In this document: in pieces, positions 1-64,000 of the stretch
How positions within the stretch are numbered: the stretch's first letter is position 1
How the letters are laid out: the number at the start of each line of letters is the position of its first letter
Sequence record: OQ873415.1
Length of the DNA stretch: 64,000 nt
DNA from: Escherichia phage PECP20
Direction: 5' to 3' (one strand)
Notes under the pieces: model-generated
The model's database searches: none
Seen by the model: only the letters and a program-made list of their open reading frames with translations
Told to the model about the DNA's origin: nothing
Made by a program: the position numbers and the translations under genes

Positions 1-972
1 AATACGGTTTTCATCCACGCCTTTGTTATTTTTCAGAACTAATAGGTTCTCTACTTCTAAGTGCCACATCGGATAATACGCTGTAGCAGCACCACCACGA
101 ATACCACCTTGAGAACAAGATTTTACTGCAGTTTGGAAATGTTTCCAGAATGGAATAACACCCGTATGTCGAACTTCACCCATACCGATCTTAGAACCTT
201 CTGCACGAAGCATACCAACGTTGATACCGATACCAGCTCGTTTAGAAATATATTCAATAATTGATGCTGAAGTTTTGTTAATAGATTTTAACGAATCACC
301 AGCTTCAATAACTACACAACTAGAGAACTGGCGAGTTGGAGTACGAGCACCTGCCATAATTGGAGTAGGCAACGAAACTTGATGAGTAGAAACGGCATCA
401 TAAAAACGAATAATATGTTTCAAACGGCCATGAGTTTCGTCTTGATGTAAGGCCATACCAATGGCCATGATAGCAAACTGTGGAGTTTCATAAATCTTCC
501 CAGTTGTTTTATCTTTAACCAGGTATTTTTCTTTAAGCTGCATAGCACCAGCATAAGTCAGATCAAAATCTCGCTCATGTTTAATCCGAGAATCAAGATA
601 AATGATTTCTTCTGCAGAATATCTAGACAACAACTCAGGATCATATTTGCCTTCATTAACACAATACGAGATATGGTCGATAAAAGCAGGAGGTTCAAAC
701 TGACCATACACATCTTTACGAAGTGCAAACATTAATCCTTTAGCGGCAACATATTGATAATCAGGTTCTTCGACAGAAATCGAGTTAGCTGCAACTTTAA
801 TACAAATCTTCTGGATATCTTTGGTGCTCATCCCATCAACCAGATGAGTCTTAATTTCTTCATACAATTCGTATGGGTCGATTTGTGTTCCTTCACACTG
901 CCAAGTTAAGACTTGAATAATTTTCTGTGCATCAAAATTTTGGGATACCCCACTGCTCTTAGTTACTTGCAT
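1..972 (-). CDS. nrdA: Ribonucleotide reductase large subunit NrdA, N-terminal ~324 codons; 3' end lies beyond window start
   Basis: Minus-strand frame open from window edge to ATG at 972; translation MQVTKSSGVSQNFDAQKIIQVL... matches T4 NrdA N-terminus as recalled; position upstream of td as in T4. Confidence 0.9.
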   Translation of the reverse strand, partial: MQVTKSSGVSQNFDAQKIIQVLTWQCEGTQIDPYELYEEIKTHLVDGMSTKDIQKICIKVAANSISVEEPDYQYVAAKGLMFALRKDVYGQFEPPAFIDHISYCVNEGKYDPELLSRYSAEEIIYLDSRIKHERDFDLTYAGAMQLKEKYLVKDKTTGKIYETPQFAIMAIGMALHQDETHGRLKHIIRFYDAVSTHQVSLPTPIMAGARTPTRQFSSCVVIEAGDSLKSINKTSASIIEYISKRAGIGINVGMLRAEGSKIGMGEVRHTGVIPFWKHFQTAVKSCSQGGIRGGAATAYYPMWHLEVENLLVLKNNKGVDENRI

Positions 973-1059
973 ATATTCCTCAGTATAGGTTGATAGACAT
1001 TACTCCAAACGGGATAGTATTTATCCCGTTAATTTATTATACACTTTTAAACTGAAGCG

Positions 1060-1314
1060 TTAATTATTCTTAGCAATAATTTCTTTGTATTCTTTAGGTG
1101 TCAAGACTGTGATATTGAAATAAACCAACGGTTCTTTTTCCATACCGTAACCACCACAAAATTCACGATATTCATAAATTCGTTCGTGTGAATGACAAAT
1201 GAATCGTTCACCTTTAACTGTGATTTCACTATTCGGTGAAGGGATATCCAGTTCACTTGGATTTTTCATTTCAAAAATTGTGGTGCCATATGAATTAATA
1301 AAACGTAAAATCAT
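1060..1314 (-). CDS. hypothetical small protein (T4 nrdA.1/nrdA.2 position)
   Basis: ORF track 1060..1377; internal ATG at 1314 chosen because it abuts td stop (TAATATG); no recognisable motif. Confidence 0.35.
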   Translation of the reverse strand: MILRFINSYGTTIFEMKNPSELDIPSPNSEITVKGERFICHSHERIYEYREFCGGYGMEKEPLVYFNITVLTPKEYKEIIAKNN

Positions 1315-1315
1315 T

Positions 1316-2176
1316 TTATACCGCCATTTTAGCTTTGATAGCTGGATGTGATTCGTAATTTTTAAGAATGAAATCACTCGGATTCATATGCTCTGTTACC
1401 CAATGAAGCTGTAATGTCGTGCTCCAATCAGAGAATCCTTCAGGCCAATCAATTTTAAGTTCACACAGTTCTTTAGGCTCACGACGAAGAACTTCTTTGC
1501 ATTGCTCAACATGGTTGCTGTAGATATGCGTGTTGCCGCCTGAGAACACTAAATCACCTGGGATAAGATTACACATCTTAGCCACAATATGCGTCAAGGC
1601 AGCGTACGAGGCAATGTTGAACGGCAGGCCCAAGAAAACATCTACACTGCGTTGATACCATTGTAAATCAAGATGTCCATTACGCACATTAAATTGATAG
1701 AACATATGACAAGGAGGAAGAGCCATTTGGTCAATTTCGGCAGGGTTCCAGGCAGAAACAATTTGACGACGATCAGTTGGTAATTTTTTAATACGGTCGA
1801 TTGTTTCAACTAATTGGTCCACACCACCGAAATCACGCCATTGTTTACCATATATAGGACCAAGTTCACCACTATGATAACCAAGGTCTTTTGCCTGATT
1901 TTCGTAATTATCGTCCCAAATAGTTTTACCTTCAATTAGACTACCATGAGTACGAAGACGTAATTCATTAACATTAGTAGAACCGGACATGAACCACAGT
2001 AACTCGGCAATACAAGCTTTCCATGCTAATTTCTTAGTTGTTACTGCAGGGAATCCTTTAGTCAGGTCCCAACGTAATTTAGTTCCGAACAGGGCAATTG
2101 TTCCTGTGCCTGTACGGTCGTCTGTTTCGTAGCCATTTTCTAGGATATCATTAATCAGGTATTGGTATTGTTTCAT
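1316..2176 (-). CDS. td: Thymidylate synthase, uninterrupted reading frame
   Basis: 286 aa; ThyA motifs (LPPCH-type active-site Cys region, QRSVDVFLGLPFN, DRRQIVSAWNP); same size as spliced T4 td product; ATGA overlap with frd. Confidence 0.95.
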   Translation of the reverse strand: MKQYQYLINDILENGYETDDRTGTGTIALFGTKLRWDLTKGFPAVTTKKLAWKACIAELLWFMSGSTNVNELRLRTHGSLIEGKTIWDDNYENQAKDLGYHSGELGPIYGKQWRDFGGVDQLVETIDRIKKLPTDRRQIVSAWNPAEIDQMALPPCHMFYQFNVRNGHLDLQWYQRSVDVFLGLPFNIASYAALTHIVAKMCNLIPGDLVFSGGNTHIYSNHVEQCKEVLRREPKELCELKIDWPEGFSDWSTTLQLHWVTEHMNPSDFILKNYESHPAIKAKMAV

Positions 2177-2760
2177 TTATATACGCTCTCAGTAATTTCG
2201 GTGAGTTCATCGATTCTGTAGTAATGAGATTCTACCATAGAACGTTGAAGCATAATATCTTGGATGAAATCTTTATCAAGTTGAACATCGGAATTAACAC
2301 GACATTTCTTAATGATTTTAGTCATCACAATTTCATCGGCATAAGGCAGTGCTTGTTTTAATAAGGCAGGACCGCCGATAACAGATACATCAACATGTTC
2401 AGTAGAAAGTTTAAACGGTACGTCTGTTGAAGGGCTGAACAAGTTAATTTCACTACCAGTCACCAGGGTAATAAATTCTGCTTGGGTGATATAGAACCGT
2501 GCAAGTTCATCAGTTTTAGTCCTAGGCAGTTTTCTGGCCATATCAGTGACAACCACATGAGTACGATCTGGTAGTAGACGAGGTAATGATGCAAAAGTCT
2601 TAGCACCCATAACCAATACAGTGTTTTTAGTGCGAGCAACAAAGTTACTCATATCTTGTTTGATATGCTTCCATGGAAGTCCATCACCTAATCCAAAAGC
2701 ATATTCCAGTTTATCATCAACTGTTTTAGATGGTGCGCATGCGAATACTAATTTAAGCAT
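2173..2760 (-). CDS. frd: Dihydrofolate reductase
   Basis: 195 aa, T4 frd-sized, located between td and gene 32 as in T4; DHFR-like N-terminus (GLGDGLPW). Confidence 0.85.
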   Translation of the reverse strand: MLKLVFACAPSKTVDDKLEYAFGLGDGLPWKHIKQDMSNFVARTKNTVLVMGAKTFASLPRLLPDRTHVVVTDMARKLPRTKTDELARFYITQAEFITLVTGSEINLFSPSTDVPFKLSTEHVDVSVIGGPALLKQALPYADEIVMTKIIKKCRVNSDVQLDKDFIQDIMLQRSMVESHYYRIDELTEITESVYK

Positions 2761-2762
2761 TT

Positions 2763-3074
2763 TTATTTCCTCAGATTTTTCTTAACAACCTTCCAATCAG
2801 CTTTGAACATTTCAACGTCAGAGTGGCAAATCCAGAATCCTGCACTTTCACCATCTTCATAGAGTGGACATCCATCACATTCTTCGTTCCAACCCATTTC
2901 ACGTAAAGCTTCTTCAGCTTGTTCAAGGAGTTCAGCGTCTTTACCGACGATGTTGAAGTACCATTTACCTCTAACTTCAGAATCTTTGATGCTCTGACGT
3001 TGCAATCTCATTTTATTCTCCTTCACTTTTGATTTGATAGGGCTACTATAACATAACCCTATCTGATTGTACAC
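2763..3074 (-). CDS. hypothetical protein (frd.1/frd.2-like position)
   Basis: 103-aa ORF tightly packed between frd and next ORF; contains CDGC/ICH Cys-His pairs; no assignable function. Confidence 0.5.
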   Translation of the reverse strand: MYNQIGLCYSSPIKSKVKENKMRLQRQSIKDSEVRGKWYFNIVGKDAELLEQAEEALREMGWNEECDGCPLYEDGESAGFWICHSDVEMFKADWKVVKKNLRK

Positions 3075-3466
3075 TACTTTTTAAAAGTTTTTTGCAAAAG
3101 TTCGATGATTTCGTCGACGTTGGTTTCATCTACGATACAATGGATTTTTGTTACACCTAAAGTTATACCTTCGTTAGTAGTTTGAGGCTTTACTAAATCT
3201 ACCTCAGTAAAGTATTTGAACTCGTCAGGATAAATCTCAAAATAAGTTCCAATTTCACCACCGGCAGAACATACAGTACCATCTTCCATAGTTACACTTA
3301 CTACGTTTGGCGTATCGCTATCATAATCAGGTTCCATTCCGTTTACAACAAAACTAGGCCCATGGAGTTCAATCAATTTTAACATCTTAGCGTTATTATG
3401 TGGTGCTTCTTGAACAAAGTCGTCTTTAAATAAAGGGTTAATGATATAAGATTTTCCGATTTCCAT
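3074..3466 (-). CDS. hypothetical protein (frd.3-like position)
   Basis: 130-aa ORF, 1-nt stop/start overlap with downstream ORF; early promoter upstream. Confidence 0.5.
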   Translation of the reverse strand: MEIGKSYIINPLFKDDFVQEAPHNNAKMLKLIELHGPSFVVNGMEPDYDSDTPNVVSVTMEDGTVCSAGGEIGTYFEIYPDEFKYFTEVDLVKPQTTNEGITLGVTKIHCIVDETNVDEIIELLQKTFKK

Positions 3467-3495
3467 TTTGATTTCCTCATGTTGTTGATAGGTCT

Positions 3496-3524
3496 ATACT
3501 AACACATCCATGGAAGAAGTAAAC
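3496..3524 (-). promoter_or_regulatory. Early promoter upstream of ORF 3074-3466
   Basis: Minus strand GTTTAC ...17 nt... TAGTAT; same gataggtctata start-region motif. Confidence 0.45.
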
Positions 3525-3555
3525 AACTTTTTCGGCAATTTACAGATACTCAAAA

Positions 3556-3573
3556 GGGAGACCGAAGTCTCCC
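3556..3573 (-). terminator. Rho-independent terminator after gene 32
   Basis: Minus strand GGGAGAC-UUCG-GUCUCCC followed by UUUUG, immediately after stop. Confidence 0.65.
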
Positions 3574-3579
3574 GATTTA

Positions 3580-4482
3580 TTATAGACCAGCTAACAGGTC
3601 ATCGAGGTCGCCATCATCAGAGGATGAGGTAGAGCTCATGAAGTCATCTTCAGTTTTTGCAGAACTAAAGGCTTCCATGTCTTTATCAAAATCGTCAAGG
3701 TCAGAAGCAACTTTATCTGCAACAGAAGCTGCTGCGGCTGCTGCACCACCAAGAGCGGCAGTACCAAGAACCTTAGCGAAAGATTCATTTAATTTTTCAA
3801 AGGATTTGAACTGGTCTTTAGCCGTCAAAGTAGTAAGGTCTACCATCTGGTCATATAGTTCTTTCTGGAATGCTTCGTCATTAATACGAGGAATTTCAGA
3901 TTGACCCAAGAATTTAGATTCGTCGTAGTTGCTAAAACCAGAAACCTGCTTAGCTTTCAGAACGAAGTTAGCACCTTCAAACGGACAAGTAACATCAACT
4001 GGAGTTTCACCCATTTCGGTATCAACTGCAATCATTGCATTGATTTTGTCCCAAATCTTTTTACCGAAACGATATTTAAATACTTTACCTTCGTTATCTG
4101 GAGCTTGAGGGTCTTTAACAACCAGAATATTAGCCCAATAAGAAGTTTTACGTTTCAGTTGAGAATATTCAGTTTTGTTGGTATTGTACAGGTCATTTTT
4201 ACTAATGTACTGACATACAGGACAAGAGTCGTAATCACCATGTGTAGAAGAGCAATTTTCAATATACCATTTACCATTTTTCTTGAAACCGTGGTTAACA
4301 AGAATTGCAAATGGTAGTGCATCATCAGTTTTTGCTGGCAAGAAACGAATTACCGCTTGACCATTACCTGATGCATCTAGCTTCAGCTTCCATTCGCCTT
4401 TATCTTCTGAAGAGAAACCTTTGTTACCGTTCAGTTTAGCCATTTGAGCAGCGAGGTCAGCAGTAGATTTACGTTTAAACAT
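3580..4482 (-). CDS. 32: Single-stranded DNA-binding protein gp32
   Basis: 300 aa; [23 protein letters not shown]... zinc-binding Cys/His cluster and acidic Ser/Asp-rich C-terminus as in T4 gp32. Confidence 0.95.
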
Positions 4483-4556
4483 TATATTTACCTTTATTTA
4501 AATTATTTAATTTATTTACAGTTGGTTGCTACGACACTTATACCTCGTAGCTGGTA
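4483..4556 (-). promoter_or_regulatory. Gene 32 translational operator: 5' hairpin/pseudoknot region plus A/U-rich (UUAAA/UAAA)n tract
   Basis: Minus-strand leader ...CCAGCUACGAGGUAUAAGUGUCGUAGCAACCAACUGUAAAUAAAUUAAAUAAUUUAAAUAAAGGUAAAUAUAAUG; stem GCUACGA/UCGUAGC (4528-4534 / 4545-4551). Confidence 0.6.
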
Positions 4557-4561
4557 TGATT

Positions 4562-4569
4562 TATTTATA
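4562..4569 (-). promoter_or_regulatory. Late-type promoter (TATAAATA on minus strand) upstream of gene 32
   Basis: Plus-strand tatttata = minus TATAAATA, ~80 nt upstream of gene 32 start. Confidence 0.5.
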
Positions 4570-4598
4570 AAGTAATTTTAACACACAAGAAATAAAGC

Positions 4599-5252
4599 TT
4601 AATACTTACATGATTTGATTGTTTCTATGAACAATTTCTTAGCAGCATTTCCATCGATTTGAAGTATTTTTCGATATGCCTTTAATTTGGTAGAATAATT
4701 TTGCCAGACTAAATTGTCGGTGAGTTCGTCGTGCTTATCTATAATATTCAAGAATGAATCCAACAACAAGAAGGTTTCAAATGAAATTATATTGCTTTGT
4801 AGCAATTTAAATATGTAGCTCGACTGAACTTTATTATTATAATCAAATATCTCTTGAAGCGCACTAACTTCCACTTTCTTACTGAAATAGTAGATGTTAC
4901 GTACATCTTCAGCAAACGTCTCCTTGGCTTGTTTGAGACGTCCAATATATTCCCTATAGAAAACTAATGCATCAGCGTCTGATATCTCACCAATCCACGC
5001 ATCTTGGTTAGCAACTAAGTTACTGATGAATATCAAGGTGAGTTCCTTTAACTTATATTTCTCTGCTAGTTTCTCAAAGAAATATTTATCTCGGCGTTTT
5101 TGATACGCATTATCCGAAACACGCATGCACCAGTTATATTTGATTACGTCATACCGACCATTAAAATGTTGTTTGCACATCAAGTATAGTTTGTATACCG
5201 ATTTTCCGTTAATATAACGTTCTCCGTCAGGAGGCATGCGTATTTTAATCAT
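4599..5252 (-). CDS. 59: Helicase loader gp59
   Basis: 217 aa, identical length to T4 gp59; position between 32 and 33. Confidence 0.85.
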   Translation of the reverse strand: MIKIRMPPDGERYINGKSVYKLYLMCKQHFNGRYDVIKYNWCMRVSDNAYQKRRDKYFFEKLAEKYKLKELTLIFISNLVANQDAWIGEISDADALVFYREYIGRLKQAKETFAEDVRNIYYFSKKVEVSALQEIFDYNNKVQSSYIFKLLQSNIISFETFLLLDSFLNIIDKHDELTDNLVWQNYSTKLKAYRKILQIDGNAAKKLFIETIKSCKY

Positions 5253-5587
5253 AATAAGAAATCTAACGTATTAGTTTTTTCGCCACGAGCAACTGATGGG
5301 CGAAGCATGTTTTCGTCAATTGCTTCGCTTGTAATTTTTTCAACAATTCCTGTAGGAATAAATTTAGCAAATTGTGTTTCTGGAATAGAATTTTCTTCCA
5401 AGAAAGCAGTTGTTGCTTCTAAATAAGACATACCAAATTGTTCAACCATGGATTCGATAATGAATCCGTTTTCTTGGCGGTCAAGCAATTTAGCGATATC
5501 ATCTTTATCGTGTTTTACTGCTAATTCTTGTTCAGATAAACCGGTCTCATCAACCGGTTTAATATCACTTAGTGAAAACTGTGTCAT
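5249..5587 (-). CDS. 33: Late transcription co-activator gp33
   Basis: 112 aa (T4 gp33 is 112 aa); acidic; ATGA overlap with gene 59. Confidence 0.8.
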   Translation of the reverse strand: MTQFSLSDIKPVDETGLSEQELAVKHDKDDIAKLLDRQENGFIIESMVEQFGMSYLEATTAFLEENSIPETQFAKFIPTGIVEKITSEAIDENMLRPSVARGEKTNTLDFLL

Positions 5588-5834
5588 AAAGCTCGACTAC
5601 CTCTTCGTTTTCAGCTTCAAATTGGTCACGAGCATCTTTATGATAAAGAGCTAACAAACGATTAAACATTTTTCCATCGACACCAAGCTCTTCTTTAGCA
5701 CGAGTACGAATGTCTTTAATCAGTTCATTATAACCAGAAATTTTAAGTTTGTTATCGGAAGCTTCCTTGACTAGTTTAGCCAGTTCTTCACCATGCACAT
5801 CTTGATTAAATTCAACTGCTTCTTTCTTAGCCAT
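5565..5834 (-). CDS. dsbA: dsDNA-binding protein DsbA (late transcription enhancer)
   Basis: 89 aa as in T4; position between rnh and 33. Confidence 0.75.
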   Translation of the reverse strand: MAKKEAVEFNQDVHGEELAKLVKEASDNKLKISGYNELIKDIRTRAKEELGVDGKMFNRLLALYHKDARDQFEAENEEVVELYDTVFTK

Positions 5835-5841
5835 GTTTACC

Positions 5842-6759
5842 TCAGAATTCGTTAATTACACTTGTTAATTTAGAAAGACCCGATTTTACAAAGTATGAAT
5901 AAATCTTGCCTTTAGGTTGTTGTTTATACGAGTTATAATACTCTATAATGGTTGAAGCAATATTATCAGGGATATAATCAAAATCAATGAGAACCAAATT
6001 TTCTTGATACCGTTTATATTCTTCTGCACTTAATAATACTTCAGCTTGAGAACGGTCATTGGCAATTGCTTCAATAATCGTTGTTTTCATGCTTGGAGTT
6101 CGTTCGCCTTCAACTCGAGTAAACCAGAAGTCACCACGAACTCGAACAGACGCAACACCATCTTTACGGTCGCCTTTAAGAATTTTAGTCATGCAATCAA
6201 TTTCAGCAGAACCATTCTTAATTTTAACCCATTTTTTCTGCGGTGGCGACCACTGTTTAACGTTAGGGTACTTGTGTAATTGTGTAAAGTCACCATCTGA
6301 TGCAACAATACACACCTTATGACCAGCTAATGACAAATATTTAGTTAATACACCGATATGGTCATCCGCTTCGTATTTGTCAATATCCATTACAACGTAT
6401 GGCATATATTTCTTAATCTCATCAACAACTTGATGAAGTGCAGTAAAATATCCTTCCCAATCCCACTTTGAAGCTTCACGATCGGTTTTACGATTTTTCT
6501 TATAATAGTAAGCAAAGTCACGACGCCAATATCCAGAAGTAGCGTTATCCATGCACAATACAAATTTTGTATAACCTTGCTTACGGAACATCACTACGTT
6601 TTTACGAATTGAATTCAAGACTACATGGCGAACCATCGGAACAGTAATTTTATCACCGTCTTCAAAGTTGTTTAATGCAGCTGCCAATGCAATGTTACTA
6701 AAGTCGGCAAGTGCAATACCTTCTTTGTAATCTTCATTCAACATCATTTCTAAATCCAT
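5842..6759 (-). CDS. rnh: RNase H / 5'-3' flap exonuclease
   Basis: 305 aa as in T4; FEN-family acidic motifs (VLCMDNATSGYWRR, CIVASDGDF). Confidence 0.9.
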   Translation of the reverse strand: MDLEMMLNEDYKEGIALADFSNIALAAALNNFEDGDKITVPMVRHVVLNSIRKNVVMFRKQGYTKFVLCMDNATSGYWRRDFAYYYKKNRKTDREASKWDWEGYFTALHQVVDEIKKYMPYVVMDIDKYEADDHIGVLTKYLSLAGHKVCIVASDGDFTQLHKYPNVKQWSPPQKKWVKIKNGSAEIDCMTKILKGDRKDGVASVRVRGDFWFTRVEGERTPSMKTTIIEAIANDRSQAEVLLSAEEYKRYQENLVLIDFDYIPDNIASTIIEYYNSYKQQPKGKIYSYFVKSGLSKLTSVINEF

Positions 6760-6837
6760 ATGAACCTCTTGTTCAGTTAGTCAACTTGGACTATAGTAAC
6801 ATACTAGTTCGAAAGCGTAAATAGTCTTTTACTCGTT

Positions 6838-6845
6838 TATAAATA
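6838..6845 (+). promoter_or_regulatory. Late promoter TATAAATA for gene 34
   Basis: Exact TATAAATA 35 nt upstream of ATG, followed by SD AAGAGGA. Confidence 0.7.
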
Positions 6846-6879
6846 GTAAAATAGAACACATAATGATAAGAGGACTACC

Positions 6880-9800
6880 ATGGTTGACATCAAACGTAAG
6901 TTCAGGGCCGAAGATGGTCTTGACGCAGGCGGTGATAAGATAGTTAACGTTGCGCTTGCTGACCGCACAGTTGGCACCGATGGCGTGAACGTTGACTTTT
7001 TGGTGCAAGAAAACACCGTACAGAATTATGACGATACGCGCGCGTATACAAAAGATTTTATTGTTCTTTATGATAATCGTTTTTATCAAGCTTTAAGCGA
7101 TATTCCAGCTCCGGCAGGCCCTTTCTCTTTGGCTAAATGGAAGGCAACTCGTACAGATGCAGAATGGATTACAGTTCAAGGCGGAGATTTCCAATTATCA
7201 GTAGGTAACTCTATTGCGGTTGATACTTCAGCTGGCACTGATATTAATTTCACTTTGCCTAAAAATCCTTTAAATGGCGATACAGTTATTTTGTCTGATA
7301 TTGGCGGTAGAGTAGGCTATGTAAAAGTTCAAATTACTGCAGAGGCTCAAAGTATTGTAAACTTTAGAGGACAACAGGTTCGTTCAGTTTTAATGACGCA
7401 CCCAAAATCTAAAATGGTCTTCATTTTTAGCAACCGCCTATGGCAAATGTATGTTTCTGATTACGAACGTAATGCAGTCACAGTAACTCCTGCTAAGCCA
7501 TATCAGGCGCAACCTAACGATTTTATCATTCGACGTTTTACATCAGCCGCTCCTATTAATATTACATTGCCTCGCAATGCTAATAATGGCGATATTATTA
7601 ATTTAGTTGATTTAGACAAATTAAACCCGTTATATCACACAATTGTCAAAACTTACGATGATACAACTTCTATACGAGAAGCCGGTGTTCATGTAGCAGA
7701 AGGACGTAATACTGCGGAAGCATTCTTTGTTTATGATTCTGCTAATAGCTTATGGCGTGTTTGGGAAGGTGACCAGAAATCTCGTTTACGTATAGTTCGT
7801 AATGATACTGATTTACGCCCTAATGAAGAAGTTCTTGTTTTTGGAACTAATAATGATACAATCTCGACGGTAAATCTTACTTTGCCTACAGATATTTTGT
7901 CTGGTGATACTGTTAAAATATCGTTGAATTATATGCGTAAAGGGCAAACTGTAAAAATTAAAGCTGCTGAAGGCGATACAATTGCTAGCAGTATTTCTTT
8001 ATTACAGTTCCCAAAACGTTCAGAGTATCCACCTGATGCACAATGGGTTTCTGTTAGTGAGCTGGAATTTAATGGCGATACTTCGTATGTACCTGTACTT
8101 GAGTTAGCTTATATAGAAGATTATTCATCTGAAACAAAATATTGGGTAGTTCAGCAAAACACTGTAACCGTCGAACGAGTCGATGCATCGAGCAATACAA
8201 CTCGAGCTCGTTTAGGTGTTATTGCTCTTGCTTCTCAAGCGCAAGCAAATGTCGATTTAGAAAATGCTCCTGGTAAAGAACTTGCTATTACTCCGGAAAC
8301 ATTAGCAAATCGTACAGCAACTGAAACTCGTCGTGGTATTGCTCGTATTGCAACAACTGCACAAGTTAACCAGAATACCGATTTTGCATTCCAAGACGAC
8401 TTGATTATTTCTCCTAAGAAATTGAACGAACGTACAGCAACTGAAACCCGTAGAGGTGTTGCTGAAGTTGCAACTCAGGATGAAACTAATGCTGGCATAG
8501 ATGATACCACTATTATTACTCCTAAGAAATTGGATGCCCGTCAAGGTTCTGAAGTTTTATCTGGTATTGTAAAATACACATCTACGACTGGTACTACAGC
8601 GGCTACTGTTCGTGGTAATGCTGGGACTAACGTTTATAACAAAGCCGTAGATAATTTAACTATTTCTCCAAAGGCTCTTGACCAGTATAAAGCTACCCCT
8701 ACTCAACAGGGCGCAGTAATTCTTGCTATTGAAAGTGAAGTTATCGCTGGTGAATCACAAACCGGTTGGGCTAATGCTGTAGTGACCCCTGAAACACTAC
8801 ATAAGAAAACTTCTACTGATGGACGTATTGGTTTAATTGAAATTGCTACGCAAGCAGAAACTAACACTGGAACTGATTATACTAGAGCAGTAACGCCTAA
8901 GACGTTAAATGATAGGAAAGCTACGGAAGGATTATCCGGCATAGCCGAAATTGCTACGCAAGTTGAATTTGATACTGGAACTGACGATACTCGTATCTCG
9001 TCTCCACTGAAAATTAAAACTCATTTTGATTCTTCTGACCGTACCAGTGTTAATTCTGATTCCGGACTTATTGAAGAAGGAACCTTGTGGAACCATTATA
9101 CTCTTGATATTTCTAAAGCAAATGAAACACAACGTGGTACACTTCGCGTAGCGACTCAGGCAGAATCTAATGCCGGAACTTTAGATGATGTTCTTATTAC
9201 TCCTAAAAAACTTTTAGGGACTAAGTCCACTGAAACGTCTGAAGGCGTGATTAAGGTTGCTACTCAGGCTGAAACTGTAACAGGAACTTCTGCTAATACT
9301 GCTGTATCGCCTAAGAATTTAAAATGGATTGTCCAGGATGAACCAACATGGGCTGCTACTACGGCAATTCGTGGATTCGTTAAAACTTCATCTGGTTCTA
9401 TTACATTCGTTGGTGACGATACTCAAGGTAGTACCCAGGACCTGAATCTTTACGAGAAAAATAGTTATGCTATTTCTCCATATGAATTAAACCGTGTACT
9501 TGCTAACTATTTGCCATTGAAAGCTAAAGCCGTAGATAGTAATCTGTTAGATGGTCTAGATTCTCTTCAGTTCATCCGTAGAGACATCGACCAGACGGTT
9601 AATGGTTCTTTAAGTCTTACTAAACAGACCAACCTGAGTGCTCCTTTAGTATCTACAAGCACTGCTTCTTTTGGTTCCGAAGCATCTGTTACTCGTAGAT
9701 TAACTCTTAATGACTCTAGCGGTTCCGAAATAGTTTTCACTAAAGGAACTCAATCTCTTAGTAATAAAGAGAATTTCGTTGTTAGAGCATGGGGTAATAG

Positions 9801-10713
9801 CGCTACAGATGGTGCCCGTGATACAGTATTTGAAGCGGGTGACGAAACTGGATACCATTTCTATTCTCAGCGCGCTTCTGATAATAAAGTATCATTTAAT
9901 ATTAATGGAACACTTTATTCAACAGGCATTGTTTCTACAAATGGATTAAACGTTACAGGTGTTTCTACCTTTACCGGGCCTATTAGTGCTACAGGCGAAA
10001 TTGTTTCTAGTTCTCCTATTGCATTCAGAGCTATTAACGGTAACTATGGTGTTATGCTTTATAATGCTGGTAACAGTTCTTATATTGCATTAACTAACTC
10101 AGGTGACCAGACCGGGACGTTTAATAACTTACGCCCGATCACGATTAACAATGCCACAGGCCTAGTTCGTCTTGACAACGGTGTTCAAATCACAAGTGGT
10201 GCAACAATAACTACCGGTGGGTTAACTGTAAATAACAGGATTATTTCTAACGGCGTTAAAACTGCCACGGTTTATACCGATAAACCAACAGCTTCTACTG
10301 TAGGTTTTTGGTCTATTGACATTAACGATTCTGCTGTATATAGCCAATTCCCTGGATACTGGACGCGTGATAACAAAGGTAACCGTGACCAAGAAATTAA
10401 ATATCCTGGTACTTTGACTCAATTTGGTAATAGCTTAGATTCGCTTTATCAGGATTGGATTTGTTATCCTACAGGTGCAAATGGTGGTAGTATTCGTTAT
10501 ACTCGTACCTGGCAGAAAAATAAAGATGCTTGGACTTCATTTGCAATGGTATTTGATAGTGGCAACCCACCTTCACCTAGCGATGTCGGTGCTATCCCGT
10601 CTGATAATGCTGTTATTGGAAACCTTACTATTCGAGACTTCTTACAATTAGGAAATGTGAGAATTGTTCCAGACCCGGTTAACAAAACAGTTAAATTTAT
10701 ATGGGTTGAATAA
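6880..10713 (+). CDS. 34: Long tail fibre proximal subunit gp34
   Basis: 1277 aa; late promoter TATAAATA at 6838-6845 and SD AAGAGGA upstream; internal ~36-40-aa repeats typical of T-even fibre proteins. Confidence 0.95.
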   Translation: MVDIKRKFRAEDGLDAGGDKIVNVALADRTVGTDGVNVDFLVQENTVQNYDDTRAYTKDFIVLYDNRFYQALSDIPAPAGPFSLAKWKATRTDAEWITVQGGDFQLSVGNSIAVDTSAGTDINFTLPKNPLNGDTVILSDIGGRVGYVKVQITAEAQSIVNFRGQQVRSVLMTHPKSKMVFIFSNRLWQMYVSDYERNAVTVTPAKPYQAQPNDFIIRRFTSAAPINITLPRNANNGDIINLVDLDKLNPLYHTIVKTYDDTTSIREAGVHVAEGRNTAEAFFVYDSANSLWRVWEGDQKSRLRIVRNDTDLRPNEEVLVFGTNNDTISTVNLTLPTDILSGDTVKISLNYMRKGQTVKIKAAEGDTIASSISLLQFPKRSEYPPDAQWVSVSELEFNGDTSYVPVLELAYIEDYSSETKYWVVQQNTVTVERVDASSNTTRARLGVIALASQAQANVDLENAPGKELAITPETLANRTATETRRGIARIATTAQVNQNTDFAFQDDLIISPKKLNERTATETRRGVAEVATQDETNAGIDDTTIITPKKLDARQGSEVLSGIVKYTSTTGTTAATVRGNAGTNVYNKAVDNLTISPKALDQYKATPTQQGAVILAIESEVIAGESQTGWANAVVTPETLHKKTSTDGRIGLIEIATQAETNTGTDYTRAVTPKTLNDRKATEGLSGIAEIATQVEFDTGTDDTRISSPLKIKTHFDSSDRTSVNSDSGLIEEGTLWNHYTLDISKANETQRGTLRVATQAESNAGTLDDVLITPKKLLGTKSTETSEGVIKVATQAETVTGTSANTAVSPKNLKWIVQDEPTWAATTAIRGFVKTSSGSITFVGDDTQGSTQDLNLYEKNSYAISPYELNRVLANYLPLKAKAVDSNLLDGLDSLQFIRRDIDQTVNGSLSLTKQTNLSAPLVSTSTASFGSEASVTRRLTLNDSSGSEIVFTKGTQSLSNKENFVVRAWGNSATDGARDTVFEAGDETGYHFYSQRASDNKVSFNINGTLYSTGIVSTNGLNVTGVSTFTGPISATGEIVSSSPIAFRAINGNYGVMLYNAGNSSYIALTNSGDQTGTFNNLRPITINNATGLVRLDNGVQITSGATITTGGLTVNNRIISNGVKTATVYTDKPTASTVGFWSIDINDSAVYSQFPGYWTRDNKGNRDQEIKYPGTLTQFGNSLDSLYQDWICYPTGANGGSIRYTRTWQKNKDAWTSFAMVFDSGNPPSPSDVGAIPSDNAVIGNLTIRDFLQLGNVRIVPDPVNKTVKFIWVE
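8287..9324 (+). repeat. In-frame tandem repeats (~8 units of 36-40 aa) inside gene 34
   Basis: Recurring units I(T/S)PK.L...(T/S)TE..(R/S)G(I/V)A.(I/V)ATQ.E.N.GTD; DNA-level near-identity e.g. cgtacagcaactgaaac at 8311-8327 and 8431-8447. Confidence 0.8.
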
Positions 10714-10721
10714 GAGGTTAT

Positions 10722-11846
10722 ATGGAAAAATTTATGGCAAGGTTTGGACAGGGATACGTCCAAACGCCGTTTTTATCGGAAAGCAATTCAGTTAGATTTA
10801 AGCTAAGTATAGCGGGTTCATGCCCGCTTTCAACAACTAATCCGTATATTTTGTTCCAAAACGAGCCTTTAGGGTTGCAGTCTTTTGGTATTGGACTAAA
10901 TGTTAGGGTGATAAATCCGGAAAATGGAACTATAGTTGATAGTAAATTATACAATTTTGCGCCTACAAATAATGCAACTTCAGCTGCATTTATTTCGTTT
11001 GTTAATACATACGCGGATAATTTCATTTTCGCATTTATTTCTAATAACAAATTTAATTTGCCACCAGAAATAATTGAATGGTTTAAAGCTGCTGGGAGTT
11101 CAGTTATACCGTCAATTGAAGTTGCTAGTCTTGTTGATATTTCATATTCAGCGTTTTATGTTTCAGGTAAAAATACTATTGCATTAGAACACATAAAATA
11201 CAGTAATAAGAAAACAATTTCTGATTACGCAACCCCATTAGATATTGTATATGACTCTATTGCTGATATAGGTGCTACCGGCTATCCTAGACGTACATAT
11301 GAAGCTTTAGAAACGTTTTTATCTCCTGTTGGAGGAACTAACAATGAAATAAAAAGGATGCCTACGTCATCCCTTGTTACTCCTATCGCAAACTATGGAT
11401 TAAAGCCTGCAGATTTTCTTTATTTGAAATTTCAATTAATGGCTGATGAAGAATTATTAGAGGAAGGAACCACAAGACTTTCAATTCGTTTCTTTAAGTC
11501 TCCATCTAGCTCTCCTATATCATCTAAAGATATAAACTTTGATGGAACTGCCGGGGAGTGGAAGTTATATGAAGAATACGTTGAAATACCAGCTGAAGCT
11601 GATGGCTTTACAGTATATTGTTACCGTACGGCCTCAGTCGGTCAAGGTGGACTAAGAAATGTTATTTTCACTGAAGTATCATGTAACGGAAGTATAGCAA
11701 AACCCGCCGAGTTTGGCCTAAACGGTATTCGTGCTAATTACATCGATGAATCATTAATCGGTAATGATATAATGGACTTGCCTACCCAGTTATCTAACGA
11801 CACAGGTAAGGTATTTGGGCAGGAATTTAAAGAGTACACAGAATAA
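10722..11846 (+). CDS. 35: Long tail fibre hinge connector gp35
   Basis: 374 aa (T4 gp35 372 aa); follows gene 34 with 8-nt spacer. Confidence 0.85.
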   Translation: MEKFMARFGQGYVQTPFLSESNSVRFKLSIAGSCPLSTTNPYILFQNEPLGLQSFGIGLNVRVINPENGTIVDSKLYNFAPTNNATSAAFISFVNTYADNFIFAFISNNKFNLPPEIIEWFKAAGSSVIPSIEVASLVDISYSAFYVSGKNTIALEHIKYSNKKTISDYATPLDIVYDSIADIGATGYPRRTYEALETFLSPVGGTNNEIKRMPTSSLVTPIANYGLKPADFLYLKFQLMADEELLEEGTTRLSIRFFKSPSSSPISSKDINFDGTAGEWKLYEEYVEIPAEADGFTVYCYRTASVGQGGLRNVIFTEVSCNGSIAKPAEFGLNGIRANYIDESLIGNDIMDLPTQLSNDTGKVFGQEFKEYTE

Positions 11847-11865
11847 AGGAGACTTCGGTCTCCTT
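11846..11865 (+). terminator. Stem-loop/terminator after gene 35
   Basis: AAGGAGAC-TTCG-GTCTCCTT followed by TT; directly followed by gene 36 late promoter. Confidence 0.55.
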
Positions 11866-11871
11866 TTCGCG

Positions 11872-11879
11872 TATAAATA
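11872..11879 (+). promoter_or_regulatory. Late promoter TATAAATA for gene 36
   Basis: Exact TATAAATA immediately after terminator hairpin and 27 nt upstream of gene 36 ATG. Confidence 0.7.
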
Positions 11880-11905
11880 CTTTAATATTAATAAGGAGAC
11901 ACGAA

Positions 11906-12562
11906 ATGGCCGATTTAAAAGCCGGAAGTACAGTTGGTGGTTCCGTCATATGGCATCAAGGCAATTTTCCTTTAATGCCAGCTGGCGATGACATCCTATA
12001 TAAAACATTTAAATTATACACCGAATATAACAAGCCAAAAGCGGCTGATAACGATTTCGTATCTAAAGCAAACGGTGGGACATATCTCAAAAAGGTAATC
12101 TTTAACGAAGGTGTTGCAGTCAAAACAGCAGATGACCAAACGAATGGTATTTTTTCTGGTGGTGGTGACGCCGCGACATTCGACCAAACAAACATGGATA
12201 TTGTTTCGTGGTATGGTATTGGGTTTAAATCATCTCAAGGTACAGGTGAAAGAACCGCTGTAATTGATACTCGCACCGGTAATATAAGTTCTAAAGGCGT
12301 TATTGAAGCATCTCAATTCAGAGCCACAACGTTAGCACCTTTAAATAATTACGACCTTACTCGCAAAGATTATGTTGATAGTCAAATAAATACAGTTAAT
12401 GCTAATGCAAACAGTCGTGTACTCCGTTCAGGAGATACGATGACCGGCGCGCTAACCGCCCCAAACTTTTTCTCACAGAATCCTGCATCTCAACCCTCGC
12501 ATGTTCCACGATTTGACCAAATTGTTATTAAGGATTCTGTTCAAGATTTCGGCTATTATTAA
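11906..12562 (+). CDS. 36: Long tail fibre distal connector gp36
   Basis: 218 aa (T4 gp36 221 aa); own late promoter TATAAATA at 11872-11879. Confidence 0.85.
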   Translation: MADLKAGSTVGGSVIWHQGNFPLMPAGDDILYKTFKLYTEYNKPKAADNDFVSKANGGTYLKKVIFNEGVAVKTADDQTNGIFSGGGDAATFDQTNMDIVSWYGIGFKSSQGTGERTAVIDTRTGNISSKGVIEASQFRATTLAPLNNYDLTRKDYVDSQINTVNANANSRVLRSGDTMTGALTAPNFFSQNPASQPSHVPRFDQIVIKDSVQDFGYY

Positions 12563-12570
12563 GAGGACTT

Positions 12571-15500
12571 ATGGCTACTTTAAAACAAATACAATTTAAA
12601 AGAAGCAAAACTGCAGGAGCACGTCCTGCCGCTTCAGTATTAGCCGAAGGTGAATTGGCTATAAACTTAAAAGACCGTGTACTTTTTACTAAAGATGACC
12701 AAGGAAATATTATTGATCTAGGTTTTGCTAAAGGTGGTAGTATTGACGGGAATGTTATTCATACTGGCAATTACAACCAAACTGGTGATTATACTTTAAA
12801 TGGCGTCTTCACACAGACGGGTAATTTTAATTTAACTGGTATTGCTCGAGTAACTCGCGATATTATTGCCGCCGGGCAGATTATGACTGAAGGCGGTGAA
12901 CTTATTACAAAAAGTTCAGGCACAGCACATGTTCGTTTTTTCGATAACAATAGTCGCGAACGCGGAATCATTTATGCCCCGGCTAATGATGGTTTAACTA
13001 CACAAGTACTTAATATCAGGGTTCAAGACTATGCCGCTGGTAGCGAAAGCACTTATGCATTTTCAGGCAGTGGACTATTTACTTCACCTGAAGTATCAGC
13101 ATGGAAATCTATTTCGTCTCCACAAATTCTAACCAACAAAGTCATTACTAATAATAAATCTACGGGTGATTATGACATCTATTCGATGGCAGACAATGTT
13201 CCATTGTCTGAAAGCACTACTGCTATTAATCATCTTCGTGTCATGCGTAATGCCGTTGGTTCTGGTATTTTCCATGAAGTTAAAGATAATGATGGAATAA
13301 CTTGGTATAGTGGAGATGGATTAGATGCTTATCTTTGGTCATTTACCTGGAGCGGCGGAATTAAATCAAGTCACTCAATTTCTATCGGTTTAACACCAGG
13401 TAATAAAGATTATTCAATATTAGGACCATCTAGCATTGCTTTAGGAGATAATGATACTGGATTTAAATGGCATCAAGACGGATATTATTTCAGCGTTAAT
13501 AATGGAACAAAAACGTTTTTATTTAATCCTAGCGAAACAACTAGCCTAAGAAAATTTGTAGCTGGATATTCTACTAATGGAACCGATTTAACTACTCCTC
13601 CAACTGAAAACTATGCTCTTGCTACTGTTGTGACATATCACGATAATAACGCGTTTGGAGATGGTCAGACTCTTTTGGGATATTATCAAGGCGGTAACTA
13701 TCATCATTATTTCCGCGGCAAGGGTACTACAAACATTAATACTCACGGCGGTTTGTTAGTTACTCCTGGTAATATTGACGTTATTGGCGGTTCTGTAAAT
13801 ATAGATGGTAGAAATAATTCTTCTACACTAATGTTTAGAGGCAACACAACAGGATACAGCTCGGTTGATAATATGGATATTAAAGTTTGGGGTAATACGT
13901 TTGTTGATCCAAGCGGAGGTATCCGTAAAAACATTATGGAAATTTCTGATGCAACTAGCTGGATGAGCTATATTCAAAGACTTACTACTGGCGAAGTAGA
14001 AATGAACGTTAATGGTTCATTTGAATCATCTGGTGTTACTGCTGGAGATAGAGGAGTTCACACAACAGGTGAAATTTCATCTGGAGCAATGAATGCACTT
14101 CGCATTTGGAATGCAGATTATGGAGCCATTTTTAGACGTTCAGAAGGTAGTCTTCATATTATTCCAACTGCTTACGGTGAAGGCAAAAATGGTGATATCG
14201 GTCCACTTCGCCCGTTTAGTATGGCTTTAGATACCGGTAAAGTTACTATTCCAGATTTACAATCAAGTTACAATACGTTCGCAGCGAACGGCTATATTAA
14301 ATTTGTTGGTCATGGCGCTGGCGCAGGTGGATATGATATTCAATATGCCCAAGCGGCTCCTATTTTCCAGGAAATTGATGATGATGCTGTAAGCAAATAT
14401 TATCCTATTGTTAAACAGAAGTTTTTAAATGGTAAAGCCGTTTGGTCTTTAGGTACTGAAATTAATTCGGGTACATTCGTTATTCATCATCTGAAAGAAG
14501 ATGGATCACAAGGCCATACGTCTCGTTTTAATCAAGACGGTACTGTTAACTTCCCAGATAACGTTTCTGTTGGCGGCGGTGAAGCTACTATTGCTCGCAA
14601 TGGTAATATCTGGTCTGATATCTGGAAAACGTTTACTTCTGCCGGTGATACTACAAATATTCGCGATGCTATTGCGACTCGTGTTTCGAAAGAAGGCGAC
14701 ACGATGACCGGCACTCTTTGGATTAATAAAGATGCCGCTGGAATAGTTCTTAATCCTCCTTTGACCAGTGATTCATCATTTATTCGTTCTGATACGGCCG
14801 GGGCCAATAATTGGTATATTGGTAAAGGCGGTGCCGACAATGGTCTAGGTTTTTACAGTTATGTTACACAAGGCGGTGTATATATAACAAATAACGGAGA
14901 AATATCACTTTCTCCTCAAGGCCAAGGAACATTTAATTTTAATAGAGACCGCCTCCATATAAACGGTACACAATGGGCCGCACACCAGGGCGGTGGTTGG
15001 GGAAATCAATGGAATCAAGAAGCACCGGTATTTGTAGATTTTGGTAATGTTGGTAATGATAGTTATTATCCTATTATTAAAGGAAAATCCGGTATTACTA
15101 ATGAAGGATACATATCTGGTGTAGATTTTGGTATGCGACGCATTACTAATACATGGGCACAAGGTATTATTCGTGTAGGTAATCAGGAAAACGGTTACGA
15201 CCCACAAGCTGTATATGAATTCCATCATAACGGTACTTTTTATGCTCCAAGCTTACTTAAGAGCAGTAGAGTATCAGCTGGTGGTGGTGACCCTGCATGG
15301 GGCGGGCCGTGTATTGTACTTGGAGATAACGATACCGGTTTGCTTTGGGAAAACGATGGTATTTTCAACGCATATGCAAACGGCCAAGGTGTGTTTAGTT
15401 TTAGACCTGGTTTAGCTCAGACATTCGGTGATGTTAACTTCCACTGTAATGCAGGTATGTATGTTCGTGATAACATTGATGTTAATGACGTTTATATTCG

Positions 15501-15822
15501 TTCTGATATTCGTTGTAAGTCGGAAATTAAGCTTATTAAGAACGCTCAAGAGAAATCTAAACTATTGGGCGGTTATACTTATCTGCTTAAAAACTCTGTT
15601 ACAGACGAAGTTAAACCGTCCGCAGGTTTAATTGCTCAGGAAGTTCAAGAAGTATTACCTGAACTTGTTTCTGAAGATAAAGAGACCGGACTGCTTCGTT
15701 TGAACTATAACGGTATTATTGGTTTAAATACAGCTGCAATAAACGAGCATACAGATGAAATCAAGGAATTGAAATCTGAAATTACCGAATTGAAAGCATT
15801 AATTAAATCATTGATAAAATAA
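12571..15822 (+). CDS. 37: Long tail fibre distal subunit gp37 with C-terminal intramolecular chaperone (peptidase S74-like) domain
   Basis: 1083 aa; N-terminus MATLKQIQFKRSKTAGARPAASVLAEGELAINL typical of gp37/gp12 family; C-terminal SDIRCK motif and coiled-coil tail resembling auto-cleaving chaperone domains. Confidence 0.9.
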   Translation: MATLKQIQFKRSKTAGARPAASVLAEGELAINLKDRVLFTKDDQGNIIDLGFAKGGSIDGNVIHTGNYNQTGDYTLNGVFTQTGNFNLTGIARVTRDIIAAGQIMTEGGELITKSSGTAHVRFFDNNSRERGIIYAPANDGLTTQVLNIRVQDYAAGSESTYAFSGSGLFTSPEVSAWKSISSPQILTNKVITNNKSTGDYDIYSMADNVPLSESTTAINHLRVMRNAVGSGIFHEVKDNDGITWYSGDGLDAYLWSFTWSGGIKSSHSISIGLTPGNKDYSILGPSSIALGDNDTGFKWHQDGYYFSVNNGTKTFLFNPSETTSLRKFVAGYSTNGTDLTTPPTENYALATVVTYHDNNAFGDGQTLLGYYQGGNYHHYFRGKGTTNINTHGGLLVTPGNIDVIGGSVNIDGRNNSSTLMFRGNTTGYSSVDNMDIKVWGNTFVDPSGGIRKNIMEISDATSWMSYIQRLTTGEVEMNVNGSFESSGVTAGDRGVHTTGEISSGAMNALRIWNADYGAIFRRSEGSLHIIPTAYGEGKNGDIGPLRPFSMALDTGKVTIPDLQSSYNTFAANGYIKFVGHGAGAGGYDIQYAQAAPIFQEIDDDAVSKYYPIVKQKFLNGKAVWSLGTEINSGTFVIHHLKEDGSQGHTSRFNQDGTVNFPDNVSVGGGEATIARNGNIWSDIWKTFTSAGDTTNIRDAIATRVSKEGDTMTGTLWINKDAAGIVLNPPLTSDSSFIRSDTAGANNWYIGKGGADNGLGFYSYVTQGGVYITNNGEISLSPQGQGTFNFNRDRLHINGTQWAAHQGGGWGNQWNQEAPVFVDFGNVGNDSYYPIIKGKSGITNEGYISGVDFGMRRITNTWAQGIIRVGNQENGYDPQAVYEFHHNGTFYAPSLLKSSRVSAGGGDPAWGGPCIVLGDNDTGLLWENDGIFNAYANGQGVFSFRPGLAQTFGDVNFHCNAGMYVRDNIDVNDVYIRSDIRCKSEIKLIKNAQEKSKLLGGYTYLLKNSVTDEVKPSAGLIAQEVQEVLPELVSEDKETGLLRLNYNGIIGLNTAAINEHTDEIKELKSEITELKALIKSLIK

Positions 15823-15827
15823 TAAAA

Positions 15828-15841
15828 GGGCCTTCGGGCCC
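15828..15841 (+). terminator. GC stem-loop between genes 37 and 38 (no U-tract; possible RNA stabiliser or weak terminator)
   Basis: GGGCC-TTCG-GGCCC 5 nt after gene 37 stop, followed by SD GGAGG of gene 38. Confidence 0.4.
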
Positions 15842-15852
15842 TGGAGGTTTAT

Positions 15853-16632
15853 ATGGCAGTAGTAGGAATCCCTGGTTGGATTGGGACTTCAGCCGTTGCT
15901 GAAACGGGACAAAGATGGATGACGGCTGCTTCAAGGGAACTTCGTTTAGGAAACCCTTCATGGATGTCCCAATTCGCGGGCCGTTCAAGAGAAATAATTC
16001 ACACACTTGGAGCAGACCATAACTTCAACGGTCAATGGTTCCGAGATAGATGTTTTGAGGCAGGTAGTGCACCTATAGTGTTTAATATCACCGGAAATTT
16101 GGTATCATATAGTAAAGATGTTCCATTATTCTTTATGTATGGCGATACGCCAAATGAATATGTTACTTTGAATATTCATGGTGGAGTTCATATGTGGGGA
16201 CGAGGTGGTAACGGTACTGTAAACGGAAACCCAGGCACTAATGGTGGCGATGTAATCCAAAATGATATCGGCGGAAGACTTCGTATTTGGAACTATGGTG
16301 TTATTGCATCAGGCGGTGGCGGAGGTGGTGCAGTGTCATTACAGAATAGCTGGGCGCCAAATGCTACAGCAGGTGGCGGTGGTGGTAGACCATTTGGCAT
16401 CGGCGGAGGTGGAGTTAATTGGCCGGGTGGTAATGCTAGTTATGACGCCCCGGGCGGGGCCGGTTACACTTCCCAATTCGGCGGAGGCAATGGCGGTGAT
16501 GCTGGAGGTCGTGGCGGAGATGGATGGGGTAATCACTTATCTAGATCTGGCGGTGGTGCTCCTGGCAGAGCAGTATTCGGAAGTTCACCGTCATGGGGTG
16601 CTACAGGCACAATCTACGGCTCCTGGATTTAA
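15853..16632 (+). CDS. 38: Tail fibre adhesin gp38, T2-type with glycine-rich motifs
   Basis: 259 aa; conserved N-terminus [11 protein letters not shown]...[46 protein letters not shown] followed by poly-Gly motifs and C-terminal GSWI, as recalled for T2/T6 gp38. Confidence 0.85.
16192..16560 (+). repeat. Glycine-rich motif region of gp38 adhesin (poly-GGN/GGT codon runs)
   Basis: Protein segments [36 protein letters not shown] separated by short variable segments. Confidence 0.8.
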
Positions 16633-16650
16633 ACGATAATACCTCTCAAT

Positions 16651-16658
16651 TATAAATA
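16651..16658 (+). promoter_or_regulatory. Late promoter TATAAATA for holin gene t
   Basis: Exact TATAAATA 20 nt upstream of ATG 16678, SD GGGAGG. Confidence 0.7.
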
Positions 16659-16677
16659 TTGATAAATGGGAGGTAAT

Positions 16678-17337
16678 ATGGCAGCACCAAAAGTATCATT
16701 TTCGCCTAGTGATATTTTATTTGGGTTGCTAGACCGCATTTTCAAAGATAACGCCTCTGGAAATATTCTTATTTCAAGAGTTGCTGTTGTAGTTCTTTTG
16801 TTCCTAATGGCACTAATATGGTACAAAGGGAATATTTTTATGGATTATTACGTGAGGTCGAAATATGATACTTACACAGAAGTAATTCAAAAAGAAAGAA
16901 ATACACGATTTGAATCTGCGGCTTTAGAACAACTACAAATAGTCCACGTCACATCAAGGGCGGATTTTAGTTCGGTGTATTCTTTCAGACCTAAAAATCT
17001 AAATTATTTCGTCGACCTTATTGCGTATGAAGGTAAGTTACCTAGCACAGTAACTGAAAAATCTATGGGAGGATTTCCTGTTGATAAAACGACAGCAGAA
17101 TATTCGGTCCATTTAAGTGGACTTCACTTTACTTCTAAAACAGATTTTGCTTTCTTACCTACCAAATCAAAAACTCCGGAACTGGCGTATATGTATAGTT
17201 GTCCTTACTTCAATTTGGATAACATATATGCGGGAACTGTTTCTATGTATTGGTATAAGGGATCGGATGTGCTAAATGAAGAACGCTTGGCTGCAATATG
17301 CAACCAAGCAGCAAGGATATTAGGGCGGGCTAAATAA
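16678..17337 (+). CDS. t: Holin T
   Basis: ATG at 16678 gives 219 codons beginning MAAPKVSFSPSDILFGLLDRIFKDN, near-identical to T4 holin N-terminus as recalled; single TMD; late promoter at 16651-16658. Confidence 0.9.
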   Translation: MAAPKVSFSPSDILFGLLDRIFKDNASGNILISRVAVVVLLFLMALIWYKGNIFMDYYVRSKYDTYTEVIQKERNTRFESAALEQLQIVHVTSRADFSSVYSFRPKNLNYFVDLIAYEGKLPSTVTEKSMGGFPVDKTTAEYSVHLSGLHFTSKTDFAFLPTKSKTPELAYMYSCPYFNLDNIYAGTVSMYWYKGSDVLNEERLAAICNQAARILGRAK

Positions 17338-17610
17338 TTAGTTGTTAGAATACATCGTCAAATGGCGATAAATATTTTCAAAACCTTCATTGAATTCACT
17401 AATCAGTGTTTTCTTTTCTTCGGCAGTTAAATTTGTAATTAGTTTTCTGAACGAATTCTGATTTAGCTGCCGACCATCTTTTTTAATTCCAATCTCATTC
17501 AAGAATCCGATGAAATTTGCTCGGTCTTCAACAATATCTTCCCTAGAGAATTTAATCAAAATAGAAGCAATAGTAATAATTTCACGTACGATTTCAATGT
17601 CTTTATTCAT
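17338..17610 (-). CDS. asiA: Anti-sigma70 factor AsiA
   Basis: 90 aa; MNKDIEIVREIITIASILIKFSREDIVEDRANFIGFLNEIG matches T4 AsiA closely. Confidence 0.9.
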   Translation of the reverse strand: MNKDIEIVREIITIASILIKFSREDIVEDRANFIGFLNEIGIKKDGRQLNQNSFRKLITNLTAEEKKTLISEFNEGFENIYRHLTMYSNN

Positions 17611-17656
17611 AACGTTTTATTCATTCCACTTAATTGTTAGGAGTATAGTACCATTA

Positions 17657-17818
17657 TCAGTGTTGATTGTAAACGGCTTTTTCTACACTTTTAACGTAAT
17701 CAGTGTAGTCTTCCTGTTCGTACGAGTGTAAGGCCAAGAACGTGGCTAATAGTTCATTATAGACTAAAGCCTCACGCTCACGTTCTGCCTCTACTACGTT
17801 CTGAAGATTATGGCTCAT
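17657..17818 (-). CDS. hypothetical small acidic protein
   Basis: ORF track 17657..17872 trimmed to internal ATG abutting upstream stop; overlaps asiA early promoter region. Confidence 0.3.
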   Translation of the reverse strand: MSHNLQNVVEAEREREALVYNELLATFLALHSYEQEDYTDYVKSVEKAVYNQH

Positions 17819-17819
17819 A

Positions 17820-18107
17820 TCATTCCTTATAACTATCAATGTAGTCCTGTATGTCAAAGAACGACATTTCATATTCTAGGACATTAAGAGCCCGTTCTTC
17901 AGTATAGTCAGAACCAAAGACGATAGTGATTTCACCAGGCTTCATATGATTGAAATCAACGCTAAAAGGAATACGAGAACATACTTCGTCTGCCATATCT
18001 ACGATAACACTACGACACACTTCTCGGTTAACCTGATAAAGCTCTGCAAGTTCTTCACAACGAATAACAAGTTCAGTGGCAGGATTTTCTTTGATTTTAG
18101 TAAACAT
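17820..18107 (-). CDS. arn: putative anti-restriction protein Arn-like (acidic small protein)
   Basis: ATG at 18107 gives 95 aa (T4 Arn 92 aa); highly acidic C-terminal half; position between asiA and motA as in T4. Confidence 0.4.
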   Translation of the reverse strand: MFTKIKENPATELVIRCEELAELYQVNREVCRSVIVDMADEVCSRIPFSVDFNHMKPGEITIVFGSDYTEERALNVLEYEMSFFDIQDYIDSYKE

Positions 18108-18190
18108 AGTCTTTACCCTTATGTTTTTGTTTACGCTTAGATTGAAGTTCTGATTTCTTCTTGTCCTTATGGACAGAAGCCTTATTGAAA

Positions 18191-18409
18191 TCATGTTTTG
18201 CTACAAGATTGTTCATAATGATTTATAACCTCGTTTAAACATTTGTCTGTGAAAGAAAACTTTTTAGCCACAGAACATTCGATAATGTGCTCTTTCAAAT
18301 CTTTAGAGTCAGTATAACCCATCTCAGTAATAAAGTGGCGAATTAAAGCTTTATTCTTATCATTAACAGAATTAAAATAATCTGCTTTAGAATCAATTAT
18401 TCTCATCAT
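18191..18409 (-). CDS. hypothetical protein (arn.x position)
   Basis: 72-aa ORF in tight overlapping array. Confidence 0.4.
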   Translation of the reverse strand: MMRIIDSKADYFNSVNDKNKALIRHFITEMGYTDSKDLKEHIIECSVAKKFSFTDKCLNEVINHYEQSCSKT

Positions 18410-18674
18410 CTAATTTCCTTAATTGATATTGCAACGAGCTAATAATTTCTTCGTTCATTTTAATATACATGTCACGCAAGAAAGGTTTTAACCCATCACG
18501 AATAATTGCTAACGTATCACCTTTACATAAATTAACCAAATAAGGATGATCTAAAGCGTCCCAACCAGGCTGATTAGCATACATACCATAGTTTTCTTCC
18601 ATCATATGATTAAGACGTTTGATATCTTGGATACGTGATTCAATAGCATCTTTCTGGAGTTGTTTAATATTCAT
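18393..18674 (-). CDS. hypothetical protein (arn.x position)
   Basis: 93-aa ORF; 1-nt overlap with next ORF. Confidence 0.4.
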   Translation of the reverse strand: MNIKQLQKDAIESRIQDIKRLNHMMEENYGMYANQPGWDALDHPYLVNLCKGDTLAIIRDGLKPFLRDMYIKMNEEIISSLQYQLRKLDDENN

Positions 18675-19135
18675 TAATAAAGGTCCTCTGAATAAAGTTC
18701 TTTCTCACTTCCGCCACGTTCAATACGTACCTGTCCAGCATACGTTGCAATAATCATTGCTTCTTCACGTGTCCAGTAATTAGAGTATTGGTCAATAAAG
18801 CCTTGGTCGTCACCACAAACTTGTTGCGAGACTAATTGAGGACCGACTATGTCAAGTACTTCAGCCATATCTTTAGAGTAATGACGAACTCCAGGAATAA
18901 CCAGAGTTCCACCACTCTTCAATTTAAACCTATTAGCTGCACATACTATAACACGTTGAACTTTTTGGTCATTGTTCCAATAGCACGTTTGCCAACAGAT
19001 TTCAGGAACTTCATTCATTATATCATCAGCAGAATAATTATAACCGTAGGACTGGAATTTTTCTGCTAGACTTTCAGGAGTCTCACGAGACAAGGCTAAA
19101 TCTAATAGCTCTAAACGTTCTTTAAATGATTTCAT
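18674..19135 (-). CDS. hypothetical protein (arn.x position)
   Basis: 153-aa ORF; ATGA overlap with upstream ORF. Confidence 0.45.
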
Positions 19136-19461
19136 TTAAACCATTCCTTAATACGTTGCCAAATAGATTTTTGTGCTTGTTTATTTACACCAATCGAACG
19201 AATAACCGGTTGTGACTGCTGATATTCTTTATAATCTTCTTTATAGATTTCGTAAGCTGCATCAACAAATGAACTGATCGCTGCCATGTAGTTTTTACGA
19301 AGGCCAAATGGCGCGTCATTATTTTCACGAATAACCGTATATTGGCCTGCTTTAATCTTTACAATTGTCCCTAAATAAGCCCCGTGGTACCAAATATCCC
19401 ATCCTTCCTGAGTAGGTTCTGCACATTTACGAAGTTCGTTAATAATATTCAGCTTATTCAT
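19132..19461 (-). CDS. hypothetical protein
   Basis: 109-aa ORF immediately downstream of motA. Confidence 0.45.
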
Positions 19462-19471
19462 TATGTATTCC

Positions 19472-20104
19472 TCACAGTACGTTAGTTACAAGGGTAATGA
19501 TTTCTTTGGACACATTAGGGAAGTCAATGTAAGTATATTTACCACCGATTTTAATCTTAACATCATTTTCAAGAGAAGTAAACAGCTTTGATTCAGTTTC
19601 TGACATGTTGTATGCAAAGATTCTAAGAGCGCCATCTCGTCGAATTTCAATTTGGCGAATGCCTAGAACTCGTTTAGCGAATCGAACTTCTAAGTTACTA
19701 CGGTTTTCACCAATTTCTTTAACTTCAACTTTATCTTTAATATTTTCAAAAACAAAGTTCGCTAGTTCATGCATTTCAGGAGTAACTCCACGTGCTTTTC
19801 TGGTGTTACGTTTCTGGAGAAGTTCTGGAGCATTTTCTTGAGCAAATAGGTCTGCAGCTTTTTGGATAATATCCATTGCTTCGCCGGTTGCCACAAGTCC
19901 ATCACCGGATTTTTCGACTAAACCTTTTTTAATCAATACACCAATGTTAGAGTTAACAACCGATGCATTGTATTCCGCTTTCAGAGCTTCACGGACATTG
20001 GCAGCAGTGGTGAAGTTGTTCTTAATGATATAAACCATTATTGCAGCAGTTTTTTCATTCAGAGCGTTTTCAGAAGCTTTGATGATGTAAGTAACTTTAG
20101 ACAT
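19472..20104 (-). CDS. motA: Middle-transcription activator MotA
   Basis: 210 aa (T4 MotA 211 aa); N-terminus MSKVTYIIKAS...; early promoter at 20141-20169. Confidence 0.85.
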   Translation of the reverse strand: MSKVTYIIKASENALNEKTAAIMVYIIKNNFTTAANVREALKAEYNASVVNSNIGVLIKKGLVEKSGDGLVATGEAMDIIQKAADLFAQENAPELLQKRNTRKARGVTPEMHELANFVFENIKDKVEVKEIGENRSNLEVRFAKRVLGIRQIEIRRDGALRIFAYNMSETESKLFTSLENDVKIKIGGKYTYIDFPNVSKEIITLVTNVL

Positions 20105-20140
20105 TTTATTTCTCCAAATTAGTATTTGTTTGATAGGTCT

Positions 20141-20169
20141 ATAATATCATGTTTGAAGCAAAAGTAAAC
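20141..20169 (-). promoter_or_regulatory. Early promoter upstream of motA: -35 GTTTAC, 17-nt spacer, -10 TATTAT
   Basis: Near-duplicate of the 20462-20490 promoter including flanking ttgataggtctataatatcatgtttgaagca. Confidence 0.55.
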
Positions 20170-20206
20170 TTTATTTTGGGCTCTTTTTCAAAAGCCCTGG
20201 TAAAAT

Positions 20207-20422
20207 TTACAAACTCATTTCTTTAATAAGGCTAATAAGTTTTGCCTTTTTAGAACGAAGCTTTTCTAAATGATGTCCATTTGAACCGCGAACCACTAAA
20301 GAATTGATTTCAACTTCTAAGAAATTTAATTCTTCAACAAGTGCTTTACGGAGAGCATTCATACCAGGTTTAACTTTACCGAAACGAGTAGTTGTGTTTT
20401 GGGTTAATTTCATTTTAGACAT
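20207..20422 (-). CDS. hypothetical small basic protein (motA.1 position)
   Basis: 71 aa, Lys/Arg-rich; own early promoter at 20462-20490. Confidence 0.45.
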   Translation of the reverse strand: MSKMKLTQNTTTRFGKVKPGMNALRKALVEELNFLEVEINSLVVRGSNGHHLEKLRSKKAKLISLIKEMSL

Positions 20423-20461
20423 TTTATTTCTCCAATTTGGTTGTTTTGTTTTGATAGGTCT

Positions 20462-20490
20462 ATAATATCATGTTTGAAGCACATGTAAAC
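20462..20490 (-). promoter_or_regulatory. Early (sigma70-type) promoter: -35 GTTTAC, 17-nt spacer, -10 TATTAT
   Basis: Minus strand GTTTACatgtgcttcaaacatgaTATTAT; upstream of ORF 20207-20422. Confidence 0.55.
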
Positions 20491-20517
20491 TGTTTTGTGA
20501 GAAAAAAATGCACAAAA

Positions 20518-20533
20518 GGGAGCTTCGGCTCCC
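20518..20533 (-). terminator. Rho-independent terminator after gene 52
   Basis: Minus strand GGGAGC-CGAA-GCUCCC followed by UUUUGUG. Confidence 0.6.
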
Positions 20534-20609
20534 TAATCATGTTTGTCCAACCAATACAGCCAAATCACTAGTGCAGCTATTGCACCGAGAAATCCTAAGG
20601 CTAGGGCAC

Positions 20610-21935
20610 TCAAAGTGCCTCCAAGTCTTTAGTGTACTCTGACACAACATCAGTAGACTTCCAATACTCATTTTCTTCTTTCTTAGCTTTAGCTTCTTCT
20701 GCTAGTTTACGTGCTTCGTCAGAAGTGATATGGAAGATGTTAAGACCTACCAATTTATCGATATGTTCTTTATACATTTCGATTTGTGCTAGCTCTTCAG
20801 TCAAAGCTTTACGAGTCTTGCCTTGAATCACAATTTCGCCACTGATAACTTTTTTGATGAAGTGTGCCTTAGCAAAAGCCAGTTTAAATGCTTTTTCAGA
20901 TTCAATGATTTTGTTATCAATACGTTTCTGAACGTAAGTCTTACGGACTTCAACAAAATCTTTGATTAAGTCCACTACGTTATCGTAGACCGTTAATTTA
21001 CCCTTTTCATTAATCACTGTGATGTTTTGTGAACGACGTTCGATGAGACTAAAATCTTTCATGATTTTTTCATGACGTAGCTCTTCATCATCAGGAAGCG
21101 AGTACTCTTTACGGAACTTCACCTTAAACCCAAAACCGTGTTCACCACAATCATCTTCCCATGAGATTAGACCTTTGTCTTCCAACGGGTCAAGAACCTT
21201 ACTCACATACGTTTCACGGTCGAATTTATATGGGATTTCAGTTATCTGCATTTGAGTGCGAGATGTGAACTTATATGTTCCGTGAATCTCATAACGCCCA
21301 TCAACTTCATGCACTTCACCGCGGAATTCCGGGAATTCAACTTTTGGTTTAGTGACATTTTTACCTTGAAGAGCTTGTAATACAGCCTTTTTGACCGATT
21401 TAAAACTATGAGGCAGAATATTTGTTGCGTAACCGGTTGCAATACCAGAGACACCGTTCAAAAGAACTGTCGGAATAATAGGAAGATAGAATTTTGGTGG
21501 AACGTGTTCTTTATCTTCATGAGCTGGAGCATATTCGGTATCTTTATAGACATTATAGAAATTTTTGCTTACACGAGCAAAAATATAACGAGATGCTGCA
21601 GCTTTTTGGACTGTTCGAGAACCAAAGTTGCCTTGACCATCTAATAGTGGATAGTTGTTATTCCATGTGTTAGCCATCAATGCACCTGCATCTTGTGCAG
21701 AAGATTCACCATGGTGATAACCTAAATCTGCAACACCGCCTGCAATTGACGCAAGTTTATGAAATTTTTCTTTATTACCACGAGCCAAATCTAATGCACG
21801 ATGAACCACAAAACGTTGAACCGGCTTAAATCCATCAATCATGTTTGGGATTGCACGGTTTTCAACGGTGTACATAGCATATGCTAAGGCTTCGTTATCA
21901 ATAATACTTTTTAGATTACGAGAATTCAATTGCAT
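20610..21935 (-). CDS. 52: DNA topoisomerase II medium subunit gp52
   Basis: 441 aa (T4 gp52 442 aa); GyrA-like N-terminal region with YAMYTVENRAIP... and active-site Tyr context. Confidence 0.9.
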   Translation of the reverse strand: MQLNSRNLKSIIDNEALAYAMYTVENRAIPNMIDGFKPVQRFVVHRALDLARGNKEKFHKLASIAGGVADLGYHHGESSAQDAGALMANTWNNNYPLLDGQGNFGSRTVQKAAASRYIFARVSKNFYNVYKDTEYAPAHEDKEHVPPKFYLPIIPTVLLNGVSGIATGYATNILPHSFKSVKKAVLQALQGKNVTKPKVEFPEFRGEVHEVDGRYEIHGTYKFTSRTQMQITEIPYKFDRETYVSKVLDPLEDKGLISWEDDCGEHGFGFKVKFRKEYSLPDDEELRHEKIMKDFSLIERRSQNITVINEKGKLTVYDNVVDLIKDFVEVRKTYVQKRIDNKIIESEKAFKLAFAKAHFIKKVISGEIVIQGKTRKALTEELAQIEMYKEHIDKLVGLNIFHITSDEARKLAEEAKAKKEENEYWKSTDVVSEYTKDLEAL

Positions 21936-21939
21936 ATTT

Positions 21940-22080
21940 TCACCATATTAATGAACGAATAACCATTATAACATCTGAAATGAAAAGCACTACTTGGATT
22001 AGTCCAAACATCACACCGTAGTACAGAATCGTAAACAACAACAAGAGCCCGAAGGCTCCTGCTAAGATTTTCTTAATCAT
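21940..22080 (-). CDS. small hydrophobic protein (46 aa), T4 ac/stp position
   Basis: Hand-translated: MIKKILAGAFGLLLLFTILYYGVMFGLIQVVLFISDVIMVIRSLIW; ATG overlaps upstream stop (TAATG); below ORF-track size cut-off. Confidence 0.35.
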   Translation of the reverse strand: MIKKILAGAFGLLLLFTILYYGVMFGLIQVVLFISDVIMVIRSLIW

Positions 22081-22226
22081 TACTCGCCTTTTAACACGTT
22101 AAGAAGAGCTAAGACCGCTAAGGTACCTTGTGATACGGCCTGTTGAAATACCGTTGTTTCGCCTGTAACTAAAGTGTTAACGAATAAAAACGACCAACAC
22201 AACAATGCAATAATCCATGATACCAT
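22080..22226 (-). CDS. small hydrophobic protein (48 aa), T4 ac/stp position
   Basis: Hand-translated: MVSWIIALLCWSFLFVNTLVTGETTVFQQAVSQGTLAVLALLNVLKGE; below ORF-track size cut-off. Confidence 0.35.
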   Translation of the reverse strand: MVSWIIALLCWSFLFVNTLVTGETTVFQQAVSQGTLAVLALLNVLKGE

Positions 22227-22278
22227 TTTAATTACCTCACAAATAAATTAAAGGCCTAACTTAATAGGCCTGTATAAA

Positions 22279-22725
22279 TTAGTAACTCTGCAGAATAAAT
22301 TTGAAATTATCTGCCAGAAGACGGTTCATTTCAGTGAGTGTTTGATATTCTGATGTATGGTTGCGAGTGAATGCCAGAGCCAATTGACCTTTACCATAAC
22401 CAGTAGTCAGGGGTTTCATGTTCTTGGCTGAAACAAAGATTACGTCATATTCAATATTATTAGTGCCCATGGTACGGGCTAGTTGCGAACGGCCTTGACG
22501 AATGTGAGAAAGAATTGCATCCAACCCTTGTTTAGAACGTTGACGTCCTACAAAGAATCGTGCTGCTACTTGTCGCCAGTCAGATGAACCTTTAACAAAG
22601 AAGTAAAAACCTTCACGAGAACGAAACTCTTTAGAAACTTCAGAACCGTATTCGCCATTACGAACTACTGCAACAACTTCACCGCCAACTGCCAGAAGGT
22701 CTTTACGAGTTAAATATTTGGACAT
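22279..22725 (-). CDS. ndd: Nucleoid disruption protein Ndd
   Basis: 148 aa; C-terminal half (RQRSKQG...SHIRQ.RSQLART...[38 protein letters not shown]) matches T4 Ndd as recalled. Confidence 0.8.
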
Positions 22726-22801
22726 GCTAATTTCCTCAATTGATTAATGTTTTTGTAATCCATGAGAGCATTATACTCTGCTCTCAAGAGTTTGTACAAT
22801 T

Positions 22802-23017
22802 TTATTCGGCCATATCAGAACGTTCAAAAAGCTCTTCAACAGTTAAACATTCAGTGTCATCCTCGATAAAGAATCGGGTCCAACACGTTGGGGCGATGCA
22901 GTTATGAGTTTGTCCAGCTATAGAAGCTACACGAATAAGCTGCTGTCCATTATTCAGGACAAATTTTTCACCAATTTCAACATCTTTAAAAAGCTTAGCC
23001 ATTTTTGTATTCCTCAT
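22802..23017 (-). CDS. hypothetical protein (ndd.x position)
   Basis: 71-aa ORF with its own early promoter (23032-23061). Confidence 0.45.
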   Translation of the reverse strand: MRNTKMAKLFKDVEIGEKFVLNNGQQLIRVASIAGQTHNCIAPTCWTRFFIEDDTECLTVEELFERSDMAE

Positions 23018-23252
23018 GTTTAAGTAGGACTACTATACCATAATCCTACTGTGTTGTAAACAATTAAATTACATTAAAATATGTTAAAGCCAACCATGTT
23101 CCAGTGAACGAACATGCAATGTAAAAACCGTATCACAAAATGTTCTTAGTACAATAAGAAGTGCATTTTTCATAAGTACCTCAACACAATTGAAAATATT
23201 ATACAAATCATTGGGATACTAAGCAACCATATTCCTATCCACATTTTAGAGC

Positions 23253-23516
23253 TCATATCTCAACTTCCGTGAGTTCCATATATCCTTTGTTGATAACCTC
23301 TTTAAGGTCTTTAGAAAGAATAACACCAAAATGGTCGTTCATATGTCCATTAACTAAACGAGTTATTTCGGCTTCAGATGACATATAAGGCACGTCTGAG
23401 TCCCAATGAGATAGACCTAAATGGGTATAAATCATCCCTTCGTCATCTGCCGTGTTGTACATTGAAACAAATTCGCCTGTTACTTTATGTTTTGCGTAGA
23501 AAAATTTAAATTTCAT
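23253..23516 (-). CDS. hypothetical protein (ndd.x position)
   Basis: 87-aa ORF with its own early promoter (23544-23572). Confidence 0.45.
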   Translation of the reverse strand: MKFKFFYAKHKVTGEFVSMYNTADDEGMIYTHLGLSHWDSDVPYMSSEAEITRLVNGHMNDHFGVILSKDLKEVINKGYMELTEVEI

Positions 23517-23584
23517 GATGTTATCCTCTTTTAGATAGGACTACTGTATCATAGTCCTACTTAGTTGTAAACACTTTTATGAAA

Positions 23585-24142
23585 TTAAAGATGAAGATAC
23601 CACCCGTTGTAGTTGCTCTTGCGGACGATTTTCTTTAGGTCTTCATGGTCTCCCACGAACTTTATAGAATAAGAGAAGACGTCAGGTGAGGTTTCTTTGA
23701 CATTCAATATAATAATACAGTCAGCGACTCGATGATTAAGGAAGGGCCCTATGTTGATTCCGTTGCCACCCGGATAATCACCACTGTATCCTGTGGTAAC
23801 AGAAATCCATTTAGAATCCATCTGATGTGTCTTGACTTCGACACGCAACCCGCAGTATTTAGGATGAGCTAACACGTCCCATGCATACGTATACGGGTCT
23901 TCTACATCTTCAATACCTTTATTAACATATCCGTCTAGCCAATTTGCTACTACATACTCTGCAAAGACTGCAACCTTACAACGTCGAACTACATCTTCTT
24001 TGTTTTGGTCAGGATTTTGGCTCAACGAATATCGAGCAGTGTCAGCAATCTTCACCTTCATTTCACTAGTCAAAAACTCATTCGACAGGATAAATGTCGG
24101 AAGATTCTTCAGCCTCAACAGTCCCAAGTTCGTCTTTACCAT
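23585..24142 (-). CDS. denB: putative endonuclease IV DenB
   Basis: ORF track 23585..24205; internal ATG at 24142 gives 185 aa = T4 DenB length; position between ndd and rIIB; identity by synteny only. Confidence 0.55.
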   Translation of the reverse strand: MVKTNLGLLRLKNLPTFILSNEFLTSEMKVKIADTARYSLSQNPDQNKEDVVRRCKVAVFAEYVVANWLDGYVNKGIEDVEDPYTYAWDVLAHPKYCGLRVEVKTHQMDSKWISVTTGYSGDYPGGNGINIGPFLNHRVADCIIILNVKETSPDVFSYSIKFVGDHEDLKKIVRKSNYNGWYLHL

Positions 24143-24365
24143 AGATACCTCTGATGTGTAGTTCGCCAAAATAAATGCGGTCTCCTTCTTCAAGATATTC
24201 TGCATCTACAGGCGGGATTTCAATAACAACTTCGTCGCATTCTAACCAGCCGTAGTGTGCATCACCAGGATGTTTTACCAATTTAGCACAATAAACTGAT
24301 TTACACTTATGATGACCACGAAGATTAGCAATTTTGGATTCTGATACGTCAAATGGATGAATCAT
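24078..24365 (-). CDS. hypothetical protein (denB.1-like position)
   Basis: 95-aa ORF between rIIB and denB; overlaps denB start. Confidence 0.4.
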   Translation of the reverse strand: MIHPFDVSESKIANLRGHHKCKSVYCAKLVKHPGDAHYGWLECDEVVIEIPPVDAEYLEEGDRIYFGELHIRGIYGKDELGTVEAEESSDIYPVE

Positions 24366-24385
24366 AATTACCCCTAAAGAAAAAA

Positions 24386-24401
24386 GGGGACCGAAGTCCC
24401 C
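24386..24401 (-). terminator. Rho-independent terminator after rIIB
   Basis: Minus strand GGGGAC-UUCG-GUCCCC followed by UUUUUUC. Confidence 0.65.
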
Positions 24402-24406
24402 AATTA

Positions 24407-25342
24407 TTATTCTGCAAATAATTCAGTAACGTCTGAAATTACTTCATAACGACAAGTACGCATCTTAGCATCACCGTAGTCAACCGGGATGGATACAACA
24501 TCACGTGGATGAACTTTAACCTTAACAACTTTATCTGAGCTTGAACCAAAGTGGCGAATATAAGATTTAGCACAAACATGGAGACCGCGAGAACAGGTTT
24601 GAGTATCATCGTCGTTAACTCGAGTACGAGGCATTGAAACAACTTTACCTGGGGAGTTATCAAATGTACCACTATAGCAGTCTAAATAGTCCTTACGAAC
24701 TACTTTCCATGCATAGAAATACCCATCTTCAGTGATTTCAATATCGTTTGCAACCAAGAAGTCGAATAAACGTTGTACAGCTTTTTCGCTTGGGTTTTCT
24801 AACAGGTTTTCAAGGAACGGCAGATAGAATTTAAAGTCTTCGCCTTTTTCCATAGAATCAATAATACGATTAACCAGGCCAGAACGAATCTCTATACCTT
24901 GATAAAATAAACTACCACCTTCAATAACAACATTACCATCAACAAACTTACTAATAGCTTTCTTGATGTTAATAAGTTCGACAGCTTTACTAAGGTTTCC
25001 TGCGACCAGATTAGCTTTAATTTCTTCAAAATTTGCATGACTTGATGGGGTCGCATTGTATGCTACGCGTCCTTCAATAATTGAAATAAATTTAGATGAC
25101 GCGTTCCATACGATTTCTGGACGATGTCCGCCAATAATAGGTTCATCATTTTCTTGGACTTGTTCTTCGTCTTCAAATTCAGCGGCTTTCTCTTCAGCTT
25201 TAAAATTCTTAACAATCTTACGAAGAGTGTCAGTGGAAATATTGAAGTAATCAGCAATTTCCCGACGGGTCCATTTGCCTGATTCAACCAGGCCGTAAGC
25301 TTCTAACTGTTCTTCTTGGGACAAGCATTTGATATTGTACAT
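24407..25342 (-). CDS. rIIB: rIIB protein
   Basis: 311 aa (T4 rIIB 312 aa); immediately downstream of rIIA; terminator hairpin follows at 24386-24401. Confidence 0.85.
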   Translation of the reverse strand: MYNIKCLSQEEQLEAYGLVESGKWTRREIADYFNISTDTLRKIVKNFKAEEKAAEFEDEEQVQENDEPIIGGHRPEIVWNASSKFISIIEGRVAYNATPSSHANFEEIKANLVAGNLSKAVELINIKKAISKFVDGNVVIEGGSLFYQGIEIRSGLVNRIIDSMEKGEDFKFYLPFLENLLENPSEKAVQRLFDFLVANDIEITEDGYFYAWKVVRKDYLDCYSGTFDNSPGKVVSMPRTRVNDDDTQTCSRGLHVCAKSYIRHFGSSSDKVVKVKVHPRDVVSIPVDYGDAKMRTCRYEVISDVTELFAE

Positions 25343-25351
25343 AATGTTTCC

Positions 25352-27565
25352 TTATTTGGCCGCTTCCACGGCCTTCATGAATTTAACGATTTGAGCGACC
25401 TGTTCTTTAGAAAGAGTACCACGTCGTCCCATGTATTCTGACACAATATGATAATTGGTTTCGAATTCAATAACCATTTTATCATCATTATCGTAAGCGT
25501 TATCTTTAAGCTTATCGAAAATTTTAGCACATAGTTCTAACTTTTTATTCAGTTCTCTGTTAGTAGCACCTGAGAATCGATTCCATCCCCAACGATTATT
25601 TACTGTTGAGAGTTTTGCAAAATCTTTACTGATTTCTTTGTTTTTAAAGCTAAAATACTTACTAAGGAAGTTAAGCTCTTCATTACGAGTAATATGATTC
25701 AAATAAGGTTGAGCTCTACGACTTGGTGATACATACTCATCATAATCTACTTTATCGATTAGCATAATATAGTCGTTAATTGATTTTTCAAACAAACACT
25801 CTACTTCACCAAGTTTACGAACTTTCTTAGCAATCTGTTGGCGAACTACAGTGAACTCTTTAATACCTGACAAATCGGCAATACGAGTCAAGAAATTAGA
25901 ATCATAGTTCAACCAACCTTTATCTGCGTCAAGACATTCAGCATTAGAACGATTACGAACTATAGCATAACCTTGGATTTCATCTGCTTCACTTGCCGAA
26001 ATAAAGAGGTCTTCTGATACCCAAACATCGTTTTCATTCTTAAAGAATCGATGAGCACTTGGCGATTTAGGACGAGGCTCATTAGTCCGTTTCCTGACTT
26101 CAATCCATGGCTTAACGATTTGTAAAAGCTCTGAAGTCTTGTACATGTTAATGTTGTCGCCATCAAAGATAACTTTAAGGCGTTCCAGAAGTTTCATTGC
26201 ATCTTCGTCTGTAGGGTCAACGAATAGTACACTTTTACCAAAACCGCGTGGAACTTTACCAGTTAATTTAACCTCGTCTTTAGACATTTCAATTGAATTA
26301 AGAGCTCGCATTAATGGAACGCGTCCCTTAACGTCGTCAATAACAATTTCAACGTTTTTAATGTTAATGCCAATCAAACTGTTAATTGAAATGGTTGTCG
26401 TTGAGCTACCACTTTCACGAATACGACGAAGACGAGGGGATTCAACGATATCGTATACGACGCCAAGATTACACCACTCAGGCCCCATTTTAAAACGTTT
26501 GTACAACTCAGAATAAGTTAGTTGTTCTTTAGAGTATTTCAGTGATTCAATATTGGACCCGGCCTTTTCCATGTATTTACGAGCGGTATAGCCAAGAGAA
26601 TCAATTTCACGGAACACATGGCGTGGGTATTTACAATCAATCCATTTCTTAGAATCTTCAGCGAACAATTTAGCATCGATTTCTGCAACACGTTTATGGA
26701 TATTTGCTACTGTACGTTTATCAAATGACAATGCTTCACGAGACGGGGCTACATCTAGTTCACCCATAGGGAATTTAATATAAGCTGTAGTGCATCGCGT
26801 CATCATCCATGTTTGTTCTTTAATAACACTTCCGATCGGATATACAATACCACCATAAACAGCCATGATATTACCACGTTCACCCCATGGAGCTTCCTTG
26901 GCCAAATATACATCGTCAAATTCCGGGAAGTATTTGATATCTTTAACACCACGAACTTCTGCAATATCACCTAGAGGACGCATAACATATGCAATTTCGG
27001 ATGCAAACTTTTCAAAATCTTCCGGGTTAACCGGTACGACTACTTCTACACCCGTACGGTCATCAGGACCCATCTTATCTACAAAGGTCGGCTTAATTTG
27101 TGGACCCGTGTCATCTTGGTAGATTACGTAACCACGAACTTCACCATTGTGATAAGACGTAAGGTTAAACGTATCGGTATATGCTAGCGGAGCTTTAGAG
27201 CCGAGTCCGAATCCACCGATGAAATCGTTACTCGATGTTTTAGTTGAAGCAAAATATGAGTTATAGATTCCTGGCTCTTCGTCATTACCTCTAATGGTGA
27301 AATCACTCATACCAGGACCAAAGTCTCGAACTACAAAACGTGGGTCTAAACGACCTGGAGCCTGAACAATAAACTTATCAGTGCAACCGTTAAGAATTTG
27401 TCCATCGATACAGTTTGTAATTAATTCACGTACACAAGCCAATTCTTTGTTTGTATAAAGGTCATTAGACAAAATCTTATAAACTTTGCTATTGCCTTGA
27501 ATAGTGAATGCTGTGCTCTTACCGCCTGAACCAATAATCGTTTCTTTAGCCGTTTCAATAATCAT
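25352..27565 (-). CDS. rIIA: rIIA protein
   Basis: 737 aa; N-terminus MIIETAKETIIGSGGKSTAFTIQGN and GHKL-ATPase-like region as in T4 rIIA. Confidence 0.9.
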   Translation of the reverse strand: MIIETAKETIIGSGGKSTAFTIQGNSKVYKILSNDLYTNKELACVRELITNCIDGQILNGCTDKFIVQAPGRLDPRFVVRDFGPGMSDFTIRGNDEEPGIYNSYFASTKTSSNDFIGGFGLGSKAPLAYTDTFNLTSYHNGEVRGYVIYQDDTGPQIKPTFVDKMGPDDRTGVEVVVPVNPEDFEKFASEIAYVMRPLGDIAEVRGVKDIKYFPEFDDVYLAKEAPWGERGNIMAVYGGIVYPIGSVIKEQTWMMTRCTTAYIKFPMGELDVAPSREALSFDKRTVANIHKRVAEIDAKLFAEDSKKWIDCKYPRHVFREIDSLGYTARKYMEKAGSNIESLKYSKEQLTYSELYKRFKMGPEWCNLGVVYDIVESPRLRRIRESGSSTTTISINSLIGINIKNVEIVIDDVKGRVPLMRALNSIEMSKDEVKLTGKVPRGFGKSVLFVDPTDEDAMKLLERLKVIFDGDNINMYKTSELLQIVKPWIEVRKRTNEPRPKSPSAHRFFKNENDVWVSEDLFISASEADEIQGYAIVRNRSNAECLDADKGWLNYDSNFLTRIADLSGIKEFTVVRQQIAKKVRKLGEVECLFEKSINDYIMLIDKVDYDEYVSPSRRAQPYLNHITRNEELNFLSKYFSFKNKEISKDFAKLSTVNNRWGWNRFSGATNRELNKKLELCAKIFDKLKDNAYDNDDKMVIEFETNYHIVSEYMGRRGTLSKEQVAQIVKFMKAVEAAK

Positions 27566-27577
27566 ATTTTTCTCTCA

Positions 27578-27778
27578 TCACAAGTTACGTTTAAAAATTT
27601 CTGCTACTTCAAGAAGTTCTTCTTTAGTAGCTGTATCGGTTTGTATTTTATATCGAATTTCTTTAAAGCGTTCTTTAAAGGACTCTGCTGATTCGATATC
27701 AAAAAATCTTTGGATAAGCCGGAATTCCCGGAGCACTGCTTTATCAAAAAGTTCCAAGTCCACGTTATACGTTCTCAT
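27578..27778 (-). CDS. rIIA.1-like small protein
   Basis: 66 aa, position immediately upstream of rIIA. Confidence 0.55.
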   Translation of the reverse strand: MRTYNVDLELFDKAVLREFRLIQRFFDIESAESFKERFKEIRYKIQTDTATKEELLEVAEIFKRNL

Positions 27779-27870
27779 AATATTCTCTTCAGTAGATTCC
27801 TAGGGCACTATTACTAAAGACCATATAATCTATCATCTTATGTGTAATAGTGCCTCAGGCGATTCAGGAT

Positions 27871-28971
27871 TTACGCTGTGAAGATTTTATCCCACATCGC
27901 AACAACTGCATCTCGGTTATACTTCTTCCATACGGCTTCAGCACGTTTAACTCGAGCTTCGTATGTGTCAGTGAATTCTAATACAGCTTTTGTGTAAAGC
28001 GCAACTACTTCTTTCTTAGGAGTAGAGGAATCAATTTCTACACGCACAGTATCTGGGTCATATTCGAATGTCGCGTGCGGATAATCCTTAAAAACTAACT
28101 GAATCACAGGGACACCTTTAGAGATGGCTTCAATAGAACTATTCTCTACCGTACCCGTGTCAGGACACGTATTGATAAGTGCTTTAGCTGTTTTAAGACG
28201 TTCCATGATTTCACTGTGTGGAGCATCAATAATAACAGGATACTTAGCCGGTGGTGCCCATTTACTAGGACAGTATCCTGCACCATTTTCGCCTAGTGCT
28301 TTAATCGCTTCAAGAGCAACATCAGTACGACGCATTTTAGTGTCATAACGTTGTGCACTAATAATCAGATCAGTCGCCGGAAGAACTTCAGGTTTCTCAT
28401 TCAAACAAATAACCGGATAATCTTCGGCTTCAAACAACGGATTTGCTCGCCAATAATCATAATCAATTTTGTCAGTCAGACCTGAAGTCATATAACAATA
28501 TTTGCGTTCAAATTCACGGAAGGCTTTAGTAGGAGCATAACTCTTACCACCGTTCTTATGAATTTGAATAGTCTGGTCCCAAATTTGAACAATACCACGA
28601 GATACCGGTTCAAATGGTGTTGCCATAAAATTCTTATGAACTTTAGAGAGACCTGCGTCTTTAATTGCCTGAACGGTTAGTTTGGTCGGTTCCATTGTAA
28701 CAACGAAATCGTACTCATTAATGCCGGCTAGTTCAACAATCTTACGAGCCATAGTATAACTCATACCTAGACTGAATTTAGTCAGATGACCAACAGGATG
28801 ATGATTAACCTTCCAATCACCAAATGTGTCATTATCAAAACCGATATAATCAATATCGGCACCGATAGAAACTAAATATTTCAACACATTTAAATGTACT
28901 GCTTCAAGACCACCTTGTACACGTTCAGGATTAAATGGGACTGCACGAGATGGGATAAACATAACTTTCAT
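27871..28971 (-). CDS. putative GT-B fold glycosyltransferase (candidate DNA hmC sugar transferase)
   Basis: 366 aa; C-terminal donor-binding motif PDTGTVENSSIEAISKGVPVI matching the E-x7-E / EAxxxGxPVI signature of GT-B (GT4-like) enzymes; occupies the gene 60/mobA slot of T4. Confidence 0.6.
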   Translation of the reverse strand: MKVMFIPSRAVPFNPERVQGGLEAVHLNVLKYLVSIGADIDYIGFDNDTFGDWKVNHHPVGHLTKFSLGMSYTMARKIVELAGINEYDFVVTMEPTKLTVQAIKDAGLSKVHKNFMATPFEPVSRGIVQIWDQTIQIHKNGGKSYAPTKAFREFERKYCYMTSGLTDKIDYDYWRANPLFEAEDYPVICLNEKPEVLPATDLIISAQRYDTKMRRTDVALEAIKALGENGAGYCPSKWAPPAKYPVIIDAPHSEIMERLKTAKALINTCPDTGTVENSSIEAISKGVPVIQLVFKDYPHATFEYDPDTVRVEIDSSTPKKEVVALYTKAVLEFTDTYEARVKRAEAVWKKYNRDAVVAMWDKIFTA

Positions 28972-28997
28972 AATTAAGCCTTATTAAAATTAAAATG

Positions 28998-29015
28998 AAG
29001 CTCCTAAAGGAGCTT
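28998..29015 (-). terminator. Stem-loop overlapping gene 39 stop, followed by U-rich tract
   Basis: Plus text aagctcc-taaa-ggagctt; separates gene 39 from the glycosyltransferase gene. Confidence 0.4.
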
Positions 29016-30831
29016 AGGACATCCATTCTTTACGAAGTTCTGAATCATCACCCAACAACATTTCAAAGAGTTCTTTCCAATTTTCAGGAAGTTTAACTAC
29101 GTCGTACACAGGGTTCTGAATCATTTCACGATACTCTGACTTTTCAAGGGAGCCTAATCCCTTGATGTATCGAATACTATGCTTAGGCAGTGTATCTTTA
29201 ACTTCTTCATACTCAGCTACAGTATAAAACCATTTTTGAGTTTTGCCAATTTGTGCAATAATTACAGGTGTTTTAACAAAGCGAATACGTCCTTGTTCAA
29301 ACAATTCAGGCCAATTACTAAAGAAAGCAAGCAAAGCCGGATAGATACTTCCAAGACCGTCATGATCGGCATCGGTCATAATTGCAATATTACGATAGTT
29401 CGTATTCTCTGCCTTTTCACCAAGAATAAGACCTGTGATAGCACAGATATCGAATAACTCTTTGTTCTTCATCATATCAGCATATGACATACCCCAGCTA
29501 TTCATCACCTTACCACGTAATGGGAATCCACCGTGTAGTTCACGGTCACGAACATCAATGAGATATCCAATTGCCGAATCACCTTCTGTTAAGAACAATG
29601 TCGTATCTGCATCTTTACCACATTGGTTAGCTTTAATATGCTTATGAACCTTAGCTTTAGTTGCCTTTTTAGCTGCTTTAGTTTCTGCAGCCTTTTCTGC
29701 TGCCAATTTACGAGCTAATGCTGCTTCAACAATAGGCATAATCAAGGCTTCGTTTTTAAGAAGTGCCTGGGCAATTTTCTTAGCATCTAATTGGATATGA
29801 TTACGAATATCACCATACGTTGACGTTAAACGTTCTTTAGTCTGAGAATCAAAACGCATGTTGCTCATGTCTCGAATAAACATCAACATTGTGAGGCATT
29901 CTTTAACACGAGCTTTAGTGACTTCAATACCCTTATATTTCTTTTTAATACCTGGCAAAAGATGTTCGCAGATATCATCCATTACACATTCAACATGATG
30001 ACCACCATTTTTAGTATGGATGTTATTCACATAAGTTAAATGACGGAAGCCATCTGGTGATGTTGTGAATGCTATAGAGACTTTATCATTTTCTTGAATG
30101 ATGTTATCTTCACCAAATTGTTTAGCAAATCGTTTAAAATTACCATCGACCTTTTTACCATTAAATGTGAACTTGATATCAGGATAAACGACTGCCAATG
30201 TTTGAAGTCGATCTAAAGTAATATCTAAATAAATTTGAGATAAATTATGCTCTTCAAATGAAGTGAAATCAGGAGTGAAGATTACTTTAGTGCCTTTACC
30301 TTTAGATTTCTTAGAAGACCATGATTTGTTTTCCATTCCGTTTGAACAGTTAACAGTGATTTCATTTTCGCCATCTGACGTGATGCCTGTAAACAACGTA
30401 GAGAAGATATTAGTTAAACTACTCCCGACGCCGTTCATACCACCAGTCTTGCGTTCAGAGTCATCACCAAAGTTACCACCGGCCTTTGGAATAGTCCAGG
30501 CTGCTACAGGCCCAGGAATTTGTTCACCTGTTTGGTCGGTAACTAAACCTTGAGGAATACCACGTCCGTTATCTTCCACCGAAACTTGATTATTTTTAAT
30601 TTGCACATCAATTTTATTTGCAAACTTAAATGATGTACGAATAGCTTCATCAACCGAGTTGTCAATAATCTCATCGATTAATTTAACCAGGCCAGGAACA
30701 TATTCAACTTGTTGATATTTACCAAACAAAAAACGCTCGTGGGCTTCTTTAGCAGAAGAACCAATATACATACCACTACGTTTCTTAATATGTTCTACAT
30801 CTGACAATACCTTAATTTCATTTTTAATCAT
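29014..30831 (-). CDS. 39: DNA topoisomerase II large subunit, unsplit 39+60 fusion
   Basis: 605 aa single ORF; GyrB-like ATPase N-terminus plus TOPRIM/C-terminal region that in T4 is encoded by separate gene 60. Confidence 0.9.
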   Translation of the reverse strand: MIKNEIKVLSDVEHIKKRSGMYIGSSAKEAHERFLFGKYQQVEYVPGLVKLIDEIIDNSVDEAIRTSFKFANKIDVQIKNNQVSVEDNGRGIPQGLVTDQTGEQIPGPVAAWTIPKAGGNFGDDSERKTGGMNGVGSSLTNIFSTLFTGITSDGENEITVNCSNGMENKSWSSKKSKGKGTKVIFTPDFTSFEEHNLSQIYLDITLDRLQTLAVVYPDIKFTFNGKKVDGNFKRFAKQFGEDNIIQENDKVSIAFTTSPDGFRHLTYVNNIHTKNGGHHVECVMDDICEHLLPGIKKKYKGIEVTKARVKECLTMLMFIRDMSNMRFDSQTKERLTSTYGDIRNHIQLDAKKIAQALLKNEALIMPIVEAALARKLAAEKAAETKAAKKATKAKVHKHIKANQCGKDADTTLFLTEGDSAIGYLIDVRDRELHGGFPLRGKVMNSWGMSYADMMKNKELFDICAITGLILGEKAENTNYRNIAIMTDADHDGLGSIYPALLAFFSNWPELFEQGRIRFVKTPVIIAQIGKTQKWFYTVAEYEEVKDTLPKHSIRYIKGLGSLEKSEYREMIQNPVYDVVKLPENWKELFEMLLGDDSELRKEWMS

Positions 30832-30853
30832 GTTGTCTCCTCGTTATGAAGGT

Positions 30854-30880
30854 ATTCTATCATCCGAAATCTAAAGCAAA
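30854..30880 (-). promoter_or_regulatory. Middle (MotA-dependent) promoter for gene 39: MotA box TTTGCTTTA, 12-nt spacer, -10 TAGAAT
   Basis: Minus strand TTTGCTTTAgatttcggatgaTAGAAT; matches (a/t)(a/t)(a/t)TGCTT(t/c)A consensus; ~20 nt upstream of gene 39 ATG. Confidence 0.45.
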
Positions 30881-30882
30881 AA

Positions 30883-30894
30883 GGGCCGAAGCCC
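30883..30894 (-). terminator. Terminator hairpin whose U-tract overlaps the MotA box of the gene 39 middle promoter
   Basis: Minus strand GGGC-UUCG-GCCC followed by UUUUUGCUUUA. Confidence 0.5.
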
Positions 30895-31317
30895 TTATTT
30901 AAATTTAATTTTCTGAAGTGCATCAATTGCAGCCAAACGCCCTTGTTCACTTTTAACCGTAATGACCACATCACCTGATACGATCACTGAACCATCAACA
31001 AATTCTATAGAGCCTTTTTTGAAATCGACAGCTGTATCTGATTCCGGAACTTCTTCAAAGAATTTAAATTCTGCACCATAAATCAGAATATCACCTTGCA
31101 TACTAATGATTGTACGTCCAGGTCCATCGGTTTCAGCGGCAATCATTGAAACACCGTAGCCAATCATCTCTTCTACAATAAAATCTCTTGATAATAAAAC
31201 TGTATGCAGAGTAGTGTTAAGACGTTTACCAGTTGTATTAAGAATTCTCAAGAAATTATCTTCTTGACCTTTGATAATACGATATTTCTTACCAACTTCA
31301 AAACCTTTAAAAGCCAT
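30895..31317 (-). CDS. hypothetical protein (39.1/goF region)
   Basis: 140-aa ORF; terminator hairpin directly after stop. Confidence 0.5.
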   Translation of the reverse strand: MAFKGFEVGKKYRIIKGQEDNFLRILNTTGKRLNTTLHTVLLSRDFIVEEMIGYGVSMIAAETDGPGRTIISMQGDILIYGAEFKFFEEVPESDTAVDFKKGSIEFVDGSVIVSGDVVITVKSEQGRLAAIDALQKIKFK

Positions 31318-31319
31318 AA

Positions 31320-31499
31320 TTATCCCTTCTTAAGTAAGTCGTAAAAACCACCATTCACATGTTTAGGAGCAGAAACCCGACGAGTAGACAGACGATGACA
31401 TTCAGGGCAAACATCGTTTTCTCGTTCAGAAATCCTTTTAATTTTTTCATATTCATGGCCACAATCTTCAGATTGACATTTATAGTCGTATAACGGCAT
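31320..31499 (-). CDS. small zinc-ribbon protein (59 aa)
   Basis: Hand-translated: MPLYDYKCQSEDCGHEYEKIKRISERENDVCPECHRLSTRRVSAPKHVNGGFYDLLKKG; CxxC...CxxC; not in ORF track (below size cut-off). Confidence 0.45.
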   Translation of the reverse strand: MPLYDYKCQSEDCGHEYEKIKRISERENDVCPECHRLSTRRVSAPKHVNGGFYDLLKKG

Positions 31500-31501
31500 T
31501 A

Positions 31502-31924
31502 TTATTCCTTAAAATGTGCTTTCAACATTTGATACAAAGACCATGCCTGGTCGTTATTTTCGATAGTAACTTTCATTACTGGGAATTCTGTGAAATCTTC
31601 TATCTGTTCTTGCTCTTCAGATGCTTGATATGGATTTCCAACTTCATCAAAAAACTCTGCTTCACTAGTAGAGAGCCAGATAAAGTTTTCATCAAGAATA
31701 TCACCACCAGTTGCGTATCCAACCATGCCAGTAGATGTCACAATTTTAGTAGGTCGTCCAAGATGGTCAACATCTAATACTTTAAATGGTTCCATGCCAA
31801 GACGTCGTGCATAAATCCCATTATCAGTGTGGTTTTTAATAAACTCTTCTTGGGCACGTTTATCTTTAAATTGGTACCATGAGTTAACGCGGAATTTATT
31901 AGCCATTAGTAAGTTTCCTTCCAA
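31502..31924 (-). CDS. hypothetical protein
   Basis: 140-aa ORF, coupled to flanking ORFs. Confidence 0.5.
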
Positions 31925-32178
31925 TAAGTTGTACCGTTTTCAGTGATTTCACGGAAGATACCATAGATAGGCATTTCATCACCGAGTTTTTCGTAAACGT
32001 AAACCACTTCAGTGTAGCATAAAAATTCAGTCCAGTTTTTCTGTACAACAACTAAATCAGGATTAAACAGAACATCTTCAAACTCATCGATGTTTGAATC
32101 AGTAGTTACGTTTTTAATGATTTGACGTTTCATAATATTCTCCTCTTGTTTTGATAGGTCTATAGTATCATAGACCAT
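31906..32178 (-). CDS. hypothetical protein
   Basis: 90-aa ORF with early promoter at 32161-32190. Confidence 0.45.
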
Positions 32179-32190
32179 AGTTGTTGTACA

Positions 32191-32715
32191 TCATTTTAGC
32201 AAAATAAAATCAACTTGTTCTGCCAATGAACGTCTAAACATTAATTGACAACTTCCGAGGATGAAATCAGGTGCTTCATAGACCGCGATGTAGTATCCTT
32301 TAGCTTTCAAGAGTTCAACATCCACCTGGTCATCAAACCATGCATAAACCGCGTCAACGCTTTCAAATCCAAAATAGAACCCTTGAGCCCAATCTTCACT
32401 CAATTCAAATGTGTACTCAATTCTATGGTATCTTAAGATATTTTGTTCAAGAAGTTTGTCTTCATTTACTGTAGGACGATTAGGGACATTATAGTTGTCG
32501 CCGTGATGGTAGAAGTTACCTGAGATTATTCCATGTTTATCAAGGAACTCCCATGTTTCTTCAGAGTTGTCAGTGCCAGACCAACCGTAAGGTGAGCGTG
32601 GTTCTTTATTCCAAGAGGTTTCCCAAATTCTGACGGCTTTACCGTCTTCGATAGCAATTCCTGGTAATGATTCACGTTGAGTACAAAAACTACGTTCTAC
32701 GCGGTAAACTAACAT
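32191..32715 (-). CDS. hypothetical protein
   Basis: 174-aa ORF, Trp-rich. Confidence 0.5.
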   Translation of the reverse strand: MLVYRVERSFCTQRESLPGIAIEDGKAVRIWETSWNKEPRSPYGWSGTDNSEETWEFLDKHGIISGNFYHHGDNYNVPNRPTVNEDKLLEQNILRYHRIEYTFELSEDWAQGFYFGFESVDAVYAWFDDQVDVELLKAKGYYIAVYEAPDFILGSCQLMFRRSLAEQVDFILLK

Positions 32716-32774
32716 ATTATTCTCCTCTGGTTAATATGGTTATAATATCAAAACCAGAGGAGAAGTAAACAACT

Positions 32775-33194
32775 TTATGCGAAAGCAGCTGGGCTATATT
32801 TTTTAATTTGGAATTCAGGAACTACCATGAACTGTCCAGCGAAAACGATGTTATAAAGCTTAACACCATCTTCTACCCAACGGTCGCTAATAAAACCAGC
32901 AATTTGCTTAGTTTTCCATGGCGTTCCATCAGTTGCCGCAGCAATAGTGAATTCATGGTCTTTTTCAACAGAAACTGATCTGCATAGTCCCCATTTGAAC
33001 GCTTTTTCTTCCGGTTCAATGAATTGGCCTGAGACATAGCCAATGTTACCATCGGCGTCACGAACTTTAACTTCATTACGTCCAAAAACCGGATCGCTCA
33101 CAGAAAGAACTTCAACCAACTTCCCGGCAACTTTAGAGCGAGAAGCAACAGATACATATACGTAATCACCTGTAGAGAGATTTACAATATTCAT
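32775..33194 (-). CDS. hypothetical protein, member 1 of tandem paralogue triplet
   Basis: 139 aa; shares SRSK.AGKLVEV, FKW.LC and GFISD.WVEDG.KLYNIVF.G.F.VV motifs with next ORF. Confidence 0.5.
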   Translation of the reverse strand: MNIVNLSTGDYVYVSVASRSKVAGKLVEVLSVSDPVFGRNEVKVRDADGNIGYVSGQFIEPEEKAFKWGLCRSVSVEKDHEFTIAAATDGTPWKTKQIAGFISDRWVEDGVKLYNIVFAGQFMVVPEFQIKKYSPAAFA

Positions 33195-33203
33195 AATAAT
33201 TCC

Positions 33204-33689
33204 TTAAGCTTTACGAGGAGACACATAGCGAGTGATTTCAGATTCTTTAACAACTCGGAAGTCACCTAAGAATACGATATTGTATAACTTTTCACCATCT
33301 TCTACCCATTGGTCACTAATGAAGCCACACATAGTATCAGTTTTGCTTGGATAACCGTATTCATCGATGAAGTCAAATTCTTTATCAGTCTGGAATTCAA
33401 CACCTTTACACAAGGCCCATTTGAACTGTGCATTAGGCTCTGTGGATTCAACTTTTTCTCTTGAAGCAAAAGCACCACTCACAGGAGTTTCCAAGAACTT
33501 TGCACGAACATAAGCAAATTGGGTTTCCATTGACCCAAGACTAGGAATAATACGAACTTTTACCTCAGAATCTTCATCTTTAACACCTTCTTTAAGTTGA
33601 ATACTTACAACTTCGACCAATTTTCCTGCTGCTTTAGAACGAGATTTGTTAGATACGCGAACGATTTCACCAATAATACCAAGATTCAT
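33204..33689 (-). CDS. hypothetical protein, member 2 of tandem paralogue triplet
   Basis: 161 aa; same motifs as 32775-33194. Confidence 0.5.
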   Translation of the reverse strand: MNLGIIGEIVRVSNKSRSKAAGKLVEVVSIQLKEGVKDEDSEVKVRIIPSLGSMETQFAYVRAKFLETPVSGAFASREKVESTEPNAQFKWALCKGVEFQTDKEFDFIDEYGYPSKTDTMCGFISDQWVEDGEKLYNIVFLGDFRVVKESEITRYVSPRKA

Positions 33690-33750
33690 AATTTTCTCTC
33701 TTTGTTTAAGTTGAATTCATTATACTCCATCCGTCCTTGGATGTACAACA

Positions 33751-34245
33751 TTAATTAAGGATATTAACCACAGCACTACGTGGAACTACACTAAAATCAC
33801 CTGCATGAACAACGTTCAGAAGTTCAACACCGTCTTCAATCCACTGATCAGTCACCCATCCATTTACTGGACCAGCGAATGGGCGTCGAATTGAAACATA
33901 TTTACACAACAAATCGGTAGGCTCAATAGGCTTAATCAGAGTACCGTACATACAAGCGATATCCATATCAATACAGATATCTTTAACGGGTTCTACTTCT
34001 TCAATCAACAGTTCAAAGTCGGTGCTTGGAAGGGCGGTGGTAGAAATTGTACCATATGAATTTTTAATTTCTAAGAATAACCAAGGGCCTTCAACTTGTT
34101 TGATGAAGTTAACAATAGTGAAACTATTACCTTGAGTGGCACCTAAAATTTCGCAAAACTTTTCATAAGCTCGCACTGAAGCACTGTACCAGTTGATTTG
34201 TTTTTCGTCTTTCAGGATATAAGTAGCCGTAGTATTGATATTCAT
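33751..34245 (-). CDS. hypothetical protein, member 3 (divergent) of tandem paralogue triplet
   Basis: 164 aa; shares C-terminal GWVTDQWIEDGVELLNVVHAGDFSVV with the other two. Confidence 0.5.
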   Translation of the reverse strand: MNINTTATYILKDEKQINWYSASVRAYEKFCEILGATQGNSFTIVNFIKQVEGPWLFLEIKNSYGTISTTALPSTDFELLIEEVEPVKDICIDMDIACMYGTLIKPIEPTDLLCKYVSIRRPFAGPVNGWVTDQWIEDGVELLNVVHAGDFSVVPRSAVVNILN

Positions 34246-34276
34246 AATGTTTTTCCTGTTTGGTTAAGATAGAAAG

Positions 34277-34306
34277 ATTATACTCCAACCATCCTTGGTT
34301 GTAAAC
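34277..34306 (-). promoter_or_regulatory. Early promoter upstream of ORF 33751-34245
   Basis: Minus strand GTTTAC ... GTATAAT (plus text attatact ... gtaaac). Confidence 0.45.
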
Positions 34307-34311
34307 TGATT

Positions 34312-34989
34312 TTATCGCTGTTTTACACTTAACGGGTCAGGATTCTCAGGGACATCTTCAAGGCCAAGCGCATAACGCTGAGCATATTTTAACATCAAAA
34401 TATCTTTAGCACAATCATGAACACTATCATGGGCAACGAATCCTTTTAGCGTACCCATTGGTAACGGACACATACTTAATCCTCGCGTCAACGAGTAAGC
34501 TTCGATTGCCGTACGAATATCGCGTTGAGCCCAGAATTTAACCGGTTCTAATTTATCAGTATCAATATCTGGTTCAAGAACACCTTCATCACGATAGAGG
34601 TCACGAATCAAATCGACCAAGATTGGGAAGTCAAAACTCATACCACGGCACCACATTTGTGATTTCCATTGGTCAACTTTATTAGCTCGACAATAATCTA
34701 AAAAGATTTTAATGCCATCAAGCGTAGTGACATCGTCTTCAGATGGGGCCAAGTTTTTACGTGCTTCAGCCGATTGTTCTTTCCACCATTTCATGGTGGA
34801 TTTAGCGAAAACTCGCTTCCCTTTTTGAGAAGCTAAATTAAATTTAATTCGCTTACCTCGTTGAACAAGTTCTTCGAATGATTCAACAACTTCAGGGTCT
34901 GAATTATATGCAATAACCGCAAGGTCAATAACAGCCGCTTTTGATGTATTGCCGAATGTTTCAAAGTCTATAATAACATCAGTGCTCAT
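34312..34989 (-). CDS. dexA: Exonuclease A (DEDDh 3'-5' exonuclease)
   Basis: 225 aa (T4 DexA 227 aa); N-terminal IIDFETFG motif and C-terminal H-x4-D motif. Confidence 0.8.
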   Translation of the reverse strand: MSTDVIIDFETFGNTSKAAVIDLAVIAYNSDPEVVESFEELVQRGKRIKFNLASQKGKRVFAKSTMKWWKEQSAEARKNLAPSEDDVTTLDGIKIFLDYCRANKVDQWKSQMWCRGMSFDFPILVDLIRDLYRDEGVLEPDIDTDKLEPVKFWAQRDIRTAIEAYSLTRGLSMCPLPMGTLKGFVAHDSVHDCAKDILMLKYAQRYALGLEDVPENPDPLSVKQR

Positions 34990-34998
34990 AATTTTCTC

Positions 34999-36312
34999 TC
35001 AAATAAAATGGACGTCAAAACGACCACGAGTTGTGCCGACATACAATAGCTGTTTAGCTAATTCTGAATCGGCATAATGGATACACGGTGTATAAACAAA
35101 GGCCGTGTCAACAGACATACCCTGAGCCTTATGGAAGGTTGATACAGGTAGCGCCTTCACCTTAGTGAACATGCGTTTAGCATCCCAGAATTTACTCCAT
35201 GGAGCTTTACCACCTTTATTCCAGAATTTGTATGTTTCTGCGGTCTTAGCCAAAAACAAATTGAATTTATAAAGCTCTTCTTCGGAAGAAATAACCTTTA
35301 TATCCTCGCGGACGTATTCTTCATCATCCCCATATGTTTCTACTGTAAGATTCCAGTATCGTATCATATATTCGCCTGAAACACCACGTGCTTTAACGAA
35401 TGTAGACGTTTCTACAGCATCTCGAATACGAACGAATTGCCCGTTATTGAAAAGCATTTCGGTCATATTTTTGCCATCTAGCTTATACGTCTTGGTAAAC
35501 GGCTCTTGTAGAACAATGACTTCGTCTTTAATAAATGGCTTTTCTGTTTCAAGAAGTTTTCGGCGAATAATTGAATTTAACTTGTCCACCGACTTATTTG
35601 TGAATGCCATCATTCGATTTTCGAAAAGGTCTTCAGGAGTTTTAACGACATTAAAATAGTTCATCATATACGATTTAAGGTCTGTATATCCATGAACACC
35701 GTGCCCATCAACTACTTTATCATAAATCCATTTGCCATTACGAATATCAGTCGCAACATCAATAATTGGTGCATTGCTACGTTTAACTTCTGTAAGGTTG
35801 CATTGCACGAAGTCTTTGTGAGTGAAGAAAGGACTTAGATACGCAGTGGATTCGCCTGGGTCTACCGGACGAATCTGGCATCGGTCACCAATTCCAATTA
35901 CTGTGCACCATTTAGGGATACTAGCTAACATTATTTTAAACAGAGAACGGTCACACATTGATGCTTCATCAAATAACAGTACACGACACAAGGCTAAGTC
36001 GGGAACCTTTTTCTGTTCAAATAATACGTTTTCTTCGTATGTAGTTGGGTTGATTTTAAGAATGCTATGAATAGTCGATGCTTCTTGACCCGCAAGTTTG
36101 CTTAGAACCTTTTTAGCAGCATGTGTAGGGGCTGCTAAAATAATACCTGATTCTCCGGCAGAAATAAGGGCTTCAACGATGAATCTAGTAAGGGTTGTTT
36201 TACCTGTACCAGCAGGCCCGTTAATAGTTACGTGATGTTTCTTTTCTTTAATAGCTTTCATAACAACGTTGAAGGCGTTTTTCTGGCCTTCGGTCAAATC
36301 ATCAAATGTCAT
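34999..36312 (-). CDS. dda: DNA helicase Dda (SF1B)
   Basis: 437 aa (T4 Dda 439 aa); Walker A GPAGTGKTT, N-terminus MTFDDLTEGQKNAFN. Confidence 0.9.
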   Translation of the reverse strand: MTFDDLTEGQKNAFNVVMKAIKEKKHHVTINGPAGTGKTTLTRFIVEALISAGESGIILAAPTHAAKKVLSKLAGQEASTIHSILKINPTTYEENVLFEQKKVPDLALCRVLLFDEASMCDRSLFKIMLASIPKWCTVIGIGDRCQIRPVDPGESTAYLSPFFTHKDFVQCNLTEVKRSNAPIIDVATDIRNGKWIYDKVVDGHGVHGYTDLKSYMMNYFNVVKTPEDLFENRMMAFTNKSVDKLNSIIRRKLLETEKPFIKDEVIVLQEPFTKTYKLDGKNMTEMLFNNGQFVRIRDAVETSTFVKARGVSGEYMIRYWNLTVETYGDDEEYVREDIKVISSEEELYKFNLFLAKTAETYKFWNKGGKAPWSKFWDAKRMFTKVKALPVSTFHKAQGMSVDTAFVYTPCIHYADSELAKQLLYVGTTRGRFDVHFI

Positions 36313-36620
36313 CGTAAAGTCCCTGCAATTGGAATACTAACAATACGGCCAGTATCTAGAATTCGTTGATACAATCTTTGCGTCTCCGCATCTAGTTTAA
36401 TGTGTTTCATTTCAAGCTTATTAAACCAGAACTTACGCGGAGTTTCGACCATTCTTAGAACTCCCATTTTTAAATCTGTTTTATACTGTGTTTTCAAAGT
36501 ATCGAAAACTTTATCTGCAATATCCTTTCTAAAAAATACTGCAGGACGATGTTCATCAAGTGGAACTGGGACAGTAAATCCTTCCATATCTCGATAAACT
36601 ATTGCATATACATAAACCAT
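36309..36620 (-). CDS. hypothetical protein (dda.1 position)
   Basis: 103-aa ORF, ATGA overlap with dda. Confidence 0.45.
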   Translation of the reverse strand: MVYVYAIVYRDMEGFTVPVPLDEHRPAVFFRKDIADKVFDTLKTQYKTDLKMGVLRMVETPRKFWFNKLEMKHIKLDAETQRLYQRILDTGRIVSIPIAGTLR

Positions 36621-36622
36621 AA

Positions 36623-37369
36623 TTAACCTTTAATCAGTTGGAATAATGATGCGCTAAGTGGTAGGCCACGTTTCAATTTTAATTTACCAATGAAACCAAT
36701 CTTTTCAAAACGTTGCAGACCTTGGATAACTTTATCATATGTATCGAAAAGCGATTCAGCGTCAGTTAATTTAGTTTTAGTTTTCCAGTCAGAGCCTTTA
36801 AGAAGAACGTTGAGTTTAGTAAGTTCATGGCCTTCTGCTTGATGCGAGCCATTAATGCGTGCTTTCAAAGCAACAATTCTAAGTTTAGATTCGTTAGATA
36901 AAGGTTGATTTTTCATCATGTTCGTCATATGCTTAACACGATTTTCACGTTTTGCTCGGATTTTTAAAATAGTATCATAAACCTTTTTGATTTGGGCCCA
37001 TTTCTTCTCGTCGAGATTAAGTTTCTCTACTTTACGGGCAGAAGGATTAGCGATACGCCTTGCAATGGCATCACGTTTCTCGATAAGTTCTTCTAATGTT
37101 AAATCGGAACGAGCCGTGTTATATTTTTTCTTAACTGGGATAACATTACCTTTAATGTAGCCGATATCGTTATCAAAACGTTCTAAGGATAATTTCTCAC
37201 CTTCAACAGAGTTATTGAAAGATTCACCTGAGTAAGCGCAGACCTTTTGATCAAGAATGTTTTTAAGGTAATTAAAGTCTAAGTTAAAATCCTTAGAGCG
37301 TCTCTTCGCAGAAGCTCTGGTGTGGTCAAGACGACGATTGATTTTGTTAATTTTATTATTTGATAACAT
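36623..37369 (-). CDS. srd: Srd-like protein (by position)
   Basis: 248 aa (T4 Srd 250 aa), between dda.1 and modB as in T4; basic, Lys/Arg-rich. Confidence 0.45.
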   Translation of the reverse strand: MLSNNKINKINRRLDHTRASAKRRSKDFNLDFNYLKNILDQKVCAYSGESFNNSVEGEKLSLERFDNDIGYIKGNVIPVKKKYNTARSDLTLEELIEKRDAIARRIANPSARKVEKLNLDEKKWAQIKKVYDTILKIRAKRENRVKHMTNMMKNQPLSNESKLRIVALKARINGSHQAEGHELTKLNVLLKGSDWKTKTKLTDAESLFDTYDKVIQGLQRFEKIGFIGKLKLKRGLPLSASLFQLIKG

Positions 37370-37426
37370 AATATTTTCCTCTGTCTTACGGACGTTAAGG
37401 TCATTTAGCTGATAAGCTTATAATAT

Positions 37427-37448
37427 CATGCCCTCAGGTAGTGTACAC
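37427..37448 (-). promoter_or_regulatory. Early promoter-like element upstream of srd-like gene
   Basis: Plus text cttataatatcatg...gtgtacac; same family as other early promoters. Confidence 0.4.
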
Positions 37449-37522
37449 TCTTTTTTCGTAAAATGCTTTAATTTTTTATGTGTTATAATGGTTCTGAGTT
37501 CCATCCGGTTATTCCAATCCAG

Positions 37523-38131
37523 TCAGTAACCGACAATAGACAGATTCCAGATTGTATAATTTCCATCTTGAATAATAGAATCTACACGCAGTGTAGTCCC
37601 TATAGGGAGCATAAATTCACATTCGTCAGATATAAGTCTAGCATTAGACCGTCTTGTCGCTTCAGGGAAAGCTCCATTGAACTCACAAGATGGCGCAGCC
37701 AGAATCATGTTAAGCATATGTTCACGGAAGTTGAAAGCAAATGGTGCATCTTTGATGCAGAACATATTAAATGTTCCGTAAAAATTATACGAAGCAAAGT
37801 TACGTGCTACACCGAACACTGGACTAAAGCTCATTACTCTGTCAAATTTAATAATACTACCAATGCCTTTATCATCGAGTGTGGCCATAGTTTTCTTAGA
37901 GATTCCACGATACATTGTCTCAGGAACAGAAGACGTCCAATTTCTACGAACAATTGCACTTAAATCTTGTTGGATGCTATCAGGCTTGTTTTCCATACAC
38001 TGCCATAGTACACTTTGTTCAATGTCGCTGAATTGACTATCAATTTCGTACTGCAATTCATCTTGATATTCAGGGCATTGAGCACGACGAACCATTTCTT
38101 CAATTTCACACTCGTTATACGGCATAAACAT
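37523..38131 (-). CDS. modB: ADP-ribosyltransferase ModB
   Basis: 202 aa; R-S-E triad context (MYRGI ... SFS ... ECEF) typical of Alt/Mod ARTs; position as in T4. Confidence 0.6.
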   Translation of the reverse strand: MFMPYNECEIEEMVRRAQCPEYQDELQYEIDSQFSDIEQSVLWQCMENKPDSIQQDLSAIVRRNWTSSVPETMYRGISKKTMATLDDKGIGSIIKFDRVMSFSPVFGVARNFASYNFYGTFNMFCIKDAPFAFNFREHMLNMILAAPSCEFNGAFPEATRRSNARLISDECEFMLPIGTTLRVDSIIQDGNYTIWNLSIVGY

Positions 38132-38188
38132 TTAGGTTTCTCCTGTGGTTGATAAAGGTATAGTATCATCATCGGAAGAGTTTGTACA

Positions 38189-38770
38189 CTAAAAATTCAA
38201 CATTTTCAAATGAATGATTTTGTATAACCGAGATAAAGGGTCATATTCTAAGTCTTCAATTTCTACAATCTCAAATCTAGAGATACCTGAGACCATGTAT
38301 TCTTGTTCAGATTCAATCATATCTAGGACGTCAACACGTTTTTCTTCCATAACATGCTTAGGGTTCTTTCCGGCGAGTACAATGTTAACCATGTTTTGGT
38401 AGTAATCGAAAATGAACGGAGCATTCCTGAGACTAAGAATAGTGTACGTTTGATATTCCCAACTCCCAGAGAACTGTCTGGCCGTACCAAAGTCTGTTGT
38501 AAACGATGTTACTCGTCCAGGAGACCAATGGCATCCTACAGATAACAATGAAAGATGTTCTACTTCTTCTGGAGTTACACCACGGTAGAGTTCTACTGGT
38601 ACTGTAGAAGTCATATGCTTACGAACAAGACGGTCTAATTCATAGTGGAAATCTGGGTCTTCCTTATAATCAGTGCAAGCCCAGAGAATGTTTTGTTCTT
38701 GTTTAGTGAATTTATCATCAATTAGTGCTGCGAGATATTCGCGTTCTTGAAGTTCAGATTGACATGTCAT
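38189..38770 (-). CDS. modA: ADP-ribosyltransferase ModA
   Basis: 193 aa; LYRGV ... TSFTT ... EQEYMV motifs; paralogous to modB. Confidence 0.6.
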   Translation of the reverse strand: MTCQSELQEREYLAALIDDKFTKQEQNILWACTDYKEDPDFHYELDRLVRKHMTSTVPVELYRGVTPEEVEHLSLLSVGCHWSPGRVTSFTTDFGTARQFSGSWEYQTYTILSLRNAPFIFDYYQNMVNIVLAGKNPKHVMEEKRVDVLDMIESEQEYMVSGISRFEIVEIEDLEYDPLSRLYKIIHLKMLNF

Positions 38771-38986
38771 GATAGACCTCCATTTAAAGATAAGCCTATC
38801 ATAACACGAGAGGAGGGAATGTAAACTACTTTTTAAGCTTTCCTACTAAAGGTCCATCAGGGCCAGGTTGTTCTAACATGAATAACGATGCTTTAAAAAG
38901 CAATGTTAACCCTTTCACCATTCGATACCATGTCTCAAAGTCTTTTTCCTTGATTTCTAGTAAGAATTTCTCTTTAAATTTCTCTT

Positions 38987-39175
38987 TCATTTCCAAGGAC
39001 TCCATGGTGGAGGGTCGTCATAATAAGAGGCAAGGTCTTTCAGGGCTTCAACAGGTAAACTAAAGCCGTGTCGTTGTATAATACTATCTAGTTCATCAAC
39101 AAGTTCACTACGATGCACTTTAGGAGCCTTGACTTCAGGCTCATCAAACATACTCATAAGGTCCATCTTATTCAC
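38987..39175 (-). CDS. hypothetical small protein
   Basis: 62-aa ORF, modA.x region. Confidence 0.35.
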   Translation of the reverse strand: MNKMDLMSMFDEPEVKAPKVHRSELVDELDSIIQRHGFSLPVEALKDLASYYDDPPPWSPWK

Positions 39176-39632
39176 CTAAATAAAAACTAGCAGGTTCAGA
39201 GAATGTTTCTAGTGCTACACCTTTTGTCTTAAAAAATTTCCAAATAGCTCGTTGCAAATGGATTAAATCTGCTAATGATGTAATAAAGTATTTTTTGGCA
39301 AAATACGTATGGTCTCGCTTTTCAAACAGGTCTAAACGCTTTTCAGGATTCACATAAACAGCATTTTCTGTAGATTCATAACCTAAGTCCTTTATGCCTT
39401 CTTCAAGACTAAACGGAGAATTTTTAGAATGAGTAATAGCTCCAACTCGCTCTACACGAATTTTGTAACCTTTAGGAATCTGCAATTTGCAGAATTCTTC
39501 TACGATATATTGCGGATTATTTAGACTTTTGTTAATGAGAATAGCTATTTCTAGTGGAGTCTTATCTTCTACTGGTATATGTTTAAATGACTTGGCTTCA
39601 AGCAAATACATTTTAAATAACATAGCATCCAT
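39168..39632 (-). CDS. hypothetical protein
   Basis: 154-aa ORF; upstream small ORF stop overlaps its ATG. Confidence 0.45.
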   Translation of the reverse strand: MDAMLFKMYLLEAKSFKHIPVEDKTPLEIAILINKSLNNPQYIVEEFCKLQIPKGYKIRVERVGAITHSKNSPFSLEEGIKDLGYESTENAVYVNPEKRLDLFEKRDHTYFAKKYFITSLADLIHLQRAIWKFFKTKGVALETFSEPASFYLGE

Positions 39633-39810
39633 TATAATTTCCTCGATGGTTCACCCATATAAAGTTTTACAATACGTTCGCCTTCATCTTCGACGAGCTT
39701 TTCTTCATGTTTCTGGAATTCTTTAGCCATATTCTCTTCAAGAACATCTAACCAATCTTCTGGTCCGACTCCATCATTCCAGCTTTTAAACCATTTTACT
39801 ATTCTGTTCA

Positions 39811-40122
39811 CTAATCACAACTCCCAGAGTCCGAACTACAATCGGAATAACTTGAACCAGAATCTCCAGACCAGGATGATACGTAAGAATGATTATAACT
39901 TGAAGAGTTTGAAGCAGACTTAGGACGAATAACTTCTTCCATCACGCCGTCACCAATATATTCCCAACTTTTTTCATGTGTATCAGGAATAGGCATCATA
40001 CCTTCGCCTGGTTTAACAACAAATAACTTCTTCAGCATCGTAAGCATTAATTGTTCCTCGAACAAAACGAACACCACCATCATCCCAACGGATTTCGGCA
40101 TTAAATTTGACGTCTTCACCAT
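39811..40122 (-). CDS. hypothetical protein with Ser-rich low-complexity C-terminus; true start uncertain
   Basis: ORF track 103 aa; C-terminus KSASNSSSYNHSYVSSWSGDSGSSYSDCSSDSGSCD; overlaps upstream ORF in another frame. Confidence 0.3.
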   Translation of the reverse strand: MVKTSNLMPKSVGMMVVFVLFEEQLMLTMLKKLFVVKPGEGMMPIPDTHEKSWEYIGDGVMEEVIRPKSASNSSSYNHSYVSSWSGDSGSSYSDCSSDSGSCD

Positions 40123-40240
40123 CCATCATGAATGAGTGTACGACTACGTCATCATAATATCCAAGACCGTATTTCAGCGAAACTTCTTGTGCAATCAAAG
40201 CGCCTAATGTGTTATTAGGTTTAATCCAACGATTTAACAT
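40013..40240 (-). CDS. hypothetical small protein
   Basis: 75-aa ORF ending in CC; overlaps 39811-40122 ORF. Confidence 0.3.
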   Translation of the reverse strand: MLNRWIKPNNTLGALIAQEVSLKYGLGYYDDVVVHSFMMDGEDVKFNAEIRWDDGGVRFVRGTINAYDAEEVICC

Positions 40241-40314
40241 ATTGTTCTCCTCTTGAGTAAGTAAGAATATCTTAACATAGTTTTTAGTGGATGTAAACTC
40301 TAGAAACGAAAAAA

Positions 40315-40332
40315 GGAATCCCGAAGGATTCC
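40315..40332 (-). terminator. Rho-independent terminator after soc
   Basis: Minus strand GGAAUCC-UUCG-GGAUUCC followed by UUUUU. Confidence 0.6.
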
Positions 40333-40341
40333 TTAAATTAT

Positions 40342-40578
40342 TTAACCACTTACTGGTGTAGGGGTAAACATTGCAGCGTTCTTAGTACGCCAATCTGCTG
40401 CGTCAGTCACCACAGTAGTGTAAGCAGCTTTTTCAGACGGGAAAGTCTGATAATGAGAATCTGCAATCCGATGTTCGTTTGAATAAATCTCAAACGGAAC
40501 AGAAACTTCCATACCTTTAACTTCTTTGCCTTCACCAGCAGGATGCGTAAAGGTTTTGATGTTTACATAACCACCCAT
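40342..40578 (-). CDS. soc: Small outer capsid protein Soc
   Basis: 78 aa; GYVNIKTF ... HYQTFPSEKAAYTTV matches T4 Soc as recalled. Confidence 0.8.
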   Translation of the reverse strand: MGGYVNIKTFTHPAGEGKEVKGMEVSVPFEIYSNEHRIADSHYQTFPSEKAAYTTVVTDAADWRTKNAAMFTPTPVSG

Positions 40579-40623
40579 AATTAACTCCTTTGTTGTTTAA
40601 TTACAGGTGTATTTATAACTTAA

Positions 40624-41145
40624 TTAGTAACCATTATCCTGACGTTCAAAGTTGTGTTGGTTTTTCAAGTAGTAAAGTTTAAAGATTTCTTCAGCAGAAA
40701 GACCAAGACCTTGGAACATATTTAGAACGAAATGCAGAATATCAATCATTTCAAATTTAATTTCAAGCTGGTCTTCAGGAGACAGTTCATCGATACGACG
40801 ATTTCGATATTCAGCATGTTGTGCTTTCCATGGCTTCCATACACTGCTAGCGGCTTTTTCACCATTGCTCATACCACCAAGTGAAGTCAGCAGTTCACGG
40901 AATTCATCATCAATATAATCTTTCTGATTACGCAGCCAATCAACAACATCACCAGCAGTAGCCAATTCATCAGGATGTTTGTTATGTTCAGGCTTGTCAT
41001 TTGCCAGACGAACCTGTAAAGATTTCTGCATATCAAGCATTACCTGCAGTGGGTCTTTATCTTCGTGAATCAGAGCATTAAAATAAGCTTCTTCTGCTTT
41101 ATCAACACCAGAAATAAGTTGTGAACATTCATTAAAGTGCGCCAT
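40624..41145 (-). CDS. 56: dCTP/dUTP pyrophosphatase gp56 (MazG-like)
   Basis: ATG at 41145 with SD AAAGGAAAAATA upstream gives 173 aa (T4 gp56 171 aa); MazG-type E-rich motifs. Confidence 0.8.
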   Translation of the reverse strand: MAHFNECSQLISGVDKAEEAYFNALIHEDKDPLQVMLDMQKSLQVRLANDKPEHNKHPDELATAGDVVDWLRNQKDYIDDEFRELLTSLGGMSNGEKAASSVWKPWKAQHAEYRNRRIDELSPEDQLEIKFEMIDILHFVLNMFQGLGLSAEEIFKLYYLKNQHNFERQDNGY

Positions 41146-41233
41146 TATTTTTCCTTTCAATTCAGTATAAGAGAGTTAATTCTAACATTAATTTTATAAA
41201 GCGTAATAAATAATAGGTAACTAAGGAGATATT

Positions 41234-41431
41234 ATGTTTAAACTTCCATCGTTAATCAACGCTATTAAAGGCAATAAAAAGAAAACTGCTATCGCCGCAA
41301 TAGTTGTAGGTGGCATTATTTCATGGAACTTCGGGATTGCACCATTGTTAGTTGCCCATGGTATTATAGTTCCTTCTGTTCCATTGGATACTGTAGTTGA
41401 TTTGGCCTTTGCTATTATAGGGCTTGTTTAA
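41234..41431 (+). CDS. small membrane protein (65 aa) on opposite strand between genes 56 and 61
   Basis: Strong SD TAAGGAG 7 nt upstream of ATG; two hydrophobic segments; no minus-strand ORF of comparable size in this gap. Confidence 0.4.
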   Translation: MFKLPSLINAIKGNKKKTAIAAIVVGGIISWNFGIAPLLVAHGIIVPSVPLDTVVDLAFAIIGLV

Positions 41432-42450
41432 ATCTTCGAATAACGAGATAATCTCATTTTAGCATGCAACCCACTTGAAATATTCTGTTTCATATATTCT
41501 AAAATTTCTTGTGGTGTTGCATTTTCTTTCATTACCATATCATTCACATCCTTTGAACTCCATGGAGCTCGGTCCCAGAACATAACACGTTCGCCTGCAT
41601 CTACTAATCGCTTCATACGAGCTATAGTATCCGGATGCCTAGGTTCATTATCCATCACCCATACCCGACGTTCTTTAAATGGTACCACATCTAAATCTAT
41701 TGAACCGCCTGTAATAGCGATTGCATTGGGTATGAATAAACTATCAATAGGGCCTTCCATTACCCAGACGTCTCCTTCCTTAACACGTTCAACACCATAA
41801 ATTTTTGTTGCAGACTCAAACGCTTTAATAGTTATATATTTCTGAGGAGCATCTTTGCGAAGTGCACGTCCTTGAAATGACTCAGCCTTCCCGTCTTTAT
41901 TAAAAATAGGAATCACTAAACGCGGTTCTGGAATCTCTTTCTTATACGTGCCTGGTTGAATCTTGTTGACCAATTTAGGCCATTCTAATGTGAACCATAA
42001 TCTGTTCCACGATTCTTTAGGAATACACCGAGACTTAACATATTTCACAATAGGATGCTCTTCAGGCAACTTGTCCAGACGAGAACAAGACGGCAAAGAA
42101 TTTATAGTCTTTTTCTCCGGTTCTGGTTTATGTTCAGGAACCTTTTCAATCTTTGGTTCCATTCTAGCTTTTTCTTTACGAACTTCCATTAGATATTCAC
42201 GATAAAGCTCTTCGTCATACTCTTTTAAGTATCCGGAAATCGTATTATGATATTGACAGTTATAGCAATGCACATTACCTGGAGTACCGCCATAATACCA
42301 TCCGCGGGCTTTCATTGCATCTGTCTGAGAGTCGCCACAAACTGGACAACGAAACGTTAATTTAAATGTGCTTGAATTATTGATTTGTCTAAAACGAGGT
42401 AGGTGAGAAAACGCACGATAAGCAAATTCATTATCTATCCATTCAGCCAT
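41428..42450 (-). CDS. 61: DNA primase gp61
   Basis: 340 aa (T4 gp61 342 aa); N-terminal zinc ribbon CPVCGDS...CYNC and TOPRIM region. Confidence 0.9.
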   Translation of the reverse strand: MAEWIDNEFAYRAFSHLPRFRQINNSSTFKLTFRCPVCGDSQTDAMKARGWYYGGTPGNVHCYNCQYHNTISGYLKEYDEELYREYLMEVRKEKARMEPKIEKVPEHKPEPEKKTINSLPSCSRLDKLPEEHPIVKYVKSRCIPKESWNRLWFTLEWPKLVNKIQPGTYKKEIPEPRLVIPIFNKDGKAESFQGRALRKDAPQKYITIKAFESATKIYGVERVKEGDVWVMEGPIDSLFIPNAIAITGGSIDLDVVPFKERRVWVMDNEPRHPDTIARMKRLVDAGERVMFWDRAPWSSKDVNDMVMKENATPQEILEYMKQNISSGLHAKMRLSRYSKI

Positions 42451-42489
42451 AGTATTCTCCAGAGGCCTTAAATTAATAAGGCCATCATA

Positions 42490-42984
42490 TCACAACTTAT
42501 TGATATTTACTTTAATTCGCTTTCTTTTCTTGGAAGGAATTTGTTCTGGACCTTTATTTACGACTGCACCTGTAGTTGTTCCTGATGCAATAGCTTGAGG
42601 GCTGCCACCTGAATCACCGGCCACCATATCCTCAAATAAAGGGAGTTCTTTAAATATTTCTTTCTGCTGTTCTTCCGTAATGTTATAGCGTGAAGCTACA
42701 GCACTCCAGGCAGACATCATTGAGGCCATTCCATTAAGACCTGGAACAGTACTCATCATTCGCTTCATTGAACGAACTGAAGCGTGAAAAGGTGTATAAG
42801 CCGCTTTCTCTTCGGGAGTAGAAGGACGTTTAAGAACACTTCCACGTTCGTCGATTATTTTGGCTTCGTACGCTTTCCATTCGGTAAAAGGTTTTTGCAT
42901 TAGTCGAATAAACTTATATGCGTAAACAGAATCTATTGCAGTGTTAATAATACCCATAGGTACCTCCTGAGTATATTTAATCAA
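42490..42984 (-). CDS. hypothetical protein (61.1 position)
   Basis: 164-aa ORF. Confidence 0.45.
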   Translation of the reverse strand: MIKYTQEVPMGIINTAIDSVYAYKFIRLMQKPFTEWKAYEAKIIDERGSVLKRPSTPEEKAAYTPFHASVRSMKRMMSTVPGLNGMASMMSAWSAVASRYNITEEQQKEIFKELPLFEDMVAGDSGGSPQAIASGTTTGAVVNKGPEQIPSKKRKRIKVNINKL

Positions 42985-43174
42985 TCACAAAGATCGCTTT
43001 ATCACCGTTCGCATCTGTGACTTCATATGTAGTGTCTTCATAGTGTGGAATATTCCAAATTACACCATCATTAGCTTTTACGCTAATATGGTATTGGTGT
43101 TTTGAAACAACTTCATAATCTTCAAAACTTGTAAAAACACTAATTTTAGAACCAGTGCAAATTGCAGTAGTCAT
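42977..43174 (-). CDS. hypothetical small protein
   Basis: 65-aa ORF in overlapping array. Confidence 0.35.
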   Translation of the reverse strand: MTTAICTGSKISVFTSFEDYEVVSKHQYHISVKANDGVIWNIPHYEDTTYEVTDANGDKAIFVID

Positions 43175-43175
43175 T

Positions 43176-43835
43176 TTAACCTCGATTCATAAATGCATTA
43201 AATATTTGGTCATCAACAGAAATTTCTAATTCGGCTTCAATTGCTTCAGCCTTTTCTTCAGGTGGTAATTCGTATCCACACACTACAATTTTTTCATCGA
43301 TATCAAAATATACAGAAGCAATACGATTAATGTTACTTTCAGTTAAGTCTAAATCAACATCAACATCTTTTTGACCTACACTTAAAGGATAACTAATACG
43401 GGTTATTTTATTATCTTTAACAAAGAGTCCACCAACATACTCTGTACTACGTTTGAAGTTTACACGTTTCCGAATTGAAAGATATGATACATCTTTACCG
43501 TGAGCTCGGCTCATAGGACATAATGAATAGCTAGAATAAGAGATGTCAAATCCTACACCTTCAATATGAGCCAACGTGTCATGAGTAAACCAATTATAAT
43601 CATATGCCAAATCCATTAAATTATAATATGTGAAAGGCACTGGATTAACATCATATGTTGTACCTTTAAAATCAGCCCAGGCAACGATTTCGTTATCTTT
43701 AACAATTACAAAAATTACACCAATATGGTATCCGTTATTATTTTCATTCGGCGTTATATTATAACATTGTGCATTAGGAAATTTACCATATTTAAATGGT
43801 GCGTTTTTGTGCATGTAATAAATCATATTATTCAC
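43176..43835 (-). CDS. hypothetical protein (61.2 position)
   Basis: 219-aa ORF. Confidence 0.45.
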   Translation of the reverse strand: MNNMIYYMHKNAPFKYGKFPNAQCYNITPNENNNGYHIGVIFVIVKDNEIVAWADFKGTTYDVNPVPFTYYNLMDLAYDYNWFTHDTLAHIEGVGFDISYSSYSLCPMSRAHGKDVSYLSIRKRVNFKRSTEYVGGLFVKDNKITRISYPLSVGQKDVDVDLDLTESNINRIASVYFDIDEKIVVCGYELPPEEKAEAIEAELEISVDDQIFNAFMNRG

Positions 43836-44121
43836 CTGTGATTTCGGTTACGATATCTTTGTTATCGAAATTAGGGTCACAATACAAAACATAGTTGTAC
43901 TGCATGATACCGCCAGACTTAAGTTGTTCAACAACTTTATTAACCATATTAGGACGGTCTCGTTTAGTGATGTTCATGATATCAGAGAAGATTTGTTGTT
44001 CAACATCTTCTTGATTTGCAGTCATTGACCACTCACAGAGGTCTTTATCATAACCTGCTGTAACTGGAGCTGGTGCACATGATACTGCGAGTAAGATTGC
44101 TGCCAATGATAACTTTTTCAT
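43828..44121 (-). CDS. sp: Spackle periplasmic protein (superinfection exclusion; lysozyme inhibitor)
   Basis: 97 aa with signal peptide; AGYDKDLCEWSMTA ... KRDRP ... QLKSGG.MQYNYVLYCD.NF.NK.I matches T4 Sp as recalled. Confidence 0.75.
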   Translation of the reverse strand: MKKLSLAAILLAVSCAPAPVTAGYDKDLCEWSMTANQEDVEQQIFSDIMNITKRDRPNMVNKVVEQLKSGGIMQYNYVLYCDPNFDNKDIVTEITGE

Positions 44122-44150
44122 TTTAACTCCTTAGTTGATTTGATAGGACT

Positions 44151-44180
44151 ACTATACTATAGACCATCTATAATGTAAAC
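44151..44180 (-). promoter_or_regulatory. Early promoter upstream of sp
   Basis: Minus strand GTTTAC ... TATAGT with gataggactactata motif. Confidence 0.45.
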
Positions 44181-44184
44181 AAAT

Positions 44185-44433
44185 TTATTCTTTTTCGCGA
44201 ATAATAATTACTTGTTGAGGCTGCTGAGCAGATTTCTTTTCGGCAACGATAGACCAAATTAAAGTTCCAATCCAACCAATCATCGTCCAGTTAAAGAGTA
44301 AAGATACAAAGAAGATTGCTGTTGTGCTTTTTGTGCCACGAATAAGTGCGATTACCCAAGGCAACATGTAAATGATGATTGAACCAATACCTGCGATTAA
44401 AACTGCCACTGAACTAGCTACGAATAATTCCAT
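44185..44433 (-). CDS. small integral membrane protein (61.4 position)
   Basis: 82 aa, two predicted TM helices, Trp-rich. Confidence 0.45.
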   Translation of the reverse strand: MELFVASSVAVLIAGIGSIIIYMLPWVIALIRGTKSTTAIFFVSLLFNWTMIGWIGTLIWSIVAEKKSAQQPQQVIIIREKE

Positions 44434-44494
44434 GTTAATTTCCTCTTGATTTGTTATGTTTATAATATCTCGTTTTAACTTTGGCGTAAACCAA

Positions 44495-44863
44495 TTAATT
44501 AAATTTGTTTAAACGTTCAATACACTGGACGTAGTTATTCGCGATTTGTTTCTGGGAAGGCTCTTTGCCAGTTGTTTCAACATAGCGAATGAATGCGATT
44601 TCAGTAGCCTGTAAGCAATGTTCTTTAACGCGTTGTTCTTTTGACAATGCTACAGTATCAGAGTCACGATAACGTTGAGCATGGGCATCAGCTTGAATCA
44701 TTCGATTACCTACAGTAACCGGGTCTTCCACTTCGACTTTAGGTTGGTTGTACTGTTTAACATTCGGGTTATAAATCAATTGGCCAACATTATTAGGGAT
44801 AAAGCCATGAGCACCACATCCAGTTAATCCGAATACCATTGCTAAAGCTATTAATTTTTTCAT
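44495..44863 (-). CDS. putative lipoprotein
   Basis: 122 aa; signal peptide with lipobox LTGC. Confidence 0.5.
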   Translation of the reverse strand: MKKLIALAMVFGLTGCGAHGFIPNNVGQLIYNPNVKQYNQPKVEVEDPVTVGNRMIQADAHAQRYRDSDTVALSKEQRVKEHCLQATEIAFIRYVETTGKEPSQKQIANNYVQCIERLNKFN

Positions 44864-44923
44864 TTCAATTTCCTCTGTAGTTGATAGAAAGATAGTAACA
44901 CAGTATGTGGTGCTTGTAAACAG

Positions 44924-45136
44924 CTATTTTAAACTTTTGCGAAATTTGCGTTTTTCTTGACGAATCTGTCGTTTAGTCGGACGTACAGCAAATTTAACGA
45001 AGTCCACTTTGCCGTGTGGAAACTTTTCAGATGCTTCACAGTCCATCATTAGTTCCCATCCTTCTAGAATAAGAGCTTTCCATTGTGTAGTTGATGCAAA
45101 TTCGTATGTTGATGGTTTAAACACAGTTGAATACAT
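44924..45136 (-). CDS. hypothetical small protein
   Basis: ORF track 44924..45175 trimmed to internal ATG abutting dmd stop. Confidence 0.35.
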   Translation of the reverse strand: MYSTVFKPSTYEFASTTQWKALILEGWELMMDCEASEKFPHGKVDFVKFAVRPTKRQIRQEKRKFRKSLK

Positions 45137-45137
45137 A

Positions 45138-45329
45138 TTATCCTCTGAAATCAGCTTCAAAAACTTTCTCGTCATTAATAAATGCTTTAACTAATGCATT
45201 GTTCACTTCAGCAAGTTGTACCGTAACCCACTCGATTTCTTCGCGATCACCTGATAATATGATATCTTTAGTGAACATCTCGCCGCTTTTAAACCAGCCA
45301 ATAAAAGTAACTTTAGTTAATTTGCTCAT
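45138..45329 (-). CDS. dmd: putative Dmd-like antitoxin (inhibitor of RnlA/LsoA-type host toxins)
   Basis: 63 aa from ATG at 45329 (ATGA overlap); GWFK...MFTK...AEVN.ALVKAFI.D.KV.EAD.RG resembles T4 Dmd as recalled; correct map position upstream of gene 41. Confidence 0.45.
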   Translation of the reverse strand: MSKLTKVTFIGWFKSGEMFTKDIILSGDREEIEWVTVQLAEVNNALVKAFINDEKVFEADFRG

Positions 45330-45643
45330 ATTTCCTCGCAAAATGCCCATTCAGCATGATAAACTGTAGCACCTTTAGTATCATTCATTTGAACTACATC
45401 TACCGGAGAAATTACTCGATAGAGACGTGGTTCACCTCCATAAGAGCGTGCTGCTCGTCCTGCGTAAATCTTTGCTAAACCGATATCTTCAGTAAAGAAT
45501 ACACGATTCAAGTTTTTCTTACGTCCGGTTTCAGACAGAACTCCTGTTTCTTCAGGAGGACAAAGCATGTTTTCGATTTTAGCTGAACTACTTGAACCGT
45601 GATAAAAAATCTTAAATTCTGCTTTACAATCGATGGTTTTCAT
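45326..45643 (-). CDS. hypothetical protein
   Basis: 105-aa ORF with early promoter at 45668-45698. Confidence 0.4.
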   Translation of the reverse strand: MKTIDCKAEFKIFYHGSSSSAKIENMLCPPEETGVLSETGRKKNLNRVFFTEDIGLAKIYAGRAARSYGGEPRLYRVISPVDVVQMNDTKGATVYHAEWAFCEEI

Positions 45644-45698
45644 TTTGTTCTCCAGTAGTTGATAGGTCTATAATAACACAACTACTGGAGAAGTAAAC

Positions 45699-46073
45699 TT
45701 AAAAACGTAATTTAGATATATCTGCGTTGATTTCGTTTTGGTTTGCGTCGTATGCAATTAAACGAACCGCTTTAGATGGGTCATTCAATGCATAGAAATG
45801 ATGGAACATTGCTCGAACGATATCACCATTTACGAGTTCTACCTGGATAGGAGAACCTTTTTCGAGTTGGAAATGTTCATAAGCTTTGATGGTTCGCAGA
45901 TAATCAAGTTTTTGATTTCCAGCTCCAACTATTTGTACGATACGTTTGCCCATGTTTTCCATACGAGATACAATAGTTTTAGGAGCAAGAATAACGTAGG
46001 TTGCCAGTGGAGAAACTACTTCAACAGTTGTGTTTTCGGTGATTGCAGTAAAAATTGCTTGAGACATATTCAT
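45699..46073 (-). CDS. hypothetical protein
   Basis: 124-aa ORF with early promoter at 46104-46132. Confidence 0.45.
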   Translation of the reverse strand: MNMSQAIFTAITENTTVEVVSPLATYVILAPKTIVSRMENMGKRIVQIVGAGNQKLDYLRTIKAYEHFQLEKGSPIQVELVNGDIVRAMFHHFYALNDPSKAVRLIAYDANQNEINADISKLRF

Positions 46074-46136
46074 AATGTTTTCCTCTTGGTTGGTGTAAGT
46101 TCATCATATCATGCCTAGAGGAAGATGTAAACCCCG

Positions 46137-46158
46137 AAAGGAGACCGAAGTCTCCTTT
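46137..46158 (-). terminator. Terminator after gene 41 (bidirectional-looking: A-run/stem-loop/T-run)
   Basis: Plus text aaaggagac-cgaa-gtctccttttt. Confidence 0.6.
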
Positions 46159-46161
46159 TTA

Positions 46162-47604
46162 TTAAAATTTTAACTCATTGGCTAAGCTATCTAGGTCAGC
46201 ACGTGTTGCTTTGGCTTTACCTACGCGTTCCGTACGATTCACCTCTGCCTGACGCATCTGAGCACCTGCGTTTTCATTTACCGTGTTAGGTGTGTTCATG
46301 CCTTCTTGCTCAATCTCAACCCATTTCTGATTGCCTTTACGTACACCCATCAAGAACTTGTTCCACTTATTCTTATCACCGTATCGTGATTTGATTTGTT
46401 TGATAAGTTGTTGTTCAGCTTGTGCAAGTTCTTCGGTTTCAATTACAGCCAACATGAAATCTGCCGTTGCTGGTAAACCTGCTGATTCTGCGATATCACT
46501 CATGTTCATGTCTGAAGCATCCCATGCTGCACGTCCTACTTGAGCTGCAGTCCATAGAACTGTTTCAGATTCTACTGCTAATGCACGAAGTTCTTCTGCG
46601 ATAGCTTTAACTAATGTGTAGCTATTTTCAGTGTAAACTCTGATACGACAAGACCCACAAATACCTAAGTAATCGACTATGATTACAGACGGCACAAAGT
46701 TCTTCTTGAGTTTCAATTCATTAAGCAATGCACGGAATGTATTAGCATTAGCTCCACCAGTAGGATACTGTTTGACTACTAAACGTCCTAATGTTGATTT
46801 TGAACGCCATTTTTCCATCTTGGCTTTATATTCAGCATAAGATACATTACCATCATCGATATCATCGAGTGATACGTCAAGCATGTTTGCATCTATACGC
46901 TTAGCACAAACTTCTTCAGCCATTTCCATGGAAATATAAAGAACATTATGTCCTGTTTGAAGATAATCTGCAGCAAGTGAACAAAGGCCTAAAGATTTAC
47001 CAACGTTAACACCAGCCATTAAAACGTTCAGTGTACCTGTTTCTGCACCGCCTTTGGTGATTTTATTCAAAATGTTTAATTTGAACGGGACCTTACGTGC
47101 TTTATTTAGATAAGAAAGCCAGCGTGCTTCATAGTCTTCCATCCAGTCATGACCAACATAACTATCAAACGAAATTGAAAGTGCTTGACGCATAATATCA
47201 GGAATAGCTCCTACGTCAGGCATTTTCTTGTTACGTTGTTCTGGAGGTAGTTCAGCATTAGACTGAATCTCAATGATTTTGGATGTAGCATTATACATCG
47301 CTTTTTGCTGGACATATTTCTCAGTTTCTTTAACCAACCATTCGTGGTCTTCAGGAGTATCAGCCAATTTTTCAATTAGGTCCGAAGTTCCTTTATATTC
47401 GGCTTCAGTTAAAGAACTGTTATCTAAAGCCACCTTTAATGCATTGATAGATGGCATTGCATTATATTCGTTAACGTGGCTCTTTATAATTTTAAAGACA
47501 TTTTTTGCCGGTCCACGCTCAAAATACTCAGAATCCATATAAGGCCAGACCTTAGAAAAATAAGCCTGGTCATATACTAGATGAGACAAAATAATTTCTA
47601 CCAC
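46162..47604 (-). CDS. 41: Replicative DNA helicase gp41 (DnaB family)
   Basis: 480 aa (T4 gp41 475 aa); Walker A GVNVGKS, RecA-like core. Confidence 0.9.
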   Translation of the reverse strand: MVEIILSHLVYDQAYFSKVWPYMDSEYFERGPAKNVFKIIKSHVNEYNAMPSINALKVALDNSSLTEAEYKGTSDLIEKLADTPEDHEWLVKETEKYVQQKAMYNATSKIIEIQSNAELPPEQRNKKMPDVGAIPDIMRQALSISFDSYVGHDWMEDYEARWLSYLNKARKVPFKLNILNKITKGGAETGTLNVLMAGVNVGKSLGLCSLAADYLQTGHNVLYISMEMAEEVCAKRIDANMLDVSLDDIDDGNVSYAEYKAKMEKWRSKSTLGRLVVKQYPTGGANANTFRALLNELKLKKNFVPSVIIVDYLGICGSCRIRVYTENSYTLVKAIAEELRALAVESETVLWTAAQVGRAAWDASDMNMSDIAESAGLPATADFMLAVIETEELAQAEQQLIKQIKSRYGDKNKWNKFLMGVRKGNQKWVEIEQEGMNTPNTVNENAGAQMRQAEVNRTERVGKAKATRADLDSLANELKF

Positions 47605-47613
47605 GATAACTCC

Positions 47614-47955
47614 TTAAAAGAATTTAAATTTTTTCTTGGTCCGTTCATTAAAAGCTTGTTGTACTTGCATTGTAACACATTTTTCAACATGTGGTGCAAG
47701 TTCTGCTTTTCTGTCCTGGTCAAGAACTGCAAAGTCCATTACGATTTTACCATCAACCCAGTCTAGTTTTGTAATATAGACTATATGATGAGAACCATCT
47801 TCAAGTGTAATCAGAATCTCTTGAATGACATTTTCCATTGCTGAACGGATAATTTTAAGAGATTCATTAAACACTCGTTCTTTGCGAATGTCTTCCCCTT
47901 CCGAAGAAGGGGATTCATCAACGATTTCTAGATTTAAATCATCGAGATTATTCAT
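47614..47955 (-). CDS. 40: gp40-like head assembly protein (by position)
   Basis: Internal ATG at 47955 gives 113 aa (T4 gp40 ~114 aa); lies between uvsX and 41. Confidence 0.5.
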   Translation of the reverse strand: MNNLDDLNLEIVDESPSSEGEDIRKERVFNESLKIIRSAMENVIQEILITLEDGSHHIVYITKLDWVDGKIVMDFAVLDQDRKAELAPHVEKCVTMQVQQAFNERTKKKFKFF

Positions 47956-49120
47956 CGAAATCTTCCATTTCGTCAAGGTCGTTTTCAATATCTGCTGCAG
48001 ACGGAGCATCAGAAGCTTTAACCGGAACTTTAGTTGTTGCTTTGCAATTAATAAGGTCGTTAACAGCGTCATCAACTTCTTTAATAGAAGAGATAGCGCC
48101 TAGTTTATATTTAGTTTCAATTGCATCTCGGAAAGGTTTGTGTTTAAACAACGGTCCCCAGAATTCTACACAATCAGTAGCTTTAGCACGCCACGATTTC
48201 TCTTCACGAATCATTTCACCTGTTTCTTCGTCAAGGAATTCACGAGCATACCAACCAGCTTTAGGCTTAACAACAAATCCAATTTCAGTTGCCATTTCTA
48301 ACAAGCCACTGAATGGATCGATACCGCCGTCAAAATTAACCGTGATTGGGAAAGTAGATTTCTCTTTAACTGTACGAGATTTTTCTGCTTTCAACGTGAA
48401 GTCATAACCGGTCAATTCTGTACCTTCTTTAACCTGACGTTTAGAGATAAAGAATACAGTGTTAGCAGAGTAAAGAATACCTGTACCACCACCCATAATC
48501 TCTTTAGGATATAGTCCGCCGATTTCCATTGCTGTATGGTTGATTGCAACACACGGAATATCTTTAATAGTCAGATAAGGAGTCACAATACGGAACAGAG
48601 ATTTAAGTGCCTTAGCACGAGACATATCACCTACGACTTTCTCGTTCAATGCATCTTCGGTTTCTTTCTTAGATGCAGTATTACCGATTGAATCGATAAA
48701 GATAATAACTTTATCACCGCGTTCAATAGCGTCAAGCTGATTAGTCATATCAACTTTAAGTTGTTCTACAGATTGAATCGGAGTATGAACTACACGGTCT
48801 AAATCAACACCCATTGAACGAAAATAAGATTCTGAAGCACCGAATTCCGAGTCATAAAACAAACAGATTGCATCTTTATATTTCTTCATATACGCTGCAA
48901 CCATAGTCAGCCCAAACAATGTTTTAAAGTGTTTAGAAGGAGCAGCAAAAATAGTTAAGCCTGATTGCAATCCTGCATTCAGAGCACCACCTAGTGCGAT
49001 ATTCAACATCGGAATACGAGTAGGGACTTCATCACGATTATTAAACAGCTTAGACTTAGTCAAGTCTGCAGTCATTTTAGAAGTAGAAGCTTTAATCAGA
49101 CGAGATTTTAAATCAGACAT
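47948..49120 (-). CDS. uvsX: Recombinase UvsX (RecA/Rad51 family)
   Basis: 390 aa (T4 UvsX 391 aa); Walker A and acidic C-terminal tail. Confidence 0.9.
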   Translation of the reverse strand: MSDLKSRLIKASTSKMTADLTKSKLFNNRDEVPTRIPMLNIALGGALNAGLQSGLTIFAAPSKHFKTLFGLTMVAAYMKKYKDAICLFYDSEFGASESYFRSMGVDLDRVVHTPIQSVEQLKVDMTNQLDAIERGDKVIIFIDSIGNTASKKETEDALNEKVVGDMSRAKALKSLFRIVTPYLTIKDIPCVAINHTAMEIGGLYPKEIMGGGTGILYSANTVFFISKRQVKEGTELTGYDFTLKAEKSRTVKEKSTFPITVNFDGGIDPFSGLLEMATEIGFVVKPKAGWYAREFLDEETGEMIREEKSWRAKATDCVEFWGPLFKHKPFRDAIETKYKLGAISSIKEVDDAVNDLINCKATTKVPVKASDAPSAADIENDLDEMEDFDE

Positions 49121-49218
49121 TGTATTTTTCCATAGGCATCATTATATTTTACTCATGTTTAAAAGATAAGACGATTATATACTAAGGGTTATACAGCATT
49201 TAAAACTTTAAATGGCTC

Positions 49219-49767
49219 TTAACGAGCCCATTTGATGATTTCTGTAATCAAACCATTACGTTCGCTTGCATTAAATCCTATAATTTTGTTAGCACCATCA
49301 TGATTAAGTAATTGATACGTTTGGATTTTGTTATGAATTGCAAACTCTTCAAAATGTGAAATGACTGTATTAAAACCGAATGAAGACAAAGTAATAAGGT
49401 CGTCTTCAAAACTTTCAGTCATTTCATTACGTGTTAAAATAATTGTGAACACATCATGGTTTTGGCAAAGACGAACATAGTCCTGTTCATAAACATCAAG
49501 AACAGAGTCCGCATCTTGCCGAATACGTCCATAAACCCAGTTACTAATATATCCACGGTCTAACAGATAAATCTTAGTAGGGTCTAAATAATTCAACATC
49601 GTTTCGAAACAGCCAACTTCATTTCGAGACTTAACATCGAAACGTCCATCAACTGTTCGTTTAGGAAAATCAATCTTTACATATCTTTCACTAATTTCCA
49701 TTATGTCATTAATGAAAGTTGTTTTACCAGCATTATCTGGGCCGTCTACTAAAATAATTTTAGCCAT
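49219..49767 (-). CDS. P-loop kinase-like protein (unknown substrate)
   Basis: 182 aa; Walker A GPDNAGKTT at residues 9-17; size and layout of small nucleoside/nucleotide or sugar kinases; not a T4 gene at this locus. Confidence 0.5.
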   Translation of the reverse strand: MAKIILVDGPDNAGKTTFINDIMEISERYVKIDFPKRTVDGRFDVKSRNEVGCFETMLNYLDPTKIYLLDRGYISNWVYGRIRQDADSVLDVYEQDYVRLCQNHDVFTIILTRNEMTESFEDDLITLSSFGFNTVISHFEEFAIHNKIQTYQLLNHDGANKIIGFNASERNGLITEIIKWAR

Positions 49768-49768
49768 T

Positions 49769-50668
49769 TTATTCCTCGATTACGACATCTTCGTATTTAG
49801 GTATATTATATGGTGAAGAAATTAAAGCATTAAAGTAGATGAACTCACCAAGACCTGGATGGAATACTTCTTCAGGATTTTCGAAATATTGAATCTTCGG
49901 GCGTCCTTTAAGAATTTGATAGTACTCAGTTTTAGTTGGTTTAAAAATTCGAATCAGCGCTTCTTCAGGATACTTATTTCTGTCGAAGCTATTATTTGGA
50001 TCGGTTATATAAAGCGGTTGACCTAATTGAATTGCACATTCAACCACTTGTTCAAAACGATAACATGGGTCACTAATTCGAAATGGATGAAAAATACCAT
50101 CTAGATGAATAGGAGCCAAATCACCTACAAGACGCTGCATGATGGAAGGACGTATAACTTTCTGAGTTACGATAATCTTATTACCATCTGCACCTGCGTT
50201 AACCAGCACTTCTTTTTGACGTTCATTCAACACGGTAGTTTGAAGTGAACGATTAACTGACAACATATCGGTTTTTAAGAATTCGTCAATATAAAAACGT
50301 TGTTTATTAGGGTCTGCAGTGATATTGAAATTGAATTCTACATCAAAAGCGCCGCCATAACCAGTGATATCTGTGATTAGAAAATCACAATCATAATAAT
50401 CAATTAATGAATCAACCACAAATTCATTTTCAGTCCAGAAATATTTACGAGTGTTATACGCGTTATCTTTATACCATAATGGAACAAACTTAAATTCTGG
50501 GAAAAGACGTTCGCATTCTTTAATATCAGATGCATTACGTGGATATGTAATCACATCACCCGGATTAGCACGGTGCAAATGAAGTTGGAAGTTGCCATCC
50601 TTAAGGATAGCATACTGTCCAGTTTCATAAGACCGCATACTCAAGATTGGTACGCGGAAAATAGCCAT
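49769..50668 (-). CDS. hypothetical protein occupying T4 beta-gt locus (possible transferase)
   Basis: 299 aa; no confident motif (a DCD tripeptide after a hydrophobic stretch could be a DxD); translationally coupled to flanking genes. Confidence 0.45.
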   Translation of the reverse strand: MAIFRVPILSMRSYETGQYAILKDGNFQLHLHRANPGDVITYPRNASDIKECERLFPEFKFVPLWYKDNAYNTRKYFWTENEFVVDSLIDYYDCDFLITDITGYGGAFDVEFNFNITADPNKQRFYIDEFLKTDMLSVNRSLQTTVLNERQKEVLVNAGADGNKIIVTQKVIRPSIMQRLVGDLAPIHLDGIFHPFRISDPCYRFEQVVECAIQLGQPLYITDPNNSFDRNKYPEEALIRIFKPTKTEYYQILKGRPKIQYFENPEEVFHPGLGEFIYFNALISSPYNIPKYEDVVIEE

Positions 50669-51384
50669 TAGTCAAGGAATCCTTTAACATAATCAAAATC
50701 ACGTTCAAACACATGGGCGCTTACCATGGTATGAGTATAATCACCAACTTCTACACCGCATTCGTTAGCGATATAATGAAGTAATTTTCCTTGGAGATAA
50801 AAATCCAACTGCATAACAACAGCACAGTTCTGAGAACGCATATGACAGTGGGTATAAAGCTTACCATCACGAATATAATAAGTTACTGAGTCAGTACATG
50901 GATATTCAAGTGTTTCGTCCGAATCAAGCAAAGCCTGATCAGAACTTTCTAGAATTTGGAACACAACTCTTCGAGAGTTAGGTTTTTCTTTAAGTTCTTT
51001 TAGAAGAGTTGGTAATTGGGCCGCAATGCGAGGGCCATAGAAAGTGTTGAAGTTCGCCGGCAAAACATCTGATTTTGGTTTAGAAATAAATTTAGCGACA
51101 TTAGGATATGCCTTAAACGCTTCTTCTGCGTTGGTACCACCAGAAATCATAAACTTCCAGAAGTCTTCGGCATATTCATAAGAGATGCGGTTAATACGTG
51201 GGTCGGTCATTTTGAATGATGATGGAGTGTCAACAACTACTGTCATAGACCCAATTTCATTACAACGTCCAATACGAGAATCAGTTACGAATTCGGGGTT
51301 TTCTAAAATTTCACGATTGACTGCTTTAAATGCGGTTTGAAAATCTGCGGCTTTGATATATTTCATTGTGTTATGTTTTCCCAT
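50668..51384 (-). CDS. 42: Thymidylate-synthase-fold pyrimidine hydroxymethylase, gp42-like (dCMP hydroxymethylase)
   Basis: 238 aa; motifs NSRR, PCTDS (catalytic Cys), MRSQN and C-terminal SAHVFERDF parallel T4 gp42 NPDSRRG / MCTNT / MRSND / SLHVYSRHF as recalled. Confidence 0.6.
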   Translation of the reverse strand: MGKHNTMKYIKAADFQTAFKAVNREILENPEFVTDSRIGRCNEIGSMTVVVDTPSSFKMTDPRINRISYEYAEDFWKFMISGGTNAEEAFKAYPNVAKFISKPKSDVLPANFNTFYGPRIAAQLPTLLKELKEKPNSRRVVFQILESSDQALLDSDETLEYPCTDSVTYYIRDGKLYTHCHMRSQNCAVVMQLDFYLQGKLLHYIANECGVEVGDYTHTMVSAHVFERDFDYVKGFLD

Positions 51385-51426
51385 GTTTACCTCAATACAA
51401 TTTATTATATACTCAATTCATAAAGC

Positions 51427-51666
51427 TTATTTGAATTTCTTGACAATGTTGATATAACGTAAAGCTTCAGAATCTATACTTCCAAGAACACTATGAAGGA
51501 ATGCATCAGTGTAGTATTCCAATTGAACAGGTTCTTTAATCACTTTAGCCGCTTTGGTTTCAAACAGGCCCATAAGGGCCTTTTTAAGAATTTGTTCGTT
51601 AGTGTTCAGTTTCATAGTCAAAATCTCTTCGTTAAGTTTATAATTAAAACTTTTTCTAGAAATCAT
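51427..51666 (-). CDS. hypothetical small protein
   Basis: 79-aa ORF, coupled to upstream gene (ATGA-type overlap). Confidence 0.35.
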   Translation of the reverse strand: MISRKSFNYKLNEEILTMKLNTNEQILKKALMGLFETKAAKVIKEPVQLEYYTDAFLHSVLGSIDSEALRYINIVKKFK

Positions 51667-52823
51667 TCCGGGTACCTCAAAGCGTCATCAGAGTTAGTTA
51701 TATCAATAATAGATATGGAGTTTTCTGCTAACCCGTTTTTAGATAATTGACGTTTATAATACCTTTCACAATATGTACACGTTGACCCACAGATTTCATT
51801 AGCACAATCAAAATCTGGATGTCTGAACCACCTTTTTTCTAAAAAGCCATCTAACAAAGAGGTTTCAATATTTACTGTATGTGAAAACTCAGTCTCATTT
51901 TCAAGAGTGAAAATAGTCTCTAAAGGCTTCCACAGTTCTAACAAATTACCTTCAAACTTTTCAGAAGCGTATGCTTCAAGAACTTTCAAAATGTAGTCTG
52001 TGCTACCTGTACGTCCTGAAACTTTGAATTGAGTGATACCAATATCATTATAAAGTTTCAAATCTTGAGGACGAACAAAACGAGTTCTCAACCAGTTAAA
52101 TGGGTCTGTATCACGAGCTTTAATACAGTGCTGCATAGGATATCCATTTAAGGATTTAGCATCATCAGCGGTAACATCAGTACTATGGAAAATATAGCAA
52201 GAGTCACGATAACTACAATGTGTTGTATACCCTTTACCAGCATTAGAACAGAACTCATTTACAAGAACTTCAAATATTATATTGTTCTTATTGCAAAACT
52301 CTGCTGCACGCTTCAGGAAAGAAACTGAACGGTTCTTATGAATTCCGCAACAGACCTTTTTGATGTTATATTGGTCATGTAAGTATTTGATTTGAGTTAC
52401 CGCATCGACATGTAGAATTGTTGAAACTTCAATCTCAATATCTTTATTGACTTCACGAACAATTTCCATAACAACAGGGTTAGCGATAGTAATACGCCAT
52501 ACGCCTATTGACCAAAGATACTGAACATAATCCTGAATAGCTTTCTTCTTCCACTCAACTAGTTCTCTTTTTGAACCAGGATTTATCGTGTTGAGTGTAT
52601 AGTTAAAGCAAATACCTAATTCGTTACAACGTTTAACGTAGTCTTCTAACATCTTTTTGTCAACGTCAGGAAGCCTAAAATCAGGTCTGGCTGCTACAAA
52701 AGCCATTTCTCTTGTAGAGCCATATACTTCGTTTATCAAGCTATTAGGATAGGTTTTATTGAGCTCTACGATTTTATCAAGAAGAGCTAAATCAAAATTC
52801 GTTCCGATTTTAAAAGTATTCAT
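51663..52823 (-). CDS. Cys-rich putative metalloenzyme (possible Fe-S enzyme, U32-like?)
   Basis: 386 aa; many Cys including C-terminal CANEICGSTCTYC (C-x4-C-x3-C-x2-C) and HCSYRDSC resembling the U32 signature CxSYxxxC; assignment speculative. Confidence 0.45.
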   Translation of the reverse strand: MNTFKIGTNFDLALLDKIVELNKTYPNSLINEVYGSTREMAFVAARPDFRLPDVDKKMLEDYVKRCNELGICFNYTLNTINPGSKRELVEWKKKAIQDYVQYLWSIGVWRITIANPVVMEIVREVNKDIEIEVSTILHVDAVTQIKYLHDQYNIKKVCCGIHKNRSVSFLKRAAEFCNKNNIIFEVLVNEFCSNAGKGYTTHCSYRDSCYIFHSTDVTADDAKSLNGYPMQHCIKARDTDPFNWLRTRFVRPQDLKLYNDIGITQFKVSGRTGSTDYILKVLEAYASEKFEGNLLELWKPLETIFTLENETEFSHTVNIETSLLDGFLEKRWFRHPDFDCANEICGSTCTYCERYYKRQLSKNGLAENSISIIDITNSDDALRYPE

Positions 52824-52879
52824 TTTTTTGCATCTCGCGTTAATTGATGCGATGGTTTTTGCAGGTCTTACTTAAATTA

Positions 52880-53281
52880 TTATAGATTTGGTTTATATGA
52901 TTTAAATGTTTCGAATTCGCCTTTATTCATAAGAGCTTTGAATTCGTCAGGACGCATAGCTTTGTCGTCGATAATCCAATCATATACTGGTTTATGTGTT
53001 AGCAAATTATGGTACTTCAAACCAATGTTTTCCAAGTTCTGAATCAGACTTGGGAGAATGTCAATTGCTATACGACCAGGACCTACCGACTTCATACCAC
53101 GGGCAGTGTAAAGCGTTATGGTATGCCCTGCATCATACAGGGCATTAATGGCAGACACCATTTCGACGTCTGGTTTGAAGTTCACGTAATCACGATTGTT
53201 ATTCCACTCTGTTATACAATCATCGACATCAAAACAAAGATTAAGCATGTTTTCTACACGGTGCATTAGATTCGTTCCCAT
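52880..53281 (-). CDS. putative HAD-superfamily phosphatase-like protein
   Basis: 133 aa; N-terminal FDVDDC (DxDx motif I-like) followed by TLYTARG; weak. Confidence 0.4.
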   Translation of the reverse strand: MGTNLMHRVENMLNLCFDVDDCITEWNNNRDYVNFKPDVEMVSAINALYDAGHTITLYTARGMKSVGPGRIAIDILPSLIQNLENIGLKYHNLLTHKPVYDWIIDDKAMRPDEFKALMNKGEFETFKSYKPNL

Positions 53282-54951
53282 TGATGAGTGATATCGCCGC
53301 CGATTGGACGATAGGAAACACCAGTTTCTTTATCAGTTAGTACCCATTTACCAGGATTTTTTGTAATCAGAGTAGCCGTTACAGGTTCTGCTACGTCATA
53401 ACTAATAGAGCCGTCTTGAAGTACACGGCCCATGTTACGTAATTGCTTAGTCAGAAGTTCCATACCTTTATAATATGCGGCAACCGCTTTAAGTGGATTA
53501 TTCTTGAAATAACCACCTAATGCAATCCAGATAATTGCTACTGCCAAATGATGATACTCGTTAAACGAACTCATCTTTCCATATTTGTAAACTAATGGAT
53601 TGATGTTAATAGTCAAATTACAAGTTGTTTCATCAATAGTAAACTGACCCCAGGTCGGATTAGCATTGAATTCATCATAACCTGAAACAGCATAAAGCAC
53701 TTTAGCTTCATCATACAATTTTGGCCCGTAAATCTTGGTTTCACCAAAATATCCACGAGGGTCGATAAACTTGACTTCGCCGTTATCGGTAATCATAGTA
53801 TTACTGAAGTTCGGGTCACCATGAATAACAGAGTACTGTCCCTGAGAACGGTTATGATAACGAATAAGATGTTCTAAAGCTTGTTTCAACATTGGCTTCA
53901 GACGTCCAATCTTAGTGTAGTTCACATGTGTGATTTTACCAAATGAATCAATCAATGGCTGAATGCTTTCACAACGATCAATAACTTTCGTATAGAACTC
54001 TTTAGTGAAATCACGGCGAACAGTTTCAGGACTTACAAAATAAGTGTCCGTGCTGAATTTCAGTGCATCTAAAATTGCATCAACAATTTGTGGACGAGCA
54101 AGACTTGATTTGGATTTAATATATTCAAATGCCGGCTTACCTTTAATACGTTCCATTTCAAAATTATTTTCATTTACCGAAACTAACTGAGGAACTGAAT
54201 CTGATTTCACTTTCAAATACCATGAAATCTCATCTTTTTGAAGAGCTCGACCTTGTTCGGTTAACGCGAATTTAGTTACAGTTTCTTCGCCAATTTCAAC
54301 TGCATTAAAACTACGATTCAGTTCACGAACTTCATGAGCCTTTTCAAGTTTAGGCATATCACCTAAATCAATTAGATTCATAAGCTCTGATTTATTGAAT
54401 GCACTGCCGTAAAGGAATTCTACGAAATCACGACCTTTGCAGTATTCGTGAATTTCCTCATCAGTAGAACCCATGTAGAATTCCCAGTCTTTGAACTGAT
54501 AAATTCCTACAACATTACCACCTGTTGAACCTACGTTAGTGATATTTTCACCATCGAAATTATATCGACATTCATCACCCTTAACATAGATTGCGTTAAC
54601 ATTCCAAGACCATGAACCAAAGTCAGGAATAATATCACACCAGTTAACAATTACGTTATGGCCATCTAAATCTTTGTATAATTTAGCAAGAGCATAAGCA
54701 GAACCATACGCTTCATCAACTGTACGAATAGTCACATTGAACCCTTCTTGCTCGCAATAAGCTCGAACAGTTTCAGCAAATTTTGAATGAACTACTACAA
54801 TAATTTCATCTGCGCCAAGGTCAGAATAAATTGTATACAAATTGCTCAGAATAGTGTCTTGTTTATAGTTAACAAGCACCTTAGGAATATGGTGAGTAAT
54901 TGGATATAAACGAGTTGCTAATCCAGCACCAAGAATAACAGCTTTTTTCAT
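53266..54951 (-). CDS. Bifunctional sugar-1-phosphate nucleotidyltransferase (N-term) / APH-like anomeric sugar kinase (C-term)
   Basis: 561 aa; N-terminal MKKAVILGAGLATRLYPIT (G-x-G-T-R-L nucleotidyltransferase motif); C-terminal VIHGDPNFSNTMITDNGEVKFIDPRGYFG (HxDxxxxN catalytic loop plus IDxR of choline-kinase/APH fold). Confidence 0.6.
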   Translation of the reverse strand: MKKAVILGAGLATRLYPITHHIPKVLVNYKQDTILSNLYTIYSDLGADEIIVVVHSKFAETVRAYCEQEGFNVTIRTVDEAYGSAYALAKLYKDLDGHNVIVNWCDIIPDFGSWSWNVNAIYVKGDECRYNFDGENITNVGSTGGNVVGIYQFKDWEFYMGSTDEEIHEYCKGRDFVEFLYGSAFNKSELMNLIDLGDMPKLEKAHEVRELNRSFNAVEIGEETVTKFALTEQGRALQKDEISWYLKVKSDSVPQLVSVNENNFEMERIKGKPAFEYIKSKSSLARPQIVDAILDALKFSTDTYFVSPETVRRDFTKEFYTKVIDRCESIQPLIDSFGKITHVNYTKIGRLKPMLKQALEHLIRYHNRSQGQYSVIHGDPNFSNTMITDNGEVKFIDPRGYFGETKIYGPKLYDEAKVLYAVSGYDEFNANPTWGQFTIDETTCNLTININPLVYKYGKMSSFNEYHHLAVAIIWIALGGYFKNNPLKAVAAYYKGMELLTKQLRNMGRVLQDGSISYDVAEPVTATLITKNPGKWVLTDKETGVSYRPIGGDITHQWERI

Positions 54952-54992
54952 GTTGAAGTCCTCATTGGTAAGTAGGTGTATTGTACACTATT

Positions 54993-55136
54993 CTAGTTAA
55001 AGCATTCATACTTTGCCTGTAGACCAATCATAATCCATCCAATTACAAGTGTTGGAATCATTACTGGAGCCGTTAAGCCCCAGTAGATAGTCATGGCAAG
55101 CATCAATAGTAAAAGTCCTATTGTTATTGCTTTCAT
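54993..55136 (-). CDS. small hydrophobic protein (47 aa)
   Basis: Hand-translated: MKAITIGLLLLMLAMTIYWGLTAPVMIPTLVIGWIMIGLQAKYECFN; ATG overlaps stop of SIS gene; possible Imm-like membrane peptide. Confidence 0.3.
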   Translation of the reverse strand: MKAITIGLLLLMLAMTIYWGLTAPVMIPTLVIGWIMIGLQAKYECFN

Positions 55137-55768
55137 TGTTCGCCTCGTAACATGGCACCTAGTGCACCACCAGGGTGGAACTTAAGGAAGTCATTAGAGG
55201 TAAATCCACGTTCAGACGAAAGGTTGATAGCAAACGTATCGATAAGCGCTAACAACAATGTAGTGGACATGGTCGGAGCCAGAGAATTCTCATCAACCTC
55301 TACCGCGATGCCTGTACAGAACGTATAATCAAAAAGAGCTTCGTATTCTTGCGGAATGTCAGGGTTACAATGTAACAGAATCTGTTTAACCTGAGGACGA
55401 ATCATACGAAGATGTTTAGCAACACCTATCATTTCTTCAGTCTTACCAGAACGACTGATGTGAACTAATACATCATTAGGTGCAATAAATCCTGCGTCGC
55501 CATGAGAATAATGCCCGGTGTTCAAATACATGCTAGGAATACCTAGTGAAGCAAAAGTCTCGGAAGCTTTAGTTGCGATATTAGCGTTCTTACCAACACC
55601 TGTAATAATTACTCGGCTTTCATAATTACTCAGTCCAGGGCGACGAAGAGTTTCAAGAATAGCATTATATCGGGCAGAGTTTTGACTAATTACTTTAGCC
55701 ATAGTGGCAAGAGATGAAGCTTGTTTTACGATTGCGTCAATAGCGATAGTGATTGGTGTAGTTTTCAT
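55133..55768 (-). CDS. SIS-domain sugar-phosphate isomerase (arabinose-5-phosphate isomerase KdsD/GutQ-like, no CBS domains)
   Basis: 211 aa; ITGVGKNANIA...HGDAGFIAPNDVLVHISRSGKTEE...APTMSTTLLLALIDTF...FLKFHPGGALG parallels the KdsD SIS domain motifs as recalled. Confidence 0.65.
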   Translation of the reverse strand: MKTTPITIAIDAIVKQASSLATMAKVISQNSARYNAILETLRRPGLSNYESRVIITGVGKNANIATKASETFASLGIPSMYLNTGHYSHGDAGFIAPNDVLVHISRSGKTEEMIGVAKHLRMIRPQVKQILLHCNPDIPQEYEALFDYTFCTGIAVEVDENSLAPTMSTTLLLALIDTFAINLSSERGFTSNDFLKFHPGGALGAMLRGEQ

Positions 55769-55808
55769 ATTTCTCTCATTTAATTAGTTTACCGTCCATG
55801 GCATTATA

Positions 55809-58520
55809 TCAAAAATCGAACATATCGAACAGAGATGCTTTCTTCTCGTAATCGAGTTTCGCTGCTGATGTGAATCCTTCAAGTGGTTTAATAAATGTCT
55901 TCTCAAGGAGAACAGTGTAGTCCATCCAATGAAGTACGTCGTCTTTAATTAAATCTGTGATTTCAGTACCAGAAGGCCATGCGATACATTTATCACCGAA
56001 CGGGTTTCCATCACGTAAAGGCAGAACGTATACCTTTTCGCCTTCTACAACTTGTGGAGCATCAATATTACCTTTGATAGCTCTGTTATATGTCAGAATT
56101 CCACGAATATGGAACGGGCATTTAGGACCAGGGAATCCACCAACGTCATATTTAGCAATGTTATTCGCAGAAGATACTGACGCGATGCTAATATAATTCA
56201 ATTGACGGAATTCTTTTTCAAACTCTTTAAAATATTCTTGTAATGATTCTTCACCTTCTTGAAGCATACGACGAATACATTCTTTAAGAGCTTTCTGTAC
56301 TGCTTTAGGGGTCGAAGATTTCTGTGTTTCGAGACCCATGATTTTGAGTTTAGGCTCAGCGTATCTGGTTCCTTCCATATCCCACACGTTTAATGCATAA
56401 CGTTTCTTACCAGTCCAGAATCCACCAATACCTTTAGAACCGAGTGGAGGACCAGCAATAGCTTCTCGGTCCATGAACATCAAATGTTGCTTATTATTCA
56501 TGTATTCACACATTTCACGGAAACCTCTATCAATAGCCGGTTCCATACGTTCACGAGCGAACTTATCTAAGAAGTCTACCCAATGGTTGGTATCACGGAA
56601 TTTAGATTCACCAACCTTATCAATAATTTTATCTGCAGATACGTAAATAGAGTCTGTATCACCATAAAGAACGAAAGCTTCACCTTCTGTACCACAAACT
56701 TCGTTCAGATATTCATTAACTTTACGTTCAATCCACTGTAAAGCCATTTGACCAAATGTTGTGATTGCAGTTGCATTACGCAAATCGTAATAACGGAACC
56801 AAACGTTACCAAGTGCACCATAAAGCGAGTTGATGAGCAATTTACGGTTAATTTGTGCAGTCATACCTGCAACTTCAGTACGTTGAGCTCTAAACAACAT
56901 TTCATTAAGAGATTTAGCAGACAACTTTTTAATCTTTTCTTTAATCTCATCGCTGAAGTCGAAACGATAATCAACATCTAATGGTTCGTCAACAGAAAGA
57001 TTAGGATTATGCAACGCCTCTTTAATTATTTCACCATTACGTTGAGCCGCAAGCATGTAACCTTTATGTTCTTTACGTTGATTAAAGACCTTAGTGATTT
57101 CAGTTGGAACTACACCATCACGGTCTTTATAATACATCATGCCATTAGGAGAACAACTGTACACATCTGAAGGACGTTCAGCGATTGCGTTAATATAATC
57201 ATGCAGTGGAGCTACTTTAAACGTTCCTGCTATTGTTTCCGGGCTAATATTCACTTGGCGAATAATACTTGGATACAGGGATGTAAGGTCGAAACTCATT
57301 ACATATTTGTATCGATTTGGAATAGGTTCCTTAACAAAAGCGCCAGGATAAGGTTGAACCGGGTGAGAACGACCTTGTGGAATCACCTTGTTCTGCTCTT
57401 TAAGGCTATTAAAAATAATAGCATCCCATGTTTTAATTGGGCTAAACACAGATTGAATCTGTATCTTAGCATAATAACCCATGTCCAAACTCAAGTTGAT
57501 GAACTGACGCTTAGCATCAATTTGCAATACACGATACACGTCGATAATGTTATAAGAAATATATCGTTGGTGATTGCTTTCACGAAGCTTAGAAATAGGG
57601 CCGTCATATTTCAGTTTACCAACGTTCAATTCAAATTCTGAAATGTAATCCAGAGAATACGACGGTTGATTGGTAAAAGAGAATTTTTTGTAAAGGTCAA
57701 TGTAATCAAGAACAGAGATACCGAACAATGTAATGATTTCACGAGAACCATACATGTTTTCGATAACTTTAACACGAGTTTTACGATGTGGTGATAAACG
57801 TTTTGCTGTGGATTCACCAAAAATATTCTTGATTCTGTTATACACATATGGAATATCAAATGACTCAACGTTCCATCCAGTCAAAATGACAGGAGTTTTC
57901 TGTTGCCAGAAGTTGAGATATTCCATCAACAATTCTTTTTCGTTATCGAACGGCATATAAATGATTTTATCGATAATTTCGGATGGAACTTCATCACCAC
58001 CTTGTTCTTGAAGCTTAGCAGCGATTTCAATAGACCATTCTTCTACATTACCATATGGAGAATTCAATAGATCAAATACGTAGAACCTGTCGTCAATTGA
58101 GTCATAATGAGTGATAGCATCAATCGGATGTTTTGCTTGTGACGGCTCAGGGAACCCATCCGGAGATGTTACTTCGATGTCGAAGTTAGCCACACGAATT
58201 TTTGTATGGTCGTATTTGATTTCATAGTTATAAGTGTCAGACAAATACGCCAATTTGAAATCGTCCATGCCAAGTGCTTCAAGTCCGATATCTTCCATGC
58301 GTTTAATCCATTGGGAGGCATCACGCATATTAGCGAACAACTTACGAGTACACGGCTTACCGTAGATATCGAAATATTTCGTAGCCTGACTTTCTGGACA
58401 ATGTGCAAACAACGATGGCTTATACTCTACTTCACGAGTACGTTCACGGCCATTAGAATCGATGTAACGTTCAAAAATTGAATCACCAATCTGTTCAACC
58501 GTTAAGTAAAATTCTTTCAT
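55809..58520 (-). CDS. 43: DNA polymerase gp43 (family B, with 3'-5' exonuclease)
   Basis: 903 aa; N-terminus MKEFYLTVEQIGDSIFERYIDSNGRERTREVEYKPSLFAHCPESQATKYFDIYGKPCTRKLF and exo motif NFDIEV match RB69 gp43 as recalled; pol motifs SLYPSII, YGDTDS. Confidence 0.95.
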   Translation of the reverse strand: MKEFYLTVEQIGDSIFERYIDSNGRERTREVEYKPSLFAHCPESQATKYFDIYGKPCTRKLFANMRDASQWIKRMEDIGLEALGMDDFKLAYLSDTYNYEIKYDHTKIRVANFDIEVTSPDGFPEPSQAKHPIDAITHYDSIDDRFYVFDLLNSPYGNVEEWSIEIAAKLQEQGGDEVPSEIIDKIIYMPFDNEKELLMEYLNFWQQKTPVILTGWNVESFDIPYVYNRIKNIFGESTAKRLSPHRKTRVKVIENMYGSREIITLFGISVLDYIDLYKKFSFTNQPSYSLDYISEFELNVGKLKYDGPISKLRESNHQRYISYNIIDVYRVLQIDAKRQFINLSLDMGYYAKIQIQSVFSPIKTWDAIIFNSLKEQNKVIPQGRSHPVQPYPGAFVKEPIPNRYKYVMSFDLTSLYPSIIRQVNISPETIAGTFKVAPLHDYINAIAERPSDVYSCSPNGMMYYKDRDGVVPTEITKVFNQRKEHKGYMLAAQRNGEIIKEALHNPNLSVDEPLDVDYRFDFSDEIKEKIKKLSAKSLNEMLFRAQRTEVAGMTAQINRKLLINSLYGALGNVWFRYYDLRNATAITTFGQMALQWIERKVNEYLNEVCGTEGEAFVLYGDTDSIYVSADKIIDKVGESKFRDTNHWVDFLDKFARERMEPAIDRGFREMCEYMNNKQHLMFMDREAIAGPPLGSKGIGGFWTGKKRYALNVWDMEGTRYAEPKLKIMGLETQKSSTPKAVQKALKECIRRMLQEGEESLQEYFKEFEKEFRQLNYISIASVSSANNIAKYDVGGFPGPKCPFHIRGILTYNRAIKGNIDAPQVVEGEKVYVLPLRDGNPFGDKCIAWPSGTEITDLIKDDVLHWMDYTVLLEKTFIKPLEGFTSAAKLDYEKKASLFDMFDF

Positions 58521-58568
58521 TTAATTTCCTTTAGACGAGTTATTGTCTTTTGTTTGTTGATGAACTTA

Positions 58569-58588
58569 TTATACTCCAAATGGGACCG
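58569..58588 (-). terminator. Stem-loop after regA, upstream of gene 43
   Basis: Minus strand AAUGGGAC-UUCG-GUCCCAUU followed by UGGAGUAUAAU. Confidence 0.5.
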
Positions 58589-58601
58589 AAGTCCCATTGC
58601 T

Positions 58602-58970
58602 TTAATTACCAATTGTATATTTTGCTTTCAAAGTCCAGTCATCTTTCTGTTTAAAAGAGATAACACGGAAGTTATTAGTCAGGCTAAATAGATCTTCACG
58701 AGCAGAGTCTTCAATAACAATTAACCCCCAGTCTTCAAGCAACTGGGCAATCGAATCACGTCGCTGATAGTCTTCACCGTCGATATCAACTTGTCGTCCG
58801 TCCATACGCAGCATTTCTTTAAAGTGGACGATGTAGTATTTACCTTGCTTTTGGAGGATATGACAGGACTGATAAAGAACTTTATCCTTGTTATTAGCGA
58901 TGCCCATACGGGTCAGAGTCTCTTTGACTTTCAGAAAATCTTCGGGGTTCTTCAATTTAATTTCGATCAT
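58602..58970 (-). CDS. regA: Translational repressor RegA
   Basis: ATG at 58970 gives 122 aa beginning MIEIKLKNPEDFLKVKETLTRMGIANNKDKVLYQSCHIL, matching T4 RegA. Confidence 0.85.
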   Translation of the reverse strand: MIEIKLKNPEDFLKVKETLTRMGIANNKDKVLYQSCHILQKQGKYYIVHFKEMLRMDGRQVDIDGEDYQRRDSIAQLLEDWGLIVIEDSAREDLFSLTNNFRVISFKQKDDWTLKAKYTIGN

Positions 58971-58972
58971 TT

Positions 58973-59536
58973 TTACCATTCCAATGCTAATTTTTTAAAT
59001 TGTTTTTGTTCTTTCACATTTTTTGTAACTTCTTTGAGAAACTCATCAGTGACCATGGCCTTCAGTTCTTTAAGGACTATTGGCAGCTTGTTATTTTTTT
59101 CAAGGAGCCGTTTATACTCGGTGGCATCATTCATGTTGATTGTGTAATGTTTCATCAACAATTTGATAACTAGTAACTCTGAAGTGTCTTCGACTAGTTT
59201 AGCCCATTTAGAGAATCGACGACCACGCGGAATTGCCGCCATCATATAGTTGAAGTGCGCTTCATCACTTAATTCAGAACCGACTAAGTTCATCATGTAA
59301 ACAGCTGGCATACATTCCGGGAACTGGGATAATGAGTTCTCAACCATAAATTTTGAGTAGTCGACCTGAGCAATTGACATAGATTTCTTTTCATTAATAG
59401 CATTAACGATTTTAAAGAATTCATTCTCAGGTTTTTCTTTAAACATATCAGCACATTTTTGAATCGCATCAGCGTCATTAGACTTCCATGCAATTTGGTG
59501 CTCGTTAAGCTGGACGTCATCATCGAATAAGTTCAT
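58973..59536 (-). CDS. 62: Clamp loader small subunit gp62
   Basis: 187 aa, identical length to T4 gp62; between 44 and regA. Confidence 0.8.
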
Positions 59537-59537
59537 A

Positions 59538-60500
59538 TTATTTCCAAGTCAGTTCGCAGGTCAGTTGAAGAAGCATATACATAACATGTAATTCAATATT
59601 ACTTGCTAGTCCATGAAACTTATTATTTTCGCCTGCAATTTCGTAAAGCGAAATAATACTTTTACCAGGTGCAACTTGGTCATAACATTCTGAAACTAAT
59701 TTATCGATGAACCATGAATAATCTGCAGCATATTTTGGAGCTAATGCACGAAGTTGTTTGATATCTTTGTTCTTCATTGCTTCGATAACATCAGAGACTG
59801 TGCCACGATCATTGGTTACAATCGACAAAATACCCGCATCAAGAACACCTTTAGACGAGTACTGGTCTAATTGACCAATTGTACGACGAAAGTCTGGGAA
59901 GTTCTTTTTAACCAGAGCTGCAACAACTTTCATATCAGCGATTTCGATATTTTCGTTCTTACAGATTTCAACCATGCGATGAATCATTTTCTTCATCATT
60001 GAGATTTTATCTTCTTCAGTCGGACGACCGAATTCGATAACTCGACAACGGCTACGTAATGGTTCAATAATTCCATCAATATTGTTAGCAGTGATAATAA
60101 TAGAGCAGTTACTAGAGAATTCTTCCATAAACGTACGAAGGTGACGTTGTGATTCGGCAAGGCCACTACGGTCAAATTCATCAATAACAATAACTTTCGG
60201 CTTGCCTTCCATTGAGACTGAACGAGCGAATGCAGTTAACGGACCACGCACAAAATCAATTTTACAATCAGAACCGTTGACGAACATCATTTCAGCGTTG
60301 ATATCGTTACATAATGCTTTTGCTACGGTTGTTTTACCGGTACCAGGAGATGGAGAGTGTAAAATAATATGAGGAAGTTTTCCTTTAGTAACCAAAGACT
60401 TGAATGTTTCATGGTCGTAGGCAGGCAGAATACATTCGTCAATGGATGAAGGACGATATTTCTGTTCTAGAATGTGTTCTTTGGAATTGATAGTAATCAT
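59538..60500 (-). CDS. 44: Clamp loader large subunit gp44 (AAA+)
   Basis: 320 aa; Walker [14 protein letters not shown]-type motif (SRCRVIEF). Confidence 0.9.
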
Positions 60501-60575
60501 GTAATTTTCCTCATTATCATTAATCTGGAGGATTTCTCCTCCATAATCGTACTACATTAAACGTAAAGCTTTGTC

Positions 60576-61262
60576 TTAGAAGTCGTGAGTAGAATCGGCT
60601 TCCATTGCAATAACATAACTTACTTGAGAGCTTTCAAACTTGGCTGCAACTTTATCACCAGCTCCCCACAACATTACTTTATAGTTACCTGGCTGGATTT
60701 TCATATTAGCCATATTGATTACGAAGTTAAAGTTGTTAGAACCGTCATAATCGGTAAGAGTCAAAGAATACTTAGGACGAGTTAGTCCAGAATCTTCAAC
60801 TTTATTGTAACCATTGATAACAATTTTACCATCTTTATTTGTAATAGCAATTGTATCAATCTGGAGACCACGTGAAACTCGAAGCAATTGTTGAAGGTCT
60901 TCAGCTTTAATTTCAGTAATCACAGAAGCCACCGGGAATTGAATTGGCTTATTAGGAAAAACAATAGTGCTCTTGTCGGCAGCAGGCCAATAAACTGTGG
61001 AACGTGTATCTGCAATTTTAATATTGCCATCGGTGTGCATTGAAATTTCAGCATCATCAGACACTAGACTCAAAATGCTTAAGAAGCTATTCAAATCATA
61101 AAGTGCTACGTCAAAATCAATTTCATCAGAGATATTTGCTTCCGCATAAGTGGTGCCATTAACTGCACGGGTCATAATAAATTTACCTTGACTCAGCAGA
61201 ATACCGGAGTTAATAGAGGCAAAGTTTTTCAGAATAGCGATAGTATCTTTAGACAGTTTCAT
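60576..61262 (-). CDS. 45: Sliding clamp gp45
   Basis: ATG at 61262 (SD GAAAGGAAAT) gives 228 aa beginning MKLSKDTIAILKNFASINSGILL and ending ALEADSTHDF, as T4 gp45. Confidence 0.9.
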   Translation of the reverse strand: MKLSKDTIAILKNFASINSGILLSQGKFIMTRAVNGTTYAEANISDEIDFDVALYDLNSFLSILSLVSDDAEISMHTDGNIKIADTRSTVYWPAADKSTIVFPNKPIQFPVASVITEIKAEDLQQLLRVSRGLQIDTIAITNKDGKIVINGYNKVEDSGLTRPKYSLTLTDYDGSNNFNFVINMANMKIQPGNYKVMLWGAGDKVAAKFESSQVSYVIAMEADSTHDF

Positions 61263-61304
61263 TTTATTTCCTTTCAAGACAATTCAAAGTTTATAACAAA
61301 TTTA

Positions 61305-61721
61305 TTATGCAGCAACCATCTGCTTTTTAATAGCTTCAGGCAGTGATTCAATATATTCTGGAATTTTAGAAGCAACAATTTCGCCGGCTGCAATTAATTG
61401 TTCGTCGGCATCAACACAGTAGAAATCTTCCAGACGCTCAGAACCGTCTTTATCAAGAACGATTTTTCCACCTGCTTCAATAGAATCTTTATAGTGCTTA
61501 CGCATCAGATGAATCCACATATCAGATACATCGTTATCAATAAAACCATAAATCATAAAACGAGTTTCTTGTGGCAAAGATTGAAGCTTTTTAGCACTTG
61601 CGTCATCACAATGCAGGACCCATGCTTTACGAACACGATTATGGTTATGCGGGTTAGCGTCAGTACGGATAGAAGTAACTTTCAGATCAGCAGCAGTGAA
61701 ACCTTTAGCAGTAGTAAACAT
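61305..61721 (-). CDS. rpbA: RNA polymerase-binding protein RpbA-like (by position)
   Basis: 138 aa (T4 RpbA 129 aa) immediately upstream of gene 45. Confidence 0.55.
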   Translation of the reverse strand: MFTTAKGFTAADLKVTSIRTDANPHNHNRVRKAWVLHCDDASAKKLQSLPQETRFMIYGFIDNDVSDMWIHLMRKHYKDSIEAGGKIVLDKDGSERLEDFYCVDADEQLIAAGEIVASKIPEYIESLPEAIKKQMVAA

Positions 61722-61733
61722 ATTATTTCTCTC

Positions 61734-61934
61734 TTATTCGTAGAAGTCAGTAACTGTCCATGCGGAATTGCGATTAGACATTATTTTATTATACTCATCT
61801 TTAAAAGCAGATTTGAGCATTTGTTCAGTAACAATATGTTCTTCACCTGAAAACGTATTGGTCAAAACATATTTTTTAATTTCAGGGACAACGAGAAGAT
61901 GTTGTCCGGTTGAATACTCCATGTTGTTCTCCAT
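61734..61934 (-). CDS. hypothetical small protein (45.2 position)
   Basis: 66-aa ORF. Confidence 0.4.
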   Translation of the reverse strand: MENNMEYSTGQHLLVVPEIKKYVLTNTFSGEEHIVTEQMLKSAFKDEYNKIMSNRNSAWTVTDFYE

Positions 61935-61976
61935 TTAATTTGATGTGGTCATTATAACCACATCGTGTTAAAGCGT

Positions 61977-63665
61977 TTATGAAACAGTCATCACAGTAAA
62001 TCGTCCAACTTTGCTCATTTGAAGATGTTGTCCATAAGCTTGTGGGTCATGGTCTCTGTGACTAATTATAAACACGTTTGCATCGGTTAGAGAGTTAAGA
62101 ATTGTTGAAATAGCTTTAATACCTTCAGAATCAGTCGCGGAATCCATGACTTCGTCCATAATTAATGTATTGATTCTAACACCAGAGACTTTTTCAGCAA
62201 TATCTCGCCATGTAAACAACAATGCGATATCGATACGTGCCTTTTCACCTTGACTAAATGAAGCATAACTGAACTCTTCACGGCCACGTGATTTTATAGA
62301 TTCATTGAATTCTTCATCAATAGAAAACACGTAATCGGCTTCCATGATTTTAAGATAATGGTTAATCTGCTTGTTGAACAGAGGCACATATTTTTTAATG
62401 ATAGCACCTTTAATACCAGAATCTTTTAACATATCTGTGATAATACCACGATGGTATTTTTCAAGAACGATATCTGATTTTGTTTTAATGATTTTATCAA
62501 GTTCTTTTTGAAGCAAAGCTATCTCATCGGCATGGTCGATAAATTCTGCCGAGGCTTGCTCTATTGCAGCTTTAACTTTCTTAGCTTTATCAATAGTGGC
62601 AATCATTGCTTGTTTCTTGGTACGAATATCAGATGCAAGGTCCTGCTTAGTCTTAACATTAGCTCTATATTCGTCCACTAGGACACTCAGATTATCTCTG
62701 TGACAGGTAAGTTGCTCGAATGAGTGATTACATTCATGAAGCTTATCGGTAATCTTAGAGACAATAGGATCACCCTGGTGCAACTGTGATGCACAAGTAG
62801 GACATGTACCGCCATCATGATACATCTTAATAACTTTGTTATATGAGTCAATTTTAGATTTAATCAAGAATGCTTCTTGTCCTATCTTGTTGAATGCCTC
62901 AGTAGGGTCTTCGTCAAGAACGATATTAAGTAGACGCTCATTGGCTTCTTCAATTTCTGCTTTTAATGAACGAGCTTCTTTGGCTAGGTCGTCATACATA
63001 TTCTGTAGACGTGCTACATTATCGCCAGATAATTTCTTTTGGCGTTCGATATTCTCGTTATAAATCTTAATTTGTTGGATAACACCATCTTTCTTGGCAT
63101 CGAGAACTTGTCCCTGGGAATTAAGTTCTCGAACTTGAGACTTATTGATTTTATCCATTTCAGCGAGTGTTCCAACTTCTAATAAGTCTTCAACAAGCTT
63201 TCTGCGAGCAGGGGTGCTAAGAGCCATGAAAGGGGTATACCCTGCCGTCCCAAGCACAACGATCTGTTTAAAAGACGCGTATGACATTCCGATGCTACGT
63301 TCAAATTCTTCTTGGAAGTCACGACTGCTGGCAGATTCATCAAGACGAACACCGCCAACGGAGATTTCGAAAATATTGGGCTTTTGGCCACGTTTAATGA
63401 AGTATTTTTTATCATCAAATTCCATCCAAAGCTCAACTAAGAGCTCTTTCTTGTTCGTGCTATTAATGATTTGTCCTTTCTTAACATCACGAAATGGTTT
63501 ACCGAAAAGTCCGAAAGTAATGGCTTCTAACATCGTAGATTTACCACCGCCATTTTTACCAGTGATTAATGTCTTTTGGACTTTATCTAATTGGATATCA
63601 ATAGGATTCCCACCTACCGACATGATGTTTTGATAACGAACACGATTTAATTTAAATGATTTCAT
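61977..63665 (-). CDS. 46: Recombination endonuclease subunit gp46 (Rad50/SbcC-like ATPase)
   Basis: 562 aa (T4 gp46 560 aa); Walker A GKNGGGKST, zinc hook CPTC, signature/Walker B region near C-terminus. Confidence 0.9.
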   Translation of the reverse strand: MKSFKLNRVRYQNIMSVGGNPIDIQLDKVQKTLITGKNGGGKSTMLEAITFGLFGKPFRDVKKGQIINSTNKKELLVELWMEFDDKKYFIKRGQKPNIFEISVGGVRLDESASSRDFQEEFERSIGMSYASFKQIVVLGTAGYTPFMALSTPARRKLVEDLLEVGTLAEMDKINKSQVRELNSQGQVLDAKKDGVIQQIKIYNENIERQKKLSGDNVARLQNMYDDLAKEARSLKAEIEEANERLLNIVLDEDPTEAFNKIGQEAFLIKSKIDSYNKVIKMYHDGGTCPTCASQLHQGDPIVSKITDKLHECNHSFEQLTCHRDNLSVLVDEYRANVKTKQDLASDIRTKKQAMIATIDKAKKVKAAIEQASAEFIDHADEIALLQKELDKIIKTKSDIVLEKYHRGIITDMLKDSGIKGAIIKKYVPLFNKQINHYLKIMEADYVFSIDEEFNESIKSRGREEFSYASFSQGEKARIDIALLFTWRDIAEKVSGVRINTLIMDEVMDSATDSEGIKAISTILNSLTDANVFIISHRDHDPQAYGQHLQMSKVGRFTVMTVS

Positions 63666-63910
63666 ATGTATTCTCTTCGAATGAAGTCCTCTACATATTT
63701 TAACATGTCATTTCTATCAGCAAAATATTCATCTAGTTCTGCATACATAACAACACCTGGTGCGTACTCACAGGTAACATACATTGTTCCAAAGAAACGA
63801 GGAGTTGATTCCTCGTAATTCTCAGTCCATTCAACGATACCAATATAACCGTCGCCAATACTAAATTCGTGACGATGGATTTCATAGTCAGTCTTCGTCA
63901 TTATACGCAT
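63662..63910 (-). CDS. hypothetical small protein (46.1 position)
   Basis: ORF track start at 63916 is a TTG; first ATG at 63910; ATGA overlap with gene 46. Confidence 0.4.
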   Translation of the reverse strand: MRIMTKTDYEIHRHEFSIGDGYIGIVEWTENYEESTPRFFGTMYVTCEYAPGVVMYAELDEYFADRNDMLKYVEDFIRREYI

Positions 63911-64000
63911 CCTCAATACACGCTTCAGCCATTTTAAGAATAGAGCCAGGAGTATCGTTGTCCATTATATTAAAGCTAAATTCAATAGCCCAGTCGGTGC
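63888..64000 (-). CDS. 3'-terminal fragment of upstream ORF, possibly gene 47 (Mre11-like) or 46.2
   Basis: Open minus-strand frame from window edge to TGA at 63888-63890 (...ILKMAEACIEDAYNDED*); too short to identify. Confidence 0.3.
   Translation of the reverse strand, partial: TDWAIEFSFNIMDNDTPGSILKMAEACIEDAYNDED

Follow-up and report, generated by a model that had tools for sequence, protein, structure and literature searches.

A conserved gene for a predicted small membrane protein adjoins an empty dam slot between genes 56 and 61 of a Mosigvirus phage

In phage T4, the DNA adenine methylase gene dam is located between genes 56 and 61 (NC_000866, dam at 16846-17625 on the minus strand), as the original prediction for the present locus had rightly stated. 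The corresponding locus of Escherichia phage PECP20, analyzed here in a stretch of 64,000 nucleotides of record OQ873415.1 (referred to as the window), raises the question of whether dam was lost in this phage, whether a small open reading frame (ORF) stands in its place, and whether the absence of dam is associated with a different DNA modification regime. Briefly, the gap between genes 56 and 61 extends over 282 bp (41146-41427), and its sole substantial ORF is a 65-codon frame with an ATG start (41234-41431, plus strand), preceded at a distance of 5 nt by the Shine-Dalgarno sequence tAAGGAG (41222-41228, plus strand). A gap of approximately 280 bp containing one 65-codon ORF on the opposite strand, a strong Shine-Dalgarno sequence, and no dam had been described previously, and its coordinates and content were found as described. 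On one side of the gap are located gene 56, encoding the dCTP pyrophosphatase (dCTPase, MAHFNEC...; 40624-41145, minus strand) and orthologous to T4 gene 56, and the late gene soc, encoding the small outer capsid protein (40342-40578, minus strand), which is annotated as such in phages CAU_ECP01 and RB69. On the other side is located gene 61, encoding the DNA primase (41428-42450, minus strand), with a matching annotation in the same two phages. The small ORF and gene 61 are convergent, and their TAA stop codons share the four nucleotides TTAA (41428-41431). Furthermore, the small ORF is the lone plus-strand gene amid approximately 77 minus-strand genes (counted from the annotation of the near-identical CAU_ECP01) that extend from approximately 17.3 kb to the end of the window. 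The explanation that we favor, with considerable confidence, is that the window represents a Mosigvirus with an empty dam slot and no Dam of its own, in which the small ORF is an independent conserved gene.

The window is derived from a Mosigvirus, i.e., an RB69-like T-even phage, as indicated by its nucleotide identity and collinearity with RB69-like genomes together with an RB69-type DNA modification cluster. The 2.3-kb locus is 100% identical to that of Escherichia phage CAU_ECP01 and 95-99% identical to that of 153 further records, including the Mosigvirus phages ATK47 and phiE142, and the small ORF itself is 100% identical in Mosigvirus APCEc01. In RB69, the type species of Mosigvirus, the layout of gene 56, the small ORF, and gene 61 matches that of the window. 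CAU_ECP01 is the closest complete relative (98.6% identity to the window over 61 kb) and served as a proxy for the complete genome, approximately 105 kb of the actual genome being located outside the window. The window appears mosaic: identity to CAU_ECP01 drops to 95% within its first 3 kb, vs. 98.6% in the rest, and the matches of its first 25 kb in the phage collection are only 95-97% identical. Phage OLB35 (MH992122.1, 14979-17623) contains approximately 344 additional bp somewhere within the span from soc to gene 61.

The absence of Dam was examined through similarity, motifs, and annotation. The tblastn search with T4 Dam that the original prediction had proposed, performed against the window and the whole CAU_ECP01 genome, yielded nothing better than E = 0.5, whereas T4 Dam against T4, used as the positive control, yielded E = 8e-177. 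Among the 142 stop-to-stop frames of at least 80 amino acids in the window, none combines the (D/N/S)PP(Y/F/W/H) motif with AdoMet motif I (FxGxG-like), the former motif being absent from all of them. In CAU_ECP01, two short frames with NPP[WY] are present and motif I is missing from both, and no methyltransferase entry is found in the annotation of this genome. Considering the window and CAU_ECP01 together, a phage-encoded Dam is very improbable.

Gene 56 and the small ORF are separated by a cargo slot whose content varies and which is empty in the window. This slot contains dam in T4, dam and an ORF of 181 amino acids in T2, a gene of 97 amino acids annotated as mazG-like in KLB31 (Kanagawavirus), and an ORF of a size similar to that of the mazG-like gene in CkP1. 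It is empty in T6, RB69, the window, SP18, JS98, and JD18, i.e., in RB69-like phages, T6, Gaprivervirus, Dhakavirus, and Jiaodavirus. On comparison of T4 and T6, a clean replacement is seen, with approximately 900 bp in T4 vs. approximately 20 bp in T6, and an inspection of the indel boundaries for short repeats revealed only an ambiguous AATTATA. The T2 ORF (1856-2401 of the extracted locus, minus strand) is mislabeled as a "head outer capsid protein" and has no family match in a Pfam and NCBIfam scan. The KLB31 ORF is located at 2153-2446 (minus strand) of its extracted locus and has no Pfam match, and the CkP1 ORF is located at 1672-1977 (minus strand). T4-type Dam (at least 90% identity) is found in only approximately 182 phage records vs. 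692 with the small ORF, 533 of which carry a copy less than 60% identical to that of the window and are thus not Mosigvirus. Because of this difference in distribution, dam is regarded as an accessory gene even among close relatives of T4, and the dam-less state may well have come first. Of the original proposal of a loss of dam, the absence is thus borne out by tblastn and motifs, whereas the loss is not, the slot being without dam in six of the seven genera examined and a search of the 88-bp spacer of the gap having revealed no dam remnant.

Is the absence of dam then related to DNA modification? Beside the DNA polymerase gene, the window contains an RB69-type cytosine arabinosylation cluster (49769-55768, minus strand). 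Its minus-strand genes include a thymidylate-synthase-family gene (50668-51384), a Peptidase_U32 gene (51663-52823), an NTP-transferase gene (53266-54951), and a SIS-domain protein gene (55133-55768), which match RB69ORF048c, RB69ORF050c, RB69ORF053c, and RB69ORF055c, respectively; the cluster ORFs at 49219-49767, 49769-50668, and 52880-53281 have no Pfam match. These four genes belong to the arabinosyl-cytosine modification that is on record for Mosigvirus phages, RB69 among them (PMC6024577; PMC13390438). The phage DNA would be protected by cytosine hypermodification through this cluster, and its GATC sites are five-fold depleted: 36 sites are observed in the window vs. 217 expected (0.17), and the observed/expected ratio is 0.20 in the CAU_ECP01 genome, 0.31 in T4 (50 kb), and 0.34-0.39 in T6 (50 kb and whole genome, the latter at 0.39), other 4-nt palindromes ranging from 0.76 to 1.22. 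GATC depletion was tested as a correlate of a missing dam and does not follow it, as the depletion is common to phages with and without dam.

The first alternative explanation is that this lineage lost dam as a result of switching its cytosine modification from glucosyl-hmC to the arabinosyl type. The RB69-type cluster in place of the T4 glucosyltransferases, the failure to find Dam in the window and CAU_ECP01, and the somewhat lower GATC frequency than in T4 or T6 would agree with such a switch; however, T6 retains its glucosyltransferases (alpha-gt and ggt) and gene 42, and yet its slot is without dam and no Dam homologue is found in its whole genome (168,706 bp). The slots of SP18, JS98, and JD18 are empty as well, and the restriction of T4-type Dam to few records, the remnant-free spacer, and the sharing of GATC depletion by dam-carrying and dam-less phages likewise argue against it, such that we regard a loss by switching as improbable. 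Because the glucosylating phage T6 is without dam in its entire genome, the absence of dam is independent of modification chemistry and is no marker of the arabinosyl system. The suggestion that a loss of Dam would fit a different modification regime is therefore upheld as to the regime, the arabinosylation cluster being present, and not as to its link with dam, for which T6 is the counterexample. With the empty slot of a Mosigvirus as the favored reading, the small ORF has to be considered in its own right.

The original prediction presented the small ORF as being there instead of dam. This does not hold, since T4 and T2 have the same ORF beside dam: the T4 orthologue is located at NC_000866 17738-17938 (plus strand), between dam and gene 61. 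The small ORF is an independent conserved gene of Tevenvirinae and no dam substitute. It matches phrog_2024 with E = 1.9e-27, residues 1-65 being aligned with all 65 profile positions, and is 54-56% identical to the copies of T4, T2, and T6; by tblastn, its family is found in the 692 phage records mentioned above. Orthologues are named dam.1 in T6 (AXN58073), RB69ORF029w in RB69 (NP_861719), and RB32ORF030w in the RB14 record. The T4 RefSeq record contains no CDS for its 66-codon orthologue, which many other T4-like records annotate. On the plus strand and convergent with the primase gene, the small ORF is found in seven genera, i.e., Mosigvirus, Tequatrovirus, Gaprivervirus (SP18 and TH41), Dhakavirus (JS98, a distant copy), Jiaodavirus (JD18), Kanagawavirus (KLB31), and Karamvirus (CkP1, the genus being the label in its own record). 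The 4-nt stop overlap TTAA is also present in T4, T6, T2, RB69, JS98, KLB31, and CkP1, and is replaced by a short spacer in SP18 and JD18. In SP18, this spacer between the small ORF and gene 61 comprises approximately 108 bp, and the locus contains two tandem soc genes, soca and socb (1391-1856 of the extracted locus).

The family is considered small because an exhaustive profile search among 1.84 billion representative proteins yielded only 10 clusters, all belonging to the small-ORF family and all unnamed; within the phage collection, it is seen only in Tevenvirinae of enterobacterial hosts. A word-indexed protein search with the small ORF retrieved nothing beyond close relatives, and a search for paralogues in the CAU_ECP01 and T6 genomes revealed none, the gene being present as a single copy in each. 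In T6 (2492-2692 of the extracted locus), ATT replaces the start codon ATG of T4 and T2, and the annotated start is an internal ATG at least 21 nt from the Shine-Dalgarno sequence; either ATT serves as the start codon in T6 or translation of this copy is weak. A literature search on dam.1, on ribosome profiling of T4 small ORFs, and on T6 and Dam yielded nothing usable.

A 65-codon ORF is by length alone not beyond chance in AT-rich DNA, and several spurious ORFs of the same size are found in the window; the small ORF is taken as a real gene because it is conserved, and not because of its length. Over 65 aligned codons, the small ORF differs from that of T4 at 31, 12, and 42 first, second, and third codon positions, respectively, and dN/dS is 0.04 vs. 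RB69 and 0.15-0.4 between genera; as judged from these alignments, selection on the small ORF is purifying and its changes are those of a coding sequence. A length of 60-69 amino acids, the start codon, and the Shine-Dalgarno sequence are retained across the family at saturated synonymous sites, and an (A)GGAG(G) element is found in the matching position in all homologues. The family alignment contains 18 invariant columns, including W31, N32, F33, P37, G43, P47, and D56, and distant members with 23-35% identity retain the pattern W-N-[FYL]...P.A...G..LP...[LI]E. The common architecture comprises a basic N-terminus, a transmembrane (TM) helix with W-N-[FYL], the elements P..A..[HY]G and P, and an acidic C-terminal helix.

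By prediction, the small ORF product crosses the inner membrane once. Its Kyte-Doolittle hydropathy is high from residue ~19 onward, and an AlphaFold model based on the family alignment comprises three helices (residues 4-13, 15-41, and 51-61; mean pLDDT of 80). There are five lysines ahead of the TM helix and two aspartates behind it. Following the positive-inside rule, the basic flank of a TM helix is cytoplasmic, and because the lysines precede the helix, an N-in, C-out topology is suggested. The 7-kDa product would thus be inserted in the inner membrane through one TM helix at residues ~19-41; its N-terminus, rich in lysine, would face the cytoplasm, and its short C-terminal helix, which is acidic, the periplasm. 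For RB69ORF029w, a TM segment has been predicted at residues 21-41, with no signal peptide (Nolan 2006, Additional file 2). Annotation of the small ORF already exists in RB69 and T6, and its TM segment is already published. The invariant asparagine of W-N-F, midway along the TM helix, might point to helices associating with one another, and the product might, speculatively, act late in infection as an oligomer or as the partner of another membrane protein. That it works at the envelope, be it in the timing of lysis, in superinfection, or in assembly at the membrane, is a guess that we would put forward with low confidence. Searches with the small ORF yielded no match in Pfam or NCBIfam and a single family without an assigned function in PHROGs, and a fold search against viral structures retrieved family members only.

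The second alternative explanation is that the small ORF encodes a holin or another lysis protein, as might be suggested by a homologue in vB_EcoM_OE5505 that is named "Holin" in UniRef and BFVD and by a small, membrane-embedded product with a TM helix and probably late expression. However, this name stems from annotation, and no evidence behind it was found; the charged tail is missing from the C-terminus (...DLAFAIIGLV), and the basic cluster is N-terminal instead. Furthermore, the gene is flanked by dCTPase and primase genes and not by endolysin or spanin genes, a T-type holin of 219 amino acids is already present at approximately 16.7 kb of the window and annotated in CAU_ECP01, which also contains rI and rIII, and no holin family is matched in Pfam, PHROGs, or NCBIfam. 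Hence, a function as a holin appears very unlikely.

Returning to the small ORF as an independent conserved gene, its expression is rather likely to be late and gp55-dependent, judging from the elements upstream of it. A putative gp55-type late promoter, AATAAATA, is located at 41205-41212 (plus strand), with a predicted transcription start near 41218-41219, and the small ORF would be transcribed late from this promoter of its own. The motif NATAAATA is found just upstream of the Shine-Dalgarno sequence in all but one of nine lineages, the exception being CkP1 with ATTAAATA; the variable base of NATAAATA is A in the window, RB69, T6, and JS98, G in T4 and T2, and C in SP18, TH41, JD18, and KLB31. 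The canonical T at -13 is absent from the motif in all lineages, and in RB69 the T at -13 has been reported to be poorly conserved, with A or T being common there (Nolan 2006). In CAU_ECP01, 5 of the 14 AATAAATA sites precede by 8-60 nt a Shine-Dalgarno sequence that is followed by a start codon and an ORF, the background rate being 3.3%; besides the site of the small ORF, these are the sites in front of inh, e, rI, and gp15. For TATAAATA, this was the case for 15 of 28 sites, with the same background. A canonical TATAAATA precedes the soc ATG by 31 nt (40610-40617, minus strand). Four of the five TATAAATA sites in the window precede late genes, namely those which their position and size mark as gp34, gp36, holin t, and soc, and the heptamer ATAAATA is depleted in the window, with 10 sites vs. 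approximately 37 expected from base composition on both strands.

Late genes of T4-like phages are typically in opposite orientation to early genes (Nolan 2006), and the small ORF runs against the early and middle genes. Against a late promoter, so little space separates the nearest NATAAATA from the Shine-Dalgarno sequence in JD18 and KLB31 that a transcription start 6 nt downstream would truncate the latter, and the published HMM scans gave neither a late nor an early promoter call upstream of RB69ORF029w (Nolan 2006). A middle promoter of the MotA type is predicted for gene 56 at 41171-41211 on the minus strand (ttaCGCTTTA, 12 nt, TAGAAT), and the strong middle promoter call Pm:16038 of RB69 (15998-16038, minus strand, score 21.6; Nolan 2006, Additional file 4) maps to the same positions of the window. 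This promoter and AATAAATA overlap back to back within 41171-41212. The motif NATAAATA could be retained only as an A/T-rich upstream part of the gene 56 middle promoter; in T4, however, dam separates this promoter from the small ORF, and yet GATAAATA still adjoins the latter. A scan for sigma-70 promoters and terminators near the small ORF revealed neither a plus-strand promoter nor a terminator. In JD18, a GGGGC-TTCG-GCCCC hairpin is located between the stop codons of the small ORF and the primase gene (2697-2710 of the extracted locus); its UUCG tetraloop is read only on the strand of the small ORF, which suggests an mRNA 3′ end or stabilizer. A search for a similar hairpin at the window locus revealed none.

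The least likely alternative is that no protein is made from the small ORF, the locus being a late antisense unit or a signal at the 3′ end of the primase mRNA with an incidental frame: plus-strand transcription would run antisense into gene 61 with no terminator found downstream, the stop codons overlap in a conserved TTAA, and the published HMM scans of RB69 provide no late or early promoter for RB69ORF029w (Nolan 2006), but the codon-position pattern, dN/dS well below 1 across genera, the retention of length, Shine-Dalgarno sequence, and start codon despite synonymous saturation, and the amino-acid motifs retained in members with 23-35% identity make this highly improbable.

These observations correct the initial view in two respects, in that dam is not replaced by the small ORF and arabinosyl modification cannot be read from a missing dam. 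Furthermore, dam occupies a cargo slot whose content differs between T-even phages, and a conserved 66-codon gene is missing from the T4 RefSeq record. A broader reading, which is possible although we hold it only tentatively, is that the dam.1/RB69ORF029w family is a late, oligomerizing inner-membrane protein, restricted to Tevenvirinae and near-universal in the genera examined, with an unrecognized envelope role, for example in timing lysis, in controlling superinfection, or in head or replication assembly at the membrane. If this is true, the convergent coupling with the primase gene might allow late transcription to run antisense into genes 61 and 41.

Regarding known systems, T4 Dam (NP_049647), a GATC-specific N6-adenine DNA methyltransferase of group alpha, has no homologue in the window or CAU_ECP01, which likewise provide no DPPY motif and no motif I, and it is relevant to the window only as the occupant of the neighboring slot in T4 and T2. 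Class II holins, pinholins, and the T4 proteins Imm, Ac, and RI resemble the small ORF product in their size of approximately 7 kDa and their hydrophobic helix, and holins and RI additionally share its probable late expression; however, none of them has sequence or profile similarity to it, their genomic context is different, and the small ORF product differs from them in its one full-length TM helix and in charges that are N-terminal rather than C-terminal. By contrast, T6 dam.1, the T4 ORF, and RB32ORF030w are orthologous to the small ORF, with stop codons overlapping that of gene 61, the same Shine-Dalgarno sequence, and an upstream NATAAATA; T6 matches the window exactly in its dam-less arrangement of gene 56, dam.1, and gene 61, whereas T4 and T2 differ in having dam between gene 56 and the small ORF. 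The closest likeness is that to RB69ORF029w, which has the same position between genes 56 and 61, the same strand, 65 amino acids, and 98.5% identity, with no dam at the RB69 locus either and an upstream region that is identical over 70 nt (41164-41233); the two copies differ by one amino-acid change (I62V) and seven synonymous changes. The arrangement of gene 56, the small ORF, and gene 61 without dam is hence a known and ordinary one for RB69-like phages and T6, and the genome record of RB69 has contained it since the early 2000s.

Follow-up and report, generated by a model that had tools for sequence, protein, structure and literature searches.

A sp–imm–imm.1 locus in an RB69-like Mosigvirus: three probable early genes for envelope proteins, with a predicted lipoprotein encoded beside imm

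The window analysed here is a 64,000-nucleotide stretch of DNA from Escherichia phage PECP20 (record OQ873415.1). In DNA database comparisons it was 99.5% identical to phage CAU_ECP01 and 98.1% identical to RB69, and 144 database records reached at least 80% coverage of the query DNA. Judged by sequence, the phage is an RB69-like Mosigvirus of the T4 type. Three open reading frames on the minus strand between 43,828 and 44,863 encode proteins of 97, 82, and 122 amino acids (aa), with ends exactly as given in the original prediction (Table 1). The names at the matching locus of the RB69 GenBank record (AY303349) are sp, imm, and imm.1, and the trio is an ordinary one that is already annotated there. 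In RB69 (AAP75937-AAP75939) the order and spacing of the three genes are identical; the proteins are 99% identical, with one amino-acid change in each, and the DNA is 98% identical. The original prediction had missed this annotation. It had also placed Spackle first in the cluster, but in the direction of transcription Spackle comes last (imm.1, imm, sp).

Table 1. Genes and promoter-like sites at the locus, with positions in the window.
Feature	Position	Strand	Description
61.2 / adfA (anti-DarT factor A)	43176..43826	-	PF23813, E 7.6e-119
sp (gene 61.3, spackle)	43828..44121	-	97-aa precursor; PF25676, phrog_1586
T4-early-type promoter-like site, 5' of sp	44151..44180	-	GTTTACA-17-TATAGT
imm	44185..44433	-	82 aa, two hydrophobic segments; PF14373, phrog_1039
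T4-early-type promoter-like site, 5' of imm	44462..44491	-	GTTTACG-17-TATTAT
imm.1	44495..44863	-	122-aa predicted lipoprotein, lipobox LTGC; PF17578/DUF5481, phrog_1754
T4-early-type promoter-like site, 5' of imm.1	44892..44921	-	GTTTACA-17-TACTAT, TG before -10
61.4 homologue (DUF7279)	44924..45175	-	PF23945, E 4.7e-20; RB69 annotation; upstream neighbour of imm.1

All three genes begin with ATG and are preceded by a strong Shine-Dalgarno sequence (AAGGAG or GAGGAA), and the ATG of adfA follows the sp stop codon by 1 nt. Sites of the pattern GTTTAC-N18-TAnnnT numbered 11 in the window, where 1.08 were expected; all are on the minus strand, which is the transcribed strand, and three of them were found directly upstream of sp, imm, and imm.1, one each. 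From its upstream site, imm.1 is judged to be probably expressed early. In T4, imm starts 7 nt past imm.1, whereas in the window the two are 61 nt apart and the spacer carries a promoter-like site of its own. No terminators were found between the genes of the trio, and RNA structure in the three intergenic spacers was no better than in shuffled sequence. Composition was uniform, with no anomaly at the trio. Both imm and imm.1 are single-copy in the window, and no second copy or remnant of either was found at its polymerase-42 locus, where the interval contains sugar-nucleotide genes (SIS, NTP-transferase, and U32). A weak match at 58,543-58,632 was rejected as a remnant of imm or imm.1, being out of frame within another gene. 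For ORF105 there was no PDB sequence match, and a single-sequence AF2 model, at a pLDDT of 41.8, was too poor to be of use.

The product of sp matched PF25676 over residues 1-96 of 96 (E 1.1e-42; 145 bits, with the cut-off at 27) and phrog_1586 (E 2.9e-42), as well as PDB entries 6x6o and 7cn6, both 'Protein spackle'. It is 99% identical to RB69 Sp and 66% identical to T4 Spackle (gp61.3; PDB 6x6o, 6xc0, 6xc1, 7cn6, 7cn7), which is likewise 97 aa long. Using our own script, its N-terminus was found to combine a KK n-region with a hydrophobic core spanning residues 4-24 and a VTA/G site aligned with AMA/G of T4 Sp, where cleavage has been shown by N-terminal sequencing (PMC7650644). The Spackle with a signal peptide that had been proposed is thus borne out by both the family match and the N-terminal features. 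Removal of the predicted 22-aa signal peptide would leave a mature periplasmic protein of 75 aa with Cys29 and Cys81. All of the named gp5-contact residues (S32, M33, T34, A35, Q37, and N76; PMC7677548) are retained along with C29 and C81; across 11 homologues C29, S32-A35, N76, and C81 are invariant. Ser14-Cys15 within the signal peptide is invariant as well. The cleavage position, the Cys29-Cys81 pair, and the named contact residues are held in common with T4 Spackle, as is the tight pairing with downstream 61.2/adfA; upstream, sp is directly preceded by 61.4 in T4 and by imm in the window. T4 Sp has been shown by experiment to inhibit gp5 in a 1:1 ratio (PMC7650644; PMC7677548). Because of the 66% identity and the kept contact residues, this mechanism can be extended to the window, and Sp would be a homologue of T4 Spackle that acts as a periplasmic inhibitor of the gp5 tail lysozyme.

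The 82-aa protein, which had been described as a two-TM protein and left unnamed, was found to be Imm. Its residues 21-62 aligned to the whole of PF14373, profile positions 1-42 of 42, with E 1.5e-15 and 57.2 bits, above the cut-off of 27.9, and it also matched phrog_1039, 'immunity to superinfection' (E 1e-30). Identity to T4 Imm is 65% over the full length (83 columns), and from this full-length similarity and its single copy it is taken as the T4 Imm orthologue. Kyte-Doolittle windows of 19 residues scoring at least 1.6 gave two hydrophobic segments, 1-34 (peak 2.51) and 40-59 (peak 1.64), which predict an inner-membrane protein with two TM segments. T4 Imm also has two such segments and shares the motifs LPW(V/F)IAL(I/M)RG and NW(T/S)(M/I)IGW and the C-terminal VIIIREKE tail. 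The site of the gene differs, lying between genes 43 and 42 in T4 and beside sp in the window. In T4, imm blocks the DNA of later-adsorbing T-even phages from reaching the cytoplasm, and cloned T4 imm alone was reportedly found by Lu and Henning in 1989 to exclude T4. We know of no molecular mechanism for T4 Imm, decades after its discovery. Since the two proteins are 65% identical, the same phenotype is expected of the window protein, and superinfection exclusion would be its function by homology. The guess of superinfection exclusion in the original prediction accordingly finds support for Sp (PF25676) and for Imm (PF14373, phrog_1039). Siphovirus homologues of Imm occur alone; Imm does not need Imm.1, and Imm.1 is no obligate partner.

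The 122-aa protein matched PF17578/DUF5481 (E 3.7e-9; 37.4 bits, with the cut-off at 27) and phrog_1754 (E 3.6e-29). It shares 32% identity with T4 Imm.1 (E 3e-19), whose lipobox is LAGC. Lipoboxes were called by the rule [LVI][ASTVI][GAS]C within the first 40 residues, after a positive n-region and a hydrophobic core. Our script identified the N-terminal MKK, the core LIALAMVFG, and the LTGC lipobox that had been noticed originally, with Cys16 as the lipid cysteine and Gly at position +2. This lipobox is conserved: representatives of nine out of nine Tevenvirinae genera have LSGC, LTGC, or LAGC, none of them with Asp at +2, and the lipoproteins of the nine genera all match phrog_1754 or are tblastn relatives. 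In Lol sorting, Asp at +2 keeps a lipoprotein in the inner membrane. Since position +2 is Gly and Asp is absent there from the family members examined, sorting of Imm.1 to the outer membrane is predicted. The signal-peptide, lipobox, and TM calls for the trio combine simple rules with conservation and T4 experiments, and the targeting features are not considered chance occurrences because they are conserved in homologues. The lipid anchor is not universal in the Imm.1 family, as the 45%-identical metagenomic homologue P0002 has Phe in place of the lipid Cys.

Beyond the lipobox, the window protein shares YNPxxKxY, AQxYRxS, and the two C-terminal cysteines with T4 Imm.1, and both are encoded immediately upstream of imm. 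T4 Imm.1 differs in having GxVVxxSxVGK after the lipid Cys and an extra cysteine pair, both of which are missing from the window protein. C83 and C114 are invariant. An AF2 model built from a 7-sequence alignment had a mean pLDDT of 62.7 and was confident only at residues 75-120. With moderate confidence it suggests a mature protein of 106 aa made up of a disordered tether, about 30 residues long, and a three-helix bundle at the C-terminus that contains C83 and C114. Foldseek searches with this model gave nothing better than E 1.9 against the PDB and only the protein's own family against BFVD. Because model confidence is limited and Foldseek gave no outside matches, the fold is uninformative as to function. 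Sequence searches were similarly confined: a word-index search returned 3 proteins only, an exhaustive profile search of 1.84 billion representatives returned 9 matches that were either T4-like phage relatives or spurious coiled-coil hits, and nothing significant was found in NCBIfam or PADLOC. With hhalign, the short (T4/RB69) and long (Dhaka/Gapriver/Jiaoda) lipoproteins were aligned over the first 30 columns only; it is the phrog_1754 profile, common to both, that argues for full-length kinship. Membership of the lysozyme inhibitors (MliC/PliC-like) was rejected for Imm.1, with no sequence or fold support, and so was membership of the Llp/Cor family, on the same grounds. A literature search for imm.1 and DUF5481 found no dedicated study and no experiment on Imm.1 in any phage, nor any experiment on the trio in the present phage.

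Gene order was compared across nine Tevenvirinae genera, and in seven of them (Tequatro-, Mosig-, Jiaoda-, Dhaka-, Gapriver-, Moon-, and Gelderlandvirus) an Imm.1-family gene adjoins imm. It lies immediately upstream of imm in the window, in T4, and in Jiaoda-, Moon-, and Gelderlandvirus. Across the nine genera, the normal place of the lipoprotein gene is directly after the DNA polymerase gene. In the other two, Kanagawa- and Winklervirus, the lipoprotein gene adjoins the polymerase gene and imm is absent from the 4.3-4.5 kb stretch around it; an arabinose-5-phosphate isomerase gene is also found at this polymerase locus. Imm.1 was present in 154 records at the Mosigvirus level and 502 at the T4 level, and Imm in 153 and 502, counts which are consistent with co-occurrence. 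Among the genera examined, the imm.1-imm pair is beside sp only in Mosigvirus; a distance of 5-8 kb separates sp from imm or the lipoprotein gene in T4, Klebsiella, and Dhakavirus phages. The sp–imm–imm.1 trio is a lineage-specific juxtaposition. The ancestral order is probably gene 43 (polymerase), imm.1, imm, and gene 42; in Mosigvirus the imm.1-imm pair stands between 61.4 and sp, and sugar-nucleotide genes occupy the polymerase-42 interval.

The reading that best fits these data, with a probability of about 0.85, is that the locus is the sp-imm-imm.1 locus of an RB69-like Mosigvirus, consisting of three early genes whose products go to three sites in the cell envelope. Each gene would be transcribed from its own sigma-70 early promoter of the GTTTAC type and translated from a strong ribosome-binding site. 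Sp would be secreted, lose its 22-residue signal peptide, bind the tail-spike protein gp5 at its lysozyme domain, and inhibit that domain allosterically, as shown for T4; the wall of the infected cell would thereby be shielded from later-adsorbing phages and from free gp5. Imm would form a two-helix hairpin in the inner membrane and stop the DNA of later-adsorbing T-even phages from reaching the cytoplasm. Imm.1 would be a prolipoprotein lipidated at Cys16, its most likely destination being the inner leaflet of the outer membrane, from which a small disulfide-bonded helical domain would be shown to the periplasm on a flexible tether. The argument for an exclusion role of Imm.1 is its conserved adjacency to imm, and we suggest tentatively, at somewhat below even odds, that Imm.1 plays an accessory part in the exclusion or envelope-protection function that Imm serves. 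A bolder version, which we consider doubtful, is that Imm.1 is a third, outer-membrane-anchored component of that function and forms with Imm and Sp a layered trans-envelope barrier to the incoming tail tube and DNA. In such a barrier Imm.1 would cooperate with periplasmic Sp and with inner-membrane Imm, in the latter case perhaps by way of the IIIxExK tail that is peculiar to T4-type Imm proteins, and the fast divergence of Imm.1 would then help to set mutual exclusion among relatives such as RB69 and T4.

The functional meaning of the three-gene adjacency is contested by an explanation to which we give slightly better than even odds. According to this explanation, the imm.1-imm pair was displaced while the polymerase-42 interval was remodelled with sugar-nucleotide (DNA-modification) genes, and it landed amid other independently promoted early cassettes. 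Since every gene has its own promoter and a spacer of similar layout (about 60 nt), operon logic is not needed for the trio. The restriction of the sp neighbourhood to Mosigvirus, the SIS, NTP-transferase, and U32 genes in the window, the uniform composition, and the loss of adjacent imm in the two genera with arabinose-5-phosphate isomerase all fit displacement. On the other hand, imm.1 and imm moved jointly, with their order kept, and came to lie next to sp, the one further exclusion gene that the genome has, which is suggestive but amounts to a single evolutionary event. Displacement is in any case compatible with the sp-imm-imm.1 reading and contests only selected clustering. A different challenge concerns Sp, and perhaps its neighbours, whose main job might be self-protection and lysis timing, not exclusion of competitors: Sp would neutralise the phage's own unassembled gp5 leaked into the periplasm and stabilise lysis inhibition. 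The titre of T4 did not fall when Sp was over-expressed, over-expression of gp5 lysed cells, and neutralisation of free gp5 was favoured by the authors (PMC7650644). Moreover, sp is the rapid-lysis gene rIV, which affects lysis inhibition, and this inhibition is shortened in sp and imm mutants (PMC6832632); the 'lysis timing' of the original prediction is apt for this reason. We regard self-protection as the less probable main role, though a substantial possibility, and it does not exclude a role of Sp in exclusion.

Imm.1 could instead act alone, as a receptor- or porin-directed outer-membrane lipoprotein like T5 Llp or Cor, its adjacency to imm being historical only. By binding a phage receptor on its periplasmic face, Imm.1 would keep later phages from adsorbing or from being triggered. 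T5 Llp (PMC9586334) and Cor-type lipoproteins are also small, phage-encoded, and linked to exclusion of later phages, a likeness of analogy only. The predicted outer-membrane sorting, small periplasmic domain, and probably early expression of Imm.1 would suit such a role, as would its occurrence without adjacent imm and its fast divergence between T4 and RB69 (32% identity against 65% for Imm and Sp), which is expected with a variable target. However, Llp and Cor block the receptor, whereas cells infected with T4 continue to adsorb secondary phages, which are excluded at a later step (PMC6832632). There is also a soluble variant that lacks the lipid Cys, and no similarity of sequence or fold to any known protein was detected; we consider this role of Imm.1 improbable. 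Far less credible still is a lysis role with Imm.1 as the outer-membrane spanin subunit and Imm as its inner-membrane partner, which would account for a lipoprotein gene adjoining a membrane-protein gene. The promoters are early-type and not late, Imm with its two TM segments lacks a periplasmic coiled-coil domain, and Imm.1, with its predicted helices, long tether, and mature length of 106 aa, does not resemble a short proline-rich peptide. Neither sequence nor fold gave any support for a spanin. The demonstrated phenotype of T4 imm is also a different one, and T4-type spanins are pseT.3 and pseT.2, encoded elsewhere. Imm and Imm.1 were rejected as a two-component spanin composed of a late type-II coiled-coil protein and a short proline-rich lipoprotein.

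In itself the trio leaves little at stake, being a textbook T-even exclusion gene pair with a named neighbour, annotated in RB69. What is added here is the promoter-like site of each gene, the lipobox in nine genera, the adjacency to imm in seven of nine, and the adjacency to sp in Mosigvirus only. The lead that emerges is the phrog_1754/DUF5481 lipoprotein, encoded beside imm in seven of nine genera and moved together with it in Mosigvirus. If Imm.1 takes part in exclusion, it would offer a new handle on the block to DNA entry imposed by T4-type phages and would bear on cross-exclusion among phages in therapeutic cocktails. In the RB69 record Imm.1 is labelled a 'predicted membrane protein'; its sequence carries a lipoprotein signal.

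The original prediction had placed three small envelope-type genes at 43828-44863, and these were confirmed, with the ends of all three minus-strand ORFs matching exactly. Along the direction of transcription, imm.1 comes first, followed by imm and then sp. A strong Shine-Dalgarno sequence precedes the ATG start of each ORF, and short plus-strand ORFs overlapping the trio lack support. The genes around the trio, identified from ORF calls and Pfam, mark a T4-type replication region. By megablast, 290 phage records match 43176-45350, and the identities to Escherichia phage CAU_ECP01 (best match, 99.5%) and RB69 (98.1%) assign the window to an RB69-like Mosigvirus (Straboviridae, Tevenvirinae). 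In RB69 (AY303349), the genes annotated over this stretch are 61.2, sp, imm, imm.1, 61.4, and dmd, and Sp, Imm, and Imm.1 of the window are each 99% identical to their RB69 counterparts. The trio is therefore a known feature already named in public annotation, of low surprise, with interest confined to what the Imm.1 lipoproteins do.

Features of the trio, its surroundings, and the polymerase-42 interval
Feature	Position	Strand	Remarks
gp61 primase	41428-42450		
61.1	42490-42984	minus	164-aa ORF
61.2 (AdfA)	43176-43826	minus	PF23813, E 8e-119
sp	43828-44121	minus	97-aa protein, ORF call
imm	44185-44433	minus	82-aa protein, ORF call
imm.1	44495-44863	minus	122-aa protein, ORF call
61.4 homologue			DUF7279, near trio
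dmd	45138-45350	minus	PF17587
RB69ORF040c homologue	45326-45643	minus	105 aa, phrog_2110
Spacer between gene 41 and 124-aa ORF	46074-46161	minus	GGAGACTTCGGTCTCC hairpin
gp41 helicase	46162-47604		
Gene 42 homologue	50668-51384		
Polymerase-42 interval	51427-55768	minus	between genes 42 and 43
Gene 43	55809-58520		

The sp stop codon lies 1 nt from the start codon of adfA/61.2, and this pair is equally tight in T4. The trio lies among counter-defence genes, namely dmd and 61.2, the latter now listed in Pfam as AdfA (anti-DarT factor A), which makes the 41-61 interval a cluster of small early competition and counter-defence genes. At 61.1, the window has a single ORF where RB69 annotates two, 61.1 (279 nt) and ORF032c (192 nt), and CAU_ECP01 one 468-nt gene; either the strains differ by a fusion or frameshift or only the annotation differs. 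The conserved 105-aa phage ORF of unknown function, with dmd on one side and an unknown 124-aa gene on the other, carries an FYHGSS motif and matches the Pfam family of rifampin ADP-ribosyltransferases, Arr-ms, weakly and below threshold (E 0.062). A PDB sequence search with this ORF gave no match, and an AF2 model from its sequence alone was too poor to use (pLDDT 41.8).

Sp matches PF25676 (T4_Spackle) over its full length (E 1.1e-42) as well as phrog_1586 and the solved Spackle structures (E 1e-39), and is 66% identical to T4 Sp. Targeting signals of the trio were assigned by simple rules in a script, followed by a conservation check. These rules gave Sp an N-terminal MKK, a hydrophobic core, and a VTA|G site aligned with AMA|G of T4 Sp, which, once released from the periplasm, lacks its first 22 residues by N-terminal sequencing (PMC7650644). 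The disulfide pair C29/C81 is retained, as are the residues reported to contact the gp5 lysozyme in the complex (S32-A35, Q37, and N76) (PMC7677548); apart from Q37, these positions are invariant in 11 homologues. T4 Sp is periplasmic, binds the gp5 lysozyme domain 1:1, and inhibits it allosterically while leaving the endolysin T4L uninhibited (PMC7677548; PMC7650644). By orthology, the same mechanism would apply to Sp of the window. The role of Sp is disputed: over-expression did not lower T4 titre, and the authors of that work favour a main role in neutralising free gp5 (PMC7650644). Within the signal peptide (residues 1-15, 44077-44121), Ser14-Cys15 is shared by 11 homologues, the most distant of them 46% identical, and always sits in a lipobox-like motif (LASC, AVSC, VASC, or VSSC), with the remaining hydrophobic core variable. 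This Cys is conserved although the soluble over-expressed T4 protein is cut after residue 22 (PMC7650644); a lipidated sub-population of Sp is one possible explanation.

The 82-aa protein matches PF14373 (Imm_superinfect, E 1.5e-15) and phrog_1039 ('immunity to superinfection', E 1e-30) and is 65% identical to T4 Imm. What had been predicted as a two-TM protein is thus Imm itself, with hydrophobic stretches at 1-34 and 40-59 by the script rules. The RGTKST loop between them would face the cytoplasm under the positive-inside rule. According to Lu and Henning, Imm is reportedly a plasma-membrane protein, and imm cloned alone is said to exclude T4 and to halt DNA ejection about half way. Since Sp and Imm are homologues of the T4 proteins, the hedged reading of superinfection exclusion gains support for these two genes. 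In a small sample (the window and T4-type loci L003, L005, L006, L007, L011, and L012), Imm ends in a (Q)xIIIxExK tail outside the PF14373 core (VIIIREKE in the window; residues 74-82, 44185-44211). The two solo siphovirus homologues in this small sample, from Salmonella phage INT55 (L013) and Klebsiella phage 37P2 (L014), have neither the tail nor a neighbouring lipoprotein. Both lie on the opposite strand within a tail-gene cluster, beside the tape-measure and tail-tube genes, and look like typical morons.

T4 has the order 43 (polymerase)-imm.1-imm-42, with 7 nt between imm.1 and imm; its sp lies at a distance of 6 kb, with 61.4 and 61.2 as neighbours. Downstream of the polymerase gene, Jiaodavirus has the Imm.1-family lipoprotein, imm, and 42; Moonvirus has the same order, with the 42 homologue annotated as thymidylate synthase; and in Gelderlandvirus lipoprotein and imm precede a hypothetical protein and glucosyltransferases. 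In Dhakavirus imm precedes the lipoprotein, and in Gaprivervirus a 47-aa membrane peptide separates imm from the lipoprotein. In Tequatro-, Jiaoda-, and Dhakavirus, match coordinates place sp 5-8 kb from imm or the lipoprotein. Where T4 has imm.1-imm, the window instead encodes a SIS-domain protein (211 aa), a 561-aa nucleotidyltransferase-containing protein, a 133-aa protein, a U32-family protein (386 aa), and a 79-aa ORF, with no second imm or imm.1 in the interval. These genes probably make up the RB69 pathway for arabinosyl-hmC DNA modification. In Kanagawavirus and Winklervirus the lipoprotein is followed at this place by arabinose-5-phosphate isomerase, and no imm was found within the 4.3-4.5 kb around it. 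In the simplest history, imm.1 and imm would have left the polymerase locus together in the Mosigvirus lineage and settled at the 61.4/sp junction. Such a move, being a single event, supports selected clustering with sp only weakly.

Imm.1 matches PF17578 (DUF5481) above the cut-off (E 3.7e-9) and phrog_1754 (E 3.6e-29), and is 32% identical to T4 Imm.1 (E 3e-19). By the script rules, its N-terminus has MKK, a hydrophobic core, and the predicted LTGC lipobox (LAGC in T4) with Cys16 and Gly at +2. Every genus lipoprotein compared has LSGC, LTGC, or LAGC, none with Asp at +2, and a full-length match to phrog_1754 was obtained for each one tested (E 1e-15 to 1e-52); when short and long forms are compared directly, profile to profile, no more than the first 30 columns align. 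With nine matches in an exhaustive HMM search of 1.84 billion representatives, the family is tiny and restricted to T4-like phages. In the AF2 model, the first 44 residues, including an invariant YNPxxKxY motif, lack order and precede a three-helix domain (48-67, 75-98, and 104-120) that is confident at 75-120 only, with invariant C83 in the second helix and invariant C114 in the third. Searches of PDB and BFVD found no similar structure outside the family itself. A 45%-identical metagenomic homologue has Phe at the position of the lipid Cys, together with a signal-peptidase-I site (AHA|S), suggesting that it is the periplasmic domain, and not the anchor, that is essential.

Imm.1 is predicted to be a lipoprotein that Lol sorts to the outer membrane and that acts in the periplasm. 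A literature search on the role of the family found nothing. We tentatively favour an accessory of exclusion or envelope protection, at a probability of roughly 35-40%. Record counts for Imm.1 (154 at Mosigvirus level and 502 at T4 level) and Imm (153 and 502) are nearly equal, as would be expected if the two genes co-occur; another 132 and 148 records come from the longer lipoprotein forms. An obligate partnership is opposed by the solo, moron-like Imm genes beside the siphovirus tape-measure gene and by the lipoprotein-only arrangements of two genera. An independent, receptor-directed role of the Llp/Cor kind seems improbable, and whatever these two readings leave falls to an unrelated envelope function.

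Each of the three trio spacers (~60 nt) contains GTTTAC, 18 nt, TAnnnT, and then the ribosome-binding site. Across the 64-kb window, this T4-early-type pattern has 11 occurrences, all on the minus strand, where shuffles give an expectation of 1.08. Having its own pattern, each of sp, imm, and imm.1 is probably an independent early transcription unit, which fits proteins needed within minutes of infection. No terminator-like sites were found between the genes, no significant RNA structure in the spacers, and no compositional break. The spacer between gene 41 and the 124-aa ORF differs from those of the trio, which have the promoter-like site without a hairpin, in that its hairpin is followed directly by a GTTTAC early-promoter-like site. 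Promoter-plus-stem-loop cassettes have been proposed as mediators of gene shuffling in T4-type phages, and this arrangement resembles them.

Follow-up and report, generated by a model that had tools for sequence, protein, structure and literature searches.

The interval 49219-55768 of Escherichia phage PECP20 (record OQ873415.1; the whole 64,000-nucleotide stretch analysed is called the window here) is very probably the RB69 gp45–gp55 cluster of a Mosigvirus, serving arabinosyl-5-hydroxycytosine DNA, and no observation in this analysis contradicted the arabinosylation reading. The interval is encoded on the minus strand between uvsX and the gene 43 DNA polymerase, shows 99.2% nucleotide identity over its whole length to Mosigvirus phage p000v, and has protein-level identity to RB69 of ~98–99%. 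It shares genus, gene order, proteins and uvsX-43 position with the RB69 gp45–gp55 and HY126 Afh systems. At a coverage of at least 80%, the cluster is kept in at least 151 phage records, which excludes a chance arrangement. Arabinofuranosyl-5-hydroxycytosine has reportedly been the subject of papers by Thomas (2018), Mahler et al. (2025, Cell Host Microbe), He et al. (2026, Nat Chem Biol) and Lee...Weigele, Peters (2026). Since the RB69 cluster was discussed in 2018 and its biochemistry appeared in 2025–2026, the system is not new and the finding was known beforehand; relative to the published cluster, the new element is a lead, a possible back-up hydroxylase of the U32 family.

Table 1. Genes of the cluster, its flanks and related genes elsewhere in the window
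Feature	Coordinates	Strand	Length (aa)	RB69 equivalent	Basis or remark
Thymidylate-kinase-like P-loop nucleotide kinase	49219..49767	-	182	gp45	PHROG 761
GT-B fold glycosyltransferase, intact	49769..50668	-	299	gp46:47	GT-B fold
Predicted 5-hydroxy-dCMP synthase	50668..51384	-	238	gp48	Pfam Thymidylat_synt, PDB match, signature residues
79-aa protein	51427..51666	-	79	gp49	PHROG 8601
U32-family Fe-S-type protein	51663..52823	-	386	gp50	Pfam/family searches
Small HAD-superfamily phosphatase, AfhF-like	52880..53281	-	133	gp51	TIGR01689, PHROG 1238, DVDD motif
Bifunctional sugar-1-P nucleotidyltransferase (N-terminal) and sugar kinase (C-terminal), AfhE-like	53266..54951	-	561	gp52:53	
Hydrophobic (membrane) peptide	54993..55136	-	47	gp54 position	translation MKAITIGLLLLMLAMTIYWGLTAPVMIPTLVIGWIMIGLQAKYECFN
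SIS-domain arabinose-5-phosphate isomerase (Ru5P to A5P)	55133..55768	-	211	gp55	Pfam, NCBIfam, PHROG
Proposed second DNA arabinosyltransferase	27874..28971	-		ORF003c / gp3	outside the interval, 21 kb off
dCTP pyrophosphatase (gp56 homolog)	40627..41145	-			tblastn; upstream pathway step
imm homolog	44188-44433				elsewhere in window
imm.1 homolog	44510-44857				elsewhere in window
uvsX	47948-49120				flank of cluster
gp43 (DNA polymerase)	55809-58520				other flank of cluster

An earlier note, made from the letters alone, had described seven co-directional, overlapping genes replacing the T4 beta-gt/imm locus. Its seven large ORFs (182, 299, 238, 386, 133, 561 and 211 aa) were all found on the minus strand where it had placed them, and the gene total rises to nine with two small ORFs of 79 and 47 aa, both of which carry annotations in relatives. 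All nine are co-directional and several overlaps are of the ATGA type, but the genes do not overlap throughout, as junctions range from −16 to +56 nt. The uvsX-43 interval of T4 contains segA, beta-gt, 42, imm and imm.1 and measures ~3.6 kb, not ~2.3 kb as the note had it. Replacement holds for beta-gt, which, like segA, was without counterpart in a homology search of the window, but not for imm and imm.1, whose homologs lie elsewhere in the window; beta-gt and segA are the only genes of the T4 interval that are missing. Searches of Pfam, NCBIfam and PHROG upheld the domain readings (P-loop kinase, TS fold, HAD, NTP_transferase/APH and SIS). The central proposal of a phage-made NDP-pentose donor, derived from ribulose-5-P via arabinose-5-P for cytosine hypermodification in RB69-type DNA, also stands, and the report of arabinosylation in RB69-type phages to which it appealed is correctly given (PMC6024577).

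The base was named incorrectly, as hmC, and the 238-aa protein as a gp42-like hydroxymethylase. Judged by its sequence, this protein is a predicted flavin/O2-dependent dCMP C5-hydroxylase of the thymidylate synthase superfamily. It matches Pfam Thymidylat_synt (57 bits), is 98.7% identical to RB69 ORF048c, and aligns with PDB 9iqc/9ir2/9iqu at 534 bits and ~97% identity, 9iqc-type being the solved HY126 enzyme. Its residues C163, E160, D194 and N186 occupy the positions of ThyA C146, L143, N177 and D169. The acidic substitution at L143 and the dCMP-specifying Asp (ThyA N177D) are common to gp42 and, together with the presence of a TS-fold protein in the T4 gene 42 position and the original MS-based assignment (PMC6024577), favor a gp42-type dCMP hydroxymethylase and arabinosyl-hydroxymethylcytosine DNA, as in the 2018 version. 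However, the ThyA D169 position is Asn186 in the window enzyme (D169N, the marker of 5hodCMP synthases) and Asp in T4 gp42. Moreover, RB69 gp48 expressed in E. coli gave 5hodC, bound FMN and incorporated 18O from 18O2, and NMR with MS established that the modified base is arabinosyl-5-hydroxycytosine, the sugar being ether-linked at C5 (PMC13326640), which was independently confirmed for Mosigvirus NP (PMC13390438). The hydroxymethyl reading is thus refuted for RB69 by published chemistry and is hardly credible for the window. Since the base is 5-hydroxycytosine and not hmC, the TS homolog is no hmC-forming enzyme.

In the base branch of the proposed pathway, the dCTPase (40.6–41.1 kb; 64.7% identity to the Thanatos-2 dCTP pyrophosphatase, E 2e-73, tblastn) would supply dCMP and exclude dCTP, and the TS homolog would convert dCMP with flavin and O2 to 5-hydroxy-dCMP. 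A phage dNMP kinase and the host NDK would raise this to the triphosphate, which the polymerase would insert in place of C. The T4 hmC pathway is alike in its dCTPase, TS-superfamily dCMP C5 step, incorporation, GT-B decoration and gene neighbourhood. The chemistry differs, being hydroxymethylation in T4 gp42 (folate, Asp) and predicted hydroxylation in the window enzyme (flavin, O2, Asn at ThyA D169). T4 draws on host UDP-glucose, whereas the sugar here would be arabinofuranose from phage-made UDP-Araf, and the link, unlike that of T4, an ether directly on the ring.

In the sugar branch, the SIS isomerase would convert ribulose-5-P to arabinose-5-P. It matches Pfam SIS (38.8 bits), KpsF/GutQ TIGR00393 (110.8 bits), KdsD NF008141 (E 3e-30) and PHROG 5670 (E 2e-116), and its ortholog is also given as arabinose-5-phosphate isomerase in PMC6024577 and PMC13326640. 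At 211 aa it falls below the NCBIfam equivalog cut-off (110.8 vs 203.7), so the likeness to KdsD/GutQ extends to the SIS part only. By analogy with HY126 AfhE, the 561-aa protein would be an A5P 1-kinase plus UDP-Araf pyrophosphorylase. Pfam NTP_transferase matches at residues 3–99 (38 bits), NCBIfam sugar-1-P nucleotidylyltransferase families also match, and residues 308–409 give weak fructosamine-kinase, APH, EcKL and RIO1 matches. The N-terminal Rossmann nucleotidyltransferase domain resembles MurU/GlmU; those cellular enzymes lack the fusion to an APH-like kinase. Sequencing errors break up 46/47 and 52/53 in the RB69 reference, whereas the window has intact 299-aa and 561-aa ORFs; re-sequencing of RB69 likewise gave gp52:53 as one 561-aa ORF (PMC6024577). 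The small phosphatase, whose start codon is at 53281 or an ATG at 53266 (then 128 aa), matches the capsule-biosynthesis phosphatase family TIGR01689 (E 1.9e-13) and PHROG 1238 (E 3e-43) and contains a DVDD motif; by analogy with HY126 AfhF (PMC13326640), it would strip the 5-phosphate from Araf-1,5-bisphosphate.

The order of these steps differs from that in the earlier note, where dephosphorylation to free arabinose preceded an anomeric kinase. In the work of He et al., to the extent that PMC13326640 relays it, the kinase precedes the phosphatase, and A5P passes through Araf-1,5-P2 and Araf-1-P to UDP-Araf. Accepting that order, the 561-aa protein would use its C-terminal kinase domain to form arabinofuranose-1,5-bisphosphate from arabinose-5-P, the HAD phosphatase would remove its 5-phosphate, and the N-terminal domain of the 561-aa protein would yield UDP-arabinofuranose. 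KdsD/GutQ-like isomerase and capsule-type phosphatase matches, along with some database annotations as 'GlmU' or 'phosphoheptose isomerase', would also fit LPS or capsule (KDO-type) metabolism with no DNA role. The probability of this is negligible, as RB69-type DNA is arabinosylated at every cytosine and the phage transferases use UDP-Araf as donor in vitro. In addition, the sugar, hydroxylase and GT-B genes are co-transcribed and keep strict synteny across arabinosylating phages, and the Thanatos ortholog of the nucleotidyltransferase/kinase is essential, its inactivation abolishing phage propagation. Published work therefore contradicts the capsule reading.

The transferase, left unnamed earlier, can be sought in two genes. 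The 299-aa protein that the note had listed as unknown has a GT-B fold and is the putative first (base-proximal) DNA arabinosyltransferase; which enzyme acts first is our inference. The second gene encodes a protein 99.2% identical to RB69 ORF003c (tblastn), scoring 826 bits to PDB 9iqz/9ir0, 'phage HY126 glycosyltransferase', and is proposed to be beta-arabinosyltransferase 2. The GT-B enzyme and the ORF003c-type transferase (27.9–29.0 kb) would add one and then a second arabinose onto the 5-OH, giving beta-D-Araf-(1,3)-alpha-D-Araf-5-hydroxy-dC, and arabinosylation of this kind blocks restriction enzymes and Cas nucleases. The modification structure, hydroxylase activity and AfhE/AfhF-type steps have experimental support from other phages.

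The 386-aa Cys-rich enzyme was present as the note had described it but had been given no role; it is now placed in the U32 family, which includes the prephenate-dependent, O2-independent hydroxylases RlhA, TrhP and UbiU/V. We predict, with the chances about evenly balanced, that it is a second, prephenate-dependent and O2-independent cytosine C5-hydroxylase. If so, the phage would have a source of 5-hydroxycytosine under conditions that disable the O2-requiring enzyme. The protein has the invariant Cys and the U32 signature, and its best E. coli match is RlhA. The hhalign probabilities, only 78% for RlhA and 3–12% for UbiU and TrhP, count against the prediction. It differs from the E. coli paralogs in an identity of only 14–24%, an insertion within the signature, a C-terminal motif CX4CX3CX2C, and a presumed deoxynucleotide or DNA substrate in place of 23S rRNA ho5C2501 (RlhA), tRNA ho5U34 (TrhP) or anaerobic ubiquinone (UbiU/UbiV).

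In related phages, a chorismate mutase or a DAHP-synthase–chorismate-mutase fusion adjoins the U32 gene. Genuine AroQ chorismate mutases stand beside it in LC53, Entb_45, Klebsiella, Thanatos-2 and phiR1-RT, and the 40 phage chorismate mutase records listed of 51 are all beside U32 or TS-homolog genes; none was found in the window. Four distant viral contigs have such fusions immediately upstream of U32. In some viral contigs the full pathway includes U32 and has no TS-type hydroxylase close by; the operon of one metagenomic contig, L049, reads GT1, SIS, NT/kinase, TMK-like, DAHPS-CM, HAD, U32, with no TS homolog within ±7–10 kb visible on the metagenomic contigs. Elsewhere U32 adjoins TAGT-like and other GTs (L063) or dCMP deaminase, TMK and UDG (L011/L014). 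Acinetobacter phages account for 57 records among the TS-homolog matches and for none among the U32 matches listed, and the phage collection held no U32 match below 80% identity. In phage Konradin the cluster lacks both U32 and chorismate mutase. Counting against a U32 hydroxylase are the absence of a chorismate mutase from the window, the E. coli Dhakaviruses, which have the cluster without U32, and RB69 gp48, which alone suffices for aerobic 5hodC formation (PMC13326640); a TS homolog may also lie farther out on the metagenomic contigs. Even RlhA and TrhP have yet to show direct hydroxylase activity in a reconstituted system (PMC6599085). A 'sugar or heterocycle reductase' has been suggested for the U32-type protein (PMC13326640); such a reductase, or an accessory redox partner, for example one that re-reduces flavin for the TS-type hydroxylase, is an unlikely alternative.

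A further reading, that U32 (with chorismate mutase in relatives) is an RlhA/TrhP-like tRNA or rRNA hydroxylase incidental to the cluster, draws on RlhA ranking first among the E. coli paralogs in hhalign and on the targets of known U32 nucleic-acid enzymes, 23S rRNA C2501 and tRNA U34. T4-like phages do encode tRNAs. It is quite improbable, as the 386-aa phage protein has no counterpart of the extensions that RlhA (653 aa) and TrhP (453 aa) carry at the C terminus. In the phage collection, U32 occurs only in Straboviridae genera with the TS-hydroxylase/arabinosylation cluster, inside the cluster at the loci examined, and its distant members have genes for DNA glycosyltransferases, NDP-sugars and dNMP metabolism around them.

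The P-loop kinase matches PHROG 761 'thymidylate kinase' (E 5.6e-45) and, weakly, the dTMP kinase family TIGR00041. It is kept in all arabinosylation clusters examined, including those of Acinetobacter phages, Dhakavirus, Thanatos and metagenomic L049; its RB69 gp45-type equivalent is labelled 'nucleotide kinase' in Table 1 of PMC13326640, and we infer its role in the pathway. The 79-aa gene consistently follows U32 directly and adjoins it in 162 of 162 phage records, and its product is 45% identical to phiR1-RT g049, which is flanked by U32 and a genuine chorismate mutase. The 79-aa protein was itself rejected as a chorismate mutase: a CM_2 search gave no match at E ≤ 10, and hhalign against the family gave a probability of 0.4%, where the positive control reached 97.9%. 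The 47-aa peptide gene has an ATGA overlap at the SIS stop codon and is annotated in p000v and, with predicted 'transmembrane segment(s)', in LC53.

The genes between uvsX and the DNA polymerase gene encode a pathway that has been described before in RB69-type phages, that of arabinosyl-5-hydroxycytosine. They are equivalent to the RB69 ORF045-055 module, and the window brings no new chemistry to the published pathway. Arabinose was detected in RB69 DNA by Thomas et al. 2018, who proposed that ORF055c and ORF53_52c are UDP-arabinose genes and that ORF003c encodes the transferase (PMC6024577). Lee et al. 2026 reported that the RB69 base is 5-hydroxycytosine, not 5-hydroxymethylcytosine (hmC), carrying one or two arabinofuranoses (Araf) through an ether bond, with UDP-Araf as the donor (PMC13326640). 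The identical modification was described in another Mosigvirus in a further 2026 paper (PMC13390438). Membership tests on the window's predicted proteins agree, as far as sequence can tell, with this account. The outline of the earlier note was therefore correct, but four details were wrong: the base, which it took to be hmC, the hydroxymethylase, the order of kinase and phosphatase, and the transferase, which it left unnamed. The known cluster shows how a large group of T4-like phages makes its DNA resistant to restriction enzymes and Cas nucleases; many such phages are candidates for phage therapy of E. coli, Klebsiella, Shigella and Acinetobacter infections.

Features of the pathway and its neighbourhood in the window
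Feature	Coordinates	Strand	Identity or evidence
Second transferase	27874-28971		99% identical to RB69 ORF003c; PDB 9iqz, 826 bits
dCTPase	40627-41145		Homology search
T4 imm homolog	44188-44433	minus	65% identical; homology search
T4 imm.1 homolog	44510-44857	minus	32% identical; homology search
uvsX	47948-49120		Cluster boundary
P-loop kinase	49219-49767	minus	Thymidylate-kinase-like (TMK-like)
299-aa GT-B protein	49769-50668	minus	RB69 gp46:47 type
TS homolog	50668-51384	minus	RB69 gp48 type
79-aa ORF	51427-51666	minus	PHROG 8601
U32 protein, 386 aa	51663-52823	minus	RB69 gp50 type
HAD protein	52880-53281	minus	Small phosphatase type
561-aa nucleotidyltransferase/kinase	53266-54951	minus	RB69 gp52:53 type
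47-aa ORF	54993-55136	minus	Very hydrophobic peptide
SIS isomerase	55133-55768	minus	KpsF/GutQ-type
DNA polymerase gene	55809-58520		Cluster boundary

On the sequence of its polymerase and of the whole interval, the source phage is assigned to Mosigvirus. Over 6.8 kb, the region shares 99.2% identity with Escherichia phage p000v, and its coverage reaches 80% or more in at least 151 phage records. Composition is unbroken across the cluster (GC 0.31-0.42, flanks alike), and spacing at the gene junctions, from a 16-nt overlap to a 56-nt gap, matches the expectation for a single transcription unit; a scan for consensus promoters and terminators was uninformative, with 18 promoter-like sites against 27 expected by chance. 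All seven large ORFs described earlier are present, but two small conserved genes, both annotated in p000v and in Serratia phage LC53, had been overlooked. Profile searches bore out every domain call (P-loop kinase, TS fold, HAD, fused NTP-transferase/kinase and SIS) and identified the subtypes listed in the table.

The counterpart interval in T4 holds segA, beta-gt, 42, imm and imm.1 in about 3.6 kb. The claim that the cluster replaces the T4 beta-gt/imm locus does not hold for imm and imm.1, homologs of which are kept some 5 kb away; no beta-gt or segA homolog was found within the 64-kb window. A segB-like homing endonuclease gene lies between the HAD phosphatase and U32 genes in the LC53 locus (L005 4352-4990) and in that of Yersinia phage phiR1-RT (L010 4352-4990), a sign that mobile elements move through the cluster, as with segA in the equivalent interval of T4. 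Several U32 clusters of Klebsiella-/Proteus-type phages (loci L007, L008, L022, L026, L027 and L033) have no detectable SIS isomerase gene, and in this same group the TMK-like kinase is placed between HAD and U32. These phages presumably take arabinose-5-phosphate (A5P) from host KdsD/GutQ.

The TS homolog contains a thymidylate synthase domain (Pfam PF00303, 57.2 bits, cutoff 24.3), with TS matches also in the PDB. It is 98.7% identical to RB69 ORF048c and approximately 97% identical to PDB entries 9iqc and 9ir2 (534 bits) and to 9iqu. Its Asn186 occupies the position of D169 in E. coli ThyA, where T4 gp42 has D171, and its other signature residues are the catalytic Cys163, Glu160 (ThyA L143) and Asp194 (ThyA N177). 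Of these residues the Asn at ThyA D169 is the decisive one, being the published predictive signature of 5-hydroxy-dCMP synthases (PMC13326640). RB69 gp48 converts dCMP to 5-hydroxy-dCMP with bound FMN, taking the oxygen from O2 (PMC13326640). We predict that the TS homolog is a flavin-dependent dCMP 5-hydroxylase of the RB69 gp48/HY126 type. A dCMP hydroxymethylase of the T4 gp42 type, as the gene had previously been read, is contradicted by Asn186, at a position where folate-dependent methylene-transfer enzymes keep Asp.

For the sugar branch, PMC13326640 cites He et al. 2026 and Mahler et al. 2025 for a route in which A5P comes from the isomerase and is converted to Araf-1,5-bisphosphate by the fused enzyme's C-terminal kinase, after which the HAD phosphatase takes off the 5-phosphate and the N-terminal domain of the fused enzyme forms UDP-Araf. 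The kinase thus precedes the phosphatase in the route as cited there, the reverse of the order first proposed for this cluster. The SIS protein matches PF01380 (38.8 bits, cutoff 25) and TIGR00393, the KpsF/GutQ subfamily (E 8.5e-32). This match spans only profile positions 2-153 of 268, leaving the C-terminal part of the cellular enzymes uncovered, and full-length equivalog scores were not reached (TIGR00393, 110.8 against a cutoff of 203.7 bits; KdsD, 105 against 505). The HAD protein has an FDVDD motif and matches PHROG 1238 (E 3e-43) and TIGR01689 (50.5 bits, below the cutoff of 162), with no Pfam match at E<=0.1. The 561-aa protein is a single ORF in which an N-terminal NTP_transferase domain (PF00483, 38.4 bits, residues 3-99) is fused to a C-terminal kinase-like domain with weak Fructosamin_kin, APH, EcKL and RIO1 matches (residues 308-409); its predicted domains have the architecture of AfhE, the A5P 1-kinase/UDP-Araf pyrophosphorylase of HY126. 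Two transferases can now be named: the homolog of ORF003c and the 299-aa protein, a putative DNA arabinosyltransferase with a two-Rossmann-domain GT-B fold, which was recognized by fold search since a PDB sequence search gave no match. The genes for the 299-aa and 561-aa proteins are intact, while their counterparts are split in the RB69 reference NC_004928 (ORF046/047 and ORF052/053). Both splits have been attributed to sequencing errors (PMC13326640), that in ORF052/053 being shown by re-sequencing (PMC6024577), and the intact ORFs support these corrections.

One sizeable gene, encoding the U32 protein, is unexplained by the published pathway, and for it we propose a testable function. Table 1 of PMC13326640 labels gp50 a 'sugar or heterocycle reductase', the pathway assigns U32 no role, and that paper's Discussion treats the pathways of RlhA and of tRNA ho5U as unrelated. 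The U32 family includes RlhA, which forms 5-hydroxycytidine in 23S rRNA, TrhP, which forms 5-hydroxyuridine in tRNA, and UbiU/UbiV; all are Fe-S proteins that require prephenate and act independently of O2, and prephenate is the oxygen donor in anaerobic ubiquinone synthesis (PMC5727448, PMC6599085, PMC10990095). We suggest, with about even odds, that RB69 gp50-type U32 proteins are Fe-S, prephenate-dependent, O2-independent cytosine C5-hydroxylases, with dCMP as the most likely substrate.

The 386-aa protein has the Peptidase_U32 domain and fold, with no match in a PDB sequence search. Its subfamily profile matches RlhA best (hhalign probability 78%, E 1.8e-5, 194 columns), compared with 12% for TrhP and 3% for UbiU, and a usable alignment was obtained from RlhA only; in a MAFFT alignment with the four E. 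coli paralogs, divergence was too great for mapping cysteines. The phage protein keeps the Glu and both Cys that are conserved in the U32 signature, and has further Cys. The phage signature reads E185VLVNE190FC192...C203SYRDSC209Y, against E161...C169...C176Y in RlhA and UbiU, and holds a short insertion that leaves exact equivalence of the Fe-S ligands unproven. Ten cysteines (C158, C177, C192, C203, C209, C233, C340, C345, C349 and C352) are invariant in 24 homologs of 47-85% identity, among them a C-terminal CX4CX3CX2C. RlhA needs two motif Cys and two C-terminal Cys, and the phage protein likewise has motif and C-terminal Cys. It differs from RlhA and TrhP in length (386 aa against 653 and 453 aa) and is 14-24% identical to the E. 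coli paralogs. Orthology to these characterised members was not found, judged by DUF3656 and the C-terminal region of RlhA and by the C-terminal domain of TrhP, and the NCBIfam UbiU model gave 18.5 bits (cutoff 440). By these comparisons the phage protein is assigned to a separate U32 subfamily.

Relative to Shewanella phage Thanatos-2, U32 is the best conserved of the cluster's proteins, at 81% identity; UvsX reaches 69%, the TS homolog 68%, and the kinase, GT and nucleotidyltransferase/kinase 41-56%. Across genera (loci L005, L006, L008, L009 and L010), U32 is better conserved than other pathway enzymes in most comparisons, and relative to LC53 and Thanatos-2 its conservation also exceeds that of the core recombination protein UvsX.

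The prephenate dependence suggested for phage U32 is based on genetic linkage to genes for chorismate mutase (CM) or for a fusion of DAHP synthase with CM (DAHPS-CM). CM adjoins U32 in five examined loci, those of LC53, Enterobacter phage Entb_45, Klebsiella phage CP-p-KP-21072, phiR1-RT and Thanatos-2, and the five are genuine AroQ enzymes (Pfam CM_2, 33-45 bits, cutoff 27). In Thanatos-2 gene order is rearranged and U32 and CM are still together. The phage CM family comprises 51 records in the phage collection, and all 40 of the matches listed adjoin U32 or TS-homolog genes. In four distant viral contigs, with U32 47-50% identical, a DAHPS-CM fusion, which joins the first reaction of the shikimate pathway to the one that forms prephenate, lies immediately upstream of U32. 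The operon in one distant contig, L049, reads GT1-like, SIS, nucleotidyltransferase/kinase, TMK-like kinase, DAHPS-CM, HAD and U32, and thus contains all families of the window's cluster minus the TS-type hydroxylase. A gene resembling that of the 299-aa protein (GT1-like) is directly upstream of U32 in six distant loci. On a 61-kb Logan contig (L063), the neighbours of U32 are a Gly_transf_sug GT on one side and a TAGT-like (TET-associated-type) DNA glycosyltransferase on the other, and a dUTPase/DCD and a UDP-galactopyranose mutase are encoded nearby; this gene content may point to DNA with galactofuranosylated 5-hydroxypyrimidine, made in the absence of a TS-type hydroxylase. A further contig of 466 kb carries thymidylate kinase, UDG, Pol III alpha, dCMP deaminase and U32. 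In these distant contexts (the six GT1-like loci, L063 and the 466-kb contig) a TS homolog was not found within 7-10 kb on either side of U32; on the metagenomic contigs, L049 included, TS homologs may lie beyond the stretches covered. Separately, two metagenome contigs (L012/L013, from ENA and Logan) encode a 48% identical U32 homolog among genes for NT5C, an NMN transporter, a deoxynucleoside kinase, a radical-SAM/SPASM protein, a second faint U32 and a nucleoside 2-deoxyribosyltransferase, and may represent a different nucleoside-modification pathway on the same U32 subfamily.

The TS-type hydroxylase has matches in 373 phage records, including 57 from Acinetobacter and about 20 from Rhizobium/Agrobacterium phages. 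U32 occurs in 221 records of the phage collection, where no match fell under 80% identity, and the hosts among the matches listed are Enterobacterales or Shewanella only. Since so few host clades are involved, the aerobe/anaerobe pattern corresponds to no more than a few independent events. The cluster of Acinetobacter phage Konradin is full but has neither U32 nor CM, and the E. coli Dhakaviruses also lack U32, indicating that U32 is an accessory module and not a core step. Neither tblastn nor a custom HMM run on six-frame translations found a CM anywhere else in the 64-kb window, and this Mosigvirus would have to depend on host PheA/TyrA. The nearest cellular relatives of DAHPS-CM, at only 43-46% identity, are from Bacteroidota and include both anaerobes (Muribaculaceae, Bacteroidaceae) and aerobes (Flavobacterium, Marivirga). 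Owing to these mixed oxygen lifestyles, the idea that TS-less U32 loci belong to phages of anaerobic hosts was dropped.

We propose a model whereby Mosigvirus-type phages would have two parallel routes to 5-hydroxycytosine, the TS homolog using flavin and O2 under aerobic conditions and U32 using prephenate in the anoxic gut. Such dual routes would parallel TrhO/TrhP and UbiIHF/UbiUV, and also the ribonucleotide reductases, one kind aerobic and one anaerobic, that the phage itself encodes. In related phages, a CM or DAHPS-CM fusion of their own would raise the supply of the oxygen donor, and in some uncultured phages U32 would be the sole route, supplying DNA glycosylation of the arabinosyl, TAGT or galactofuranose type. 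If true, this would set two precedents, a U32 hydroxylase with DNA precursors as substrate and a phage-encoded use of prephenate as oxygen donor, widening prephenate-dependent hydroxylation from RNA and quinones to DNA precursors and explaining how gut phages fully modify their DNA in the absence of oxygen. It would also provide a sequence marker for 5-hydroxypyrimidine-based modification in uncultured phages without a TS-type hydroxylase, and would be relevant to the phage DNA-modification and U32/anaerobic-hydroxylation fields alike. Direct hydroxylase activity of the U32 RNA enzymes, RlhA and TrhP among them, has yet to be reconstituted (PMC6599085), and the phage protein would then offer the U32 field the in vitro system it needs, as a small and soluble enzyme whose substrate is a simple nucleotide. 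In a literature search that did not extend to Mahler et al. 2025 and He et al. 2026, no paper tied DNA hydroxylation to a phage U32 protein, to chorismate mutase or to prephenate, and earlier publication is possible.

The 79-aa ORF came under consideration as a CM since the gene at the syntenic position is annotated 'chorismate mutase' in LC53 and Entb_45. An AroQ (type II) CM is excluded: no CM_2 match was obtained at Pfam E<=10, hhalign gave 0.4% against 97.9% for the control, and the homolog in phiR1-RT, g049, is a gene separate from the CM of that phage, g048. The ORF is a fast-evolving, U32-linked gene and not a cryptic CM. Genes of this gp49 type always follow the U32 gene (162 phage records), and within Mosigvirus many records are at 80-95% identity, with U32 at least 99% identical in most of the same phages. 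The protein has no Cys and no family matches in profile searches beyond PHROG 8601, and may be a U32 accessory factor. Phage Clarke_MM3, one of the group without a SIS isomerase gene, also lacks both small genes after U32.

The second overlooked gene, between those for the isomerase and the nucleotidyltransferase/kinase, has an ATGA overlap with the SIS stop codon and is kept in p000v and LC53, where the LC53 annotation predicts one or more transmembrane segments. Its product is a predicted membrane peptide, encoded inside a cytosolic nucleotide-sugar operon. The 50-aa ORF called here by ORF prediction (55006-55158) is incorrect in frame, and it is the 47-aa ORF that is conserved.
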